Source of the DNA: Bdellovibrionia bacterium
Lineage (GTDB): Bacteria; Bdellovibrionota; Bdellovibrionia; Bdellovibrionales; JAGQZY01
Assembly: GCA_030424715.1 (NCBI GenBank)
Contig: JAUHWH010000002.1
Span: forward strand, 147,080 to 211,079
DNA: 64,000 nt
Direction: 5' to 3'
Below, piece after piece: positions 1 through 64,000 of the stretch. Position numbers and translations under genes: made by a program. The notes beneath the pieces were generated by a model that was not told the DNA's origin, searched no databases, and saw nothing but the letters and a program-made list of their open reading frames with translations. Every line of letters starts with the position of its first letter. Position 1 is the stretch's first letter.

Positions 1-856
1 CGCGAGCCTCTAGCTCGGCAGCGTCCACTTGATGAGCTTCAATGGCGTCTTCTTCTGCCTTGTCCATCAATTGGTCCGCTAGCGACTCCGAGTCTTGCGA
101 GTCGTACTCTTCGACTCGACCCACAACATCGGCAGTGATTTCTCGCTTGGCGGTAAGATAAATATCGCCGTACACTTCGGACTGATAAACCGAAACCAAA
201 CCCATTTTACCCATCTCAAGGGCTGACAAAAACGTGATCAAAAGCTCATCTTTGGTGTCTTCGATACTGGTGATCAAATCTCTTAAAATCACCCGTTGCC
301 CGACCACAAAACGGTCTTTCATCTCTAAAATTCGTCCGGCTATGGAACGGGTTTTTCGGGCCACTTTGTGAACCGCTTTTTTCATTTTTCGAATGCTATT
401 GCGGTAGTGGGCGATCAGAGAAAACAGTCCGCCTTCATCGAGAATGATCTCGCCCTCTTCGTCGCTATGGATCGCCTCGGTTTTACCGCGACGAAAAACA
501 TCGCGACCCAACAAAGGACGACTGTAAAGTTCTTTTGAAGCCTCTTGAAAGGCTTGGTACTCAAGCAACCGATTGACCAGTTCTTTGCGAGGATCTTCGA
601 TCTCTTCTTCTTCGCCATCCTCATTGTAGTTGGGGAGCAACATTTTAGATTTGATCTGCAAAAGAGTGGCAGCCATGGCGATAAAATCGCCAGCCACTTC
701 AAGATCAAACTGCTTCATTTTTTTGATGTATTCGAGGTACTGCGAGGTGATTAGGTAGACATCGATGTCGAAGATGTCCATCTCCTCTTTACGAATCAAA
801 TAAAGAAGTAAGGCCAGCGGCCCTTCGAACTGTGGTATATGAATGGATAGATTCAC
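1..856 (-). CDS. scpA: Segregation and condensation protein A (ScpA), C-terminus cut by window start
   Basis: Manual minus-strand translation from the GTG at 854-856 gives VNLSIHIPQFEGPLALLLYLIRKEEMDIFDIDVYLITSQYLEYIKKM...FIAMAATLLQIKSKMLLP. This matches the classic ScpA N-terminus (FEGPLDLLLHLI, MAATLLxIKSxMLLP). It is absent from the ORF track because the frame runs off the window. There is a GTGA overlap with the upstream M50 gene stop. Confidence 0.8.
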   Translation of the reverse strand, partial: MNLSIHIPQFEGPLALLLYLIRKEEMDIFDIDVYLITSQYLEYIKKMKQFDLEVAGDFIAMAATLLQIKSKMLLPNYNEDGEEEEIEDPRKELVNRLLEYQAFQEASKELYSRPLLGRDVFRRGKTEAIHSDEEGEIILDEGGLFSLIAHYRNSIRKMKKAVHKVARKTRSIAGRILEMKDRFVVGQRVILRDLITSIEDTKDELLITFLSALEMGKMGLVSVYQSEVYGDIYLTAKREITADVVGRVEEYDSQDSESLADQLMDKAEEDAIEAHQVDAAELEAR

Positions 857-1512
857 GCGCCTCCCCCAGCTGCGATCACAAATGACATTGAAGATTGAAC
901 AATTCCATAAAGCGGTTTGGCTAAATAGTGAAAACCACCGGAAAGAATCAACAGCAATAACCCAATATTCAAATGATACTGATGGTCTTCGAGCCAGCGA
1001 TTCCACGTAAATGGAATAAAGCGCTGGATCACCTTTCCGCCATCGAGTGGATGCAAAGGTAATAAATTAAAAAAAGCTAGAATCAAGTTGATAAAAAGAA
1101 AGGTGATGAGCATCTGATTGATCGGGGCGTTCACCGCCTGTCCCCAGAAGTGAAAAGACAAACCAAAAGCCAGAAGACCCACGAAGAACAACAGGATATT
1201 AGAAAGCGGTCCTGCTAATGCCACCCAAAACATATCATTTTTGGGGTCTTTCAAATTACGAGGATTCACCGGCACCGGCTTGGCCCAACCAAATAAAGGC
1301 AACCCAAACAAAATGGCCATAATCGGTAGCGCCACCGTACCCACCCAATCCACATGGGCCATGGGGTTCATAGTCAGGCGACCCATCATTTCGGCGGTAT
1401 TGTCCCCACGCATCTTGGCAACAAAACCGTGAGCGAACTCGTGGAAGCACAGCGCAAACAGAAAAGGAATAAAGAACAAGCCCACTTTAACGGCGGTTTC
1501 TAACGGGTCCAT
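853..1512 (-). CDS. Peptidase M50 (site-2 protease) family membrane metalloprotease
   Basis: 219-aa polytopic ORF with an HExxH motif in a TM helix (CFHEFAHGF) and a later LLPLHPLDGG motif, typical of the short M50B/SpoIVFB-like family. ATG at 1510-1512. Confidence 0.8.
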   Translation of the reverse strand: MDPLETAVKVGLFFIPFLFALCFHEFAHGFVAKMRGDNTAEMMGRLTMNPMAHVDWVGTVALPIMAILFGLPLFGWAKPVPVNPRNLKDPKNDMFWVALAGPLSNILLFFVGLLAFGLSFHFWGQAVNAPINQMLITFLFINLILAFFNLLPLHPLDGGKVIQRFIPFTWNRWLEDHQYHLNIGLLLLILSGGFHYLAKPLYGIVQSSMSFVIAAGGGA

Positions 1513-1644
1513 AGCAAAACTCTAGCCCAAAGGCCTAGGGCTGTCCACAGTGAAGACCCCCCAAAACCAAGATTTATTGCCAGTTTGATCTTCAAAAATG
1601 CCTTGAGATTACTCGCTCTTAACCTTTCGCGTTACAATATTCCT

Positions 1645-2892
1645 GTGAAACTCATCTTGATTGCCAGCTTTTTCATCGCTCTTCCTGTGCTCTGCCATGC
1701 TAGCTATTTCAATCTCAGCAGCACCCTTATCGGAGAGCAGGCCTCGGGCATGGGCGGCGCCTACACGGCAATGAGCGGTGACAGTTCGTCATCGGGCTTC
1801 TACAACCCAGCTTCGCTGGTAAAACTAGAAGGCACTGACATCAGTGCTTCGGCCACGCTATTTAACAAGTACGACACCACCTACGGCGAAGGCAACGACG
1901 TCGTGAAGGCTGGTGAGCGGGTCAACCGAGGCTTTTTTCGCACGATTCCCTCGTCTATCGGAAACGTCTACCGCTACAAAAAATGGGCCTTTGGTTTTAG
2001 CATCGTCGTCCCCGATTATGACTTTTTTGCCGGAAATATCGCCGACGAACCCGATCGCCAATCTTTTTTAAGCTACACCGACGAGAGCCTCTGGAGTGGA
2101 GTGGTTGGCTCCTACAAAGCTAGCCCCACTGAAAGCTTTGGGATTAGCCTGTACTACACGGCCCGCAGCCTGATCCGCTCTTCCCTTGATCGAACCATCG
2201 TTTCACCCACCCACGAGATCATCACCAGCGAAGAAAAAAGCATCAAACACAACAGCCTCGTGGTTGTTCTTGGCTATCTTTGGGATATCAACAAAAAATG
2301 GTCCTTCGGTCTCTCGGCACGGCCACCGGCCATTACGGTATCCGGTGATGGCTCCTACTACCAGGCTGTGACTGATACCAATACCCTCCCCAGCCAAGTC
2401 ACCCAAGTGCGCAATACCAAAGCCACCACCTACATCCCTCCCCGCTACTCCATGGGCTTTGTGTTTCGCCCCAGTGAGCGCCTGACCCTATCGGCGGATG
2501 GAAGCTACTACACCGGCTTTGGCTACCAGGACATTGATCAACCACAAGCCTTTGACAGCATCCAACACACAAACACTTGGAACGCTTCTATCGGAATGGA
2601 GTACCAACTGAGATGGCCCAAAGCCAAACTCCGGGCGGGCCTCTTCACCAACAACTCATCAATTGAAGAGCCACGTGCCAACCCTCAGTTTCGCACCGGA
2701 GATCACATCGATATGCTAGGCTTTTCTAGCAACGTGAACTTTTTGGTATCAGAACAATCGAGTTACACCATTGGTGGGTTTTACACGGGGGGCAAAGGCT
2801 ACAGTGTGCAACGCACGGGCAACCAACTGGTCCGACTGGATAAAACCCAACACATCTTTTCGCTTCTGATCAGCACCTCATATCGTTTTTAA
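1645..2892 (+). CDS. Outer-membrane transport protein, FadL/OmpP1/TodX-like beta-barrel
   Basis: A GTG at 1645 gives the signal peptide VKLILIASFFIALPVLCHA. The N-terminal motif EQASGMGGAYTAMSGDSSSSGFYNPASL resembles the FadL-family hatch region. Alternating beta-strand pattern with C-terminal ...STSYRF. It lies next to beta-oxidation genes. The track start at 1585 (TTG) is less likely. Confidence 0.6.
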   Translation: MKLILIASFFIALPVLCHASYFNLSSTLIGEQASGMGGAYTAMSGDSSSSGFYNPASLVKLEGTDISASATLFNKYDTTYGEGNDVVKAGERVNRGFFRTIPSSIGNVYRYKKWAFGFSIVVPDYDFFAGNIADEPDRQSFLSYTDESLWSGVVGSYKASPTESFGISLYYTARSLIRSSLDRTIVSPTHEIITSEEKSIKHNSLVVVLGYLWDINKKWSFGLSARPPAITVSGDGSYYQAVTDTNTLPSQVTQVRNTKATTYIPPRYSMGFVFRPSERLTLSADGSYYTGFGYQDIDQPQAFDSIQHTNTWNASIGMEYQLRWPKAKLRAGLFTNNSSIEEPRANPQFRTGDHIDMLGFSSNVNFLVSEQSSYTIGGFYTGGKGYSVQRTGNQLVRLDKTQHIFSLLISTSYRF

Positions 2893-3007
2893 TCCAGCAA
2901 AACGCTAAGTATTTAGATTCACTTAAAGAAGATGGCTCCGCGCCACCTCGCGATTTGACTTCATAGGGGTTTCCACTCTAAAACAGCATCCTACAAAAGG
3001 AGACCCC

Positions 3008-4159
3008 ATGAACCAACCTGCTGTTACTACCTGGAGCGAAGATGAACAGGCCTTCCGTATGGCCATCAGAGAATTTGCGGAGTCGGTGATCAAACCGAAG
3101 GTTCACGAAATGGACAAAAACCAACAAATGGACCCCGAGATCGTGCAACAACTTTTTCAAATGGGACTGATGGGGATTGAAACTCCTGAGAAGTTTGGTG
3201 GCTCCGCCAGCTCTTTTACTATGGCCTGTATCGCCATTGAAGAACTGGCTCGTATCGATGGCTCAGTGAGCGTGCTTTGCGACGTGCAAAACACCTTGGT
3301 AACCAATGCCTTTTTGAACTACGCCAATGAGTCACTGCAAGATAAATATTTGCCAAAACTCGCCCAAGAGTGGGTGGGCGCCTATGCACTCTCGGAGAGT
3401 GGATCGGGCTCCGATGCTTTTGCTTTGGGACTCAAAGCCGAAGACAAGGGCGACAAATATGTACTGAACGGTCACAAACTATGGATCACCAATGGTAAAG
3501 AGGCCAGCGTGTTTTTGGTTTTCGCCAACCTGAACCCGGAAGCTGGCTATAAAGGTATTACTGGCTTTGTGGTCGAAAAAGACTTTCCAGGGTTCTCGGT
3601 CGGCAAAAAAGAAGACAAATTGGGTATTCGTGCCAGTTCGACCTGCGAACTTTTGTTTGAAAATTGCGAAGTCCCAAAAGACAACGTCATCGGAGAAGTG
3701 GGCAAAGGATACAAAATCGCCATTGAAACTCTCAATGAAGGACGTATCGGCATTGGTGCTCAAATGGTGGGTATCGCCCAGGGCGCCTACGAAGCAGCGC
3801 TGAACTACGTGCAAGGTCGTGAGCAGTTTGGAAAGCCCCTCGCGAAATTTCAAGGCATTCAGTTTCAATTGGCTGAAATGCGAACCGAACTGGAAGCTGC
3901 AAAACTTATGGTCTACAATGCGGCTCGCTTGAAAGACTCTGGCGAAAGCTTTATTCAAGAAGCCGCAATGGCAAAACTTTTCTCCTCGCAAGCGGCTGAA
4001 AAGATCACATCACTGGCTATCGACCTTTTTGGAGGCAACGGTTTCACAACCGAATACCCTGTTGAGAAGTTCTGGCGTGATGCAAAGATTGGTCAGATCT
4101 ACGAAGGCACTAGCAATATGCAAAAACAAACCATCGCCAAAATGGAGTTGGACCGCTAG
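3008..4159 (+). CDS. Acyl-CoA dehydrogenase, short/branched-chain type (ACADSB-like)
   Basis: 383 aa. Motifs YALSESGSGSDAF, KLWITNG and a C-terminal IYEGTSNMQ are typical ACAD signatures. The N-terminal region is similar to 2-methylbutyryl/short-chain ACADs. Confidence 0.9.
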   Translation: MNQPAVTTWSEDEQAFRMAIREFAESVIKPKVHEMDKNQQMDPEIVQQLFQMGLMGIETPEKFGGSASSFTMACIAIEELARIDGSVSVLCDVQNTLVTNAFLNYANESLQDKYLPKLAQEWVGAYALSESGSGSDAFALGLKAEDKGDKYVLNGHKLWITNGKEASVFLVFANLNPEAGYKGITGFVVEKDFPGFSVGKKEDKLGIRASSTCELLFENCEVPKDNVIGEVGKGYKIAIETLNEGRIGIGAQMVGIAQGAYEAALNYVQGREQFGKPLAKFQGIQFQLAEMRTELEAAKLMVYNAARLKDSGESFIQEAAMAKLFSSQAAEKITSLAIDLFGGNGFTTEYPVEKFWRDAKIGQIYEGTSNMQKQTIAKMELDR

Positions 4160-4189
4160 CTCCCTTTTACGGGCCATGCCCTTTGACAA

Positions 4190-4218
4190 CTCAGCGGCTC
4201 CACAATTCAACCGCTGAG
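4190..4218. terminator. Hairpin between the convergent acd and icmF genes (possible terminator)
   Basis: ctcagcgg (4190-4197) pairs with ccgctgag (4211-4218) around a 13-nt loop. There is no clear U-tract, so the call is weak. Confidence 0.3.
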
Positions 4219-4237
4219 CAACACACTCACCCCGTCC

Positions 4238-7200
4238 CTAGAGGTTGCGTCGGTATTGGCCGCCCATTTCAAAAAGAGCTTGGGTCATCTCGTTTAACGA
4301 ACAAACCCGGGCCGCGTCCATCAAAGCGGCAAAGATATTGTCCCCTTGCAGGGCTGCGAGCTTCAACTTCTTCAATTGCTCGTCGGCCTCAGTCGCGTGA
4401 GTCTTTTGAAAGGCTTTCAAGTTGTTGAGCTGCTGATTCTTCTCCTCTTGAGAAGCACGGGCCATCTCGATTTTTTCGGGAACATAGCCCTCTTTCAAAG
4501 TCTCAGGATTGATAAATTGGTTCACGCCCACAATTGGTAAATCGCCTGAGTGCTTGAGGTGCTCGTAGTGCATGGACTCTTCCTGGATTTTGCCACGCTG
4601 GTACTGGGTCTCCATGGCCCCGAGTACGCCTCCACGTTCACTGATGCGCATAAATTCGGTTAAAATCGCCTCTTCGACGAGCTCAGTCAACTCGGTCATA
4701 AAAAAGGACCCCTGATTAGGGTTTTCATTTTTTGCCACGCCAAACTCTTTATTGATAATCATCTGGATGGCCATGGCGCGACGAACCGACTCTTCTGTGG
4801 GTGTGGTGATGGCTTCGTCATAAGCATTGGTGTGAAGCGAGTTGCAGTTATCGTAAATGGCTAACAAGGCCTGCAGAGTGGTTCGGATATCGTTGAAGTC
4901 AATCTCTTGGGCGTGTAGCGAGCGCCCTGAGGTTTGGATATGGTACTTCAACTTTTGCGACCTTGGACTTCCTTTGTAAAGATTCTTCATCGCCACGGCC
5001 CAAATCCGACGAGCCACGCGACCGATGACCGCATACTCAGGGTCCATACCATTACTAAAAAAGAAGGACAGATTCGGAGCAAAGTCATCGATGTCCATGC
5101 CACGCGACAAATAGTATTCCACAAAGGTAAAGGCGTTGCTCAGGGTAAAGGCCACCTGACTGATGGGATTGGCTCCGGCCTCGGCGATATGATAACCGGA
5201 GATGCTAACGGAGTAAAAATTCCGCACTTTGTTCTCGTTAAAATACTGTTGAATATCACCCATCATCTTCAAAGCAAAATCGATAGAAAAGATACAGGTG
5301 TTTTGCCCCTGGTCCTCTTTCAAAATATCGGCCTGAACCGTACCACGCACACTTTGCAGGGCTTCTGTCTTAGCCTGTTCCCACTCTGCAGAACTCAGGG
5401 CGCTGCCTTTTTCTTTTTCTTTTTTCTCGACCAGCTGATCAATAGCGGTGTTAAAGAAGAAAGCCAGAATCATGGGGGCCGGACCATTGATCGTCATACT
5501 GACGGAGGTTGTTGGTGAGGTCAGCTCAAAGCCATCGTAGAGCTTTTTCATATCATCGAGAGTGCAAATACTCACACCACTCTCCCCCACTTTACCAAAA
5601 ATATCGGGTCGCTCATGGGGGTCAAAGCCATACAAAGTGACGCTATCAAACGCGGTCGACAGCCTCTTGGCGGGAGCATCTTTGGATAGGTAATGAAAAC
5701 GCCGGTTGGTTCTTTCGGGCGTGCCCTCACCGGCAAACATGCGAGTGGGATCTTCGCCCACGCGCTTAAGCGGGAAAACCCCAGCCGTGTAGGGAAAACT
5801 TCCGGGCACATTCTCTAAGCGAAGAAATTTCAGACGATCGCCCCAGTCGGTGAACTGAGGTGGCGCCACCCTGGGAATCATGGTTCCACTTAAAGATTCA
5901 TTGAACAGAGGCTGTCGAAACTCTTTGTCTCGCACCTTGTAGACATACTCGTCGGCCTTGTAGGTTTCGATCATCTGATCCCAACCATCAAGCTCTTGCA
6001 AGCATTCGTCGGGAATCTCTTTTTTGTATTGGTCTTCTAGGTTTTTCGATTCGTTGAGGTCTTCTTTAATTTTATAATAACTACCAAGCTTTGAGGCTTT
6101 TTCAGCGAGTGCCAAGGTTTCTTTCTTATAGCTGCGCACAGAGGCCACAATTTCGGCTAGATAATTCTGCCGCTCCGGTGGAATGATACTTTGCTTTTCG
6201 GCACCACGCACCTGTGCCTTCTGCTCATCGGTGAGGCTCCACGTGTAGGATGGGTCTCGTTTAGCCAGTTCGTCAGAGAGGGCAAAGAACAAATGATTCA
6301 CGCCCAAGTCATTAAATTGGGCCGCTTGGGTGAGGTACACAGGAATATCAGAATCTTTCGCTTCAAAAACCTTACGAGACCGCTTGTATTGTTTGCGCAC
6401 ATCTCTCAAGGCATCTTGCGAGCCACGGTGGTCCGCTTTGTTAATAGCAATCAGGTCGGCAAAATCGATCATATCAATTTTCTCAAGCTGCGATTGTGCA
6501 CCGAACTCAGAGGTCATCACATACAAGGCCAAATCACAGACCTCGGTAATCGCCACGTTGGCCTGGCCAATCCCTGATGTCTCGGCAATAATCAAATCAA
6601 AATCGTAACCTTTCATAAGGTCCAACATTTTGGGTAGAGAGCCAGCGATTTCAGAGCCTGAACCCCGCGAAGCCACCGAGCGCATAAAAACACCCGGACG
6701 TGATAACGAGTTCATTCGAATTCGATCACCGAGGAGAGATCCCCCCGTTTTGCGTTTCGACGGGTCGACACAAATCACACCCACTTTCAGATCAGCATAG
6801 GAGTTGAGCAATCGCTGAATCAATTCGTCGACCAAACTGGACTTGCCAGCGCCTCCCGTTCCGGTCACACCGAGCACCAGTGGAGCGGTCTCTTTCTTGA
6901 ATGCAGAGAGTTCTGACAACACGGGTTCCGGCATTGCTTGGTCAGTATCAATGGCATCAAGGGCGACACCTAAAAGTCGATGTGGGAGCTCTTCTCGCCC
7001 AGCGAGTGACTGATTGAAGGTTTTGGCTTTTGCGATGGCCTCTTGGACTGAGAAGTCACACTTCTCCATGATTAAGTTAATCATGCCATCGAGTCCCATT
7101 TTACGACCATCATCGGGATGAAATATAAAATCGATCCCATACTTTTCAAGTTCTGTTTTTTCCTCGTGAATGATCACGCCTCCGCCACCACCAAACGTTT

Positions 7201-7471
7201 TGACATAATCGGCGCCCGCTTCAACGAGAAGATCTTTCATGTATTTAAAATACTCCATATGCCCGCCCTGGTAGGACGACAGACAAACCCCATGAGCCCC
7301 TTCTTGCAACGCGGCGGTCACCACATCGAGAACACTGCGATTGTGCCCAAGATGAATCACCTCGGCACCCGCATCCTGCAACAAGCGGCGAATCATATTA
7401 ATACTGGCATCGTGTCCATCGAAGAGACTTGCGGCTGTAACGATGCGAATGGGGTTTTTCCGTTGCGGCAT
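4238..7471 (-). CDS. icmF: Fused isobutyryl-CoA mutase IcmF (B12-binding domain + MeaB-like GTPase + mutase TIM-barrel domain)
   Basis: 1077 aa. The N-terminus RIVTAASLFDGHDASINMI...HLGHNRS is a cobalamin-binding DxH-type region. The middle has the P-loop GVTGTGGAGKSSLVDEL and NKAD of MeaB/ArgK-type G proteins. The C-terminal ~550 aa is a methylmalonyl-CoA mutase-like catalytic domain. The domain order matches IcmF. Confidence 0.9.
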   Translation of the reverse strand: MPQRKNPIRIVTAASLFDGHDASINMIRRLLQDAGAEVIHLGHNRSVLDVVTAALQEGAHGVCLSSYQGGHMEYFKYMKDLLVEAGADYVKTFGGGGGVIIHEEKTELEKYGIDFIFHPDDGRKMGLDGMINLIMEKCDFSVQEAIAKAKTFNQSLAGREELPHRLLGVALDAIDTDQAMPEPVLSELSAFKKETAPLVLGVTGTGGAGKSSLVDELIQRLLNSYADLKVGVICVDPSKRKTGGSLLGDRIRMNSLSRPGVFMRSVASRGSGSEIAGSLPKMLDLMKGYDFDLIIAETSGIGQANVAITEVCDLALYVMTSEFGAQSQLEKIDMIDFADLIAINKADHRGSQDALRDVRKQYKRSRKVFEAKDSDIPVYLTQAAQFNDLGVNHLFFALSDELAKRDPSYTWSLTDEQKAQVRGAEKQSIIPPERQNYLAEIVASVRSYKKETLALAEKASKLGSYYKIKEDLNESKNLEDQYKKEIPDECLQELDGWDQMIETYKADEYVYKVRDKEFRQPLFNESLSGTMIPRVAPPQFTDWGDRLKFLRLENVPGSFPYTAGVFPLKRVGEDPTRMFAGEGTPERTNRRFHYLSKDAPAKRLSTAFDSVTLYGFDPHERPDIFGKVGESGVSICTLDDMKKLYDGFELTSPTTSVSMTINGPAPMILAFFFNTAIDQLVEKKEKEKGSALSSAEWEQAKTEALQSVRGTVQADILKEDQGQNTCIFSIDFALKMMGDIQQYFNENKVRNFYSVSISGYHIAEAGANPISQVAFTLSNAFTFVEYYLSRGMDIDDFAPNLSFFFSNGMDPEYAVIGRVARRIWAVAMKNLYKGSPRSQKLKYHIQTSGRSLHAQEIDFNDIRTTLQALLAIYDNCNSLHTNAYDEAITTPTEESVRRAMAIQMIINKEFGVAKNENPNQGSFFMTELTELVEEAILTEFMRISERGGVLGAMETQYQRGKIQEESMHYEHLKHSGDLPIVGVNQFINPETLKEGYVPEKIEMARASQEEKNQQLNNLKAFQKTHATEADEQLKKLKLAALQGDNIFAALMDAARVCSLNEMTQALFEMGGQYRRNL

Positions 7472-7473
7472 AA

Positions 7474-8250
7474 CTATTGTCCTACGAATTCGGGTTTACG
7501 TTTTTCAATGAAAGCGGCTGTGCCCTCTTTGCAGTCTTTGGAGTGAAACAACTGGGCGAATTCTTTTTTCTCCACCTCCATGGCATCACTAGCAGCCATG
7601 CCATAAGTGGCATTGATGGTTCGCTTGATGGCAGCCAAGGCTTTCGGCGCCCGACTGGCAATGGTTGTTGCAACCATCTTAGCCCGTTCCATGACTTTCT
7701 CCGGAGCACATACTTCGTTCACCAAACCAAAACCCAAGGCATCTTCTGCCGAGATCAGGTCGCCGGTCATGGTCAACTGCTTGGCCTGGCCGGGCCCAAT
7801 TTTTCTCGTCAAACGAACGCTCCCGCCAAAGCCTGGCATCAAACCAAGAGTACACTCCGGCAATCCAAACTTGGCTTTTTCAGAAGCAAAAATAAAGTCA
7901 CAAGCCATAGCGAGCTCTAGCCCGCCACCTAACGCAAAACCATTCACAGCGGCAATCACCGGAATATCGAGCTGCTCAATCTTCATAAAAACGCCTTGCC
8001 CCTGGCCGGCAAATTGCGAGGCTTGCTCGGGGTCTAGAGAATGGATCTCTTTGATATCAGCCCCTGCAACGAAGGCCTTTTCGCCAGCACCCGTTACAAT
8101 GAGACAGCGTAGTTCGGAGTCACTAGCAACCTGCCCTAACACCTCATCAAGTTCTTTTAACAAATCACTACTCAAAGCGTTCAAGGCATGGGGTTTGTTG
8201 ATTGTGATAACACCGATGGCGTTCGCTTTTTCAAAAAGGACCAAACTCAT
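7474..8250 (-). CDS. Enoyl-CoA hydratase (crotonase family)
   Basis: 258 aa. Motifs ITINKPHALNAL, GAGEKAFVAGADIKE and AAVNGFALGGGLELAMACD form the crotonase fold signature. ATGA overlap with the hbd stop. Its stop lies 2 nt from the icmF start. Confidence 0.9.
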   Translation of the reverse strand: MSLVLFEKANAIGVITINKPHALNALSSDLLKELDEVLGQVASDSELRCLIVTGAGEKAFVAGADIKEIHSLDPEQASQFAGQGQGVFMKIEQLDIPVIAAVNGFALGGGLELAMACDFIFASEKAKFGLPECTLGLMPGFGGSVRLTRKIGPGQAKQLTMTGDLISAEDALGFGLVNEVCAPEKVMERAKMVATTIASRAPKALAAIKRTINATYGMAASDAMEVEKKEFAQLFHSKDCKEGTAAFIEKRKPEFVGQ

Positions 8251-9119
8251 GACTGCTCCCCATAGTTATAAAATCCACGACCAGATTTGCGTCCCAGCCA
8301 GCCCGCCTCCACGTACTTTACGAGCAGCGGACAAGGACGATACTTGGTGTCACCCAATCCATCGTGCAGAACATTCATGATTGCCAAACAGGTATCAAGA
8401 CCAATGAAGTCCGCCAAAGTGAGTGGCCCCATGGGTTGATTGGTTCCCAGCTTCATGGCCGAGTCGATGGCCTCCACTTCAGCAATGCCTTCGTACAAAG
8501 CGTAGACCGCTTCGTTGATCATGGGCATGAGAATCCGGTTGACGATAAAGCCCGGCATGTCTCGTCCCTCAACAAATATTTTGCCCAGACTTTCAGTGGC
8601 TTGCCGAACTTTGTTGAAAGTCTCGTCAGAGGTTTGCAAACCGCGAATCCCTTCAACCAATGTCATAATCGGTACCGGATTCATAAAGTGCATCCCCGCC
8701 ACTTGGGTGGGGCGCTGAGTGGCTCCTGCAATTTTAGTAATTGAGATGGATGACGTGTTTGTACAAAGCAAAGTATTTTGCGGAGCAATTTCATCCAGTT
8801 GCCGAAAAATCTTCAACTTTAGATCTAGGTTTTCAGTGGCCGCCTCAACGATGAAGTCACAGTCGCCAAAGGCTTTCATGTCTGTTGAAGTCTGAACGTT
8901 GGCCAATAAGGTCTCTTTTTCTCCAGCCGTCATCTTTTCTTTTTTAACCAAACGGTCACAACTTTTGGTGATCGTGGCTAGACCTTTTTCTAGAGCCTGC
9001 TCGCTGATATCCACCATCATCACCGGAACATTTTTCGCCGCAAAGACTTGCGCGATCCCATTGCCCATCTGACCGGCTCCAACCACACCTAATTTTTGTA
9101 AAGACATACCCACTCCCAT
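8247..9119 (-). CDS. hbd: 3-hydroxybutyryl-CoA dehydrogenase
   Basis: Rossmann motif LGVVGAGQMGNGIAQV and a 3HCDH C-terminal domain (GFIVNRIL, PMGPLTLADFIGLD). The likely start is the ATG at 9105-9107 (MSLQKLG, preceded by GGAG) rather than 9119. Confidence 0.9.
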   Translation of the reverse strand: MGVGMSLQKLGVVGAGQMGNGIAQVFAAKNVPVMMVDISEQALEKGLATITKSCDRLVKKEKMTAGEKETLLANVQTSTDMKAFGDCDFIVEAATENLDLKLKIFRQLDEIAPQNTLLCTNTSSISITKIAGATQRPTQVAGMHFMNPVPIMTLVEGIRGLQTSDETFNKVRQATESLGKIFVEGRDMPGFIVNRILMPMINEAVYALYEGIAEVEAIDSAMKLGTNQPMGPLTLADFIGLDTCLAIMNVLHDGLGDTKYRPCPLLVKYVEAGWLGRKSGRGFYNYGEQS

Positions 9120-9227
9120 TTTGATTTGAGCTTAGGTTTATACCCAGGGTCAGGGGCTTTGTAAACTCTTGAGAACAATGGAAAAACTGGCCTTGAGGGT
9201 GTCAGTTTGACACCCCACAATACTAGT

Positions 9228-10577
9228 ATGGCGTTCCGTCTTCTGATGCTTATTCTTATAACCCCTTTAATGGCCTTTCCCCAGTCGACAGCCGTGTTTT
9301 TAAAGCCTCATAGTCCAGCTCCCACCGGTCATTTTGATTTGAAGTTACTCAAGAAGCGCGCTCTTCAATATGATCAATTTGAATGGCTTTGGGTGCGGGA
9401 TCAAAAAGGCAATAATGGCTGGGTCCTCAAATCATCGACTCTCCTGCCCTTAGATTTTTCGAGGCAGGCGATTCTAAGTAAGGGTGAGCCCGTTCATCCG
9501 GAGCCCAAAAACTATCAGTTGCCCCAGAAGACCCTCGCTCAATCGCAGGTGGTGGCTTTGATCCAAAGGCACCGCGACTGGTATAAAATTGTCTATAAGG
9601 ATCAGGGCAAGAACTATTACGGATGGGTGCGATCACGATACCTAAGCCCCTACTCGAAGGATGGCGGCTATTTTTTCTCCACTGTTGAGACCCATCTACG
9701 TGCCAAACCACAGATGAAATCTAAAATCCTGCAAAAGGTGGACCCTGGGCTTCCCATAATACCCCTGAGCACCAAGGATGAATGGGCCTTGGTGTCTTTT
9801 GGTAAAAAGAAGGGCTACATTCCACTGCGCAATATTAAATCTCGTTTGGATGTGGCCATAAAAGTGCGAACGCCCAAAGGCTATTTCAAGCCCCATAACG
9901 ACCTCTACAAAGACAAGGTTCTTGAGATCTTCACTAACCCGATCTGGGTGGGTTCTGGCGCTTACAGCCTTGAGCTCAAAGAGCAGCCCTCCATGACCGC
10001 AGCGACTCTTGCAGTAGTGGAGCCTTGGCAAACCCTCACCCTGCAAGGTTACTCCATCAAAAAATGGGGCAAAAGCCATGTCTCACGATGGGGAGAACTA
10101 TGGTGGCAAGATAGCACCATAGAATCCAATGTCGAAATCATCCAGAATCTAGCACCACAACAGACCCGCCTTAAAAAGTCGGAGATCTATCAGATTGAAA
10201 AAAGCCCGATCATTCCGGGCTTGCAAATCGCTTCGGCAACCCACGGTGTCTACCGGAGTTTTGATGGTTATCAGTGGCACCCCTTGCCATCATTTAAAAA
10301 TGGCTACCCAATCAAATTCGCCAAGAACGGGACTCTTTTTGTCGGAGACAAAATTAGCTTTGACCAAGGTGAATCGTTTCAACATTTTATAAAATGGGAC
10401 GAAGTTTTTAGTGCTCTAAGTAAGGGCAAAACGCCCCCACAGGGGCCCATTCAAATTATTAATGTAGAACCGAATTTTAAGGATCACAAAAAAATCACTC
10501 TCTCGTTAAGAGTGGGCAGCAATCAGTATATGCAACTCTACACGCCCAACCTGGGCAAAGACTGGCGCTTACGCTAA
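9228..10577 (+). CDS. Secreted hypothetical protein with SH3b-like repeats and Asp-box-like C-terminal region
   Basis: The ATG at 9228 gives the signal-like MAFRLLMLILITPLMAFPQS. Repeated segments (NGWVLKSSTLLP, YYGWVRSRYLSP, KKGYIPLRNIK) resemble bacterial SH3 domains. C-terminal YRSFDGYQWHPL and SFDQGESFQHF resemble Asp-box/BNR repeats. Function unknown. Confidence 0.5.
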   Translation: MAFRLLMLILITPLMAFPQSTAVFLKPHSPAPTGHFDLKLLKKRALQYDQFEWLWVRDQKGNNGWVLKSSTLLPLDFSRQAILSKGEPVHPEPKNYQLPQKTLAQSQVVALIQRHRDWYKIVYKDQGKNYYGWVRSRYLSPYSKDGGYFFSTVETHLRAKPQMKSKILQKVDPGLPIIPLSTKDEWALVSFGKKKGYIPLRNIKSRLDVAIKVRTPKGYFKPHNDLYKDKVLEIFTNPIWVGSGAYSLELKEQPSMTAATLAVVEPWQTLTLQGYSIKKWGKSHVSRWGELWWQDSTIESNVEIIQNLAPQQTRLKKSEIYQIEKSPIIPGLQIASATHGVYRSFDGYQWHPLPSFKNGYPIKFAKNGTLFVGDKISFDQGESFQHFIKWDEVFSALSKGKTPPQGPIQIINVEPNFKDHKKITLSLRVGSNQYMQLYTPNLGKDWRLR

Positions 10578-10590
10578 CCTTAGTATCTGT

Positions 10591-11682
10591 TTACTCTTTA
10601 CCAAAGAGACGAAGCCGAGCGGCCTTGACCTGCCTTTTTTTATACTCAACATGAGACAGTGGTCCACGCATATTATTCAGATAGGTTTCATACCCCATAA
10701 TCTGCACCTCGAAGGGGTAAAAAAATCTTAAGGTCTCTGGCTTACCACCACGGACCACGTCGACCTTGATAAGCTTGCGAGAGATAAACTTGATAAACTT
10801 ATAATCAGGATCAGTGTACACATTCTCTTTACTTTTAAAATCGGCGCTGTCACCACTTTCTGCCAGTTTCTTATCAAGAAAGTCATTGATGTCCGAAGAA
10901 TCAATCAAAGAGTCTTTCGAACGGAGGGTGTCCATAGCATCTAAGAAAAGGCGCGTGGGATAAACCGAATTCACTGACTCATTAACAATACAATGGGGGT
11001 AACTCACCAAAGAATTGTTCACCAAAAAGCGTAGCACCTGAAAGATATCAAAAGTGTTTTTGGTTACAAACCGCACGCCAATCCGATCGAGAATATTGAG
11101 TGCCACAAGATTGCGCTTCGCAAGCAGTTTTATAACTCCGCTCGATTGGTTTTTCTCGGGTTTAAACTCGAATTTGTTAAGACGAATTTTTTCATGTTCA
11201 CTACTCAAAAAAGTAGCCCCTTGAATACTGTCTTCTTGCACGAAACTTTGGATGGGCACCAGGATCTGTTCGCGAATGTCTTCATCAAAAATACTGTAAA
11301 GATCATTGTTGAGGTGAGCCATAACATGCATGACTTTTAAGGTGGCACAGGCCCACTTCTGCAAAACTCTAGTCTCTTCTTTGCGAGAGCTAGCGGCCAC
11401 CAACAAGTGCCTAGCGTCTTCAATACCGTGTTTATCAAAAATCTCAGTGGGAGAAAGCTCACCCTCTTCAACAAACCGATCTTGCAAAAAAGCGATGGCT
11501 TGTCGGAAATACGAATAAATGCGATTTTTCTCGTCTTCGTCGTCCCAACTGTAACCGTAGGACTGGATAAAATCGGAGGCTTGGTCTAGATCTCGTACAG
11601 AAAGTTTCGGCGCGTCCAACACGGAAACACCACCCAGCATGGACATCAAAGCTTGTCTTCTAAAATACAAATTCTCTGACAC
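10591..11682 (-). CDS. Hypothetical protein with divergent RelA/SpoT-like nucleotidyltransferase motifs
   Basis: 363 aa with a GTG start. The segments LNILDRIGVRFV, YKFIKFISRKL, FEVQIMGYETY and SHVEYKKR follow the order and spacing of RelA_SpoT synthetase-domain motifs (DxxGxRxI ... GYxSxH ... EIQIRT ... HxxYK). The catalytic residues are partly substituted. Confidence 0.5.
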   Translation of the reverse strand: MSENLYFRRQALMSMLGGVSVLDAPKLSVRDLDQASDFIQSYGYSWDDEDEKNRIYSYFRQAIAFLQDRFVEEGELSPTEIFDKHGIEDARHLLVAASSRKEETRVLQKWACATLKVMHVMAHLNNDLYSIFDEDIREQILVPIQSFVQEDSIQGATFLSSEHEKIRLNKFEFKPEKNQSSGVIKLLAKRNLVALNILDRIGVRFVTKNTFDIFQVLRFLVNNSLVSYPHCIVNESVNSVYPTRLFLDAMDTLRSKDSLIDSSDINDFLDKKLAESGDSADFKSKENVYTDPDYKFIKFISRKLIKVDVVRGGKPETLRFFYPFEVQIMGYETYLNNMRGPLSHVEYKKRQVKAARLRLFGKE

Positions 11683-11755
11683 GTCTTGAGTCTCCGATTC
11701 AATGCTTCTGCAAGGATATTGTTTTTCTCGAACAACTCACGCTGCTACTCATCAA

Positions 11756-11785
11756 TTCGGCGGATCAAACCTTTGAGCCGCCGAA
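11756..11785 (-). terminator. GC-rich hairpin downstream of fadB (possible terminator or processing element)
   Basis: ttcggcgg (11756-11763) pairs with ccgccgaa (11778-11785), with an inner tcaaa/tttga pairing. It lies 23 nt after the fadB stop. On the minus strand it lacks a good U-tract. Confidence 0.35.
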
Positions 11786-11807
11786 CAAACACAAAAAACC
11801 GTCAGAT

Positions 11808-13949
11808 TCAGTGAAAGGTTCTCTGGGTTTTAGCCATGTTGCGTAAGGGCGTGGTGGGTTTAAAGCGAGGGCCATATTTACTGGCAAAGACCTCGAGATC
11901 GTCCACGATCTTTTCAGAACCCTCTTTATCAGCCCAGCGCAAGAGGCCACCGCGGAACGGAGGGAAACCTGTCCCCATGATCATAGCAAGGTCGAGATCT
12001 TCGGCACTTCCCACGACATGCTCCTCTAACAATACCAGAGCGGCCTCATTAACCATATTGTACATGGCCCGGCCAATGATATCCTCTTCGCTCAAGGGGT
12101 CCGAGGGGCTACCCAAGCCAAGATCGGTGTAGACACTTTGATCAACGTCTTTTTTACGGCCGTTCTCATAATTATAAAAGCCCTTACCATTTTTTTGACC
12201 CAAGCGATCGGTTTGCTCTAGCTTTAAAAGCATTTCAGGAAGTTCAATACGCTCGCCAAGAGACTCCTTAAAAATCTTTGAAACTTTAACGCAGACGTCA
12301 AGCCCGACGGAGTCCATTAAAGCGAAAGGCCCCATCGGCATTCCAAACTTTTTCACAAAGATTTTATCAACCTTCTCGATACTGGCGCCTTCTTGTAAAA
12401 AGAAAGCCGCCTCCATCATATAGGGGACCAACAGACGGTTCACTAAAAAGCCAGGAGCATCTTTCACGACAACCGGAATCTTACCCATCTTTTTTGACAA
12501 GTTATAAACCGTTGCTGTGGCCTTATCACTGGTTTGTGGCCCACGAATGACTTCAACCAAAGGCATCATGTGGACCGGGCTGAAAAAGTGCATACCCAAG
12601 AAATTCTCAGGCTTTGGATGAGCCGTTGCCATTTCTGTCACGCTAAGTGACGACGTGTTGGTTGCAAACACGCAATCGTCTTTCAAGTTTTCATAGGTCT
12701 CGGCAATCACCTTTTTCTTGATGTCCATGTTCTCGACGATGGCCTCAACCACAACATCTAATTGTTTGAATCCAGCATAATCCAAACCACCAGAAATATG
12801 ACCCATTTTTTCGGTCAACTCGTACTTTGTCATACGACGCTTTTTTACTTTCTTATCCCAAATTTTTCGAGCCGCCTCGAAGCCTTTGGCAATAGAGTCC
12901 GTGCTGATGTCTTTCAGGCGAACGAAAATTCCTTTGTCGGCTGCCACGTAGGCTATACCGCCACCCATGGTTCCAGCACCGAGAACACCGAGATGACTGA
13001 CTTCCAGGCCTTTTTCATCGCCATCCACACCGTTGCGTTTTTTGACGTCCTCCATCATGAAAAACAAATTGATTAAATTTTTGGAGATCTCGCCACCGGC
13101 CACTTCACAGAAACCTTGCTTTTCAATGTCCATGGCTTTGCTACGATTGCTCATACCTGCGGTTTTCTTTATCACGTTCAAGGCAACAAGAAGAGCCGGA
13201 TAGTGACCGTGGGATTTTTTCATCGTCATTTTCTTAGCCTGCGAAAAAACCACAGGACGCCCTAAGCCCGATTCCAAAAATTTGTTCATCAATCCTTGAG
13301 GAGCATGTTGTTTTTTTCGCTTCTTACTACCCTTGGCGATGACACCATTGGCGAACTTCAGAGCCTGCTCTTCAAGGATCGCTGGATGAACCATTTTGTC
13401 AACAAGACCCATTTTAAAAGCTTTTTTTGCCGGAACCATTTTACCCGCCAGGATAATATCTAAAGCCCCTTGCACGCCCACAACACGGGGCAATCTCACG
13501 CAACCACCAAAACCAGGGATGATTCCTAGTTTTGTTTCAGGCAGTCCTATCTTGGTTTCGCTAGCATCACTGGCGATGCGATAGTCGCAGGCCAAAGAAA
13601 GTTCACAGCCACCACCGGCACAAGCGCCATGGATCGCAGCAATGACCGGAATTTTAAGGTCTTCAACAAAATTCATAATCTCTTGGCCACCCGAGACGGC
13701 GCCGGCAAAATCTTCTTTTGTCTTCAGTGACTTGATCTCATTGATGTCAGCCCCTGCGATAAAAATTTTCTTTTTACGAGAAATAATCACCGCTGCCTTA
13801 AAAGAAGAGTCGTTCAATTCTTCTAAGATTTCTTTGAGACGCGCCATGATCGGAGTGCTCATTTTGTTGGCGCTCTCTCCAATGTGATCCCACTCGATTA
13901 ATGCCACGTCGCCTTTTGGAGTTACTTTTAAACTTTCTTGAATACTCAT
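11808..13949 (-). CDS. fadB: Multifunctional fatty-acid oxidation protein (enoyl-CoA hydratase / 3-hydroxyacyl-CoA dehydrogenase), FadB/FadJ type
   Basis: N-terminal crotonase domain (FIAGADINE, AAIHGACAGGGCELSLACD) followed by a 3HCDH domain (LGVLGAGTMGGGIAYV, GFLVNRLL). The start is taken as the ATG at 13947-13949 (MSIQESL), 1 nt after the thiolase stop. The track's longer start (14018) would overlap the thiolase. Confidence 0.9.
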   Translation of the reverse strand: MSIQESLKVTPKGDVALIEWDHIGESANKMSTPIMARLKEILEELNDSSFKAAVIISRKKKIFIAGADINEIKSLKTKEDFAGAVSGGQEIMNFVEDLKIPVIAAIHGACAGGGCELSLACDYRIASDASETKIGLPETKLGIIPGFGGCVRLPRVVGVQGALDIILAGKMVPAKKAFKMGLVDKMVHPAILEEQALKFANGVIAKGSKKRKKQHAPQGLMNKFLESGLGRPVVFSQAKKMTMKKSHGHYPALLVALNVIKKTAGMSNRSKAMDIEKQGFCEVAGGEISKNLINLFFMMEDVKKRNGVDGDEKGLEVSHLGVLGAGTMGGGIAYVAADKGIFVRLKDISTDSIAKGFEAARKIWDKKVKKRRMTKYELTEKMGHISGGLDYAGFKQLDVVVEAIVENMDIKKKVIAETYENLKDDCVFATNTSSLSVTEMATAHPKPENFLGMHFFSPVHMMPLVEVIRGPQTSDKATATVYNLSKKMGKIPVVVKDAPGFLVNRLLVPYMMEAAFFLQEGASIEKVDKIFVKKFGMPMGPFALMDSVGLDVCVKVSKIFKESLGERIELPEMLLKLEQTDRLGQKNGKGFYNYENGRKKDVDQSVYTDLGLGSPSDPLSEEDIIGRAMYNMVNEAALVLLEEHVVGSAEDLDLAMIMGTGFPPFRGGLLRWADKEGSEKIVDDLEVFASKYGPRFKPTTPLRNMAKTQRTFH

Positions 13950-13950
13950 A

Positions 13951-15252
13951 CTAAGCCTCATTCTCCAGCACCATCGCGCCACCTTGACCACCACCAATGC
14001 AGAGAGTGGCCAGTCCAAACTGTGAACCTCTTCGTTTCATTTCTTTCATCAACGTTAAAACAAGTCTTGTTCCTGTTGCGCCGACGGGATGACCAATTGC
14101 AATAGCACCCCCGTTGACGTTCACTTTATCAAGATCAAGTTCTCCAACTTTCTCGGAAAGCCCCAACTTCTCCTCCGCAAACTTTTTTGAGTCCATAGCT
14201 TTTTGACAAGCCAAGACTTGGGCCGCAAAGGCTTCGTTTAACTCAATCAAATCCATGTCTTTTAACGTCAGGCCGGCTCGTTTTAAAGCCAAAGGCGTTG
14301 CATAGGCGGGCCCCAATCCCATTCTCTCAGGTTCGAGCCCGGCAAAGCCATAACCGCGAATTCTAGCCATTGGTTTATAACCCTTTTCTTCGGCCTGCTT
14401 GCGGCTCATCAATAGAACCATCGCAGCTCCATCGGTCAACGGGCAGGCATTACCCACTGTGATTGTCCCGGTTTTTCGGTCGAAGTAAGGGCGTAACTTG
14501 GCGAGCGCCTCCATGCTTTGCCCGTCTCTCGGGCCGTTGTCGTGCTCGACCACTTCTTTGTATTTCGGCCCCAAATAGACTGGCGTGATTTCGTCTTTCA
14601 GACGTCCCTCTTTGGTGGCAGCGACCGCGCGATGGTGAGATTCCATGGCAAAGCGATCTTGCTCTTCTCTTGAAATATGAAACTCTTTTGCCAAAATCTC
14701 AGCCGTTTGCCCCATGTTGATTCCCACAAAAGGATCTTTCAAAGCCTCGACAATAGAGACCCGGGGCGCCAAGTAACTCAATTTGATTTTTTTAAGGGCC
14801 GCAATTTTCTTACCCGTGGTTTTCGCCGAGTAAAATTCAGCAAAGACATCCGCAAATTTTTGATTAAACAGCAATGGCGCCTGTGACATATTCTCTGTGC
14901 CACCGGCGATAACAGTGTCAACCACTCCAGCTTTAATCTTGTCGAAACCAGAGCTGATGCTTTCAAGGGCAGATGCACAGTTGCGATGCACAGTGTGGGC
15001 TGAGGTCTTCATGGGGATTCCGGCTCTTAATGCCACCACCCGGCCAATGTTCACAGCATCTGAGGGATTACCAACGCAGCCAACAATCACCTCTTCAACT
15101 GACTCCGTGTCGAGATCTGTTTGCGCAATAAGCTCCTGTAGAGCCACCTGGCCCAGCTCAGCGGCATGAACATTTTTAAACTTCGTCCCCGCCTTAGCAA
15201 AAGGCGTTCGAACTCCGTCAACTATCACAACATCGTTGCCACTTTTTTCCAT
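13951..15252 (-). CDS. fadA: Acetyl-CoA C-acyltransferase (3-ketoacyl-CoA thiolase)
   Basis: 433 aa. Thiolase motifs VHRNCASALESI (active-site Cys), NVNGGAIAIGHPVGATG and LCIGGGQGGAMVLE. GGAGGA RBS upstream of the ATG at 15250-15252. Confidence 0.9.
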   Translation of the reverse strand: MEKSGNDVVIVDGVRTPFAKAGTKFKNVHAAELGQVALQELIAQTDLDTESVEEVIVGCVGNPSDAVNIGRVVALRAGIPMKTSAHTVHRNCASALESISSGFDKIKAGVVDTVIAGGTENMSQAPLLFNQKFADVFAEFYSAKTTGKKIAALKKIKLSYLAPRVSIVEALKDPFVGINMGQTAEILAKEFHISREEQDRFAMESHHRAVAATKEGRLKDEITPVYLGPKYKEVVEHDNGPRDGQSMEALAKLRPYFDRKTGTITVGNACPLTDGAAMVLLMSRKQAEEKGYKPMARIRGYGFAGLEPERMGLGPAYATPLALKRAGLTLKDMDLIELNEAFAAQVLACQKAMDSKKFAEEKLGLSEKVGELDLDKVNVNGGAIAIGHPVGATGTRLVLTLMKEMKRRGSQFGLATLCIGGGQGGAMVLENEA

Positions 15253-15434
15253 ACTTCGATTCCTCCGATAACCGTGAGATCATGGCATTTTTTAGTCTCG
15301 CTGTCGCCCCTTATAGGCACCGCCCCCTGTTTTATGCATCGCTTAAAGGGTGCCTTCAATATTCCCATTCGACACCCCGGGGGCACTATAGTAGAACTTG
15401 AGTTTTGAAATTTGAAGGAACAAAAGAGGTCCCA

Positions 15435-17729
15435 ATGAATTTGGATAAACAAGCCCTGAGTTACCACTCGTCCGAACCTGCTGGAAAAGTAAGCGTATCG
15501 TCGCCAAAACCCTGTGGCACCGAGTACGAGCTTTCACTGGCCTACTCGCCCGGTGTCGCCGCCCCCTGTAGAGAAATCGCAAAGGACACTCAAAAAGTCT
15601 ACGACTACACCTCGAAGGGAAACTTGGTAGCGGTGATCAGCAACGGAACGGCAGTCCTCGGCTTGGGTAACATCGGACCCGAAGCCTCAAAACCAGTGAT
15701 GGAGGGAAAAGGCAACCTCTTCAAAATGTTTGCCGGTATTGATGTCTTTGACATTGAACTCGATAACCTAGATGTGGATAGCTTCTGCAACACCGTCAAA
15801 GCCCTGGGTCCCACTTTTGGAGGCATCAACCTCGAAGACATCAAAGCCCCCGAGTGTTTCGAAATTGAAAAGCGCTTGAAAGAAGAAATGAACATCCCAG
15901 TGTTTCACGATGATCAGCATGGGACCGCCATTATCTCTGCCGCCGCCCTGATCAATGCCGCTGATATCACAAAGAGAAAAATGAAAAATATTAAAATGGT
16001 GATCAACGGTGCCGGTGCCGCTGCGGTTGCCTGTGGACGACTCTTCATCTCTATGGGAGTGAAGCAAAAAAATATTATCATGTGTGATTCCCGTGGTGTG
16101 ATCTACAAAGGGCGGACCGACGGCATGAACCCCTACAAAGAGGAGTTCGCTGTTGACACTAAAGACCGCAGCCTGGCCGACGCGCTGAAGGGTGCAGACT
16201 GTTTTGTTGGCCTCAGTGTGGCGGGCGCCATGAGCGTGCCCATGCTCAAGTCCATGGCCAAAGATCCCATTGTTTTTGCAATGGCCAATCCCGATCCAGA
16301 AATCGATCCCCATGTGGCCAAAAAAGCCCGCCCCGATGTTATTATGGCCACCGGCCGCAGTGATTACCCCAACCAGGTGAACAATGTTTTGGGCTTTCCC
16401 TCTATTTTCCGCGGAGCTCTCGATGCCCGCGCCAGTAGCATCAACGAGGAGATGAAGCTGGCCGCAGTCAAAGCGCTTGCTGATTTGGCAAGACAGGGCG
16501 TGCCTGAAAAAGTCTCGGCCGCTTACGGTGGCCAAACTTTCAACTTTGGTCCCGAGTATATTATCCCTAAGCCTTTTGACCCGCGGGTGATCATGACTGT
16601 GGCTCCGGCTGTGGCAAAGGCCGCCGAAACCTCTGGCGTTGCCCAAAAACCCATTAAGAACATGAAGGCCTACGTCGAACGTCTTGAGGCCTTGCAAGGA
16701 AATAAAGTCAGTTTTATTCGCAGCTGTATCAACCGCGTGAAATCCAACATTCGCCAAACCAAAACCAAGCCTCGAATTATTTTTCCTGAAGGCAACACTC
16801 ACAAAATTTTAAAGGCTTGTGACTTGGCTCTACGCGAAAAGGTCATGGAACCCATCTTGCTTGGCCGCCCCGACCATATCAACGCCACCATCAAAGAGTT
16901 GGGGCTGGACAGCCTCAAGAAGGTTCAAATTATCGAACCTCGCACCTCTGAACACTATGAGCGCTATTGCACAGAACTGTTTCGCATGAAGGCCCGTCGC
17001 GGTGTTATGGAGAAAGAAGCCCGTCGCCTGATGACCGACACCAACTACTACGCGGCCATGGCGGTTCACCTGGGCGATGCTGAAGGTATGATTTCAGGCG
17101 CCACAATGAAGTACAAAGAGGCAGTGATTCCCATTTTAAAAATCATTGGGTCCGGAAACCGCAACACGGCCTCGGGCATGAACATCGTTTTAACGAAAGA
17201 GAAAATGTATTTCTTTACTGACACCGCGGTGAACGTAAACCCCACCGCCGAACAAGTGGCCAACACAGCCATTCACGTCTCGAAGGTGGCCCAATACTTT
17301 GACATGAAACCCAAAATTGCCATGCTCAGTTACACGAACTTCACTTCGAAGGGCGACACCCCCAGTAAAATGGAGCGAGCGGCACAAATTGTAAAACAGC
17401 AGTTCCCCCACTATATCGTCGATGGAGAAATGCAGGCTGACACCGCCGTTAACCCCGCGATCGTGGATCGTATTTTTCCTTTTTGCGATATCAAAGACGG
17501 TGCGAACATTTTGGTTTTCCCTAACCTCGATGCCGGAAATATCTCCTACAAGTTGGTTCAACAGTTGGGTGAGGGCGAAGTGATCGGCCCCTTCCTTATG
17601 GGCGTGAACCGTCCGGCTCACGTGGTACAGAGAACTTCTGATGTGGACGATATATTCAACTCCATTGTACTGACCTGCCTGCACTACCAAGCGATTCCGT
17701 CAATGAGTGAGCCCGAGGTTACGACATAG
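15435..17729 (+). CDS. maeB: NADP-dependent malic enzyme with C-terminal phosphotransacetylase-like domain (MaeB type)
   Basis: Motifs [34 protein letters not shown] and NGAGAAA, plus a ~330-aa PTA-like C-terminal domain. ATG at 15435 preceded by AAGAGG. Confidence 0.9.
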
Positions 17730-17767
17730 ATTTTGAAGAACCAAAACTCAAAGCCATCGTCCTAGGG

Positions 17768-19003
17768 GTGGGCCTTAAAAATGAAGGCCTCCCAGAGGTC
17801 AAAGCCAGCCTCAACGAGTTGGAAGAGCTTGCTACCACAGCAGGTTGGGAGGTTGTTGGTAACATCACGCAACTTCTTAACAAGTGGACTCCGGCCACCC
17901 TCATCGGCACTGGTAAAGTTGACGAGATCGGGCATATTGCAGCGGACTGTGGCGCCAACTTTATCATTATCGACCATCACCTCACCGGCGTACAGACGCG
18001 AAACTTAGAAGAGCAGTGGAAACCGGCTCGTGTTTTAGATCGCTCGCAAATTATCATCGAAATTTTCGCCCAAAGAGCCCGTAGCTACGAGGGCAAATTG
18101 CAAGTGGAGCTGGCCCAATTGCTCGACCAACTGCCTCGGCAAGTGGGAGCCTGGCTTGGCTCCCTCTCCCGACAAGGAGCCGGCACGGGTGCACGGGGTG
18201 GTGGTGAAAAAGCCATCGAACTGGACCGTCGGCAAATCCGCAAACGTGTGGAGATTATTAAAAAGAAACTCAAAGACGTGCAAAAAAAACGCAAGCAACA
18301 TCGCAGCTCTCGCGAAAAAAACCAGGTCCCAAGCTTTGCACTGATCGGTTACACCAACGCCGGAAAAAGCTCATTGATGAATGCCATGACTCAAGCCGAT
18401 GTCTACGCCGAAGATCAGCTTTTCGCCACTCTGGATCCAACCACTCGTAAAATCTATTTGGACGAAGGCTCCCACGCCGTGATTACCGACACCGTGGGAT
18501 TTATCAATAAACTCCCCCATAACTTGATCGACGCTTTTAAAGCCACTCTCGAGGAGTCGGCCAACTCCGATATTCTGTTGCATGTGGTGGACCTGTCGAA
18601 TCCTCAAATGGAAAAGCAAGTGGAAGTGGTGGATCAGCTCATCAAAGAATTTGGCTGGGATGACAAACCCATTATCCATGTGTTCAATAAACTTGACGCC
18701 GCTCCGGTGCAAAATCGATTTCGCGTCAAGCAAGCCCCCAGGGTTTTCACTAGCGCCCAAACCGGTGAAGGGCTTACTGAACTCAAAGAGCTGATGCTTG
18801 AAACCTTAAACAAGCTGACCGTTCCCCTAGAGGTTTTCTTTCCTCTCGAAGAAAAACATCTCTTTTACGAATTACAAAAAGACGCCACCAGCATTTACAA
18901 AGAGGAAAGCCAACTTGGTCTTGTCTGCAAAGCCCAGCTGGTTCCCGGCCTGGTGAAGAAGTGGCGTGATTACCAAGTCGAAAAAGGCTCTTCTGACGTT
19001 TAG
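17768..19003 (+). CDS. hflX: GTPase HflX
   Basis: HflX N-terminal domain (LEELATTAGWEVVG, GKVDEI) and a G domain (LIGYTNAGKSSLMN, DTVGFI, NKLD). The listed start is a GTG. The frame stays open upstream to 17711 without a canonical start, so the true start is uncertain. Confidence 0.88.
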   Translation: MGLKNEGLPEVKASLNELEELATTAGWEVVGNITQLLNKWTPATLIGTGKVDEIGHIAADCGANFIIIDHHLTGVQTRNLEEQWKPARVLDRSQIIIEIFAQRARSYEGKLQVELAQLLDQLPRQVGAWLGSLSRQGAGTGARGGGEKAIELDRRQIRKRVEIIKKKLKDVQKKRKQHRSSREKNQVPSFALIGYTNAGKSSLMNAMTQADVYAEDQLFATLDPTTRKIYLDEGSHAVITDTVGFINKLPHNLIDAFKATLEESANSDILLHVVDLSNPQMEKQVEVVDQLIKEFGWDDKPIIHVFNKLDAAPVQNRFRVKQAPRVFTSAQTGEGLTELKELMLETLNKLTVPLEVFFPLEEKHLFYELQKDATSIYKEESQLGLVCKAQLVPGLVKKWRDYQVEKGSSDV

Positions 19004-19176
19004 TGGCCCCAGAGTCAAAAGCCCTGACTAATGTGCAAAAGCACTTTCTGGTGGTCTTTGCCCCACTTGCCAGGCCCCGTCCAACTGTCTAAACATTGGT
19101 GACCCATGTGATTCTTTCAGCCATAGTTGAAAAGCCTCAAAACTTATGACAGCTTGGTTCGGTATAAAATGATGAG

Positions 19177-21147
19177 GTGGATTCGGTGTTTAAGTTGGCT
19201 TTCTTATTATCAGTTTCTCTGTTTTTTCTACAATTCATTTCGACAAAACCTGCCGGTGCGGCGGATAGTTGCAGTGAAGTTTTCTTAGAACAACGATCAA
19301 TTCTTGCCCACGGATCTTCATCGTTGACAAATCTAAGGCTGCTCAAAAACTATGAGCAGATCGACCCCGAAGTTTCGGTCGCACTGAACAAAGCCCTGTC
19401 TTCCAATTCCGCAAATAGGCGCAAAGAAAGTCAAAGAATTGCGTTACGATATGTAAAAACGCCCTCAAAACGCAACAGCGAGGCTTTACTTGAAGCTCTC
19501 GAAGTTTTAGTACCCATTGCTCTGCGACCAATAGCCCACAAAATCCGAAATCTGGAGCAATTTCACGACATGATGCAGGTGGGACGACTGGCCCTCTGGC
19601 AAGCCATTCTCTCCTTGCGAAAGACCGATGGGGACCTGCTTGAAAATATCTTGTACTGGGAGGGCACGCTTCACAACGTTCGAGCCAGTATCTTTGCAGC
19701 CATGCGCCTGGAATATCGCTCACAATATTCGCTCACGCCCCTTGATTTTCACAAAGGCAAAGAGTTCACCTTTAGAGAAGAAATCCTTCTTTTCGGAGAC
19801 TCACCGCGAGCCCTGCAAACCATAGCGAAAAGATACGATCTTCCCTTGGACCAAGTCCAAAAAGAAAAAGACCTTATCGAGAGATCGATGTGGGAGGAAA
19901 ATGGACAGTTCTCAACAGAAGGAACGGCGGACACCCTTTCGTCACAAGCGCTGGTGCAGACACAAAATCAGGCGGACCGAAAAACATTAACGACGCGCAT
20001 GATGGCTGTGCTCCCCGCCCGCCAAAAGCGAGTGATCCATCTGCGTTTTTTTGAAAATAAAACTCTGGAGGAAACGGGTCTTGAACTTAAGGTAAGTGGA
20101 GGACGAGTTCGGCAGCTGGAACAGAAGGCTCTGAGAAGAATGAACCATCCTTCACTCGCGAGACAAGCCAGAGGTTCTGACCCAACCAACCTCCCCATAA
20201 CCATTGGGCCACGGCATATTCCGGCTCAGCCAAGGGAGTACTGGGACCCGACCTACCGTCGCCTTAGCAAGCTGGAGCAAGAGCAAAAACGGCGAGATGA
20301 CCTCGCCGAAAAAGCCAAGAGGAGAGAAGAGCAATCTCTGATCGCTCGAGCGCAAAAAATAGAAACAGAACGGCGTATCGAACTGATCACCGAACTTTTG
20401 GAGACCCACAATATTGCAAAAATCCTAGAAGTTATAACACTTGATTCAAACACACGAACCAATAGTTATGATTTTGGCTACAAGGAGCAGTTCCCGAAAG
20501 TAGAAATGGCAGGCCTTCGAGTAGCCAGCTTTGATGTTCGCTCAATCCTGCCGAATCGTCCGTGGGGTCTACTGAATCGGAAATTGTACGGGTTTATTGA
20601 AGCTCAACCCGAGAATTTCAACAATGGACAGGGTGAATTGACCCAGCGGTCAGTCGAAGACGCTTTTTACAACCAACGTGAAGAGGGCCTAAAGCAAATG
20701 ACTGGAGAGATCGAACAGCTTGTGGCAACCATTGGTCGCGATGTTGTAGAAACCTTCGATCGTGCCCTTGAATTTGAACTTCAAACAATTTCAAAATTGA
20801 ACCCTTTGTTTGAGGAACTCCGACAAAATGACCTCATCATGCAGAATGGAGAAATTTTCCCGAGACCAACCAGAGGAGACTGGAAGACGGGCTTCCGCCA
20901 AAGAGATGATCTGCCGGTGGAATTAGAAAAAAAACTAGAGTTTTATCAGCTACGAGACTTCTTTTTTCGAAAACTCAGTCAGATGCTTGAGATCCATTTA
21001 GTGAACAATCCCACCCCGATCAATCAGATAAAAGGGAGCCCAGTGGAGGCCCTCTCTTTGCCGGAGACTCGCAGGATGGTGCGGGACCGATATGTTAGGC
21101 AGCTGGCCCAAGCGCAAAGGGAATACAATAATTTCGTTCGGGAATAG
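19177..21147 (+). CDS. Atypical sigma-70-family-like protein with N-terminal hydrophobic leader and long C-terminal extension
   Basis: 656 aa. The region-2-like segment is LVPIALRPIAHKIRNLEQFHDMMQVGRLALWQAILSL. The region-4 HTH is clear: LPARQKRVIHLRFFENKTLEETGLELKVSGGRVRQLEQKALRRM. The N-terminus KLAFLLSVSLFFLQFISTKPAGAAD is Sec-signal/anchor-like. About 320 aa follow region 4, including a charged coiled-coil segment. Confidence 0.6.
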   Translation: MDSVFKLAFLLSVSLFFLQFISTKPAGAADSCSEVFLEQRSILAHGSSSLTNLRLLKNYEQIDPEVSVALNKALSSNSANRRKESQRIALRYVKTPSKRNSEALLEALEVLVPIALRPIAHKIRNLEQFHDMMQVGRLALWQAILSLRKTDGDLLENILYWEGTLHNVRASIFAAMRLEYRSQYSLTPLDFHKGKEFTFREEILLFGDSPRALQTIAKRYDLPLDQVQKEKDLIERSMWEENGQFSTEGTADTLSSQALVQTQNQADRKTLTTRMMAVLPARQKRVIHLRFFENKTLEETGLELKVSGGRVRQLEQKALRRMNHPSLARQARGSDPTNLPITIGPRHIPAQPREYWDPTYRRLSKLEQEQKRRDDLAEKAKRREEQSLIARAQKIETERRIELITELLETHNIAKILEVITLDSNTRTNSYDFGYKEQFPKVEMAGLRVASFDVRSILPNRPWGLLNRKLYGFIEAQPENFNNGQGELTQRSVEDAFYNQREEGLKQMTGEIEQLVATIGRDVVETFDRALEFELQTISKLNPLFEELRQNDLIMQNGEIFPRPTRGDWKTGFRQRDDLPVELEKKLEFYQLRDFFFRKLSQMLEIHLVNNPTPINQIKGSPVEALSLPETRRMVRDRYVRQLAQAQREYNNFVRE

Positions 21148-21335
21148 TGTTGTTTTAGAGGCGAGATGCCTCATCACGAATAAGGTTAATTTATTTAACC
21201 CCTCCACCTTCAACAGTGTACAAGCCTTTGTCACTCGTGGCGAATTTACACTATCGTTGCCTTCGCCCAACAAAAAGCCCAATGAAATGCTATAGTGACA
21301 GTGTGTTCAGTTGTTTTTTGTAAAAACTGTTTTCC

Positions 21336-21737
21336 ATGGAGGATTTTGTGCTTAAAAAATTTTTGGCTGTCTCAACTCTGTCGTTTGCACTAATGAGCGC
21401 TGCTCAGGCCTGCCCTCGACAGACGGTGCAGGGTGTTTTTAAAAAGACGGTTTGCACCCAATCGTCGATGACGGTCGGGGGTTCCAACCAAGAAAGCCCC
21501 GAGGAGTGTCGCCCCGTCATTAAGCTCCCTCCCGCGAACAATATGCGAGTCTGCCAAACAACGACCACCAAGGCCTTTGGGCAAGATGTGATTACGGAAC
21601 AGCACTGCAGTAACGAACCCCCTTTAAAGGACCCCAAGGGCCTCATGAAAAATCTACAACACGGCACTTTCGTAACCCTCACCCTCAGTTGCATGACCAT
21701 CGAGGCTGTGAGTCCACGCGGCACCAACTCGAACTAA
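21336..21737 (+). CDS. Small secreted Cys-rich hypothetical protein
   Basis: 133 aa. Signal peptide KKFLAVSTLSFALMSAAQA, then a mature part with 6 Cys. I recognised no family. Confidence 0.55.
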   Translation: MEDFVLKKFLAVSTLSFALMSAAQACPRQTVQGVFKKTVCTQSSMTVGGSNQESPEECRPVIKLPPANNMRVCQTTTTKAFGQDVITEQHCSNEPPLKDPKGLMKNLQHGTFVTLTLSCMTIEAVSPRGTNSN

Positions 21738-21976
21738 CTTAAAACCTCAATAGCGTCGTAGACTCCGCGAAAACATCAGTTAGCCTGATAAGAATATCCG
21801 CCGATGAACAGACGATAGGTTTCAGTCGAGCCTCACTGGCTCCTATTATTCTCGAGAACCTCTCCTGAAAGCCCTATAATTTCGATTTCAGCCCTTGAAT
21901 TGCCATTTACGACCATTCAGTTGAATGCTCTTGGCCTTGGACTGCGAACTATGGAATTCTGCGAAGCGTAGGGTCC

Positions 21977-22102
21977 ATGAAGAAAAGGACCCTCACTTTG
22001 CCCCAAACCGGAGGAGCTTGCTCCCCCAAAGTTGCCTTTGCCCCCATATTTGAGGGTCACCTTTTGGTGGCCCTCGCCCCCTTTTCTGCGGTATTAAATT
22101 AG
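21977..22102 (+). CDS. Candidate 41-codon leader ORF immediately upstream of the sensor kinase (speculative)
   Basis: Manual translation gives MKKRTLTLPQTGGACSPKVAFAPIFEGHLLVALAPFSAVLN. The stop TAG at 22100-22102 lies 2 nt before the kinase ATG at 22105. The ATG sits in the loop of a gggtcc/ggaccc hairpin (21971-21992). No strong SD. It is below the ORF-track size cut-off. Confidence 0.2.
   Translation: MKKRTLTLPQTGGACSPKVAFAPIFEGHLLVALAPFSAVLN
22052..22075 (+). promoter_or_regulatory. 10-bp stem-loop in the kinase leader (possible attenuator or structure element)
   Basis: gagggtcacc-tttt-ggtggccctc, with one G-U pair as RNA, followed by gcccccttttctg. It lies 30 nt upstream of the kinase start. 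Confidence 0.3.
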
Positions 22103-22104
22103 GC

Positions 22105-23256
22105 ATGGATGATTTGGAGAAAAAATTGGAATTGGAAGCCGAAAAGCTAAAACTCTCAGTACCGGAAAGGCCGGCCCCGCTAGACGATGGAAGGTCGAAC
22201 CCCTCCCCGCCTCAGCGCATCTCGGAGCTTTGGTCAGAGTCGGACTCGTTCCAAAAATTAGCTTTGTTTGCCATTGCCTGCTTTTTTGGCCCGGTTTTAA
22301 CCTTCTTGCTTTTGAGTAACCCGCAGTGGTCGATTTCTATGAAATTGAACCTTTCGGTCCCCGTCTACATATCTTCTCTTTATATCTTTTTTACTCTCTA
22401 TGATCAGTTAGTGAACCGCATCGTCGTTCAAATCGCTGGCGGTAAGCCTCGCCCCAGTATTCCCGTGGAGTTTGTTAAGTTTTTTCTCACCTTAGCGACC
22501 ACTGCCGTTTACCAGTACACTTTTATTTACGAGCCCGTCCTCCATTACCAACGCCCCCGTGACTTTACATTGCTTTTTGTGACCATCGCGCTTTACTCCA
22601 TGGTGGCGGCTTCCATTTTTTATCAGTTTCGAAAAATGAAAGACATCGCTCTAAAATCGAAAGTCGCCCAGGCCGAGGCCCAATACTCTATTCTCGAAAG
22701 CCAGATGCAGCCCCACTTTTTGTTCAACTCTCTTAACGTGCTGTCAGAGCTGATTTATGTCGATCCGGACCTTGCTGCTGCCATGACCCAGAAGATGGCC
22801 GATCTTTATCGTGAGATCCTTAATAATTCGAAGACCAAGTTTTCAACTTTAGAATCGGAGATTTCGATTCTTAAAAAATACGTGGAGATCCAGAAGATTC
22901 GGTTTGGAGACCGCATTCAGTTGAGTGTCGACGTCTCCCCGGCTTTTTACACCTTACAGATCCCCAGTTTGATGCTGCAAACCCTGGTGGAAAATGCCAT
23001 CAAACACGGGCTTGCTCCCAAGAAAGATGGCGGCGCTATTTTTTTGACCGTACAAAAAGTGGGTCAGCTGTTTGAAGTCTGCGTCTCGAACACGGGAGTG
23101 CTTTATAAAGGCCACACCGAATCCAAACGCAGCACCGGACTGCAGAACACTAAAAACCGCCTTGAGCTGACCTATGGTAGCAAAAACTCATTTCGAATTT
23201 ATTCAGACGAAAAACGCACTTATGTGAAATTTCTCATAACAGGGAGGACCTCATGA
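22105..23256 (+). CDS. Sensor histidine kinase, LytS/YehU/AlgZ(FimS)-type (His_kinase PF06580-like)
   Basis: 383 aa with several N-terminal TM helices. The H-box region QMQPHFLFNSLNVLSELI and the ATPase N-box QTLVENAIKHG are typical of LytS-family kinases that pair with LytTR regulators. Confidence 0.85.
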   Translation: MDDLEKKLELEAEKLKLSVPERPAPLDDGRSNPSPPQRISELWSESDSFQKLALFAIACFFGPVLTFLLLSNPQWSISMKLNLSVPVYISSLYIFFTLYDQLVNRIVVQIAGGKPRPSIPVEFVKFFLTLATTAVYQYTFIYEPVLHYQRPRDFTLLFVTIALYSMVAASIFYQFRKMKDIALKSKVAQAEAQYSILESQMQPHFLFNSLNVLSELIYVDPDLAAAMTQKMADLYREILNNSKTKFSTLESEISILKKYVEIQKIRFGDRIQLSVDVSPAFYTLQIPSLMLQTLVENAIKHGLAPKKDGGAIFLTVQKVGQLFEVCVSNTGVLYKGHTESKRSTGLQNTKNRLELTYGSKNSFRIYSDEKRTYVKFLITGRTS

Positions 23257-23987
23257 CAAAAATTTTAATCGTAGACGACGAGCTATTGAGCCGAAAAAAA
23301 ATTCGACGCTTCTTAGACCAACGCTCAGAGTCTTTCGAAATTCTAGAAGCTAGCAACGGAGTGGAAGCCCTCAACATTATTGAGAGCAATCACCCGGACA
23401 TCGTCTTCTTAGACATCGAAATGCCCGAGATGAATGGTATGGACTTGATTCAGACCATTGGCACTCCACGCTTCAAGCTCATTTTTCAAACCGCTTACAG
23501 CGAGTTCGCGGTGGAGGCTTTCGAGAAAAACGCTTTGGATTATATCTTGAAGCCCTTCAATCAAGAGCGCTTCGATCAAGCGCTCGACAAAGGTTTAGAA
23601 AGCACCACCAGCCCACAACAGCTCATCGGTCTCACCGACACGCTGACCAAAGATGAAGTTTACTTAACGAAAGTGGTTGTGAAGCGAGGCATGAAAAACA
23701 CCCTCATTCCGGTGGAGGATGTGCTTTGGTTTAAGAGCGAAAACCACTACACTTATGTTTGCACTAAAGAGTTCGAGTATATCTACTCTGAGCCATTGAA
23801 AGACCTTACGGCAAAACTCAACCCCAACCAGTTTATGCAGGTGCATCGCAACGCCATCGTTAATTCGCAGTACATCAAAGATATTATCCAAGGCGATAAT
23901 ATGAAGCTGGTCTTAGACAACGGCGCCGAAGTCCCAGTCTCCCGTTCCAACAAAAAGGTGATCAAAGAGCGAATCCTGCAGCACTAA
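23253..23987 (+). CDS. LytTR-family response regulator (REC + LytTR DNA-binding domain)
   Basis: REC domain (ILIVDDE, DIVFLDIEMPEMNG, YILKP) followed by a LytTR domain (VLWFKSENHYTYV, QVHRNAIVN). ATGA overlap with the kinase stop. Confidence 0.9.
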   Translation: MTKILIVDDELLSRKKIRRFLDQRSESFEILEASNGVEALNIIESNHPDIVFLDIEMPEMNGMDLIQTIGTPRFKLIFQTAYSEFAVEAFEKNALDYILKPFNQERFDQALDKGLESTTSPQQLIGLTDTLTKDEVYLTKVVVKRGMKNTLIPVEDVLWFKSENHYTYVCTKEFEYIYSEPLKDLTAKLNPNQFMQVHRNAIVNSQYIKDIIQGDNMKLVLDNGAEVPVSRSNKKVIKERILQH

Positions 23988-24019
23988 AACACCCTTTTAG
24001 AACATCACCTCAAACCAAC

Positions 24020-24048
24020 AGCCCGGACGCACTCCGGGCTTTTTTTTA
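24020..24048 (+). terminator. Rho-independent terminator after the LytTR regulator gene
   Basis: agcccgga-cgcac-tccgggct, followed by a run of 8 T. Confidence 0.7.
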
Positions 24049-24513
24049 TTTACGGCGATGCTTTTTGATGATGACTGTGAGTAGGACGGCAAAGATCACC
24101 ACCACCGGTAGCGAGTATAGGACGCCCAGGCCACTGACTTGCACCATATAGATCAAGAGCGCACCATCGGTGAGTTGATCAATGAAAGAACCCTCGTTCA
24201 TCCAGACGATGGAGACTACGAAAAATAGAAAAGCGGTCAAGAAAGACACCACTAAACAGCATACGATGGCCCACACAAGGAGAGGGCCCCCCTTAGCCGA
24301 TGACAGAGGCTTTTTAAATAGCAAACCACCGATCAACATCGAGAGCCCAAAGCCCAAAAATGACAATTTGAGGTATTCGAACAAACGACTTAAAAAAACC
24401 AGCAGGGAGTCGTTGTCATGGTAAAACCCGGCCACCACGCTTGCCGTCAATAGGTAAGCGAGTAGGCCTAGGACGATAACGAAAGAAAAGAGCGAGCTCG
24501 TCGATGAGTTCAT
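24046..24513 (-). CDS. Hypothetical integral membrane protein (about 4 TM helices)
   Basis: 155 aa, strongly hydrophobic with four predicted helices and a basic C-terminus KKHRRK. No recognisable family. Confidence 0.55.
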   Translation of the reverse strand: MNSSTSSLFSFVIVLGLLAYLLTASVVAGFYHDNDSLLVFLSRLFEYLKLSFLGFGLSMLIGGLLFKKPLSSAKGGPLLVWAIVCCLVVSFLTAFLFFVVSIVWMNEGSFIDQLTDGALLIYMVQVSGLGVLYSLPVVVIFAVLLTVIIKKHRRK

Positions 24514-24540
24514 CGATTCAAAAAGACCCAGAGACTTTGA

Positions 24541-25041
24541 TCATTTCAAAGTCTTTAGTAATTGTTGCCGGGCGGCCACTCGATTTTGGTGTCTAACCAA
24601 AGCCGCTTTGTTTCTACGAATTTCTTCTTCGCTCTGGGGATCCACGGGAGCCACTGGGGTGGGCTTGCCATGGGAATCTAAGGCCACAAAGGTCAGATAG
24701 GCCGACGCCGTATGGAAGGTTTCATTGGTTGTTGGATTCTCAGCATCCACCCGCACACCGATCTCCATAGAACTTCGACCGGTGAAGTTGGCGCTGGCCT
24801 TCAAGTTGACCACCCACCCCTGGTAAACCGGGGCCACGAAAGTGAGTTCATCCACATGCGCAGTGACCACTTGTTTTTGGGAGTGGCGCTGGGCACAAAT
24901 AGCCGCTGCGATATCCACCCATGACATAATCGTGCCACCAAAAATGGTCCCCATGGAGTTGGTATGGGAGGGCAGTACCAGTTCAGTCATAATCACCTTC
25001 GAGAGAGAGACCGGGCGAGGATCCATGCAAACCACCTTCAT
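24541..25041 (-). CDS. Acyl-CoA thioesterase (hotdog fold, YciA/BFIT-like)
   Basis: ELVLPSHTNSMGTIFGGTIMSWVDIAAAICAQRH is the typical acyl-CoA hydrolase hotdog motif. The probable start is the ATG at 25041 or 25026. The track start (25110) adds an unlikely N-terminal extension. Confidence 0.8.
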   Translation of the reverse strand: MKVVCMDPRPVSLSKVIMTELVLPSHTNSMGTIFGGTIMSWVDIAAAICAQRHSQKQVVTAHVDELTFVAPVYQGWVVNLKASANFTGRSSMEIGVRVDAENPTTNETFHTASAYLTFVALDSHGKPTPVAPVDPQSEEEIRRNKAALVRHQNRVAARQQLLKTLK

Positions 25042-25111
25042 GTTAGAAAACAAAAAAAAATCGACCCTCAGCTTGTACTGTTTTAGGTCGATTTTGTCAT
25101 TGATATTCAAA

Positions 25112-25142
25112 TAAAATCAAAAGGCCTCAATCAATGAGGCCT
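25112..25142 (-). terminator. Rho-independent terminator after the LuxR-type gene
   Basis: Minus strand: aggcctca-ttgat-tgaggcct, followed by tttgatttta. Confidence 0.6.
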
Positions 25143-25154
25143 CATTAAAAGGAA

Positions 25155-25595
25155 TTAGATGCCGAAAACACCCATGCCACCGTTACCGCTGCCGGTTCCT
25201 GTGTCGGAACCTGTTCCGCCACCAGTACCACCGGTTTGGTTTTGGTTTTGATTCTGGTTGTTGATGTTCGAAGTCACAGTAGTGTTACCCGCTGGGATAG
25301 AATCAATTCCACCAGTTTGAGGAGTGTTTGTCCCCGTGTTCCCTGCAGCGTTGATCTGATTCGAGTTGTTTTGAGCTTCAACAAAACCCATGTGTGGTAG
25401 GCACCATACAATAAGCTGAGCTCTCGACTTGACCTGCATCTTCTTATAGATATTGGTTAGGTGGAACTTGACTGTTTTTTCTGTAACGAACAGTCTATTT
25501 GCAACTTCCTTGTTGGAGAGGCCTTTTGAAACCAACTCTGCAACCTCGGCTTCTCTATTGGACAAACCCTTCTGTATTAGGACATCTCTGAGCAT
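25155..25595 (-). CDS. Stand-alone LuxR/GerE-type HTH protein with N/Q/G/T-rich low-complexity C-terminal tail
   Basis: The first ~65 aa are a complete GerE HTH (LSNREAEVAELVSKGLSNKEVANRLFVTEKTVKFHLTNIYKKMQVKSRAQL). The remaining ~80 aa are NNSNQINAAGNTGTNTPQTGG...NINNQNQNQNQTGGTGGGTGSDTGTGSGNGGMGVFGI. GGGAG RBS before the ATG. Confidence 0.8.
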   Translation of the reverse strand: MLRDVLIQKGLSNREAEVAELVSKGLSNKEVANRLFVTEKTVKFHLTNIYKKMQVKSRAQLIVWCLPHMGFVEAQNNSNQINAAGNTGTNTPQTGGIDSIPAGNTTVTSNINNQNQNQNQTGGTGGGTGSDTGTGSGNGGMGVFGI

Positions 25596-26024
25596 CCTTG
25601 CTCCCTTCGTTTAGTTTGGTGTTTACTTTGGCTTAACGTCTATGTTTCGCCACTCTTAAAGTCTGGCAAGGAGTCGAACTTTTGACAAGCCCCCTAGACA
25701 AAAAAACGTAAAACTGGACTAAGAAATCAAAAAATCCTGACAATTCCATAATAAATATTTGGAGTCACTCAAAAATATTGTTTCGTTAGAACTAGACTGG
25801 TCGTTCTTTTCGTTCCTAGGCCAAGGGCAAGGTTAAGATCTGTAAGGTTCTTATTTTGTTTTTCACATCTTTTTTTTAACACTATGAATCTAATTGCCTG
25901 AAAAACAGGGCTCGAGAATCCAACGCGAACACATTATTGTTACGCACTTTGATTACAGGGAAATATTATGTATCACTCTTTGCTAAAAATACCACTTGCC
26001 TACTCACCAAAAGCACAGCCAATT

Positions 26025-28349
26025 TTAAAGCATAACCAGTTCTGGGACCTCTAAGGCTTTTTTGAGCTTCTTTAATGCCTCTTGAGGGGGGATTTCTTTA
26101 TTGGGAATGACTCCAAAAATGTCTTCAATTTGTCGCCCCCAAGTGTGCACCTTCGCCCACTGAATCTCTAAACCGTTGGAGTGTAGAGCTTGAATCGCTG
26201 TCAACAGCAAACCCTTTTTATCTTTCGCTCGAAAGCTAAAAACCCATTCGGAATCATCGATAGAGATCAAATCAATTCTTGAAAAAGACGTGCTGTATTT
26301 TTTGTCCACGAGAATATCGAGCAACAGTTGCTTTTTTAGGACCGCAACGGATTTTTGGGTATTAACACAGAACCAGTCGTAGACCCCCATCACGTCGTGG
26401 GTGTACACAAAGGCTTGGCGGATGTTGCATCCGATACCGGTTAACTTTTCGGTAAACGCGAGAACCAAACCGGCGCGATCTTCTTTACGGAAGAAGCGAA
26501 TCCAAACTCGGCCCTTCTTATCTCTAAACACAGCTGGCTTCAGATCTTTGTTAGCCAAAATGTTTTCAAAATCACTGAATAGAATCCGATGGGAGACATT
26601 CTCTAGCAACTCTGGATCGAGTGCTTCCACAAAATTATCGGAAACAACCAAGCCCTTTTTCTTCATCTTCTGGGTGAACTGATAATGGCGCTCACGACTT
26701 GGGTTGCGAAGAGTATCGACCATTTCACAGAGGAGATTGTCCTTCCAAGAGTTCCAGGCATCAGGGTTGGTGGCCACAATGTCGATCACCGTGAAGATAG
26801 CCAAGCGATAAAGACGCGCCCCCTTCACCCCTTTGGAGAAAAGATACTCCCAGGTCTGGGGAGATTGGGGGTTTTTACGGAAAGCCGCCGTCGACAGAAT
26901 CAAATGATTTTCAACCAACCAGGCCACCTCTTGCACAAAGTCTTTCGGAAAACCAAAACTTTTTAAGTCCCGCAACACCAGCTCTTTGCCGACCTGAGAA
27001 TGGGCGCCTTTTTGCCCCTTCCCCATGTCGTGATACAAAGCGGCCCAACGTAGGATGTTCCAATCGGTCAGCTTCAACTTCTCCCCGTAAAACTCCAGCT
27101 TCCCCAAAAGCTTGGGGTGCAAATAAAATCTTTGCACCTGTCGAACTGCCAACAGCAAATGAGCATCCACAGCAAAGCGGTGATATTGATCGTGCTGAAC
27201 TAAGCCGATCACCTGCTTATAGTTTGGAACTAAATGAGAAACCATATGGCTTCGAAAAGCAGCCAAAGTCACATCATCATCTTGTTTGATGTCTAGAAGT
27301 CGCTTGAGAATTCGGCCCTTACCGGACTTCGCTAGCTTTTCTTTTTTGAAACCTTTTGTCTCGTAAAGTCTTTTTCTGATCGCTCCTTGAGTCTGCATAC
27401 TCGGACTTTTCACTAGATGCTTGAGAGCTTCTTGCCACGACTCCACTTTCACATTTTTGATACCGTCAAACTGCTTTTTAGTGAGTCCGCAACGCTCGGT
27501 GCTCCAATCGGAGTGAAAGCTCACCCGAGACAATCCTTTTTGCACTTCCGCCATAAAATCACGGTGGTTATCAAATCCAAACCAATCGACCAGCTCATGT
27601 TGTACATGAGCCGTCAACTGATCATGAGAATTTTGTAAATGCATTTTTTGCCGCAACATCAAAAAGAAACACTTATAATAGTGGAGGACACGAAAGGCGT
27701 ACTCCTCTTCTTCAAAACGCTCCGAAAACCATTCCGAAAGCATTATGGCTTGCTGTAGATCACGTAGACCACCGGCTCCGAACTTTAAATTGGGTTCTAA
27801 AAAGTTGGCGATCGAATCATAGCGCTTCACTCGGAGACGGCGCTCTTGGGTGATGGCTTGTAAAATTTTACGGCGAAAGGATTTGCCATTCTTAGCCAGT
27901 TGATCTTTTTGCAATTGCAACTGCTTCGCACCTTCTAGAGTGAAGGCTTTCGCATTAAACAGAGCATTGGTCTCAAGAACATCAACTCCGACACTCCAAT
28001 CATCCAGATTTTCAGGCACCCGATACCGCAGTTTGAGTCCTTGACTCTCAACATGGGAGACCACTTTTCGAATGGCTTTGGAACCACCACAAAAAATCAC
28101 ATCAAGATCTGACCCTGGGCACAACTCGCCTCGTCCCCATGAGCCGATTGCGATGGGAGCCGCTTCTTCCCAACCATCAATGTCACGCAAGCGCTTTTCA
28201 ACAGTCAGCGCCAACCACGACGAAAAATCAAGGGCGGTGACCAGGGAATGATCCAGGAGCACCTGTCCCTTGGGAGGTCCCAGGGGGGCTTGCAAGATGT
28301 TTTCTGCATCTTGCAATTCTTCTTTGCTTAAGAAAGTTCTTGTTGCCAC
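26025..28349 (-). CDS. glnD: GlnD-like [protein-PII] uridylyltransferase/uridylyl-removing enzyme (NTase + HD + 2 ACT-like domains)
   Basis: NTase motif GSWGRGELCPGSDLDVIF, HD domain (YHDMGKG, ...VDAHLL) and C-terminal ACT-like segments. The ORF is open to 28421, but that start would overlap mutS by 94 nt. The GTG at 28349 or the TTG at 28316 is a more plausible start. Confidence 0.8.
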   Translation of the reverse strand: MATRTFLSKEELQDAENILQAPLGPPKGQVLLDHSLVTALDFSSWLALTVEKRLRDIDGWEEAAPIAIGSWGRGELCPGSDLDVIFCGGSKAIRKVVSHVESQGLKLRYRVPENLDDWSVGVDVLETNALFNAKAFTLEGAKQLQLQKDQLAKNGKSFRRKILQAITQERRLRVKRYDSIANFLEPNLKFGAGGLRDLQQAIMLSEWFSERFEEEEYAFRVLHYYKCFFLMLRQKMHLQNSHDQLTAHVQHELVDWFGFDNHRDFMAEVQKGLSRVSFHSDWSTERCGLTKKQFDGIKNVKVESWQEALKHLVKSPSMQTQGAIRKRLYETKGFKKEKLAKSGKGRILKRLLDIKQDDDVTLAAFRSHMVSHLVPNYKQVIGLVQHDQYHRFAVDAHLLLAVRQVQRFYLHPKLLGKLEFYGEKLKLTDWNILRWAALYHDMGKGQKGAHSQVGKELVLRDLKSFGFPKDFVQEVAWLVENHLILSTAAFRKNPQSPQTWEYLFSKGVKGARLYRLAIFTVIDIVATNPDAWNSWKDNLLCEMVDTLRNPSRERHYQFTQKMKKKGLVVSDNFVEALDPELLENVSHRILFSDFENILANKDLKPAVFRDKKGRVWIRFFRKEDRAGLVLAFTEKLTGIGCNIRQAFVYTHDVMGVYDWFCVNTQKSVAVLKKQLLLDILVDKKYSTSFSRIDLISIDDSEWVFSFRAKDKKGLLLTAIQALHSNGLEIQWAKVHTWGRQIEDIFGVIPNKEIPPQEALKKLKKALEVPELVML

Positions 28350-30823
28350 TTCGCCAGAGTATTGAGGGCTTCCAGTGGTGTCAATTTTTGAATCTCTAAA
28401 TCTCGCAGTCCTTGCGTCCATTCTCCCTCAACGGGCTGTGATTCGGGTTCGGGCTGTGAAGCCACAGCCTCCCAAAGGTCCATCTGACTGGAGCCCTCGC
28501 TGGGGCTGTTGCGTTCTCGACGATTCAACAGTTGCGTGGCGTACTGAATGACCTCTTTCGGAAGCCCAGCAAGCTTGGCGACTTGAATGCCATAAGACTT
28601 TTGCGCGGGCCCATCGGCCAAATGATAGCGAAACAGGATCTCACCATCTTTTTCGGAGATCGCCATATGCTTGTTTACCAACTGCTCGGGGTAACGAGTC
28701 TCTAAAACGGTCAACTCGTGATAGTGAGTGGCGAAAAGAGTGTAGGACTGAAGCTTTCTAAGAAAGTACTCTAAGATGGACTGTGCCAAGCTCATGCCAT
28801 CGTAGGTCGAAGTGCCGCGCCCCACTTCATCGAGGATCACCAGCGACTGGGACGTTGCTTCATTGAGCATCTCTGCGGTCTCTTGCATCTCGACCATAAA
28901 CGTGGAGAGTCCCTCGGTGAGGAAGTCGCTGGCCCCAATTCGAGTAAAAATTTTATCCACAATAGGGAGTTCCGCTTTTCGTGCAGGAACAAAGCACCCC
29001 AGCTGAGCCAAAAGACTGGCAATAGCCACCTGTCGCATCACCGTGCTCTTTCCAGCCATGTTCGGGCCGGTCAGCAACACCGACTGCCCCGCGTTCATAA
29101 TAACATCGTTGGGGACAAAGGCCTTCTCCATCATCTGCTCCACCACCGGGTGGCGTGAACCCTCGATCTGAATAGCCCCTTCGCTTTTCATCACCGGTTT
29201 GACAAAGGAGTTCTCTAGCGCCAACCAAGCCAAACTTGTAAAAACGTCCAATTGATTCACCTGATCGGCCAGCACCATCAAGGGGCGCAGGGTCAGTCGA
29301 ACGTCATTTTTTAAATCATTGAGCAGTTCTAGCTCGAGGTCGGCACGCTTGCTTTTTGCAGTAATCACTTTCTTTTCGAGTTCATTGAGCTCATCGGTGA
29401 CGTAGCGTTCCGCATTGGTTAAAGTCTGCTTACGCTGATAACGGTCCGCCGGAACCTTCGCTTTATGAGTGTTTGTCACCTCGATATAAAAACCAAAAAC
29501 ATTGTTGTAACGAATTTTTAAACTTTGAATTCCCGTTTTTTCTTTTTCTGTAGCTTCCAGCGCCCGTACTTTCTCTTGGGAGTTTGTCGCAATGTCGATA
29601 AGCTCATCCAAATTGACATTAAAGCCTTTCGCAATAAATGACCCTTCTCGAAAATTATTGGGAATCTCGTCGACAAAGGCCCGAGCCAGCTTGTCTTGCA
29701 ATGGTGCAATCTTGTCGAGCACCTCTTGCTTGCCGTAAAACTCTCCCATCACAGGTAGGAGCTCCAAGCATGACTGTAACGAGTCTGACAAAGATCGTAG
29801 ATCCCGCGGATGAGACTGCGGTTGCCCAACTTTGCCAAGTCGCCTCTCTAAATCACCCACTCCATAAAGTGTTTTACGGGTGGCCTTTAAGGTTTCCAAA
29901 TTTTTGGTCCATGACTCAACAGAATTCAAACGCTCGTTGATTCTCTCAAGATCGGTCAGGGGAAACTGCAACCAGCTTTTTAAGCGACGCCCGCCTCCGG
30001 CCGTTTTGGTTCGGTCAATACTGGTAAAAAGAGAACCCTGCTTGTCTCCCTTGTATGTTTTGAAGACCTCAAGATGGCGAAACACATTGGCCGATATTTG
30101 CATGCGAAAATTAGAATCACGTTTTTCAAAAGCCTGCAAAGAGTCAAGGACTCCTTCCCCTTGCATGGACTGAGCATAGGACAACAATCTTTTTGCCGAA
30201 AGAGGGAGGGACTCCTCTGTCTTCAGAACCGATTCGTGAAAACTCACAACACCCGCCCACGTATCAGGCTTGATCAAAAAGAATTGGGCTTCAGATGCCT
30301 CAGCTAAAACAATCTCAACAGGATTCAAGGTTTCAATCAACTGCTTTTTTCTTTTTTCGTCAGAGACCAGATAGTAAAAACACTCTCCCGTGGTTGAATC
30401 CATAAAACTGAGAGTGTCGCGGTCAAAGGCCATCAAATAGTTGGGCGAATGGGCATCGAGAGTTTCCGGATCAAACACCATCCCCGGCGTTAAGATCCGA
30501 GTCACCTCTCGCTTCACCAAGCCTTTTGCCATTTTTGGATCTTCAACCTGATCGCAGATCGCCACCTTCTTACCCGCCTGCAACAGCTTATTGATCTGCC
30601 CTGCTATAGAGTGATGAGGGACCCCGCACATGGGCGTCTGGTCACCCGACTTTTTATTCCGAGCCGTTAGGGCGATGCCGAGAAGTGGCGCTGCGGTTTG
30701 CGCATCTTCGTGGAACATCTCAAAGAAGTCTCCCATCCGAAAAAGAACAATTTTGTCGGGATGGGCCGATTTTACGCCCCAATATTGCTGCATTAAAGGT
30801 GTCATTTCTTTCTTTTTAGCCAT
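28328..30823 (-). CDS. mutS: DNA mismatch repair protein MutS
   Basis: 831 aa. The N-terminus TPLMQQYWGVKSAHPDKIVLFRMGDFFEMF is the mismatch-binding motif. Walker A is TGPNMAGKST. Also DEVGRGTSTYDG. Confidence 0.95.
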   Translation of the reverse strand: MAKKKEMTPLMQQYWGVKSAHPDKIVLFRMGDFFEMFHEDAQTAAPLLGIALTARNKKSGDQTPMCGVPHHSIAGQINKLLQAGKKVAICDQVEDPKMAKGLVKREVTRILTPGMVFDPETLDAHSPNYLMAFDRDTLSFMDSTTGECFYYLVSDEKRKKQLIETLNPVEIVLAEASEAQFFLIKPDTWAGVVSFHESVLKTEESLPLSAKRLLSYAQSMQGEGVLDSLQAFEKRDSNFRMQISANVFRHLEVFKTYKGDKQGSLFTSIDRTKTAGGGRRLKSWLQFPLTDLERINERLNSVESWTKNLETLKATRKTLYGVGDLERRLGKVGQPQSHPRDLRSLSDSLQSCLELLPVMGEFYGKQEVLDKIAPLQDKLARAFVDEIPNNFREGSFIAKGFNVNLDELIDIATNSQEKVRALEATEKEKTGIQSLKIRYNNVFGFYIEVTNTHKAKVPADRYQRKQTLTNAERYVTDELNELEKKVITAKSKRADLELELLNDLKNDVRLTLRPLMVLADQVNQLDVFTSLAWLALENSFVKPVMKSEGAIQIEGSRHPVVEQMMEKAFVPNDVIMNAGQSVLLTGPNMAGKSTVMRQVAIASLLAQLGCFVPARKAELPIVDKIFTRIGASDFLTEGLSTFMVEMQETAEMLNEATSQSLVILDEVGRGTSTYDGMSLAQSILEYFLRKLQSYTLFATHYHELTVLETRYPEQLVNKHMAISEKDGEILFRYHLADGPAQKSYGIQVAKLAGLPKEVIQYATQLLNRRERNSPSEGSSQMDLWEAVASQPEPESQPVEGEWTQGLRDLEIQKLTPLEALNTLAKWQQELS

Positions 30824-31009
30824 AGAACCGCAAACTATAGAAACTGATATCCGATTTGTCCAAAAAATCCGCCTGGGACCGGCAGATAACCGGATGCATC
30901 GAAGCCACGATCAGTGTTAATCGAACACATCGCTCCACAACTGTCTATTTTACTGACAGGTAAGGTTTACCCTCTTCTAACGGCGCCTGCTTTCTGGTAG
31001 AAGTGCGTC

Positions 31010-31885
31010 ATGAGATTCTTTGTTATTCTACTTCTTTTCACCCTCTCGTGGGCGGCGGCGTCCGCTCAGGATATGAGGGGGCATCAAAGCTGGCTTCCCG
31101 TTCATCTGATTTTGGCATCCGAAAATCCCTCGGCTAGCTTCTATCTGCACGACCCGAGAAGTCCGCAGAAAAGTCCTGACTACTCCCGCCATTTCGTCAC
31201 TGACACTTTTGATGCCCGACTTAGCTTTTTGGGTGAAGGCGAGGTTGAGGTCCGACTGGCCGACCCTGTCGTGCTGGAAAGAAGCTTAGACGCCACCTTC
31301 CAAAAGACACTAGGGCACGTTATTCACTCTTTTCAATTTGAGTACCCCTTTGAAAAACAGTTGGCCTTGTTGGGGCAGCTCCAGTCCGGCTCTTATATTT
31401 CAATCTATGATGACGTGGACGAATCCATTCGAAGAGTCATCGACCGCGTCGACCGGGGTGATACGGACGGCTTAATTCGCGACCTGTACCACAATCCTCG
31501 ATTGGTCCCCCAATTGTACGAACTCAAATCAGTGGAATTCTATTCAAATATTGAGCAACTTGCGCCGGATCGCTGGATTCGCCCCAACTCTTTTTCTCTC
31601 ACGGCGGACCCTGTGGCTGAAGGGTCTGCAGAGAACCCATCGGTGAACCGCACCACCCTAATGCTCGGTGATGTGAAGACTCTCTACCCGCCCGACTCCC
31701 CCCTCATCGAAAAATTTGTAAGTGTAATGGCGCGGGTTCACGAGCGTCACCAGTTTTTAGGGCGAACGGGTTGGATTGAGGCCTTAAAACCTCAAGAGCA
31801 TCGCAAAATGTATTTCTCTCAGGCCAATCCCGTGGTTCTCCCTTTCTCGAACCAGAGATCGTGCTCAAGAATTTTTGGATTATAA
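31010..31885 (+). CDS. Secreted hypothetical protein
   Basis: 291 aa. Signal peptide MRFFVILLLFTLSWAAASA. No recognisable domain. Confidence 0.55.
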   Translation: MRFFVILLLFTLSWAAASAQDMRGHQSWLPVHLILASENPSASFYLHDPRSPQKSPDYSRHFVTDTFDARLSFLGEGEVEVRLADPVVLERSLDATFQKTLGHVIHSFQFEYPFEKQLALLGQLQSGSYISIYDDVDESIRRVIDRVDRGDTDGLIRDLYHNPRLVPQLYELKSVEFYSNIEQLAPDRWIRPNSFSLTADPVAEGSAENPSVNRTTLMLGDVKTLYPPDSPLIEKFVSVMARVHERHQFLGRTGWIEALKPQEHRKMYFSQANPVVLPFSNQRSCSRIFGL

Positions 31886-31947
31886 CTCACATCATCGCTG
31901 AACTGGGCTTGAAAAAAACGGGAGAGTGGGGCTATCCTTTGAGCACT

Positions 31948-32754
31948 GTGACTCTAAAACAAAAACTCCATGAAGTTATCTTTGAAGCCGAAACTCTCTC
32001 TGGCAAGATTTTTGACATCGTCTTGATCGTCGCCATCTTGGGGAGCGTGGCGGTAACCATGCTCGAATCCGTGGAATCCATCGCCGTCCTGAACGAGTCC
32101 CTATTTTTCGGTTTCGAAGTGGTGTTTACGCTATTTTTTACAGTGGAGTACTTTTTAAGAATTTACTGCTCCTCTAGCTCCAAGGCCTATGTCTTTAGTT
32201 TCTTCGGCCTCGTGGATCTCTTAGCCACACTGCCTTTCTACATCCAACTTTTTGTCCCAGGAGCCCAGAGCCTGACGATTGTTCGAGGATTACGGATCAT
32301 GCGAGTGTTCCGAGTTTTAAAGCTCAACCAATACGCACTGGCCGGTCAACAACTGAATGCCGCCCTCAAACAAAGTTGGCCCAAAATATTTGTTTTTCTC
32401 ATCACCATCATTACTTCAGTTTCTATTATGGGAACCCTAATCTATATGATCGAAGGACGGGAGAACGGCTTTACGAGTATTCCCAAAGCCGTCTACTGGG
32501 CGGTAGTAACCATGACAACTGTAGGTTACGGCGACCTAACCCCACAAACCGATTTAGGGCAATTCACTTCTGTAGTGTTAATGATCTTGGGCTATGGTGT
32601 TCTCGCCGTACCGACAGGGATCGTAACATCTGAGGTGATTAAAATTAATAGCAATCAAGAATACACAAGAACTTGCTCGTCCTGCTTTAAAGAGGGACAC
32701 AACCAAGGGGCCCAGTTCTGCGACCGGTGTGGCGCTTCTTTAGGTCCGAAATGA
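31948..32754 (+). CDS. Voltage-gated-type K+ channel (6TM, S4 sensor, TVGYGD filter) with C-terminal zinc-ribbon
   Basis: The S4 has Arg at every third position (IVRGLRIMRVFRVLKL). The selectivity filter is MTTVGYGD. The C-terminus CSSCFKEGHNQGAQFCDRCG is a CxxC...CxxC motif. The start is uncertain: the track gives 31861 (GTG) and I prefer the GTG at 31948. Confidence 0.8.
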   Translation: MTLKQKLHEVIFEAETLSGKIFDIVLIVAILGSVAVTMLESVESIAVLNESLFFGFEVVFTLFFTVEYFLRIYCSSSSKAYVFSFFGLVDLLATLPFYIQLFVPGAQSLTIVRGLRIMRVFRVLKLNQYALAGQQLNAALKQSWPKIFVFLITIITSVSIMGTLIYMIEGRENGFTSIPKAVYWAVVTMTTVGYGDLTPQTDLGQFTSVVLMILGYGVLAVPTGIVTSEVIKINSNQEYTRTCSSCFKEGHNQGAQFCDRCGASLGPK

Positions 32755-32756
32755 AC

Positions 32757-32978
32757 TTAGGGTTTTAAGAAAGTGCGCCGATAGCTTTTGCTTTCAGCGG
32801 TTTGTTGAGCCGACTCTTGGCTTTTTTTGAGAAACTGGTCATCCATTATCAATCTTTGATCTGGAGTTTCAGGGGTCAACACCCATTCAGGGTCTCCGCT
32901 CACTACAGGCTTTTGAGCACAGGCGCCCAGTGACACCATAATGAAGACCAACGACAATACCATTTTAACTGAGACCAC
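32757..32978 (-). CDS. Small putative lipoprotein
   Basis: 73 aa. VSVKMVLSLVFIMVSLGAC carries a lipobox-like LGAC. No family recognised. Confidence 0.45.
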   Translation of the reverse strand: MVSVKMVLSLVFIMVSLGACAQKPVVSGDPEWVLTPETPDQRLIMDDQFLKKSQESAQQTAESKSYRRTFLKP

Positions 32979-33148
32979 AATTCCACCATGTTTTTTGTTT
33001 GTGATTCACGTATACCGAATGTCGTCAAAAAAACCACTGAAAAAACAATGATTTGAAAGAATTTCTAAAAGTCCTAAGAAAGCTTTTTGGGCAAGAGGCG
33101 AGCCGCCTAGCGGATCACTGGAACGTGCAAAATCGCGACGGCCCGGCC

Positions 33149-34561
33149 TTAAGAAGTTTCTAAAGCGGTCAGCATTTTCTGATAAATACCCTGAAAGCCA
33201 CCGTTACTCATGATCAATACGGTATCACCAGACTTCGCTTTCGAGGCGATCACCTCCACCGCTTCCTCCACGGCTTCAAAACTAAACCCCGGTGTGGTCG
33301 GCGCGATATCCCGCAGGATCTGCTCAACATCGAGACTTTCCTCTCTGGATAACTTCGCCACCCCTTGAAAGGGGCGGCTGATTAAAACCTCATCGGCTTT
33401 GGCCAAGGCCCGGGTGTAGGCCTCTTGAAAGATACGACGGCGAGAAGTGTTTGAACGGGGTTCAAACACCACAAACAGGCGCCCCTTGTTCTCTCGCTTT
33501 TGAAAACTATCGATGGTCGCAGCCACAGCCGTCGGATGATGGGCAAAGTCCTCGATCACCTGCACCCCACGGGGCTCCCCGATCAGCTCTTGTCGCCGTT
33601 TGACACCCTTAAAACTAGCAAAAACCTTTTTCATATCGCATTGAAAGCCTAGTTCTCGACAAAGAGCGTACACAGACAAAGCGTTCGTCACGTTATACTG
33701 ACCGAACATGGGCACAAAAAGACGGTCTTCTTTGCTCCCTTTGAAAATCACATCAAACTCCAACCCCTGCCGCAGAAATTTTAAATCTGAAGCCGTCCAG
33801 TCGCCGCTTTCGAAGCCGTATGACACTTTTGGCCCCTGGTAGTGGTGCAAAATTTTCGGAATATTTTTGTCTTCTTGGTTGTAAACCAACAGTCCATCGC
33901 TGGTTGGAATAATTTGTAGTAATGACTCAAAGGCTTTTAAGATATCATCGAGAGAGTCATAGATATCCGCATGATCAAATTCAATGCCACTGAGAATCAC
34001 AGAGCGAGGATTATAAAACACAAACTTTGGGACTTTCGCAAAAAAGGCCGTGTCGTATTCGTCCCCTTCAATCACGAAGTGTTGTCCCCCTGGGTTCTGA
34101 AAAGACTGATGAAAGTTGCCGGGGATCCCGCCAATCAAAAACCCTGGCTTCAAACCCTCTTGCTCGCAGGCCCAAGCCAACATCGCCGTGGTGGTGGTCT
34201 TGCCATGGGTGCCTGCAACGACCATTGAGTGACGATCTTCAATTACAAAATCGCGCAGAGTCTCTGGTAAACTGGCATAGGGAATATCTGTTTTTAAAAG
34301 AGCATCGGCCTCTTCGTAGTGTTTAGAAATCACATTGCCCACCACCACAAAATCGGGACGGGGCTCAAGATTTTCCGCTTTGTAGCCCTGCAAAATCGAG
34401 ATGCCCTGACTTTCAAGCTGGGTCGACATCGGTGGGTAAACATTTTGATCGCTTCCGGTGATCTTAAAACCCCGTTCTTGTAAGATACCAGCTAAAGACG
34501 CCATAGCCGTTCCACAAATGCCCATCAAGTGAATATGAGATCCTGGCTTCAATTGAATCAT
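33149..34561 (-). CDS. mpl: UDP-N-acetylmuramate:L-alanyl-gamma-D-glutamyl-meso-DAP ligase (murein peptide ligase Mpl)
   Basis: HIHLMGICGTAMASLAGIL...GSDQNVYPPMSTQLE matches the Mpl N-terminus (NVYPPMST). Mur ligase central motif AGTHGKTTTT. ATG at 34559-34561, in an ATGA overlap with the upstream gene stop. Confidence 0.9.
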   Translation of the reverse strand: MIQLKPGSHIHLMGICGTAMASLAGILQERGFKITGSDQNVYPPMSTQLESQGISILQGYKAENLEPRPDFVVVGNVISKHYEEADALLKTDIPYASLPETLRDFVIEDRHSMVVAGTHGKTTTTAMLAWACEQEGLKPGFLIGGIPGNFHQSFQNPGGQHFVIEGDEYDTAFFAKVPKFVFYNPRSVILSGIEFDHADIYDSLDDILKAFESLLQIIPTSDGLLVYNQEDKNIPKILHHYQGPKVSYGFESGDWTASDLKFLRQGLEFDVIFKGSKEDRLFVPMFGQYNVTNALSVYALCRELGFQCDMKKVFASFKGVKRRQELIGEPRGVQVIEDFAHHPTAVAATIDSFQKRENKGRLFVVFEPRSNTSRRRIFQEAYTRALAKADEVLISRPFQGVAKLSREESLDVEQILRDIAPTTPGFSFEAVEEAVEVIASKAKSGDTVLIMSNGGFQGIYQKMLTALETS

Positions 34562-35607
34562 GCTCGCCCTTTCAAGTGTTCGAAAATCCAATTATGGATC
34601 TGGGGCCGTAACCGCACAAAGCCTTTGTTTTCACGAGTGGGATAAACCCTGTTGCTCAGTATACAAACAAACAGATCCCGTTCGGGATCAAACCAAAATG
34701 AGGTGCCGGTGAACCCCGTGTGACCAAAAGACTTTTTGCTGAAAAAATCACCCGCCGAAGCCTTCTCTTCACTCGGTAACATAAAGCCGTACCCCCAATC
34801 GCCTTGATCTTTTGGCATCGAGCGCGCGGCGAATCTTTTTAGATCCTGACGCTGCAGGATTTTATGCTCTCCCCGCCAGACTTTTCGAATCAGCTGTCCG
34901 TATAAAAAAAGGTCGCCGATTTGTCCAAATAAACCAGCGTGGGGCGCCACCCCACCGAGGGCCCAAGCATTTTCATCATGAACCTGACCGCGGACAACCT
35001 GCTTGCGCCATGGGCAGTTCTCGGTGGGAGCATAGTCGCCAAGCTTGCGATGTCTGATATTTGAAGCATTGAAATGAAAATCACTAGCTCCAAGAAATTT
35101 AGCTTTCAGTCGCTGCCAGATCATCAGAAGGGGCTTGCCTTCAAGCTTCTGCATAATCGCACCGAGCAAATAAAAATCAATATCAGAGTAGACGGCTTTT
35201 TTACCATTGGACAGCGGCGCTTGCCGACAAAACTTCTCCATTTGCTGATACCTCTGCTCAATAGAAAGGCTCGTAGAGATGTCTTTGTAAAAGGGCTGCC
35301 ACCAATCGTTACCAGCGCTGTGATTCAACAACTGCCCCACTTTGACTCGGGCATGGGGGTACCAGGGTAAAATCCCTTGAACTTTCCTCTGTAAAATCTT
35401 GGGATCGCACAATGAGTGCTCCAGAAACCAAAGGGTGGTGAAAACAATTTTAGTAAGAGAGGCGATATCGTAAAAAGAGTAGGTTTTGCCGCAGGCTATA
35501 TCAACCACCCGCTGCCCTTGATAGCAGGCTTGCACCTTGAGACCTTGAAAATCGAAGTCTTCCGATTGTTTAATAAATTTTTGCAACTCTTGGTTCAAAG
35601 GGTTCAC
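34558..35607 (-). CDS. Beta-lactamase-fold serine hydrolase (SxxK; class C/AmpH/esterase-like)
   Basis: 349 aa. SxxK motif ASLTKIV, a Tyr motif YSD and an HTG triad variant FGHTGFTG. GTGA overlap with the ldcA stop. Confidence 0.8.
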   Translation of the reverse strand: MNPLNQELQKFIKQSEDFDFQGLKVQACYQGQRVVDIACGKTYSFYDIASLTKIVFTTLWFLEHSLCDPKILQRKVQGILPWYPHARVKVGQLLNHSAGNDWWQPFYKDISTSLSIEQRYQQMEKFCRQAPLSNGKKAVYSDIDFYLLGAIMQKLEGKPLLMIWQRLKAKFLGASDFHFNASNIRHRKLGDYAPTENCPWRKQVVRGQVHDENAWALGGVAPHAGLFGQIGDLFLYGQLIRKVWRGEHKILQRQDLKRFAARSMPKDQGDWGYGFMLPSEEKASAGDFFSKKSFGHTGFTGTSFWFDPERDLFVCILSNRVYPTRENKGFVRLRPQIHNWIFEHLKGRA

Positions 35608-36527
35608 AACGCGCCACTATCCACAGTTAACTGCGGCTTTGGCCCCAAACTCAGCTTAGCAGCAGTCCCAAAAGGCAAAGGATGTTGGTTTTTACCATGC
35701 CCACTGGGCAAGCCCATCACAACCGGAAAGCTCTGTTGCTCAGCAAATAGTTTTAAATACTCGGGCACCCTGTTCTTACCATTGGGCTCATGCCCTTCGG
35801 TGAACTGTCCCAGAACCATCGCTTTTAAACCTCTGAACATCCCCAACTGCCTCATGTGTTCCAGCACGCGATCGATTTTGTAGGCCCGCTCCCCCACCTC
35901 TTCGAGGAAAAGAATGCGTCCTTTGGTTTGTAACTGATGATCGGTCCCGAACCCTGCTTGCAAAGTAATGAGGTTTCCCCCAACCACCTGACTGCGCAGA
36001 TGGCGAGTTTTCGAAGCGGGCCCGTTCAGCGGTTTCAAAGCAAAACTGAGACTGCGCTGGTTTCCAAAAAGAATATCGCGAAAGCGCTTTTTCTCTCCGG
36101 CAGTGGCAGTACCCAATGCGAATCGATCAATATTGCAACCGTGAATGGTTTGCCAATGCCACTTTTGAACAAAAAAGGTGTGGAGGGTCGTAATATCACT
36201 AAAACCCAAAAAGCACTTATTCTGTACCGGTCTCATTTTGTCTAAAGCATCTAAAAGGTGCAACGACCCATACCCGCCACGAAGACACCAGATCATTTTA
36301 GAATCTGTCGCCAACAGTGCCTTTTTTAAGTTCTTAAAACGGATCTCCGCGGAATTGGCGCACAACAGGTCTTTGCCCACAAGATCATCAGAAAAACGGC
36401 CTCGAAGGCCCCAGGAGCTTAAAAATTGCTCAACACCTTTTAAAGTGTGGGGTCTCGGCCGCCCGGCGGGCGCCACGACGTCCACAAGATCGCCTTTTTT
36501 TAGAACACCCCAACCCGACTGACTCAT
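35604..36527 (-). CDS. ldcA: LD-carboxypeptidase (peptidase S66, muramoyltetrapeptide carboxypeptidase LdcA)
   Basis: 307 aa. Motifs VDVVAPAG, CLRGGYGSLHLL (nucleophile Ser region) and a C-terminal GLPSGHG, typical of S66. Confidence 0.85.
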   Translation of the reverse strand: MSQSGWGVLKKGDLVDVVAPAGRPRPHTLKGVEQFLSSWGLRGRFSDDLVGKDLLCANSAEIRFKNLKKALLATDSKMIWCLRGGYGSLHLLDALDKMRPVQNKCFLGFSDITTLHTFFVQKWHWQTIHGCNIDRFALGTATAGEKKRFRDILFGNQRSLSFALKPLNGPASKTRHLRSQVVGGNLITLQAGFGTDHQLQTKGRILFLEEVGERAYKIDRVLEHMRQLGMFRGLKAMVLGQFTEGHEPNGKNRVPEYLKLFAEQQSFPVVMGLPSGHGKNQHPLPFGTAAKLSLGPKPQLTVDSGAL

Positions 36528-36623
36528 ACCGCTATTCTAGGGGAATTTTACTCACTGTCCAATAAAAATAGGGACGGCGACGGAACATTGCACTCCCCGC
36601 CCGGTTGTGGGAAGTTGCCTGTC

Positions 36624-37211
36624 ATGCTCGCCATCGATCAAATGATCTTTCATTTTATAAACTCCACTCTCAGCAATGATTTGTTTGATCAATGGATGCC
36701 GATCATCACCGATCTCCACAAAAACAAAACCTTTCTGACTTATGTTTTACCCGTGCTGTTATTGGTTTGGATCTACCGCAAACGCTGGCAGGTCCTGCCT
36801 GTCATGCTGGGGCTCGGTCTCTGTGTCGGAGTCATCGACAACTACTGTTACCGGGTTTTGAAGCCCCACTTTGAAAGAGAACGGCCGCCTGCTGTGGAAT
36901 CTGAAATCAATGTGCGCGTGGACCGCTATGCGGGCTACAGCTTCCCCTCGAACCATGCGGCTAATAATTTTGCTGGGGCCACCTTTTTAAGCTACTGCTA
37001 CCCCGCATTATCTGGCGTCTTTTACGGTGTTGCCGCGCTGGTGGCCCTCTCCCGAGTCTACGTGGGCGTGCATTATCCGGCGGATATCTTGGCGGGAGCC
37101 TTTCTTGGGGTGATTTTTGGACTTTTCTTTTTCAAATTCTGGTCCATAATTTTATTAGGAAGTAGCCGGCGTTGGCCGATCTTCTCGATGCCAAGATCAA
37201 AAAGAAAATAG
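36624..37211 (+). CDS. PAP2-family lipid phosphatase
   Basis: PAP2 motifs KxxxxxxRP (KPHFERERP), SFPSNH and SRVYVGVHYPADILAG. ATG at 36624 is preferred over the TTG at 36588. Confidence 0.8.
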   Translation: MLAIDQMIFHFINSTLSNDLFDQWMPIITDLHKNKTFLTYVLPVLLLVWIYRKRWQVLPVMLGLGLCVGVIDNYCYRVLKPHFERERPPAVESEINVRVDRYAGYSFPSNHAANNFAGATFLSYCYPALSGVFYGVAALVALSRVYVGVHYPADILAGAFLGVIFGLFFFKFWSIILLGSSRRWPIFSMPRSKRK

Positions 37212-37222
37212 ATGGGGTGACC

Positions 37223-38242
37223 ATGGTTCTTGATACAGACAAACTCAAAGAAAAGACAGCCAAAGAGTGGGCGCAAGTTGTGGCCCGATACAAACGACCC
37301 AGCCACGCGCGCAGCATTTTTGAAATTGCCGTCACTTGCATCCCCTTTGTGGGCCTTTGGTTGCTTGCGGTTTATTTTTATTACTACAGCTACTGGCTCT
37401 CCTTACTGTTCATCATTCCAGCGGCTTTCTTTTTGGTTCGCCTGTTCGCCATTCAACATGACTGTGGCCACGGCACATTATTTCGCTACAAGGCCGCCAA
37501 CGACTGGGTGGGGCGCGTGCTCGGTGTTTTTACATTCACCCCTTACGAGGTTTGGAAGCGCGACCATGCGGCCCATCACTCAACCTCTGGCAATCTTTCA
37601 CAACGGGGTTACGGAGACATCACCACTCTAACCATTGAGGAGTATCAACAACTCTCGCTCAAAGGACGATTCGCTTACAAACTGTACCGGAGCCCACTGG
37701 TTCTTTTTCTTTTTGGCCCCACCTATCTGTTTGTCATTCGACAACGTTTACCCATTGGTCGCATGAAAGAGTTTAAAGCGTGGATTAGTGCCATGGGCAC
37801 CAATCTGTTTATTGCGGCCATTGTCCTGACACTGCTTTACACGATCGGTACTGGCGCCTTCTTTTTGGTCCACATGCCCATCGTGATTCTGGCGGGCACC
37901 TTAGGTGTCTGGCTCTTCTACGTGCAACACCAGTTCGAGAACACCCACTGGGAGCACCAAGACACCTGGAACCCCCAGCACGCCGCCCTTTATGGCAGCT
38001 CCCATTACGACTTGCCCCTGCCTTTGCGCTGGGCCACGGCCAATATTGGGGCTCACCATATTCATCATTTGCACAGCCGCATCCCCTACTACCGCTTGCC
38101 AAAAATATTAAAGGATCACCCCCAACTGAAAGACATGGGGCGCATCACGCTTTGGCAAAGTCTCAAATGCGTAAACTTGCATCTGTGGGATGAGGCCAAC
38201 AAAAAGCTAGTCTCCTTTCGCGAACGCCGAAAAAAAGTCTAA
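37223..38242 (+). CDS. Membrane fatty acid desaturase
   Basis: Three His boxes (HDCGH, HAAHH, HHIHHLH) with the expected TM spacing. ATG at 37223. Confidence 0.85.
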   Translation: MVLDTDKLKEKTAKEWAQVVARYKRPSHARSIFEIAVTCIPFVGLWLLAVYFYYYSYWLSLLFIIPAAFFLVRLFAIQHDCGHGTLFRYKAANDWVGRVLGVFTFTPYEVWKRDHAAHHSTSGNLSQRGYGDITTLTIEEYQQLSLKGRFAYKLYRSPLVLFLFGPTYLFVIRQRLPIGRMKEFKAWISAMGTNLFIAAIVLTLLYTIGTGAFFLVHMPIVILAGTLGVWLFYVQHQFENTHWEHQDTWNPQHAALYGSSHYDLPLPLRWATANIGAHHIHHLHSRIPYYRLPKILKDHPQLKDMGRITLWQSLKCVNLHLWDEANKKLVSFRERRKKV

Positions 38243-38361
38243 AATAAATTAGATTCCCCGCTGTGCCTCCTTCGGTGTCTTATCTGTAGATTTTACAGCA
38301 AGGGTGCCTATTCTCGACGCATTGTAGTATTAGATTTGAAAACCATCACACAGGAGACCGA

Positions 38362-38727
38362 ATGAAATCTTTAGTTTTTGGAGTACTTGCCAGCCTATTT
38401 TCTTTAAATGCCCTGGCCATCGATTGCCATGGAACCGAGCCTTTTTGGGCAGCGGAAGTTGCTGACGACAAAGTGGTTCTTGAAGGCCCCGGCTATGAGC
38501 CGGCTTTAACCCTACCCGTTACCAATGTTTCGGGTGCTGCTGGTTACACGGCTTCCTTCTTACAAGTTTTTTCTAACAACAATGGTCAAGTTGCCATGGT
38601 GACTTCTAATGAATGCAACAACGGAATGAGCGATCACATCTTTCCAAACGAAGTTTATATCTTTACCGGATCAACCACTCTGTACGGTTGCTGTGGAGAA
38701 GGTGTCATCGTCGGCCCAGGAAACTAA
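38362..38727 (+). CDS. Small secreted hypothetical protein (Cys-containing, CxGTEPFW motif)
   Basis: 121 aa. Signal peptide MKSLVFGVLASLFSLNALA. The mature part starts IDCHGTEPFWAAEV and ends LYGCCGEG. Confidence 0.55.
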   Translation: MKSLVFGVLASLFSLNALAIDCHGTEPFWAAEVADDKVVLEGPGYEPALTLPVTNVSGAAGYTASFLQVFSNNNGQVAMVTSNECNNGMSDHIFPNEVYIFTGSTTLYGCCGEGVIVGPGN

Positions 38728-38750
38728 AAAATAATTTTTATGACGATTTC

Positions 38751-38783
38751 AAAAAGGCCACATCGCGTGGCCTTTTTTTGTTT
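38751..38783. terminator. Bidirectional Rho-independent terminator between convergent genes
   Basis: aaaaaggccac-atcgc-gtggccttttt, flanked by A-run and T-run. It sits between the 38727 (+) stop and the purF (-) stop at 38784. Confidence 0.75.
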
Positions 38784-40187
38784 TTAATAAACGGGCGTGG
38801 GGTACTTGTCGGTGAAGCAGGCCGCACAGTATTTTTCGGACTCTTGGTCGTCGACCGCTTTCATCAAGCCCTCCATACTAACGTATTTTAAAGTGTCAGC
38901 GCCGATGTACTTGCGAATCTCTTCGTTGGAGTGACTGCTAGCAATCAACTGATCTTTACTGGGCGTGTCCACACCATAATAACAAGGGCCAATAGTGGGT
39001 GGAGCGGCAATCCGCATGTGAACTTCTTTGGCGCCGAAGGCCCGCACTAAGTTAATGATCTTTTGCGAGGTGGTTCCTCGAACCAAAGAGTCATCGACCA
39101 CAATAATTTTTTTACCTTTTAAGATGGCCTCTTGGGGATTGAGCTTCACCTTTACCCCAAAGTTGCGAATGCTCTGCTTGGGTTCAATAAAGGTTCGCCC
39201 CACATAGTGGTTGCGAATAATACCCAACTCGAACGGCAAACCGCTTTGCTGAGAGTAACCGATGGCGGCTGGCACGCCACTGTCAGGGACAGGGATCACC
39301 AGGTCGGCATTCATGTCGCCATCTTCGATGGCCAAATGACACCCCAGTTTCTTACGAGTCTCGTAGACGCTGTTGCCAAAAACAACAGAATCAGGGCGAG
39401 AAAAATACACATGCTCAAACACGCACTGGCTTTTTTGCTTCGGGACATCTTCTAGAAAAAAGGAGCCCTCTTCTTTGTCGTTACAATAGTAAATCTCACC
39501 GGGTTCGATCTCGCGAATGAATTTGGCGCCGATGAGGTCAAAGGCACAGGTCTCCGATGACACCACTTTGGCTTTCCCACCGTTGACTTCAATCTCTCCG
39601 AGGACCAAGGGCCGAAAGCCTTGGGGGTCCCGAGCGGCGATCAACTGCTTGTCGGTTAGCATAACCATGGAGAAGGCTCCCTCCAACTTGGGGAGTTCTT
39701 CTTTCAGACAGGTCAGCATATCGGAGTTCTCATTGCGTGCGATCAGATGCAAAAAAAGTTCGGTGTCGTTCGTCCCTTGAAAAATGGAGCCCATTTTTTT
39801 TAGGCTTTCACGCAACGGCTTGGAATTAATGATATTACCGTTATGGGCAATGGAAACGGGACCGTTATAGAGATTGGCTTTCAATGGTTGAATATTATAC
39901 TTCTCGTTGGCTCCAGTTGTGGAATAACGGTTGTGGCCGATGGAGGCTTGGCCCTTTAAGCTATCCAACACCTCTTCACTGAAGACGTCCGCCACCAAGC
40001 CGTGGGCTTTGTGTAAAAGATGCTGGCCTTCATGAAGGCTGACGATCCCCGCGGCCTCTTGCCCCCGATGCTGGAGAGCGTACAAGCCCAGATAAGAGAG
40101 GCGACTGGCCTCCGGGTGATTCCAAATACCGAAGACGGCACATTCTTCACGAAAGCCGTGGGAATGCTTTTGTCCATGAACTTGCAT
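38784..40187 (-). CDS. purF: Amidophosphoribosyltransferase PurF
   Basis: A propeptide is followed by the catalytic Cys (…[12 protein letters not shown]). Ntn-glutaminase domain plus PRTase motif [12 protein letters not shown]. The ATG at 40187 (MQVHGQK...) overlaps the purL 3' end by 41 nt. Confidence 0.9.
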
Positions 40188-42309
40188 AGGACTCCTTAAT
40201 GTCTCTTGTTGAGAGATCCAAATCATTCCAAATGAGTCGATCACCAGTGACCACACCGATGACAGTGGCGTCGATGTTGTGACTGGCCAAAGACGACAGC
40301 AGTCGCTCTTTTTGAGTGTCTGCCACGGTCAGAACCACCTGATAAAGGGGCTCAAGACCGGCGGGACCATCCCACTGAATTCGAGCACCCAGGCCCCGAT
40401 CCAAAGTCATACGGCTTAGGGTGTAAGCCAAACCGAAATTACCAACGATTCTCGAGGCGGTGACGTCGAGACTGTTGACGACCTGGGCAAAGTTTTTTGT
40501 GTCTTGTGCGAGTTTGGCAAGCTCCGTGTCGAAAAAGAACTGCCCTTGTTTGTTTTGGTTCTCCCAGAGCAGTCCCTGACTGCAGCCCTTTGCCAAGGTC
40601 ACTAACACAACCGAGTTGCCTTCGCTGGTAAAACCCGAGGCCGGAATATTATCGATCGAGGGACGCAGCCCCACTAAACCGGTGCTCGGAGTGGGTGAAA
40701 CCCCTTTGTCCAAGGTTTCATTGTAGAAACTCACGTTGCCACTAATAATCGGCGCCACAAAAGCTTCACAGGCCTTGTTCATGCCATCAAGAGCGGCGAC
40801 AAACTCGGTCATCACCTCTTTCTTTTCAGGGTTGCCGAAGTTTAAACAATCGGTGGTCGCAAGGGCTTCAAAGCCTTTTGATGCCAGTTCAATGGCAGGA
40901 TACGCGATAGAGTCCATCCCACCGAGCCAAGCGTCTTGTCGCATGATATGGGGGCGACAACCGAGAACCACGCCAAGGGCTCGTCCAGACGGTAAGGCCA
41001 CAGCACCCACAGGGTTACTGCAGTCCTGGGCCGTGTTGGCACCCACACGTTGATCGTATTGTTTGTAAACCCAACTTTTATCACCCCCCGTGACGTGGGA
41101 CAGGGTCGCTAGTAGCGATTCATTGTTCACATCCCCATCGGAGATTTCACCGTGCTCACTGCGAGTGGCCGAGGTCCATGGATTAAAGGGGCGCTCGTAT
41201 TGGGGCGCATTGTCCACCACCATCTTGGGACTCATTTCTGTTAAGGTCTCCCCTTTCCAGATCAAGCGCACCACAGGGTCTTCAATGACTTCACCGACTG
41301 CGACGGCATCAAGACCCCAACGATGAAAGATGTCTTGCAAAGGTTTTAACTTCTCTGGCTTGCAAATAAGGAGCATGCGCTCTTGGCTCTCTGACAATAG
41401 GACATCTTCAGGAGTCATGGTTTCGTCGCGCAGAGGAACGTGATCGAGGTTGAGTGTGATCCCGATACTGCCCTTGTCCGCCATTTCAAAGCCAGAGCTG
41501 GTGAGGCCTGCGGCCCCCATGTCTTGAATGGCCACCACAAGATCTTGTTTCATCACCTCTAAGCAAGACTCAATCAACAGTTTCTCGAAAAAGGGGTCAC
41601 CAATCTGTACCGTAGGGCGCTTGCTCTCGGAGTCTTCGTCGAACGATTCACTGGCCATACTGGCACCATGAACGCCATCGCGCCCGGTTTTAGCCCCCAC
41701 ATAGACCACCAAGTTACCAACGCCTTTGGCTTGCGACAGACAAATGGGGTCGTCTTTCGTAAAAAGACCCACGGCCATAGCGTTCACTAAAATATTGCCA
41801 TCGTAGGATTCGTGAAAATTGGTCTGTCCCGACACCGTCGGAACACCGACGCAATTGCCGTAACCGCCAATACCTCGGACCACTCCATCGACCAATTCTG
41901 ACATTCTATCGGCCGTCGGCTTACCAAAACAAAGATAGTTCGCCAGCGCGATGGGGCGCGCGCCCATGGTGAAGATGTCACGTAATATTCCACCCACCCC
42001 AGTAGCAGCGCCTTGATAAGGCTCGATAAAACTGGGGTGATTGTGGCTTTCCATTTTAAAAGCCACTTTTTCGTCTTCACCGAGATCCACGATCCCGGCG
42101 TTTTCACCAAAGCTTTGTAAGACCCGCTCGGATTGGCTGAATAATTTTTTTAAATGAACTTTTGAACTTTTATAGGAGCAGTGCTCACTCCATAGAGCCG
42201 AGAAAACCGCCCACTCAACGCCTTGTGGCTCTCGCCCCAGCAACTCAGTGATTCTCGCGTATTCGGTCTCGTTGATTCGATAGAGTTTGAGTTTTTCTTG
42301 TAGAGTCAT
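40147..42309 (-). CDS. purL: Phosphoribosylformylglycinamidine synthase subunit PurL
   Basis: 720 aa. Motifs [17 protein letters not shown] and [14 protein letters not shown], typical of small PurL. Confidence 0.95.
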
Positions 42310-42959
42310 GCTTCACCCGTCCAATCGAAAAATTGTAGGCCGTCCGTGCTTCCCATCCATTCAAATAGAGCACGATCTGGATGAGGCATCATTCCCACCA
42401 CATTGCCTCGCTCGTTCATAACACCGGCGATGTCGGCCACCGAACCATTGGGATTGTTGGTATAAGTGAGCCAAACTTGGCCTTTGTCTTTAAGGTCCTT
42501 GAGTCCTTCTTCGTTTATAAAGAAGCGACCATCGGCATGAGCCATGGGCATACGAAAAGACTCACCCACTTTTGCTGGGGTCCAACCGCTTTTGTTTTCT
42601 AGTTTCAGTGTGACCCACTGATCAATGAATCGCCCATTTTCGTTACGCATCAGTGCACCAGGGAGCATACCGGCTTCGCAGAGAATCTGAAAGCCATTGC
42701 AAATACCGAAGATGGGTTTGCCTTGAGCATCGGCCTTTTTAAGACTTGTCATTGCTGGACTGAGGGCTGCTAAGGCACCTGATCTCAGGTAGTCACCGTA
42801 ACTGAATCCGCCGGGTACTAAAAAGGCGTCGAAGTCCTCTGGACTGAATTCGTCTTGGTACCAAATCCACTGGGGCGTATGGCCCTTGAGTTCGATGGAC
42901 TTCCAGATATCGCGATCACAATTGGTTCCGGGAAACCGAAGAACACCCACCCGACTCAT
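42306..42959 (-). CDS. purQ: Phosphoribosylformylglycinamidine synthase glutaminase subunit PurQ
   Basis: 217 aa. GFSYGDYLR, the nucleophile motif GICNGFQ and MPHPDR. 4-nt overlaps on both sides. Confidence 0.95.
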
Positions 42960-43192
42960 AGTTTTTCCAATTGATAGTTTTCAATCAAGGGGTTGTAGAG
43001 CCCTTTCTCGGCCATGGCCGTTGCCATCTTTTCACCCTCGGCAGGGTTTGAGGCATTGACCTCGAGAACGATGTACTTACCCACATGACACTCAGAAAGA
43101 TCGAAGCCGTGGCTCTGTAGCGTGCTTTGCACCGCTCGCCCTTGAGTGTCGAGAACTTCAGGTTTTGGCAATACTTTTAAAGCAAATTTCAT
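42956..43192 (-). CDS. purS: Phosphoribosylformylglycinamidine synthase subunit PurS
   Basis: 78 aa. VLPKPEVLDTQGRAV...NPLIENY is typical of PurS. Confidence 0.9.
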   Translation of the reverse strand: MKFALKVLPKPEVLDTQGRAVQSTLQSHGFDLSECHVGKYIVLEVNASNPAEGEKMATAMAEKGLYNPLIENYQLEKL

Positions 43193-43198
43193 GGGTCC

Positions 43199-43918
43199 CT
43201 ACTTTGTTAATCGGTTTAACACTTCTTGATAATTCTCGAGCACATCGCCCAAGTCTCGACGAAATCGATCTTTGTCCATTTTTTCGTTGGTTTGTTTGTC
43301 CCAAAGGCGGCAACTGTCTGGTGAGATCTCATCACCCAACAAGATTTCACCAGCACTGTCGTAGCCAAACTCCAATTTGAAATCGATCAAACGGATGCCA
43401 GCCTCATCAAACATTTTTAACATCACCGCGTTCACTTGCAGAGCTCGGTCTTTAAGCTTTTGCAAATCGCTGTCGTGGCGCACTGTTTTTAGAAGAAGAG
43501 CTTGATCATCACTGATGAAGGGATCACCCAACTCATCTTTCTTGTAGTAAAACTCAACCAGTGGTTTCTCTAGAGCGGTGCCTTCGGCCATCCCCAATTT
43601 CTTGGCCGTGGAGCCCGCAAGCACATTGCGCACCACCACTTCAAGATCGATCATCTCCAATTTCTGGGTGATCATGTGAATGTCTCCGGAGTCAGCAACC
43701 CAATGCGACGGGATCTTCTGGTCTTTGAGTTTTTGAAAGATCAAAGAGGCAATGGCGCGATTGATTTGCCCCTTGCCTTTCATCTCGGCTTTTTTTTCAC
43801 CGTTAAAAGCGGTGAAGGAATCTTTAAACTCTTGCCATATCAATTGCGACTCACCTGACACATTAAAAATGCGTTTCGCTTTGCCTTCGTAAAGCAACTC
43901 TCCTTGCGTGTGACTCAT
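43199..43918 (-). CDS. purC: SAICAR synthetase PurC
   Basis: 239 aa. Motifs LYEGKAKRIF, EVVVRN and DKDRFRRDLG. Confidence 0.95.
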   Translation of the reverse strand: MSHTQGELLYEGKAKRIFNVSGESQLIWQEFKDSFTAFNGEKKAEMKGKGQINRAIASLIFQKLKDQKIPSHWVADSGDIHMITQKLEMIDLEVVVRNVLAGSTAKKLGMAEGTALEKPLVEFYYKKDELGDPFISDDQALLLKTVRHDSDLQKLKDRALQVNAVMLKMFDEAGIRLIDFKLEFGYDSAGEILLGDEISPDSCRLWDKQTNEKMDKDRFRRDLGDVLENYQEVLNRLTK

Positions 43919-45204
43919 TGCAAGGCTCCTTTCATAACTTCTTCAACCTGGGCCAGATGACGTTGCCCGGAGAAGATTTCATCAATCACTTTTTGATCAA
44001 AAAAGTCTTTGGTCTCTGGGTGCAGCAACAGCTGATCTCTTAAATGCTGACCGGGCTCCAATTGATGGGACACGCTTTGGGCCTTTTTATAAGCCTCTTC
44101 ACGGGACAAGCCTTGATCCACCATATGCAATAACAGATGGGAGCTGAACAGTTGGCCCTGGGATAGTTCCATGTTGGCGAGCATTCGCTCGGCATTCACG
44201 TCAAGATTTTCAACCACACCCGCCATCCGGTGGAGAGCGTAGTCACAGAGAATAAATGCGTCGGGAAAAATCACTCGCTCCACCGAAGAATGAGAAATAT
44301 CACGCTCATGCCACAACGCCATATTCTCCATGGCCGACAAACAGTAAGAGCGCAGCAATCGTGCACAGCCCGTGATGTTCTCCGAACTGATGGGATTTTT
44401 TTTGTGAGGCATGGCACTGGAGCCTTTTTGTCCTTTGCTAAAGCCTTCGTAGGCTTCGGCCACTTCGTTGCGCTGCAAATGGCGAAACTCAACAGCCAAA
44501 CGCTCGAGAGCACCACCCATCAGCGCTAAACATGAAAACAGTTCGGCGTGGCGATCTCGCGGAATCACTTGGGTGGCCACTGTTTCCGGTTTTAGGTTCA
44601 AATATTCACAAACCTTTTTCTCCACGTCGGGCTTTAAAAACGAGTAGGTCCCCACCGCACCACTAAGCTTGCCGATGGCCATATTCTCCATAGCGGCGTG
44701 AAAACGCTTTTCGTGACGAGCAAACTCGGCGTAGAAGCCCGCGAGCTTTAAACCAAAAGTCGTCGGCTCTGCATGCATCCCGTGGGTTCGGCCGGAGCAT
44801 ATGGTGCCCTTGTGCTCAAGCGCTTTGGATTTTAAAGATTTCATCAAAGCATGCAGAGAGGACAACAGCACTGGCCCGGCTTTGCCGACCTGCACACTCA
44901 AGGCTGTGTCCAGCGCATCTGAGCTGGTCATCCCATAATGCAGGTAGCGCCCCTCAGGGCCGACGTTTTCTGCCATATTGGAAACAAAAGCGATGATGTC
45001 ATGTTTGGTTTGTTTTTCGATTTCTAAGATACGGTCGATTTGAAAGTCGGCTTTTTCAGCGATCACTGGATAAGCGGCAGCGGGAATGATGCCGAGCTCG
45101 GCCTGGGCTCTCGCAACCGCGAGTTCCACATCTTTGAGACACTCGAATCGAGCCTCTTGGCTCCAGAGCTGCCCCATCTCCATTCTTGTGTAACGTTGGA
45201 TCAC
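43915..45204 (-). CDS. purB: Adenylosuccinate lyase PurB
   Basis: The GTG at 45202-45204 is preceded by AAGGAG with a 6-nt spacer and gives VIQRYTRMEMGQLWS. Fumarate-lyase signature GSSAMPHKKNP. The track start (45246) is likely too long. Confidence 0.95.
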   Translation of the reverse strand: MIQRYTRMEMGQLWSQEARFECLKDVELAVARAQAELGIIPAAAYPVIAEKADFQIDRILEIEKQTKHDIIAFVSNMAENVGPEGRYLHYGMTSSDALDTALSVQVGKAGPVLLSSLHALMKSLKSKALEHKGTICSGRTHGMHAEPTTFGLKLAGFYAEFARHEKRFHAAMENMAIGKLSGAVGTYSFLKPDVEKKVCEYLNLKPETVATQVIPRDRHAELFSCLALMGGALERLAVEFRHLQRNEVAEAYEGFSKGQKGSSAMPHKKNPISSENITGCARLLRSYCLSAMENMALWHERDISHSSVERVIFPDAFILCDYALHRMAGVVENLDVNAERMLANMELSQGQLFSSHLLLHMVDQGLSREEAYKKAQSVSHQLEPGQHLRDQLLLHPETKDFFDQKVIDEIFSGQRHLAQVEEVMKGALQ

Positions 45205-45332
45205 AAGAATCTCCTTTTTTGTAATTTTACCCTCTCTACATAACAAAAAGAGGTCTTAAAAGAAACGAAAGATATTTTGCCTGTGTGAAATTTTCAAAAA
45301 ACTTCCACGTCTCAGAACCGCTTAGAAAAGCG

Positions 45333-45875
45333 TCAGTGGAGTTGGTCAATCCAGGCTTGCACAAGCTCGTGCTCTTTGGCGTGAGTGCGCTCGATGACCG
45401 CCTCTAAATCCATATTAACCACAGCCTCTTTTGAGACAGCACAGTCTTGTAAGACTATGTCACCGGCATCGACGGCAGCGACAACATGATGAATCGTGAC
45501 GCCAACGGCCTCTCCATCGGCATGGGCCCGCTCAATGGCTCGCAAGCCTTTGTAGTTTGGCAATAAGGAGGGATGCAAATTAAACAGTCGCCCATGCCAC
45601 TTTTCCACAAACGATGCTGGGACAATTTTCATAAATCCAGCAAGAAAGATTTTATCAATATTTCGCGACTCAAGAGCCTCGTGCAACGCCTGCCAATCGA
45701 TGTTTTTGGGTAGGACATGGGACTCTACTCCGTGGTTGGAGGCCCGAGTGAGACCGTGGGCCTCGGCGTTGGAGCTCACCACCCATAGGCTTTGAAATTG
45801 CTGTTTGTTTTGCAAAAAAACTTCAAGATTGGAACCATGGCCCGAAACAAAAACCGCCAGGTTGATTGAGCTCAT
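45333..45875 (-). CDS. purN: Phosphoribosylglycinamide formyltransferase PurN
   Basis: 180 aa. Motifs LAVFVSGHGSNL, AGFMKI and NLHPSLLP. Confidence 0.9.
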   Translation of the reverse strand: MSSINLAVFVSGHGSNLEVFLQNKQQFQSLWVVSSNAEAHGLTRASNHGVESHVLPKNIDWQALHEALESRNIDKIFLAGFMKIVPASFVEKWHGRLFNLHPSLLPNYKGLRAIERAHADGEAVGVTIHHVVAAVDAGDIVLQDCAVSKEAVVNMDLEAVIERTHAKEHELVQAWIDQLH

Positions 45876-46888
45876 CCCCAGTCTCCAGGGATGACGATGG
45901 CCGAATCTTGCTGCTCAATCTTGCCCAAATCAAAGGCTTGGAAACCTGCCGCTGCGATTTGGTCTTGGACCGCCGAACAACTCTCTTCTGGCAACACAAA
46001 AACAAGGCCCACGCCACAATTGAAGGTCTTGAGCATCTCAGCCACACTCACCTGGGCGCGTTTCTGGGTTTCTTTCACAAGTTCCGGAAAATCCCACGGC
46101 TTGAGGCGAAAGCCCAGGCCCTCGGGGAGGACTCGAGCGACATTGTGAATCCCACCGCCCGTGATATGGGCAATCGAAGACACTTCCGCCTGTTTCAGCA
46201 CGTCCATCACCAGGTTGACGTAGAGGGCGGTCGGCTCAAGCAAACGCTCGCCCCACTGCTCTTGGTCTTGAACGGAGGGATAAAGCTTTCTTAGTAACGA
46301 GAACCCATTGCTGTGAAAGCCAGAGCTGCTCACACCCAAGACGCGATCACCGGCCTTGACTCGGTGGCCGCCCAGAATTTTGGGCTTGTCCACCACACCC
46401 ACCGCAAAGCCGGCGCAGTCGAAGTCTTTGGGTTGATAGAGCCCCGGCATCTCGGCGGTCTCGCCACCGATCAGAGCCATTTGAGATTCGATACAGGCTT
46501 TACGGACGCCCGCCAAAAATGGCTGGGCCTGCTTCAGGTCTAAGTGTGAGGTTGCAAAATAATCGAGAAAAAACAGGGGTTGGGCCCCGGTGCAGATCAG
46601 ATCGTTGGCACACATGGCAACCAGATCTTGCCCCAAGGTGTCGTACTTCTCCATTTCAATGGCCAGCTTTAGCTTGGTTCCGATGCCGTCAGTGGCACTC
46701 ACCAAACAGGGCTCTTGCATTTCACTGTAGTCAAAACGGAAAATGGAGGCAAAGCCGCCAATGCCCCCAACAATTTTGTCTTGGTGAGGGAGGGCTTCTT
46801 TATCGTTTTTGAGCCAATCCACAAAGGCATCGCCTTTTTCGATATCGACTCCGGCTGATTTGTAATCCATGGGCCTCTTTTCTCCCAT
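45872..46888 (-). CDS. purM: Phosphoribosylformylglycinamidine cyclo-ligase PurM
   Basis: Motifs YKSAGVDIEKGDAF, DGIGTK and GGETAEMPG. The start is either the ATG at 46888 or the one at 46870. Confidence 0.95.
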   Translation of the reverse strand: MGEKRPMDYKSAGVDIEKGDAFVDWLKNDKEALPHQDKIVGGIGGFASIFRFDYSEMQEPCLVSATDGIGTKLKLAIEMEKYDTLGQDLVAMCANDLICTGAQPLFFLDYFATSHLDLKQAQPFLAGVRKACIESQMALIGGETAEMPGLYQPKDFDCAGFAVGVVDKPKILGGHRVKAGDRVLGVSSSGFHSNGFSLLRKLYPSVQDQEQWGERLLEPTALYVNLVMDVLKQAEVSSIAHITGGGIHNVARVLPEGLGFRLKPWDFPELVKETQKRAQVSVAEMLKTFNCGVGLVFVLPEESCSAVQDQIAAAGFQAFDLGKIEQQDSAIVIPGDWG

Positions 46889-46991
46889 GACTACTCTTTT
46901 GTCTAGGGGAATGTCCTATTTTGAGTCAAAATCTGGTCCGGAGGTGTCTCATTTTGGATTTATTGCTAAAATGAGAAAAGACTCTCGGGGG

Positions 46992-47720
46992 ATGGCTTTG
47001 TTAAAACTGATTCTGATAATTACCATGACATTTGCTACGGCTCTCAGTCACGCTCAGTACGAGGGCGACGACGTCTACGACCCCTTCGCCGACTACTCCG
47101 AATTCGAAGAAAACAGCCAAGAAGAAGCGGACGTTAACTTTTTTCGCAACGGCCGTTTTTTTAACATCGCTCTTCTGATGGGCGGTCGCATGTTTACTGG
47201 CGGCATGTCCCAGTATATCGAAGCCACAGCGACACCCGGGCTTGCCATGACCTATTGGTTCAATCTGCGCCTGGCGCTGCAGTTTTCATACACCTACAGC
47301 CAACATCTCTTAGGGCCCATTGCAACAGGACTGGTTGACGTGAATAACAATCCACAACCGTATCAAGGGAATATGTCGGTCAACAGTCTCTCTTTTGACC
47401 TGAAATATTACATCAACACCAACAATGTCACGCGCGGGTTAGCGAACCTCAACCCTTATTTATTGGCTGGTTTTTCACAAAACACCCGCAATTTCTCGGT
47501 GGTGGGTGAGCTACAGGTCGCCAAAGACGACGGCGCTGGCATTGATATGGGATTTGGCATTGAAATTCCAGTGGCTCGTAACGAAATGTTTGTGGGCTTT
47601 CAGTTTGTCTACACCTACGTCAACTTTGCGACCGAAAACGACCCTCTTAAAAACACTCAAATCCTACTCGATGGCGACATGATGAATGCCCATTTTGTCT
47701 TTGGCTTCAACTTTTTATAG
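46992..47720 (+). CDS. Outer-membrane beta-barrel protein (OmpW/opacity-porin-like, family unassigned)
   Basis: The ATG at 46992 gives the signal peptide MALLKLILIITMTFATALSHA. Alternating amphipathic strands, with the C-terminal strand HFVFGFNFL. Confidence 0.6.
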   Translation: MALLKLILIITMTFATALSHAQYEGDDVYDPFADYSEFEENSQEEADVNFFRNGRFFNIALLMGGRMFTGGMSQYIEATATPGLAMTYWFNLRLALQFSYTYSQHLLGPIATGLVDVNNNPQPYQGNMSVNSLSFDLKYYINTNNVTRGLANLNPYLLAGFSQNTRNFSVVGELQVAKDDGAGIDMGFGIEIPVARNEMFVGFQFVYTYVNFATENDPLKNTQILLDGDMMNAHFVFGFNFL

Positions 47721-49040
47721 AAAAGTAAGGGCCCAGCCCAGCAAGACTAAAAAAGGCAAACCCAAAAGCGTCAGCCACTCCCATATTTGAAAAAAGAACT
47801 TGTTATGAAAAAATACCTGTTGATGTCCGAAGACAGCCAGTCGCTCACTCCGCGAGGTGTGACGAAACATCACCCATATCATCATCAAAGCAAACAGAGG
47901 CAACACCCCATTGACCAAGATCGTGTCCATGGTGATCAAAAGACTTTGTCCCGTCCAGCCTTGCAAGGCTTTTTGTAGGACCAAAATAATGGCCGCATTG
48001 ATCCACACCAAAACCAGATTGCCGTAGACTTTCCATTTCTTATTCTTTCGAAACCGGTAAAGTAAGCGGCGATTCTCTTGAATCGCACCAAACAGCATAA
48101 GCCCGACATAGAATGTGATCACCGACAAGGACAGGAAAAACAGACTGCAATAGTAATTGCCGTAGTTCCCGTAAGACAACCACCGCGGTAAAATTTCAAA
48201 AATCCAGTTCGAACCAAAGGGCGTTTCACGCACTTGTTCGATCATGGGCAGAGCCATCAGTCCGATAAAAACACACAGCACCAATGCCATTAAGGCCGCT
48301 CTAATAAAAAGCTCGATGGGATCCATCTTGAGATTGGCTCGAAACAAGGGCTTATAGAAACCGAAGCCGACAAACAAACAAACCAAAGAATGACCGATCA
48401 CCGAGATTAAAGAGTGCGGAGTCAGAGCTGAAAAATCGGGATAGAACAAAATTTTAAAACCCTCGGTGTCATTCACTCGCACCACAATCTTCAGGAGCAA
48501 CACAAAAAGCACTGTAAAAAAGAAAGGCAGAATCCATTTCGGGAACAGGCTGAAAACACGATGGCCCGCCCGAGCAAAGACCATATAACTCCCCCCAGCC
48601 CAAACCACAGCCCCTAGCAAACTGAATTCCAGATCGGGAACAGCCGGGATGTCGGCGTAAACAGGGTCTAAATGAAGAGCCGATTTCAGATAGTAGATCA
48701 GATACACAGCCGAAGAGCTGCCCAGATAGAGGAAGAACCACAAAAAACTAAAAAGCAGGAGCCCTCGGAGCGTGAACCAGAAAAAAACAAAGATACGATC
48801 AATGAGACTTCGCCGAGAGCTCTTGCTTATATAAATCAGGCTGCCAATATCGATGTCTTTGAGTTTGCGATCAAGGACCCTCTCAACAATCAGCATCGGA
48901 AAAGCAAAGGAATTAAGTACGACAAAAAACAAAATAAGAAAAGCTCCACCACCCTGCTCAAGAAGTAAATGGGGAAACCGCAGAAGGTGCATACAAAAAA
49001 TAGCACCCATCAACGAAACGACGAACAACCGTGGCGTCAA
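47715..49040 (-). CDS. Divergent sodium-dependent transporter, NSS/SNF-family-like
   Basis: 441 aa with about 11-12 TM helices. The N-terminal LLRFPHLLLEQGGGAFLILFFVVL resembles the NSS TM1 motif (WRFPY...NGGGAFLIPY). The start is the TTG at 49040 or the ATG at 49010. Confidence 0.55.
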   Translation of the reverse strand: MTPRLFVVSLMGAIFCMHLLRFPHLLLEQGGGAFLILFFVVLNSFAFPMLIVERVLDRKLKDIDIGSLIYISKSSRRSLIDRIFVFFWFTLRGLLLFSFLWFFLYLGSSSAVYLIYYLKSALHLDPVYADIPAVPDLEFSLLGAVVWAGGSYMVFARAGHRVFSLFPKWILPFFFTVLFVLLLKIVVRVNDTEGFKILFYPDFSALTPHSLISVIGHSLVCLFVGFGFYKPLFRANLKMDPIELFIRAALMALVLCVFIGLMALPMIEQVRETPFGSNWIFEILPRWLSYGNYGNYYCSLFFLSLSVITFYVGLMLFGAIQENRRLLYRFRKNKKWKVYGNLVLVWINAAIILVLQKALQGWTGQSLLITMDTILVNGVLPLFALMMIWVMFRHTSRSERLAVFGHQQVFFHNKFFFQIWEWLTLLGLPFLVLLGWALTFL

Positions 49041-49044
49041 AGCA

Positions 49045-50364
49045 TCACCCTTTGCTCTTCATCACAAAAATACGAATGGGAATACCCTCGAGACCAAAAC
49101 GCTTCTTGATTCTCTTGGTGAGAAAACGTCGATAGGCATTGTCAACACCATCGGGGTGATTCGCAAAGGCAATAAAACTGGGTGGCACCTGCTTGGTTTG
49201 GGTGAGGTAGTAAAATTTCACGTTTCTCAAACCATAAACCGGCGCCGGCGCCTGACGAATGACGTTCATAAAAAAATCGTTCAGCTCACTGGTAGAAATT
49301 TTTACATTGAGCTTTTCACGAATGCTCTCGATCATTTCAAAAAGGTCCTTCAGCCCCTTGCCCGTTTTTGCACTAATAAAAGTAATGGGAATATCGGCAT
49401 AAAAATGAAAAGTATCAGCCAGCTTTGCTCGAGTGGTCTTGCGAAACTCGGGGATGTCCGCTTCACCAAGATCCAACTTGTTGACCACTAAGATGACGGC
49501 CTTGTGGGATTCTACGATTTCTTCGAGGATCTTGGCGTCTTGTTCGCTCGGCCCCTCGACCCCATCTATCATCAACAAAACCAACTGTGACTTGCGAATC
49601 GACTGACTGGTTTTGATCGCTGAGATAATCTCAACACCCTCTGTGCGTTTGGCTGACTTTCTCAATCCCGCTGTATCGATCAAACGATACTCATGGTCGT
49701 TGTATTGAAACTGAAAATCGACAGAATCAACCGTGGTTCCCGCCATGGAGGACACCAGCATCTTTTTGGCGCCCAATAGCTGATTCGTGAGTGAGCTTTT
49801 CCCAACATTAGGTTTGCCAACTATGGAAAATACGAAACCCGTTTTTGTCTCTTTTTCTTCAGCTGTTAGGCGCTCACTGATCCACTCCAAAAGCTGATCC
49901 ACTCCGTAGCGAGCTTCGAAAGAACAGGTAATCAAAGGCAACCCAAACTCGTAGAACTCAGCACCGGCGATATCGAGCTCATGACTTTTATCGACCTTGT
50001 TGATCACTAACAAAAAATCCTTGCCGGACTCCTTGGCTATGCGAATGATCTCTCTGTCCTCGGGACACAGCCCACTCTTGGCATCCATCACGACCAGCAG
50101 GTAGTCCACCGTCGAGAGAAACTCGAGGACACTCTCTCGAATGCGACTGGATATCTCATCGGCGGCTTCGGTAATACCACCCGTATCGACAAGCTCAAAA
50201 GTCTTGCCCCAAAGCTCGGCCTCTTCAAAAATAATGTCTCTTGTCACCCCCGGTTGGTTTTTCACCAACGAACGGCGTGACTCCACCAAATAATTAAAAA
50301 GGGTGGACTTCCCCACGTTGGGGCGTCCAATGATGGCAAAAATGGGCTTGTTGTTACTTGTCAT
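49045..50364 (-). CDS. der: Ribosome-associated GTPase Der (EngA)
   Basis: Two tandem G domains (IIGRPNVGKSTLFN and IVGKPNVGKSSLTN) plus a KH-like C-terminus. Confidence 0.95.
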   Translation of the reverse strand: MTSNNKPIFAIIGRPNVGKSTLFNYLVESRRSLVKNQPGVTRDIIFEEAELWGKTFELVDTGGITEAADEISSRIRESVLEFLSTVDYLLVVMDAKSGLCPEDREIIRIAKESGKDFLLVINKVDKSHELDIAGAEFYEFGLPLITCSFEARYGVDQLLEWISERLTAEEKETKTGFVFSIVGKPNVGKSSLTNQLLGAKKMLVSSMAGTTVDSVDFQFQYNDHEYRLIDTAGLRKSAKRTEGVEIISAIKTSQSIRKSQLVLLMIDGVEGPSEQDAKILEEIVESHKAVILVVNKLDLGEADIPEFRKTTRAKLADTFHFYADIPITFISAKTGKGLKDLFEMIESIREKLNVKISTSELNDFFMNVIRQAPAPVYGLRNVKFYYLTQTKQVPPSFIAFANHPDGVDNAYRRFLTKRIKKRFGLEGIPIRIFVMKSKG

Positions 50365-51244
50365 GGTGATAACCCACTTCTTTCATAATGCTCTTGTTTT
50401 TCATCCAGTTCTTTTTATAGGCCACATGCAACCCCAAGAAGACCTTCTCGCCGAGCAGGGCCTCAATCTTTTTACGAGACTCTTGACCGATTTTCTTCAG
50501 ACGGCTCCCCGCCTTACCAATTAAAATCGCCTTGTGATTTTCTTTTTCAATAAGGATGTTGGCCAAAATATGCTGCATTCCTTTTTCTCTCTTAAAGGAT
50601 TTGATGACCACACCCAGCCCGTATGGTAACTCCTTTTCGAGTTGCACAAAACACTGCTCACGAATGAACTCGGCTACAATGTCACGAGTGCGGTCTAAAG
50701 AAATCATATCCGGATCATAAAGTGGATGGTGCTCCTTCGGCAAAGTCTCCGCCATGGTCTTCAAGTAAGCATTGATGTCGGAACGATCTTTCTTTTTGAC
50801 GCTAAAATCCATCCATACAATGCCTTCTTTGTCGAAGTCGACCTTGAGTCCTTTGACCACCTCTGACTCCTCGAGATCGGCTTTTGTGAATAAAACACGA
50901 TAGGGTTTGCCGGAATTCTTTACTTTCTCTAGCAAAATCTGCAGAGACTCAGTCGCCTTTTGTTCAAAGCTGATCAAAACCATCAGATGCTCACTTCTCT
51001 CGACGACTTTCGTAAACTCGACGGCTAAGAACTCGAAGAGTCCCGGTTTGGACTCCACCAAGCCTGGAGCATCTAAAAAGATCAGCTGGTAATCGTCAGT
51101 GGATACCAACCCGGTGAAAGACTGCCGGGTGGTTTGGGGCTTGCTCGAGATTATACTGACTTTTTCACCGAGAACTTCATTTAAAAATGTGCTTTTCCCA
51201 GCATTTGGCAATCCTAGAATTCCAATAAATCCACAATGAATCAT
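50354..51244 (-). CDS. era: GTPase Era
   Basis: G domain GILGLPNAGKSTFLN, DAPG and TKADL, with a C-terminal KH domain (ILIGKAGSRLKKIG). ATGA overlap with the rnc stop. Confidence 0.95.
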   Translation of the reverse strand: MIHCGFIGILGLPNAGKSTFLNEVLGEKVSIISSKPQTTRQSFTGLVSTDDYQLIFLDAPGLVESKPGLFEFLAVEFTKVVERSEHLMVLISFEQKATESLQILLEKVKNSGKPYRVLFTKADLEESEVVKGLKVDFDKEGIVWMDFSVKKKDRSDINAYLKTMAETLPKEHHPLYDPDMISLDRTRDIVAEFIREQCFVQLEKELPYGLGVVIKSFKREKGMQHILANILIEKENHKAILIGKAGSRLKKIGQESRKKIEALLGEKVFLGLHVAYKKNWMKNKSIMKEVGYHHDK

Positions 51245-51927
51245 CGCTTTATTTTCTCCAGCGCTTGTTTCGCAGCGTTTTGGGCGGCCATTTTTTTACT
51301 CGCCCCACTGGCCACACCCCAGGACTGTTTGTTGACAAAAACTTCAATTTCAAAGACCCGTGAATGATCCGGGCCCGACTGATTAATCACCACATAGTTC
51401 GGCGTTTCTTTGAATTCCTCTTGCACCCACTCTTGAAAGCGTGTTTTGTAGTCTTTTTCAAAGTCATGCTCGCTGAAAGCCTCTTCGATCAGAGGTTGAA
51501 AGTTGTCTTTCACCCAATCAAAAACAGTGGCATAGCCCGAATCCCTGTAAATCGCTCCCACAACCGCTTCAAAGGTTGAGGCAATGATCCGAGGGTTACA
51601 GCGAAGGTTATTGTTTGCCTCCCGGTCTCCCACCAAGATGAACTGTTCCATCTCTCGCTGCTTTGCGAGTTCACAGAGACGATCTTCATTAACAATGCTA
51701 GCTCTTTTGCGTGACAGATTACCCTCTTGATCATCGGCGTAGCGAACCATCAGAAGGTCACTGACAACCAGATCCAAAACAGCATCACCCAAAAACTCTA
51801 ACTTTTCGTTATGAACCCAATCTTCGTTTTCTTTTTGAAAGCTCTTGTGGCAAAAGGCTTGCCTCAACCACTGTTCGTCCTTGGCTACGTATTGAATCTT
51901 GCTCTCTATCAACTTCAAATCAAACAT
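51241..51927 (-). CDS. rnc: Ribonuclease III
   Basis: RNase III signature NEKLEFLGDAVLDL and a C-terminal dsRBD (GPDHSRVFEIEV...AAQNAAKQALE). The ATG at 51927 is preferred over the TTG at 51942. Confidence 0.95.
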   Translation of the reverse strand: MFDLKLIESKIQYVAKDEQWLRQAFCHKSFQKENEDWVHNEKLEFLGDAVLDLVVSDLLMVRYADDQEGNLSRKRASIVNEDRLCELAKQREMEQFILVGDREANNNLRCNPRIIASTFEAVVGAIYRDSGYATVFDWVKDNFQPLIEEAFSEHDFEKDYKTRFQEWVQEEFKETPNYVVINQSGPDHSRVFEIEVFVNKQSWGVASGASKKMAAQNAAKQALEKIKR

Positions 51928-53257
51928 GAATAAATTCTCCAACCAAATAACCGTTCATGCGGCCCTGACTGGCTCGCTGGTAACCACGAATCTTCATACG
52001 ATGCAACGAACCTGGTGTAACTTCTGTGTGACCTTCCACTTTGATATCCCAGTAATCCCGGGACAGACAGTGCAAATGATCGTTTTTATATTGCACGGCC
52101 ATCACGTCTTTTTCTTTACCCATCTGGGCCGAGGCCAACAGATCGTAACGCTGTTGGCTCAGCTCTCTGAGCTTTCGTGCCCGCTCTTTGCGAGTCGCCC
52201 ATGGGACAGAGTCAGACATCTCGTTGGCACGCGTTCCACTCCGCTCACTGTAAGGAAAGACATGAATACGGGACCAAGGCCAACGCTCGAGGTTGGCGAG
52301 GGTTTCTTCGAATAGAGCATCGGTCTCTCCGGGGAACCCGACGATCACATCAAGCCCCACGAAGGCTTGGGGATGCCTCTCTTTGATCCACAACAGTGAC
52401 TCTCCGACCTGCTCAGCCGTGTACTTGCGTCGCATGCCAGCGAGCACCGGAGTCGAAAGGGACTGCAAACTCATATGAAAATGAGGACACATTTTAGGGT
52501 TGTCGTAGAGGTCCATTAACTTATTGGTGATTTCAATGGGCTCGAGACTGGTGAGCCGAATCCGTGGAATCTCTGTTTGATTGAGGACCTGTTCTACCAA
52601 GTCGTCCAAAGCGTAGGGCCCTCCATAAGTTTCTTCGTCAAGATAGTCACCGATGTGAACACCCGTGAGCACAACTTCGTTGATACCTTTCGCTGATAGC
52701 TCTCGTAAGCGCTGGAGAATCATGGGCACAGTCAAGCTACGACTTTTACCGCGCGCGAAGGGAATAACACAGAAACTACAGAAGCTGTTGCAGCCATCCT
52801 GAATTTTTACGTAGGAGCGAGTGTGTCCACGCTCTTCTCCTCCGCCTTCTCCCAAGTTTTCATTTCTGAAGATGTTGGATCGCAAGATTTTGCTTTCTAG
52901 CTCTCCTCTAAAATGCTTTTTCAAAATATCTTCAAGGTCGTTTTTGTGTGAATTGGCAATCACTAAATCAATAGCAGGGACATCGTCGACAATAGCACCA
53001 TCGACCTGTGCCGCACACCCAGTGAGAACAACCGTGGCCAGTGGATTTTTGGCTTTAATACGGCGCGCCTGACGAACAGCCTCTTTGGTGGCCTCGGCCG
53101 TCACCGCGCAGGAGTTTAAAATGTGTACAGAAGGCTGTTCGGGGTCATGGATAAAACCTGAGGCATGCAATCGTTTTTGCAGCAGGCCCGTGTCGTAGGT
53201 GTTCACCTTACAGCCAAAGGTTTTTACATCAAAACGGGGGGCGCTCACTTGATCCAC
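51920..53257 (-). CDS. Radical-SAM methylthiotransferase of the MiaB/RimO/MtaB family (MtaB-like)
   Basis: The N-terminal MTTase domain [12 protein letters not shown] is most like MtaB. Radical SAM motif [18 protein letters not shown] start at 53257, or at 53248 as a GTGA overlap with the mnmA stop. Confidence 0.8.
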
Positions 53258-54327
53258 CCTCCGCCAATCAAACGGTTGTCTTGGTAAAAAACGGCGGCTT
53301 GGCCCGGTGTGATGGCCCGCTGCTTGTCGTTGAAAACCACACGCACTTGCCCATCCGCGAGAGTTTCAATCTGCGCCGGTGCGCCACTATGAGAGTAGCG
53401 AATTTTAACTTGGTAGTGATCCTCTTTCGGTTCTTCCAACCAATGACAGTTTTCGATGAGCATTTCTTTTGAGAACAGATGGTCTTCGGTTCCGACCCAG
53501 ACCTCATGGGTTTCAGCATCGACTCGTAAAACGTAGAGGGGGCACTCGGCAGAAATCCCCAAGCCTTTGCGTTGCCCGTAGGTGAAGTGATGAATGCCAT
53601 TGTGCTCGCGCAAAACCTCGCCTGAGGGATAGCGCTTCATCAAGCCTTTCTTTTGGGCCAATTCACTGTAGTGGGTGTTGATAAATTCGCCGTAACCGGC
53701 TTTGTCGACAAAGCAAATACCCACCGAGTCTTTTTTGCGAGCCACCACTAGATCTTGAGCCTCGGCATAGTCGCGCACTTCAGCTTTGTTCATCTCGCCC
53801 ACGGGAAAAAGCAACTTGGGGATCAGCTCTGGCGCGATCGTAAACAAGAAGTATGTCTGGTCTTTCCAACTATCAGCGCTGGTGACGATACCCCATTGTC
53901 CCTCTTGATTTTGTTTTAAAGTGGCATAGTGACCTGTGGCTAGGTAGTCACAAGACAGTTCTTCCATTTTTCGAATCAGGTGATCAAATTTTAAGTAGGT
54001 GTTGCAATTCACACAGGGCAAGGGCGTCTTGCCTTCCATGTATGAGTTTACAAAAGGGTCGATGACTTTCTCTTTGAATTCGTCTTCACAGTTCAAAACA
54101 TAAAAAGGGATCCCAAGGCGGTCGGCGACGTCGCGAGCATCATCAACGTCCTCACTGGAGCAGCAAGTGCCCGCCCCTTCTTCAATACTGCATTGTGAGT
54201 AATCCCAAACCTGCATGGTGACACCAATCACCTCGTAGCCTTGTTCAACCAACAACGAGGCGGCGACTGATGAATCGACACCACCGCTCATAGCGACCAG
54301 AACACGGCCTTTTGAAGACTTAGCCAT
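53245..54327 (-). CDS. mnmA: tRNA 2-thiouridine(34) synthase MnmA
   Basis: PP-loop [15 protein letters not shown]. Conserved CCSxED and NPDxxCN-like motifs (PLPCVNCN). C-terminus QAAVFY. Confidence 0.95.
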
Positions 54328-55495
54328 GCAACACCTCATGCTCCGTTTGTAACTTGCGAAGATGGACCACCACTTCGGCTAGGGCCCTAGCTAAAGACTC
54401 AACCTCTGCTTTGGTGGTGTCTTTTCCAAGACTGATCCGCAATGACGATTGCGCCTGGTCTCTCGACAGGCCAATGGCCAAAAGAACCGGACTGGGCTCG
54501 GGGTTCCCAGAACTGCAAGCGGCTCCGGTTCCCACCGAAAAACCTCGAATGTCTAGATTCATCAAAAGACTTTCCCCACTGACGTCAACAATTGTGAAAC
54601 AGGAGGTGTTCGCTAGACGTGGGCTGGCTTGCCCAAGAATTTCAACACCTGGAATTTCTTTGGCTATAGAAGACTCAAAAAAATCACGCAACGGAGCCAC
54701 CTCGGCAGCAAAAGACGCCGAGTCCAGTACCGCGATACGATGGGCAAAGCTTGCGATAGCAACGGTGTTTTCGGTACCGGCTCGACGTCCACGCTCTTGC
54801 GCGCCCCCTTGTGTGAGTGACTCAAAAGGCGTCCCTTTCCGAATAAACAAAAGACCACTACCCTTCAGGGCGTAAACTTTATGACTTGAAAAGCTAGCTA
54901 AGTCCACGGGTAGAGCCTGTAAAGAGAAGGGGTATTTGCCAAGAGCTTGCACCATATCGCTATGAAAAAAAGCCCCCACCTCTTTGGCTTGAGAAATCAT
55001 GGTTTGTAAAGGTGCGATGGTTCCCAGTTCGTTGTTAGCCAACATCACTGACACCAAGGCCACCTGATCGTCGAGCTTTTCTTGGTAAAACTTGAGATCG
55101 TATTGACCATTCTTATTCACTGGAATCCGCTCGACGGTGAAACCCATCGCTTGTAGATCGGGGATTTGTTTGAGGACGCTGGGGTGCTCAATCCCACCCA
55201 ACAAAACCCGATGGCGTTTGGAATTCTTCTTTTTTAGGGCCGTTAAAAGACCTTTTAAAGCCATGTTGTTGGACTCGCTTCCGCCACTGGTAAAAACAAT
55301 CTCTAAAGGATGACACTGTAGGGATTTCGCGATGGAGCGGCGAGATTCGCGGAGCAACTTTTTAGGACCACGTCCATGGGCATGAATCGAACTCGGATTT
55401 CCCCACAAAGCGAGCCACTGGGGCACCTGCTTGAGCACCTCACCATCCGCCGGAGTTGTAGCATTGAAATCAAAGTATATATTGCCTCGTGTCAT
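54320..55495 (-). CDS. Cysteine desulfurase (NifS/IscS class V aminotransferase)
   Basis: Motifs [13 protein letters not shown]-Lys [17 protein letters not shown] and active-site loop GAACSSG. Confidence 0.9.
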
Positions 55496-55760
55496 ATCGG
55501 CGCTAACCTAGCATCCCCTTGAAATCAGGTCAAATCCTGACTTTTTCATGGATTCAGCCGCCCCATTCTAAGGCTTCTCCGCCGGTCTGACAAAAACCGT
55601 CAGTGCCTCAAAAATTCGACAGTGGAGTCGCGATCCGTCGCTCTGTTAAAAGCTAATGATTATAGGTGTTTACGATAGGCACTTCATCACCTCTGATTGG
55701 CTCGCTTCTTGTACTTATTACAGTGGAACCCAATTTGACAAACTAAAAGGAGTGCCCTTA

Positions 55761-57269
55761 ATGAAATCATGGAAAGTCATCCAAAGCGCCGTCAGCATGC
55801 TTGCTGTCATCGGCCTACTCGCTGCCTGTACCGATCGCGATCTACTCAGGGACGACAGTAAATCTTCAAACTCCGGAGTGGTCGATGCTCGACAGGTGAT
55901 CGATGATCCCGACTTATCGAAAATTGAGAAATCAAACAAGTTGGTATCGGTCGGTGAACAACTTTTTACACCCGAATCTTTCTTTTTGAGCGCACCGGTT
56001 TTCGACGCCGCCCTGGAACAGAACTCCAATAATTCCGCAGCTCTCTTTTATAGCGCCATTCTAAAACCCATGATGAATATGCGTGGAATCATGGCTCGAA
56101 TCGAACCTCTTATGAAAAAAGATCCTTCTCGTTATAACAGTTATAAGCGAGCCCTCGATAATAAGAACTTTACTATCCTTAAAAAAGACCTCGGATTAAG
56201 GGGTTACTACAATGAGACCCTTGAAATCCCAGGTGAGTTTCTTGCCGACGGTGAAAACTTGCCCCTTATTACTTCGGAAAACGAACTGCTCGACTTTGTG
56301 TATGAGCAAGTGAGTGCCTATGATGAATTGCGACAGTTTTTTAACGCCAACAAAGAACTGAGCTTTACCACTAAGATCTCAGAACGCTGGTACAGTGACC
56401 GTGCTGGAAGCCGTAAGAATGTATGTCGTTACACCAAGATTCATGACTTGGCCGTGCAAATTGATTGCGAAGAGAATCCAAAGTTCATGGAAGTAAAAAT
56501 AGACCGTGGCGAAGTGGTTGTCTTTAAATCGGCCGCTGCGGGACTAGCCATCATTCACACGATCTCATCGGCTTACGACCTCACGGGAATGCAAAAAGTG
56601 ATCGCCAAGTTGCGGGGCAAGTCCATGGCCTCAGAGCAATTTCTTATCGAGAGCACTTTGAACCAAAATGACCAGATTGCCACTCTGCGAGATCAGCAGT
56701 CTTTAAAAACAGTTCTAGCAATGGGGGTCGACGGAATGCTCGGTGCTCGCTGGGTAAAAGACAACCAAGAAACGCTTTGTCCCCCTCCAGTGGAAGGATC
56801 GGCTTTTGTAAAAGATGGTTTTCAAATGAATCGAATGACTCAAAAAATGGAACAAGGGAAAAAGCATCTTTTGAGAGAAGGACATCTCTTTGATGAAGGC
56901 ATCTGTACCCATCGCTTGGACCCTCGAAGAAACCGATCGCAACTGGAAAAACTTTTCGACACCATTGATTTAGCCCTCACTGGTGGCATTATCACTATCT
57001 CGGGTGAGAAGGTGGCTCGCATGGACCGAGGTCAGACAATGTCCACGGGCGAAAAGGCCACTGCTGAAGTCAAACCAGCGGTTCTTTTTAATAGTCCCAT
57101 TCAAGATCTACGGGATATCCGGCCCACGAACTACAACGCCTGCGGCAACATAAAAGCTCTTTCTGACAGCAGCCTTGGTGGCGTGTTTGTTAATGACGAC
57201 GCCCAAAGCTATCTCTACGACATAAACCACATTGGGCAAGACGATGGCTTTTGTGAAGTGGAGTTATGA
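55761..57269 (+). CDS. Hypothetical lipoprotein (about 500 aa)
   Basis: The ATG at 55761 is preceded by AAAAGGAG. Signal plus lipobox MKSWKVIQSAVSMLAVIGLLAAC. Several Cys in the mature part. No recognisable domain. Confidence 0.6.
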   Translation: MKSWKVIQSAVSMLAVIGLLAACTDRDLLRDDSKSSNSGVVDARQVIDDPDLSKIEKSNKLVSVGEQLFTPESFFLSAPVFDAALEQNSNNSAALFYSAILKPMMNMRGIMARIEPLMKKDPSRYNSYKRALDNKNFTILKKDLGLRGYYNETLEIPGEFLADGENLPLITSENELLDFVYEQVSAYDELRQFFNANKELSFTTKISERWYSDRAGSRKNVCRYTKIHDLAVQIDCEENPKFMEVKIDRGEVVVFKSAAAGLAIIHTISSAYDLTGMQKVIAKLRGKSMASEQFLIESTLNQNDQIATLRDQQSLKTVLAMGVDGMLGARWVKDNQETLCPPPVEGSAFVKDGFQMNRMTQKMEQGKKHLLREGHLFDEGICTHRLDPRRNRSQLEKLFDTIDLALTGGIITISGEKVARMDRGQTMSTGEKATAEVKPAVLFNSPIQDLRDIRPTNYNACGNIKALSDSSLGGVFVNDDAQSYLYDINHIGQDDGFCEVEL

Positions 57270-57649
57270 TCGACAAGACTAGTTCTTTTAAACAGACACC
57301 GACGAAGCTGGCACTGCTGCTAGCTTCGTTTTGCTTTTTCACCGCACACTTTGCCATGGCCTCTAACGAAACCATGGCCGATGTCGAGATCTACAACTGC
57401 GAGAAAGACTTTTGCGTTAAACTCGTCGCCCCTCAACTCTACAAGTCTTCAATGGGGCATCAATACGCTTTTGGTCCATCCCAGCTGTCAGTCATCACAA
57501 AACACAAACTTGTTAAAAGCGAATTCCAAGACTTTGAAGGCAGTTTTGATCCTCGAGATGGACGCTTCTACTTGTCTAAAAAAGCATCTCCCATTGGTTA
57601 TGTTATCGACACCAAGGTCCAGCAAATCTACCGTTTCCCGCCTCTTTAG
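57266..57649 (+). CDS. Small secreted hypothetical protein
   Basis: 127 aa. ATGA overlap with the preceding lipoprotein gene. Signal-like KLALLLASFCFFTAHFAMA. Confidence 0.55.
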   Translation: MIDKTSSFKQTPTKLALLLASFCFFTAHFAMASNETMADVEIYNCEKDFCVKLVAPQLYKSSMGHQYAFGPSQLSVITKHKLVKSEFQDFEGSFDPRDGRFYLSKKASPIGYVIDTKVQQIYRFPPL

Positions 57650-57711
57650 TCTAGATCCCCCGGTCTTACAGCGCTTTTGCTAAAAGTCCCTTCCGAACAG
57701 CCGATAAGAAC

Positions 57712-59403
57712 ATGATGTCGAACGCAAATTTTCCATGGCTCAAAGCATTGGGCCACACTATTGATGATTTTAAAGCCATGCCCGAAGGTGAAGATATTTT
57801 ACTTTGGGGGCTAAAAAATAAAATCGTCAATGAAACAAACTATCTAGAGTGGGCTTCTTCTTTTTACAGTGTCCCACTGATCAAGCCCGAGTTCTTCTCA
57901 ATGGCCGTGGACTTCACTCTTCTTGCAAAATACCCGGAGCTCTATCAGTGGTCAGCCCAGTGCTACCCTGTCTACGAGTGGGAAGACACACTCTTTATCG
58001 CCTGTATCTCCCCCCCGAATCAATCGATCAGTAAAAAAACCTGTTTGGTGATGGCGCCGTTAGAACCTTTGGAAAAGGCTTGGCTTAAAAACCTCGATGC
58101 AAAAGGCAGCGCTGTGGTACCGTCATATGCACCCGGCAATACAGTGATCACAACACAAATGTCAGAAGCTTCCATGGTCCAAACTGAAGAACCAGTTGAA
58201 ACACCAAAGGAACAATCCCCCCGAGAAAGTGTGACTACTGTCGACTTCAGCTCTCTCGTCGACGATGCCGAGGCTTCTCCTGAGCCCACTGTAAACCTTG
58301 GTCAAGAATCTCCGTTCGAAAAGCATCAGGACATGACCCCAGAAGCTTCTGCGGTCGAAGGCTTCATCAAAGAACCTTTAAATGAAATCGATTTTAGTGC
58401 ACCCACTTTAGAGGGAGATCAACAGCCCATAGTGAGTGACGACAAGACAGCCGTGACAGCGACTTCGGCGGCGTCAGTGCCCATTGAAAAAGAGGCTGAC
58501 TCCCCCGACAAGCCCGAGGTGATCGCATTGGGCCCCTCTGAGGAAAAACAAGGCACCCCCTCTGCTCCAGACAGCATCCAAGAACCAGCAGTAGAGCCCG
58601 CAACATCGGCATCTGCTTCTTCGACTGACGATGTTCTACCCCCCCTTGATGACCTCAAAGCTTTACAAGTTGAAGACCCACAGTCAGCCCCGGGCCTCGA
58701 GCCGCCTGTGGCAGAGCAAGAGGAAGTGTCAACCGTTGCTGAATCTTTTGCGGATGACTACACCCCAGTCCCTATCGTGACCAAAGAACAGCAAGAAGCA
58801 CAAGAGCGTCGGCGACAAGAAGCGCTCCAAAAGAAAATCAGTGCGAAACAAACGGAAAGTACGATCACCGATCATGCTCAGCCGATCCACACGCCTCCAG
58901 AAAATCAGATCACAGCAGAGGACTTTAAGGCCGCTGAAACCATCGAAAACGCCGACACAATGAAACTTGTTATCGCACACCTTTTTAGTCACTTAAAACG
59001 AGACTATAAACAACTGATGTGGGTCGAGAAAAATAATGAATCGCTGTTTTTCCCAAAATACGTTTACGGCCCATGGAACATGACGAGCTTGGCCTGGCGT
59101 ATGCACGTGAACATTAACAACCCCAATATATTCCGGATTGCTTTTAAGTCAGAATCTCCTTTTCATGGTGTCGTCTATATCAATCCCTACAACGAAAAAT
59201 ATTTCGAATGGTGGAATGAAGGGGTCTGTCCCGACTATGCCACAGTCTATCCCATCATTATCGACGAAAAAATTATTGGCTTTATCACTGGCTTTAACAA
59301 AAACGAGCAATTCGATGAGGTGGCGAGCCTCAAAAAGATCGAGAATCTTGTCGCTCTTTGCAAAAAAAACATGGAATCTTTGCAAGGTTCCAAAGCCGCT
59401 TAG
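57712..59403 (+). CDS. Hypothetical protein: T2SSE_N/MshEN-like N-terminal domain, ~250-aa acidic Pro/Glu/Ser-rich disordered linker, GAF-like C-terminal domain
   Basis: 563 aa. The N-terminal LLWGLKNKIVNETNYLEWASSFYSVPLI...LFIACISPP resembles GspE-N type domains. The centre is low complexity (EPVETPKEQSPRE...EPAVEPATSASASS...). The C-terminal ~170 aa has an alpha/beta GAF-like pattern. Domain calls are by eye only. Confidence 0.5.
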   Translation: MMSNANFPWLKALGHTIDDFKAMPEGEDILLWGLKNKIVNETNYLEWASSFYSVPLIKPEFFSMAVDFTLLAKYPELYQWSAQCYPVYEWEDTLFIACISPPNQSISKKTCLVMAPLEPLEKAWLKNLDAKGSAVVPSYAPGNTVITTQMSEASMVQTEEPVETPKEQSPRESVTTVDFSSLVDDAEASPEPTVNLGQESPFEKHQDMTPEASAVEGFIKEPLNEIDFSAPTLEGDQQPIVSDDKTAVTATSAASVPIEKEADSPDKPEVIALGPSEEKQGTPSAPDSIQEPAVEPATSASASSTDDVLPPLDDLKALQVEDPQSAPGLEPPVAEQEEVSTVAESFADDYTPVPIVTKEQQEAQERRRQEALQKKISAKQTESTITDHAQPIHTPPENQITAEDFKAAETIENADTMKLVIAHLFSHLKRDYKQLMWVEKNNESLFFPKYVYGPWNMTSLAWRMHVNINNPNIFRIAFKSESPFHGVVYINPYNEKYFEWWNEGVCPDYATVYPIIIDEKIIGFITGFNKNEQFDEVASLKKIENLVALCKKNMESLQGSKAA

Positions 59404-59864
59404 ACTTTTCCTTTAAAACTGTTGGAACTCAGCAGCCTGTAGTCTCTTGACATGAGGTCGTCGGACTTTGAGATATTGATATCAAGGCGGGGCCAGTGTA
59501 AGGGCCATGACTCTAAAGAAATACGCTCTGCCCATTCCACAAAAATCAGAGCTTTGTCGTTTTCAAAGAGGTCCCAAAAACCAATACTCTCTAGATCGTC
59601 GGCATCCTCGATCCGATAAAGATCAACATGAAAAACCAAGGGCACTTTCGGTGTTACATAGCGATGGATCATGGAATAAGTGGGTGAACTTGCTTCATCA
59701 TGCCCAAGCACCTGCAAAGTCTTTTTCACCAAGGCTGTTTTACCGGCGCCCAAGGGGCCGTTCAATAGAATCAGCTGTTGAGGGGCCAAGTCTTCAACCC
59801 ATTGCTGGATCCAAGGTTCCAGCTGCTCAAAGGAAAGCTTTGTTGCTGTTTGCGAGAGAGTCAC
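59400..59864 (-). CDS. tsaE: tRNA t6A37 biosynthesis ATPase TsaE (YjeE)
   Basis: 154 aa. P-loop LNGPLGAGKTALVK, SPTYSMIHRY and HVDLYR, typical of TsaE. GTG start. Confidence 0.9.
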   Translation of the reverse strand: MTLSQTATKLSFEQLEPWIQQWVEDLAPQQLILLNGPLGAGKTALVKKTLQVLGHDEASSPTYSMIHRYVTPKVPLVFHVDLYRIEDADDLESIGFWDLFENDKALIFVEWAERISLESWPLHWPRLDINISKSDDLMSRDYRLLSSNSFKGKV

Positions 59865-59878
59865 TGGTTGGGGGCCAA

Positions 59879-61240
59879 TCAGTTTAGGTTCTTCTCAAGA
59901 AATGAAGCCATCTCTTGAGCGTACTCGGTAATCTGTCTCTTATCAGGCCCCTCAACTAAGACACGCGCCAAATTCTCGGTGCCAGAAAAACGCACCAGAA
60001 TTCGCCCCTGCCCCTTTAATTGTTTTTCAATTTTATTTTTTAAATCGGAAAAACCCGGCAACTCATTGAGATCTGTTTTACTTTTTATTTTGGTATTGAT
60101 TAAAATCTGGGGCACCTCTTTGATAATATCATTCAGGGCACTGAGCTTTTTACCCGAGCCTTTCATCACAGCAATGACATTAAGAGCAGCTACACAGCCG
60201 TCCCCCGTGGTTGAATGCTCTAGAAAAATAATATGGCCAGACTGCTCGCCCCCCAGGGTGTAGCCGTATTTGCGCATCTCTTGCACCACATATTTGTCAC
60301 CAACATCGGTTCGCACCACCTGAATCCCATGCTCGCCCATCACCTTGTCTAAGGCGAAGTTACTCATATGGGTGGCGACAACCGTGTTTTTTGGCAGCTT
60401 CCCGAGCTCTTTAAGATGAATGGCGGCCATGGCAAGGATATGATCCCCATTGACCACTCGCCCTTTTTCATCGGCCATGATCACGCGATCGGCGTCGCCA
60501 TCCAGGCTAATACCGAGATCGGCACGGTATTTCTTTACTGCTTCTGTCATTTTCACCGGGTACAAAGCACCCGACTTATCATTGACATTGAACCCGTTGG
60601 GTTGGTTGCCTAAGATGATCACTTCGGCCCCAAGCTCTTCGAACACCGCCGGCGCCACCTTGTAGGCTGCTCCATTAGCGCAATCTAAGACCACTCTTAA
60701 GCCCTCGAGGTTGTACTCCAGCGGAAAGGTATTTTTGATGTCCACGATGTATCGGCCGGCGGCATCTTCTATTCTCTTCGTCCGCCCCACAGAGGAACCG
60801 TCGGCTAAAAGAGGTTCCAAATCGGTGTCGAGCACCAGACGTTCTATTTCGTCTTCAATGGATGATGATATCTTAAAACCATCAGAACCAAATATCTTTA
60901 TGCCATTATCGTGAAAGGGATTGTGGGAAGCCGAAATAACGATACCAGCATCGGCACGCATGTTACGGGCCAAAAACCCAATACCCGGTGTCGGAAGGGG
61001 GCCCACCAATTGAACATGAACCCCCATGGAGTTCAAGCCACTGGTGAGAGCTTGCTCGACCATATAGCCGGAAAGCCGAGTGTCTTTGCCGATCACCACT
61101 TTCGGATGATGGTTGCGCACAGGGTCCTTCATAATGAGATGGCCCAATGCCTGCCCCACTTTAAGGATGATCCCCGGGGTCATTGGGTAAGTGTTTGCGG
61201 TGGCTCGAATACCGTCGGTTCCAAATAAACGCTTTGCCAT
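59879..61240 (-). CDS. glmM: Phosphoglucosamine mutase GlmM
   Basis: FGTDGIRATAN, active-site ISASHNPFHDNGIK, DGDADR and GGEQSGH. Confidence 0.95.
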   Translation of the reverse strand: MAKRLFGTDGIRATANTYPMTPGIILKVGQALGHLIMKDPVRNHHPKVVIGKDTRLSGYMVEQALTSGLNSMGVHVQLVGPLPTPGIGFLARNMRADAGIVISASHNPFHDNGIKIFGSDGFKISSSIEDEIERLVLDTDLEPLLADGSSVGRTKRIEDAAGRYIVDIKNTFPLEYNLEGLRVVLDCANGAAYKVAPAVFEELGAEVIILGNQPNGFNVNDKSGALYPVKMTEAVKKYRADLGISLDGDADRVIMADEKGRVVNGDHILAMAAIHLKELGKLPKNTVVATHMSNFALDKVMGEHGIQVVRTDVGDKYVVQEMRKYGYTLGGEQSGHIIFLEHSTTGDGCVAALNVIAVMKGSGKKLSALNDIIKEVPQILINTKIKSKTDLNELPGFSDLKNKIEKQLKGQGRILVRFSGTENLARVLVEGPDKRQITEYAQEMASFLEKNLN

Positions 61241-61264
61241 AACTACATCACTCTTTCAACGGCC

Positions 61265-63250
61265 CTAAGCCGTGACAGGGTCGCCCATTCCACCAGACAC
61301 TTTTTCGGCCTCTTCTTTTTCTTCATCGCGGGCGACTTTTTCCATCTCTTCTTTGGCCTTCACTTGCTCTTTTTCCATGGCTTCGGAACGGTCGTCATGA
61401 CGTTTCTTGAGATCCTCAAGACTCGAACCATTGACCAACATCGTAACGTCTTCACCATCAATGGTTTCAAACTCGAGGAGAGATTTGGAAATGTTATGGA
61501 GAATATCCACGTTATCTTCAAGAATTCTTTTCGCTCGGTTGTAACCTTCCATAATAATCCGATGCACTTCGTTGTCGATTTGCTCCGCTTTTGAGTCTGA
61601 ATACTCTTTGGTATTGCTTGACTGCATGCCTAAATAAACGGGGCCATCGTTTTTCTCGTAAGCCAGAGGGCCGAGCTTCTCGCTCATACCCCACTCGCAG
61701 ACCATTTTTCGAGCGACATCCGTGGCGCGCTCAATATCGTTTCCCGCACCAGTGGTGTAGTCTTCAAAAATCATTTCTTCAGCAACACGGCCACCAAAAA
61801 GCATGGCAATCATGTTTTCCGCACTTTTCTTGGACATATTCAGGCGATCTTTCTCTGGCAGAAATTGCGTGAGCCCAAGAGCCATCCCGCGAGGAATAAT
61901 AGTGACCTTGTGGATCGGATCGGTGCCTTTTAGCATTTTCCCAACCAGAGCATGCCCGGCCTCATGATAGGCGGTAATTTTTTTATCTTCTTCGCTAATC
62001 ACCATGGACTTTCTTTCAGACCCCATGATGACTTTATCTTTAGCAAAGTCGAAATCACCCATGGTCACTTTGGAGTGCTCAAGACGTGCCGCACTCAAGG
62101 CCGCTTCGTTAACAAGATTGGCAAGGTCCGCCCCGGAAAAGCCCGGTGTTCCCTGCGCCACCTTTTTCAAGTTCACGTCGCTGGCCGTGGGAACTTTCTT
62201 TGCATGAACACTTAGAATCTTTTCACGTCCGCCCACGTCCGGCTTGTTGACAACCACCCGACGATCAAAACGCCCCGGGCGCAACAATGCCGGATCCAAA
62301 ACATCGGGACGGTTGGTCGCAGCAATAATGATCACACCTTCATTGCTCTCGAAACCATCCATCTCAACAAGCATTTGGTTTAAGGTTTGTTCTCTCTCAT
62401 CGTGACCACCACCCATGCCGGAACCACGGTGCCGACCGACAGCATCGATCTCATCAATAAAGATCAAACAAGGCGCGCTCCGCTTACCCTGCTCAAAGAG
62501 GTCACGGACACGACTGGCGCCGACACCTACGAACATCTCAACAAAATCAGAACCCGAGATCGTGAAAAAAGGAACTCCGGCCTCACCGGCCACGGCTCGC
62601 GCCAATAGGGTTTTACCCGTCCCCGGAGGCCCCACCAACAAAACCCCTTTCGGGATCTTACCGCCAAGGCGCGTGTACTTTTTGGAGTCTTTTAAGAAAT
62701 CGACCACCTCTGTGAGCTCTTCTTTGGCCTCATTGACTCCCGCCACGTCGGCAAACGTCACGGTGTTTTTGTTCTCCGTGAGAAGTTTGGCTTTCGATTT
62801 ACCAAAGGACATGGCTTTGCCGCCACCGACTTGCAGTTGACGCATTACAAATATAAACAGGCCAAAGATAATCAGGATGGGCAGATAGTTCATTAGAAAA
62901 ACCATCATGAACGAATTTTGTGCGTTGGATTCATACTTTGGAGTGAGGCCATTTTGCTCGAGCAATCGAGCCCCCTGCTCGCCGATGTTCCCCACAATGG
63001 TGAAGTCCTTGCCGCCGTACTCAGACTCAAACGGTTGTTTAATGGTACCGTGGATTTCTCCGATGTCGCTGCCTGACCCCACATCTTTGAACGTGATGCT
63101 GTCGACCTTTTGGGTTTCAATAGCGTTGCGAAACTTCGGGTAATCAAAATCGACGATCTGAGTCTTCTTGGTCTGCTCATATGCTTGAACCATTATGACC
63201 ACAACTATAATTGCGAGTGCCCAGAAGGCCATGGATCGAGATGCTTTCAT
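61265..63250 (-). CDS. ftsH: ATP-dependent zinc metalloprotease FtsH
   Basis: Walker [15 protein letters not shown] region [20 protein letters not shown] and Zn site HEAGHA. The ATG at 63250 is preceded by AGGAAG. Confidence 0.95.
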
Positions 63251-63308
63251 ATCACTTCCTTTAGTAAAGCCTTCATACAGTCTAACACTGTCTGGGAGAG
63301 GGCTCAAT

Positions 63309-64000
63309 TCAGCTGGGCTCTTGTACGCTCATTCGTCCTGCGTCAACAACCCAACGCCTGCCAAGCAGCCTAAAGGTGTGGCTTCTTTTCTCTGTGTCAA
63401 GGCGCTTCAAGATCTCATTCACATGGGAGAGACCGTAATCTTTTAGTCCCTGACTCTTCATATAAGTCGCAAGAACCTGCTTTTTCACCTCTCTATTGAG
63501 GGTCAAAAACTCCCCTAGAATGACCTGATCGTCCTGTAGCGCGCAAACTGGACCTTCTGACGGGTCGATATTCTCCACCAAGAGGTCGAAACTACGAGCC
63601 AATCCCTTGAGAGCCCCGGGCTGTCTCTGCTCCAGCTGCGGAAGCCAGACCGTCCTCACCCAGTTGCGCAAGAATTGTGCTTGATCATTACTGGGGTCCT
63701 CAAGCCATTGAAGCTCCTTATCAATTAAAAAGGCTTTCAGATTCTGACGGGACAAACCTAAAAGAGGTCGCAACACCGATCCATTCCACTCGACCATCGC
63801 TCTTAACCCGTCTGGGCCCGTTCCTCGAATCAGACGTAACAGGCGAGTCTCCAGTAAATCGTCTTGATGATGCCCCAATACCAGCAGATCGAGGGATTCA
63901 GCATCCATCACCTTTTGAAAGTACTGGTAACGTGCCTCACGCATCTGCGCTTCACTGTTCAAAGTCGTGGTAAAAGAGCCCAAGAAAGCCCCCTTGTCAG
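63309..64000 (-). CDS. tilS: tRNA(Ile)-lysidine synthase TilS, N-terminus beyond window end
   Basis: [23 protein letters not shown] is the TilS motif. The frame is open through position 64000, so the PP-loop N-terminus lies outside the window. Confidence 0.85.

Follow-up and report, generated by a model that had tools for sequence, protein, structure and literature searches.

A divergent sigma-70-like protein with a Sec-type signal-like N-terminus and a long orphan tail, encoded in a variable slot of a Bdellovibrionales genome

In a Bdellovibrionales genome, the interval that separates hflX from a lytS/lytTR pair is a variable slot, occupied here by a sigma-like gene and a 133-aa Cys-rich ORF. 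The locus lies within a 64,000-nucleotide stretch of DNA that was analysed as a whole (hereafter the window, from whose first letter the positions in Table 1 are counted). Pfam assigns the other neighbours to HflX and the LytS/LytTR pair. Both the sigma-like gene and the Cys-rich ORF are absent from four related genomes (HflX 81–83% identical); blastn synteny with relatives is broken at 18965–18984 and regained at 22263–22634, with spacer homology to loci L001, L002 and L004 starting from ~21905 and a left block edge that is not conserved. The cargo of the slot differs between genomes, loci L001, L003 and L005 holding unrelated ORFs with signal-like hydrophobic starts. We found no integrase, transposase, tRNA or Rfam RNA in the accessory block, and on these grounds a prophage or transposon insertion was rejected; a 14-nt direct repeat (D1) overlaps the conserved spacer motif and is probably not a target-site duplication.

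The Cys-rich ORF belongs to no Pfam, PHROG or PADLOC family and its exact sequence is absent from the protein collection. It was discarded both as an anti-sigma factor (it is not anti-sigma-like and has no Pfam family) and as a conserved partner, being unrelated to the small ORFs of the same slot in L001 and L005. The + strand holds no terminator-like site between hflX, the sigma-like gene and the Cys-rich ORF, the first after hflX being the hairpin in Table 1; co-transcription is therefore possible, and transcription of the sigma-like gene could be joined to that of hflX or follow directly on it.

Table 1. Features of the sigma-like gene and its surroundings (positions in the window; residues counted from GTG 19186).
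Feature	Position	Strand	Basis or remark
Lineage-specific accessory block, hflX to conserved spacer before lytS-like kinase	19004..21905	.	blastn synteny
Shine–Dalgarno sequence GAGGTG	19174..19179	+	6 nt 5' of GTG 19186; read from sequence
Sigma-like gene, CDS	19186..21147	+	653 aa plus stop; ORF opens at GTG 19177
Sec-type signal peptide or hydrophobic pro-sequence, aa 1–25, MFKLAFLLSVSLFFLQFISTKPAGA / AD	19186..19260	+	hydrophobicity, rule-based scan
N-terminal linker, aa 26–92 (67 aa)	19261..19461	+	no family assignment
Degenerate sigma2-like domain (regions 2.1–2.4), aa 93–185	19462..19740	+	weak profile matches, Smith–Waterman
Sigma3-like domain, aa 186–265 (with DLPLDQV)	19741..19980	+	Smith–Waterman, model alignments
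Sigma4 domain, aa 266–332 (regions 4.1/4.2 HTH plus NHPS tail)	19981..20181	+	Pfam, RpoD alignments
Proline-rich linker, aa 333–355	20182..20250	+	6 Pro in 33 aa; no helix predicted
Charged long helix, aa 356–407, E/K/R-rich	20251..20406	+	AF2 pLDDT ~80
Orphan C-terminal region, aa 408–653 (~245 aa), predicted all-alpha	20407..21144	+	AF2
Cys-rich ORF, 133 aa, signal-like N-terminal segment, 6 Cys	21336..21737	+	ORF scan
Terminator-like hairpin, GAGCCTCACTGGCTC plus T-rich tail, first on + strand after hflX	21828..21852	+	terminator scan

The sigma-like gene is intact, single and continuous. Read from its first GTG (19177), the ORF runs along the + strand in one frame of 656 aa to the stop at 21147; the public record of the protein (P0001, 100% identical) starts at GTG 19186 and has 653 aa. 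This second GTG is the best start, having a strong Shine–Dalgarno sequence, and because that sequence (GAGGTG) lies 6 nt before the codon, a start that takes in the N-terminal hydrophobic segment is supported. The preliminary description of this locus had allowed that the true start might lie past the segment; the starts found there are a TTG at codon 50 lacking a Shine–Dalgarno sequence and ATGs at codons 132–133, inside region 2.2, neither of which is credible, and a mis-called start was rejected. It had likewise allowed for a separate C-terminal gene created by a frameshift, and we see no sign of a frameshift or of two fused genes, the ORF being single with a frame-0 coding signal in all segments.

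The chance of 653 codons staying open at the gene's composition is ~2e-11 (~6e-6 for the 321-codon extension alone), and in each segment of the gene frame 0 outscores the five other frames for codon usage. An antisense shadow ORF has a similar codon-usage score (0.149), for which reason this score alone cannot prove a real gene. Codon adaptation (0.131) is lower than in any of 29 neighbouring genes, all of which reach at least 0.197. Its first 92 codons have GC1/2/3 of 0.40–0.48/0.36–0.42/0.36–0.42 where the remaining codons have ~0.6/0.37/0.5, and they score ~0 for codon usage; the linker (aa 26–92) has the lowest codon-usage score and a GC content below the rest of the gene.

The N-terminus had been described as resembling a Sec signal or membrane anchor, and the resemblance to a Sec signal is borne out. 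The segment aa 1–25 (the hydrophobic N-terminus lying at aa 6–28 if residues are numbered over the 656-aa ORF) is the sole hydrophobic segment of the protein (KD-19 = 1.87), and is laid out as MFK / LAFLLSVSLFFLQFI / STKPAGA / AD: the n-region is basic, the core is 15 aa long and strongly hydrophobic, and around the cleavage site there are proline at −5, A-G-A from −3 to −1 and an acidic residue in position +2. A rule-based scan recognises the tripartite Sec/SPase I design here (basic n-region, core of 7–15 aa, small residues at −3/−1) and is the sole basis of the predicted cleavage after residue 25; the same scan leaves every housekeeping cytoplasmic ORF of the window unflagged. Four B. bacteriovorus Sec signals have been validated experimentally and suffice to export a foreign reporter (PMC12622784), and the N-terminus of the sigma-like protein has the same design (PMC12622784 S2 Table). 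The flank charges favour an N-in orientation, in which the sigma body would sit outside the cytoplasm. The linker that follows (aa 26–92) has no similarity to RpoD and no family match above noise in Pfam or NCBIfam.

Beyond the linker, alignments predict a colinear three-domain sigma-70 core that is non-ECF, group-3-like and very divergent (~25–28% identical to RpoD). By these alignments sigma4 is its best conserved module, appearing to retain both DNA-contact and fold residues: Pfam Sigma70_r4 (PF04545) matches aa 276–322 with E=4.5e-16 and 58.5 bits (cutoff 24.1), and the segment aligns with RpoD region 4 structures in the PDB (Smith–Waterman 109, shuffle mean 26). The region 4 HTH was called unmistakable in the preliminary description, and at this score it is, lying at aa 279–322 (656-numbering; nt 20011–20142), slightly upstream of the span of about 285–335 given there. 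Residue equivalents were taken from a HMMER alignment to RpoD, with E. coli sigma70 numbering; on what we take to be this correspondence, R586, R588, Q589 and the LRF flap-contact motif are kept in sigma4, and R584 and E585 are each replaced by Gly.

The same description had placed a region-2-like segment near aa 130; the segment, FHDMMQVGRLALWQAILSL, is present at aa 129–147 (656-numbering) and is convincing only in targeted tests. The Pfam region 2 model (PF04542) stays sub-threshold at 13 bits against a cutoff of 24 (E=0.093; P ~4e-6 if read as a single-model test, since this E value spans 24,736 models), a SigF model matches the region-2 part with E=0.028, and hhalign places aa 116–158 on regions 2.1–2.3 (P=0.0088). 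Against RpoD regions 1.2–2, aa 93–185 score 50 by Smith–Waterman, a value that 0/2000 shuffles reached (shuffle maximum 46). The sigma2 positions that we take to be equivalent to D403, Q406, G408, L412, A415, W433 and R441 are kept, those of E407 and N409 in core-binding region 2.2 are changed, and the alignment reads Y425D, F427L, Y430I, W434E, Q437L and T440V at what we assume to be the matching sites. Most promoter-melting residues of region 2.3/2.4, most of the aromatics included, are replaced, leaving a degenerate sigma2. When region 4 was cut off and the first 265 aa were searched alone, the PDB gave no sigma match.

Between sigma2 and sigma4, where group 3 factors have sigma3, lie aa 186–265. 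This segment scores 53 against RpoD region 3 (shuffle maximum 49, 0/2000), pairing DLPLDQV with DLPLDKV; RpoD_Cterm, RpoS and SigG models align from ~aa 200–214 onward, and the segment has a pLDDT of 57–87 in both models. Sigma70_r3 was not reported in the Pfam search. TIGR02937 covers aa 120–323 at 42.6 bits, 0.3 bits short of its 42.9 cutoff, and every specific sigma model scores below its curated cutoff; tblastn against plasmid rpoD genes aligns aa 125–329 at 26–29% identity. A core model built with 3 RpoDs has a pLDDT of 58.6, and a fold search with it places only sigma factors at the top, with low TM-scores and in a partly circular comparison. It had been asked beforehand whether region 4 alone would be detectable, as in a generic HTH protein; because segments beyond region 4 are detectable (regions 2 and 3, TIGR02937), the protein is better regarded as sigma-derived. 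The early remark that it is not ECF-like also agrees with the sigma3 segment: ECF membership was rejected on this segment and on the ~150–170 aa from region 2.2 to 4.2, and the region 4 model PF08281 (r4_2) scores 24.5, below its cutoff of 25.7.

As first described, the protein continues for ~320 aa past region 4, and this tail matches nothing in the databases. A charged stretch quoted at the time as a coiled coil is present (aa 365–400, 656-numbering); its heptad a/d hydrophobic occupancy of 0.47 fits a coiled coil poorly, and the predicted helix to which it belongs (aa 356–407) is probably a single alpha-helix or spacer. Further helices are predicted by AF2 at 487–547, 579–607 and 626–652 with low confidence; the full-length AF2 model, built from one sequence (pLDDT 38.9), was unusable for fold comparison. 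We found no internal repeats in the tail, and Pfam and a sequence scan gave no SnoaL, TPR, zinc-finger or transmembrane feature; a zinc-binding anti-sigma domain is excluded, as the tail has 0 Cys.

An exhaustive phmmer search of 1.84e9 (1.84 billion) representative proteins with the ~320-aa tail matched only the parent protein, and no relative of it was found in Pfam, NCBIfam, PHROGs, PADLOC or the PDB. A full-length word-index search returned the protein itself and three RpoDs, the latter via region 4; word-index searches with C-terminal and N-terminal fragments gave no match, and count as weak negatives in that they missed the parent protein too. Searches with the sigma-like protein found no homologue in GTDB genomes, IMG/VR or JGI metagenomes, tblastn against phage genomes aligns region 4 only (phage and plasmid searches together reaching the sigma region only), and a metagenome scan anchored on hflX found distant loci and no sequence like the sigma-like gene. 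Neither the extension nor the Cys-rich neighbour has a homologue in the collections searched. The gene is thus present as one copy in all public data searched, and is so far unique: a singleton among 15 billion proteins, on 1 contig.

We consider it highly probable that this intact, so far unique gene encodes a divergent sigma2–sigma3–sigma4 protein (with no region 1.1) bearing a 25-aa Sec-type signal, a 67-aa linker and a 320-aa orphan tail predicted, at low confidence, to be all-alpha, and that it sits in a hypervariable slot. The preliminary report of a sigma-like ORF with an odd architecture is confirmed, with all quoted motifs present, and none of the three outcomes on which it might have foundered (a start past the hydrophobic segment, a frameshift, detection of region 4 only) was encountered; the overall interpretation, which listed three possible functions without preferring any, is supported in part, being qualified by the degenerate sigma2, by the lack of any PDB sigma match without region 4 and by a charged stretch that is less like a coiled coil than described.

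As to what such a protein does, we tentatively favour, at low confidence, a membrane-targeted pro-sigma factor with an in-cis regulatory tail. By the same logic as in the pro-sequences of pro-sigmaK, pro-sigmaE and BldN, the hydrophobic N-terminus would direct the protein, once synthesised, to the inner membrane and so keep it from RNA polymerase. The helical tail might be a module for regulation or docking in cis, much as C-terminal extensions are on ECF sigmas. Once released, the protein would use sigma4 and sigma3 to engage RNA polymerase and a −35-type element, with altered specificity; with region 2.3/2.4 so degenerate, −10 recognition and melting would be unusual or weak. This reading is favoured by the sigma core matches, the strong Shine–Dalgarno sequence, the sole hydrophobic segment, the single gene, the literature precedents and the possible operon. 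It is weakened by an N-terminus that is a textbook cleavable Sec signal with N-in charges, and again by the degenerate sigma2, the changed region 2.2 residues and the PDB result; no cognate protease or anti-sigma factor was identified among the immediate neighbours, the +1 gene not being anti-sigma-like. If correct, a pro-sigma or tether of this kind would represent a novel mode of sequestration or regulation for a non-ECF sigma factor.

Singleton status and below-range codon adaptation, which mean that selection for function cannot be demonstrated, also weigh against the pro-sigma reading. Both count in favour of a gene that is young and chimeric, or in decay, without any function yet established, and whose odd combination is accident and not design, an account we regard as a live rival though somewhat unlikely. 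A divergent sigma gene and its tail would have come from an unsampled donor (phage, mobile element or distant lineage) into a recombination-prone slot, fusing in frame to the 5' end (Shine–Dalgarno sequence and signal peptide) of a resident secreted-protein gene; the absence from the four relatives, the distinct composition of the first 92 codons, the slot cargo that differs in each genome and the degenerate sigma2 all agree with this. Against it, 653 codons remain open after a near-ideal Shine–Dalgarno sequence, sigma4 keeps its DNA-contact and fold residues, the frame-specific coding signal continues through the tail, the block is flanked neither by mobile-element genes or a tRNA nor by a clear target-site duplication, and AT-rich signal-peptide codons are expected anyway. 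Such a chimera would offer a snapshot of new regulators being assembled by fusion in hypervariable genome slots.

The signal may instead be taken at face value, and true export, with cleavage after AGA25 and a sigma-derived body acting outside the predator cytoplasm, is in our estimate unlikely. In a mild form the sigma fold would be reused for another extracytoplasmic role; in a bold form the protein would be delivered to prey and bind prey RNA polymerase core or DNA, as compared with phage sigmas and transit-peptide plastid sigmas. The signal design fits four validated, reporter-exporting B. bacteriovorus signals and the scan singles out this protein from housekeeping cytoplasmic ORFs, although the call itself comes from that rule-based scan. 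The Cys-rich neighbour and the slot ORFs in L001, L003 and L005 also start signal-like, an argument that is weak because genes with signal peptides abound in these genomes. The best conserved part is sigma4, which contacts the beta-flap and DNA. A sigma2 this degenerate speaks against the protein capturing a foreign RNA polymerase efficiently, and Sec reaches the periplasm only, with no evident route into the prey cytoplasm. Moreover no exported sigma-fold protein is known, and ~8 million full texts hold 0 mentions of a secreted, exported or periplasmic sigma factor or of a sigma factor-like effector. That an exported sigma3–sigma4 body and tail reaches prey, binds its RNA polymerase or DNA and shuts down or redirects transcription seems to us most improbable. 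Export would make this the first exported sigma-derived protein, bearing on predator manipulation of prey; prey delivery would make it the first sigma-family protein known to act outside the producing cell and a bacterial counterpart of phage-encoded and transit-peptide plastid sigmas.

A cytoplasmic sigma-derived regulator that is no longer an initiation factor is very unlikely: its sigma4 (and sigma3) HTHs would bind DNA or a partner, perhaps as a decoy in the manner of the sigma mimic PhyR, with the tail for oligomerisation or sensing, as a strong sigma4, a sigma2 that has lost most melting residues, the long helical tail and the PhyR precedent would allow. Against this, the sigma2- and sigma3-like segments can still be detected, in colinear order and with several residues of region 2.2 retained; the protein has neither a receiver nor another partner domain, and the signal peptide is left unexplained.

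To our knowledge every characterised sigma-70-family protein, including those with sigma2-3-4, acts in the cytoplasm of the producing cell, and it is only among ECF sigmas that fused regulatory extensions have good documentation. Given that the gene is a singleton, its main present value is as a cheap experimental target, for which reporter-export and RNA polymerase-binding assays already exist in Bdellovibrio.

Several known systems share parts of this architecture. PhyR is a sigma-factor mimic in the literature, its degenerate sigma-like domain taking no part in transcription initiation; it combines an ECF-like domain with a receiver, whereas the sigma-like protein has a three-domain core, no Response_reg match and hence no such fusion. 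MzaA of the MZA anti-phage system and phage sigmas (PHROG 351) are also large divergent sigma-family proteins with extra domains, weakly matched via regions 3–4 (NF041931, 37.9 bits; PDLC02203, E=2.4e-5; phrog_351, E=5.9e-14). The sigma part of MzaA is at its C-terminal end (model positions 576–706 of 726), a different domain order, and an MZA defence system was rejected, NF041931 having a cutoff of 800 and the PADLOC match being region 4 only; no other defence-system family in PADLOC was matched by the sigma-like protein or its Cys-rich neighbour.

In B. subtilis pro-sigmaK and pro-sigmaE, the N-terminal extension can keep the factor inactive or at the membrane until a dedicated membrane protease (SpoIVFB or SpoIIGA) removes it. 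These and BldN resemble the sigma-like protein in placing an extension ahead of the sigma core, but in the present protein that extension has the canonical tripartite design of a Sec signal, A-x-A site included, and a 67-aa linker comes after it; the pro-sequences of pro-sigmaK and pro-sigmaE presumably do not resemble such a signal. Nothing points to a sporulation setting either, and the immediate neighbours include no protease of the SpoIVFB or SpoIIGA type. Both N-terminal pro-sequences, as on BldN of Streptomyces, and C-terminal regulatory extensions have been described on sigma factors (PMC7826278), the latter including ECF sigmas with fused SnoaL-like or Cys-rich extensions of ECF41/42-type logic (PMC7826278). 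Such ECF factors share with the sigma-like protein a long in-cis C-terminal extension and no recognisable adjacent anti-sigma, and differ from it in that it has a sigma3 segment and an RpoD-like region 4.

The closest likeness within the core is to group 1–3 sigma-70 factors (RpoD/RpoS, FliA/SigB-type). The sigma-like protein departs from these in lacking regions 1.1 and 1.2 and in having its N-terminal Sec-type signal and 320-aa C-terminal tail, neither of which, as far as we know, is carried by ordinary members. It has the same colinear regions 2, 3 and 4 at normal spacing, the region 2.2 motif F-D--Q-G---L--A and the region 3 motif DLPLDxV, and a region 4.2 close to that of RpoD, including the RQ(L/I)E-KALR-(x)3-HPS tail.

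The public record of the sigma-70-like protein (P0001, 653 aa, 100% identical) starts at the second GTG, at 19186, and GAGGTG at 19174–19179 forms a Shine–Dalgarno sequence six bases 5′ of this codon. The only other in-frame starts ahead of region 2 are two TTGs, one at 19195 that still falls within the hydrophobic segment and one at codon 50 that lacks a Shine–Dalgarno sequence; the earliest ATGs (codons 132–133) lie within the region 2.2 motif. Given these positions, the hydrophobic N-terminus is very probably translated, which argues against a true start downstream of it, as the preliminary description had allowed. That description also allowed for a separate C-terminal gene joined by a frameshift. 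Open-frame probability and six-frame codon usage gave no sign of one, because the chance of 653 open codons is ~2e-11 at the composition of the gene (~6e-6 for the 321 codons of the C-terminal extension alone) and the codon-usage log-likelihood of frame 0 tops all six frames in every segment.

Residues 1–25 (MFKLAFLLSVSLFFLQFISTKPAGA, then AD) are the sole hydrophobic segment of the protein and are built in three parts like a Sec/SPase I signal, in sequence terms a textbook export signal. A crude rule-based scan flagged the protein and one of the other 31 ORFs in the window (a probable membrane protein). Residues 26–92 gave no match in the RpoD comparison or to Pfam/NCBIfam profiles.

Region 4 is unambiguous by profile (Pfam Sigma70_r4, 58.5 bits against a cutoff of 24.1, E=4.5e-16); all the motifs first quoted are present, with the helix-turn-helix at aa 279–322 (numbered from GTG 19177), slightly upstream of the ~aa 285–335 originally proposed. 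The rest of the core is much weaker than was then assumed: Sigma70_r2 reached 13 bits, under its cutoff of 24 (E=0.093 when scaled to the 24,736 models of hmmscan; P ~4e-6 for the r2 model alone as a targeted test), Sigma70_r3 was not reported in the Pfam scan, TIGR02937 (aa 120–323) fell 0.3 short at 42.6 bits against 42.9, and the protein lies under or only at the border of every curated cutoff among specific sigma models. The PDB search returned a colinear RpoD alignment over aa 95–329 (best E=1.2e-10), a score owed to region 4, since region 4 of E. coli RpoD on its own matches the full-length protein in score; once region 4 had been taken out, the N-terminal 265 aa found no sigma factor in the PDB and matched only a SigF model, weakly (E=0.028).

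Regions 2 and 3 are detectable in separate module tests (segment-against-segment Smith–Waterman, 2000 shuffles each). Residues 93–185 scored 50 against RpoD regions 1.2–2 (shuffles 24.3±4.1, maximum 46) and residues 186–265 scored 53 against region 3 (24.5±4.5, maximum 49), an alignment that includes DLPLDQV against DLPLDKV; region 4 scored 109. By hhalign, aa 116–158 fall on regions 2.1–2.3 of an RpoD alignment (P=0.0088), and tblastn aligned aa 125–329 with plasmid-borne rpoD genes at 26–29% identity. A core model built with three RpoDs is modest (pLDDT 58.6), and its best structural matches, all sigma factors, lend weak and partly circular support. The protein is best read as sigma-70-family-derived, a three-domain, non-ECF derivative with a colinear sigma2–sigma3–sigma4 core, and not as a generic helix-turn-helix protein with region 4 only. 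Assignment as an ECF factor was ruled out by the sigma3 segment between sigma2 and sigma4; MzaA and PhyR-like assignments were rejected.

An HMMER alignment to RpoD allowed residues to be placed on E. coli sigma70 numbering. In region 2.2, the equivalents of D403, Q406, G408, L412, and A415 are retained and E407 and N409 are changed; in regions 2.3/2.4, W433 and R441 are the sole survivors, with Y425, F427, Y430, W434, Q437, and T440 replaced. In region 4.2 the equivalents of R586, R588, and Q589 persist, as does the HPS tail; those of R584 and E585 are both Gly. Sigma2 thus reads as degenerate, and the changes together imply that −35 specificity is altered and that −10 recognition and melting are doubtful or unusual.

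The charged helix of the tail reaches a pLDDT of ~80 even in a poor single-sequence model. Because its heptad hydrophobic occupancy is just 0.47, the sequence suggests a single alpha-helix or spacer, disfavouring the coiled coil first described; the helical prediction beyond it is of low confidence. The tail has no internal repeats and no Cys. For this 322-aa tail, HMMER run exhaustively over 1.84 billion representatives of ~15 billion proteins returned only the protein itself, and there was no match in PDB, Pfam, or NCBIfam and no PHROG or PADLOC family save one of phage sigma factors (phrog_351), which aligns from region 3 to aa 388 and no further. Word-index queries with fragments (aa 1–272, aa 335–656) are weak negatives, since they missed the parent P0001, which the full-length query found.

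Coordinates of the sigma-70-like protein, its locus, and the equivalent loci L001–L005 of related genomes (each in its own coordinates)
Feature	Position	Strand	Description
Sigma-70-like ORF	19177–21147	+	single, uninterrupted; 656 aa counted from first GTG
Pro-rich linker	aa 333–355		after region 4
Very charged helix	aa 356–407		predicted, pLDDT ~80
Further tail			~245 aa, predicted helical
133-aa ORF	21336–21737	+	signal-like N-terminus (…FALMSAAQA/C), 6 Cys
hflX–kinase interval, window	19004–21905		~2.9 kb; sigma-70-like ORF and 133-aa ORF
hflX–kinase interval, L001	11231–11920		96-aa ORF, signal-like N-terminus
hflX–kinase interval, L002 and L004			~0.5 kb, no gene
hflX–kinase interval, L003	9799–11246	opposite	245-aa ORF, signal-like N-terminus
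hflX–kinase interval, L005 (more distant)	4364–6400		129-aa Cys-containing ORF, signal-like N-terminus
14-nt direct repeat GTGGTCTTTGCCCC and variants	19051–19064, 22031–22044, 22067–22080		flanks accessory block, spacing 2980 nt
Imperfect palindrome GAGGGTCACC-N4-GGTGGCCCTC	22052–22075		followed by C/T-rich run; conserved
Second GGTGGCCCTC copy	37040
LytS-type kinase, window	22105–23256		383–386 aa (with L002)
LytS-type kinase, L001	11918–13474		518–522 aa (with L003)
LytS-type kinase, L003	11247–12815
LuxR/GerE-type HTH protein	25155–25595	−	146 aa

Anchoring on the upstream HflX GTPase retrieved Bdellovibrionales/Pseudobdellovibrionaceae MAGs (HflX 81–83% identical), all sharing the order malic enzyme, hflX, LytS-type kinase, LytTR regulator. 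The hflX–kinase interval differs in each genome compared; this slot is hypervariable, its cargo absent or mostly small, mutually unrelated Cys-containing ORFs with signal-like N-termini. Spacer homology to relatives picks up again at ~21905, the left edge of the block is not conserved, and no integrase, transposase, tRNA, or Rfam RNA occurs at the locus. The 133-aa ORF is apparently another orphan that was inserted together with the sigma-70-like gene, because it has no Pfam, PHROGs, or PADLOC family and the 15-billion-protein collection lacks its exact sequence. On the + strand no terminator-like site separates hflX and these two ORFs from one another, the first being at 21828. Because the copies of the 14-nt repeat on the right overlap the conserved spacer motif, the repeat is better explained as left over from duplicated spacer than as a target-site duplication.

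The palindrome, preceded by a conserved GCCTTT(A/G)(T/C)CCC, lies ~30–50 nt upstream of the kinase start in the window, L001, L002, and L004, and might serve the LytTR regulator as an operator, or form a structured leader. The sensor part of the kinase varies among close relatives, as an additional N-terminal block of membrane-spanning-looking segments is confined to the longer forms. In the LuxR/GerE-type protein an N-terminal HTH is followed by a long N/Q/G/T-rich tail of low complexity (…NNQNQNQNQTGGTGGGTGSDTGTGSGNGG…), an unusual arrangement for the family.

Two strong priors collide here: to our knowledge every characterised sigma2-3-4 protein acts in the cytoplasm, and this one bears an export signal. 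The gene is a singleton cluster on one 505-kb contig, with no relatives in GTDB genomes, IMG/VR, or JGI metagenomes; its codon adaptation (0.131) is under that of all 29 window reference genes (0.293±0.063, minimum 0.197), and GC is lower over its first 92 codons than in the remainder. A recently formed chimera, or a gene in decay, within a recombination-prone slot is accordingly a real, if somewhat unlikely, alternative, to be set beside the intact frame. True export, a prey-directed role included, is rather unlikely. In its favour, the segment closely parallels four B. bacteriovorus signals that experimentally exported a foreign reporter (...SAQA/ER, ...LAHA/QE, ...AAHA/GD, ...QAFA/GE; PMC12622784); against it, the literature searched nowhere mentions a sigma factor that is secreted, exported, or periplasmic. 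A cytoplasmic sigma-derived regulator that has lost initiation, in the style of a PhyR mimic, would suit the degenerate sigma2 and leave the signal aside, and we consider it improbable; action of an exported protein on prey RNAP is more improbable still.

The observations of the preliminary description (ORF, motifs, tail, signal design) hold, and its interpretation is partly supported, sigma2 being degenerate. The combination is odd, and experiments to test it would be cheap; its weight is limited by one gene, one genome, that sigma2, and no evolutionary sign of selection. As far as we found, no counterpart joining a Sec-type signal, a three-domain sigma core, and a 320-aa orphan helical tail has been described. 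We tentatively favour a membrane-targeted pro-sigma, in which the hydrophobic N-terminus would sequester the protein at the inner membrane, the helical tail would act as an in-cis regulatory or docking module, and the freed protein would engage RNAP chiefly via sigma4 and sigma3. Pro-sigmaK/E follow the same logic of membrane sequestration by an N-terminal pro-sequence. BldN is likewise a sigma factor with an N-terminal pro-sequence, and the C-terminal extensions of ECF sigma factors offer a precedent for an in-cis tail (PMC7826278).
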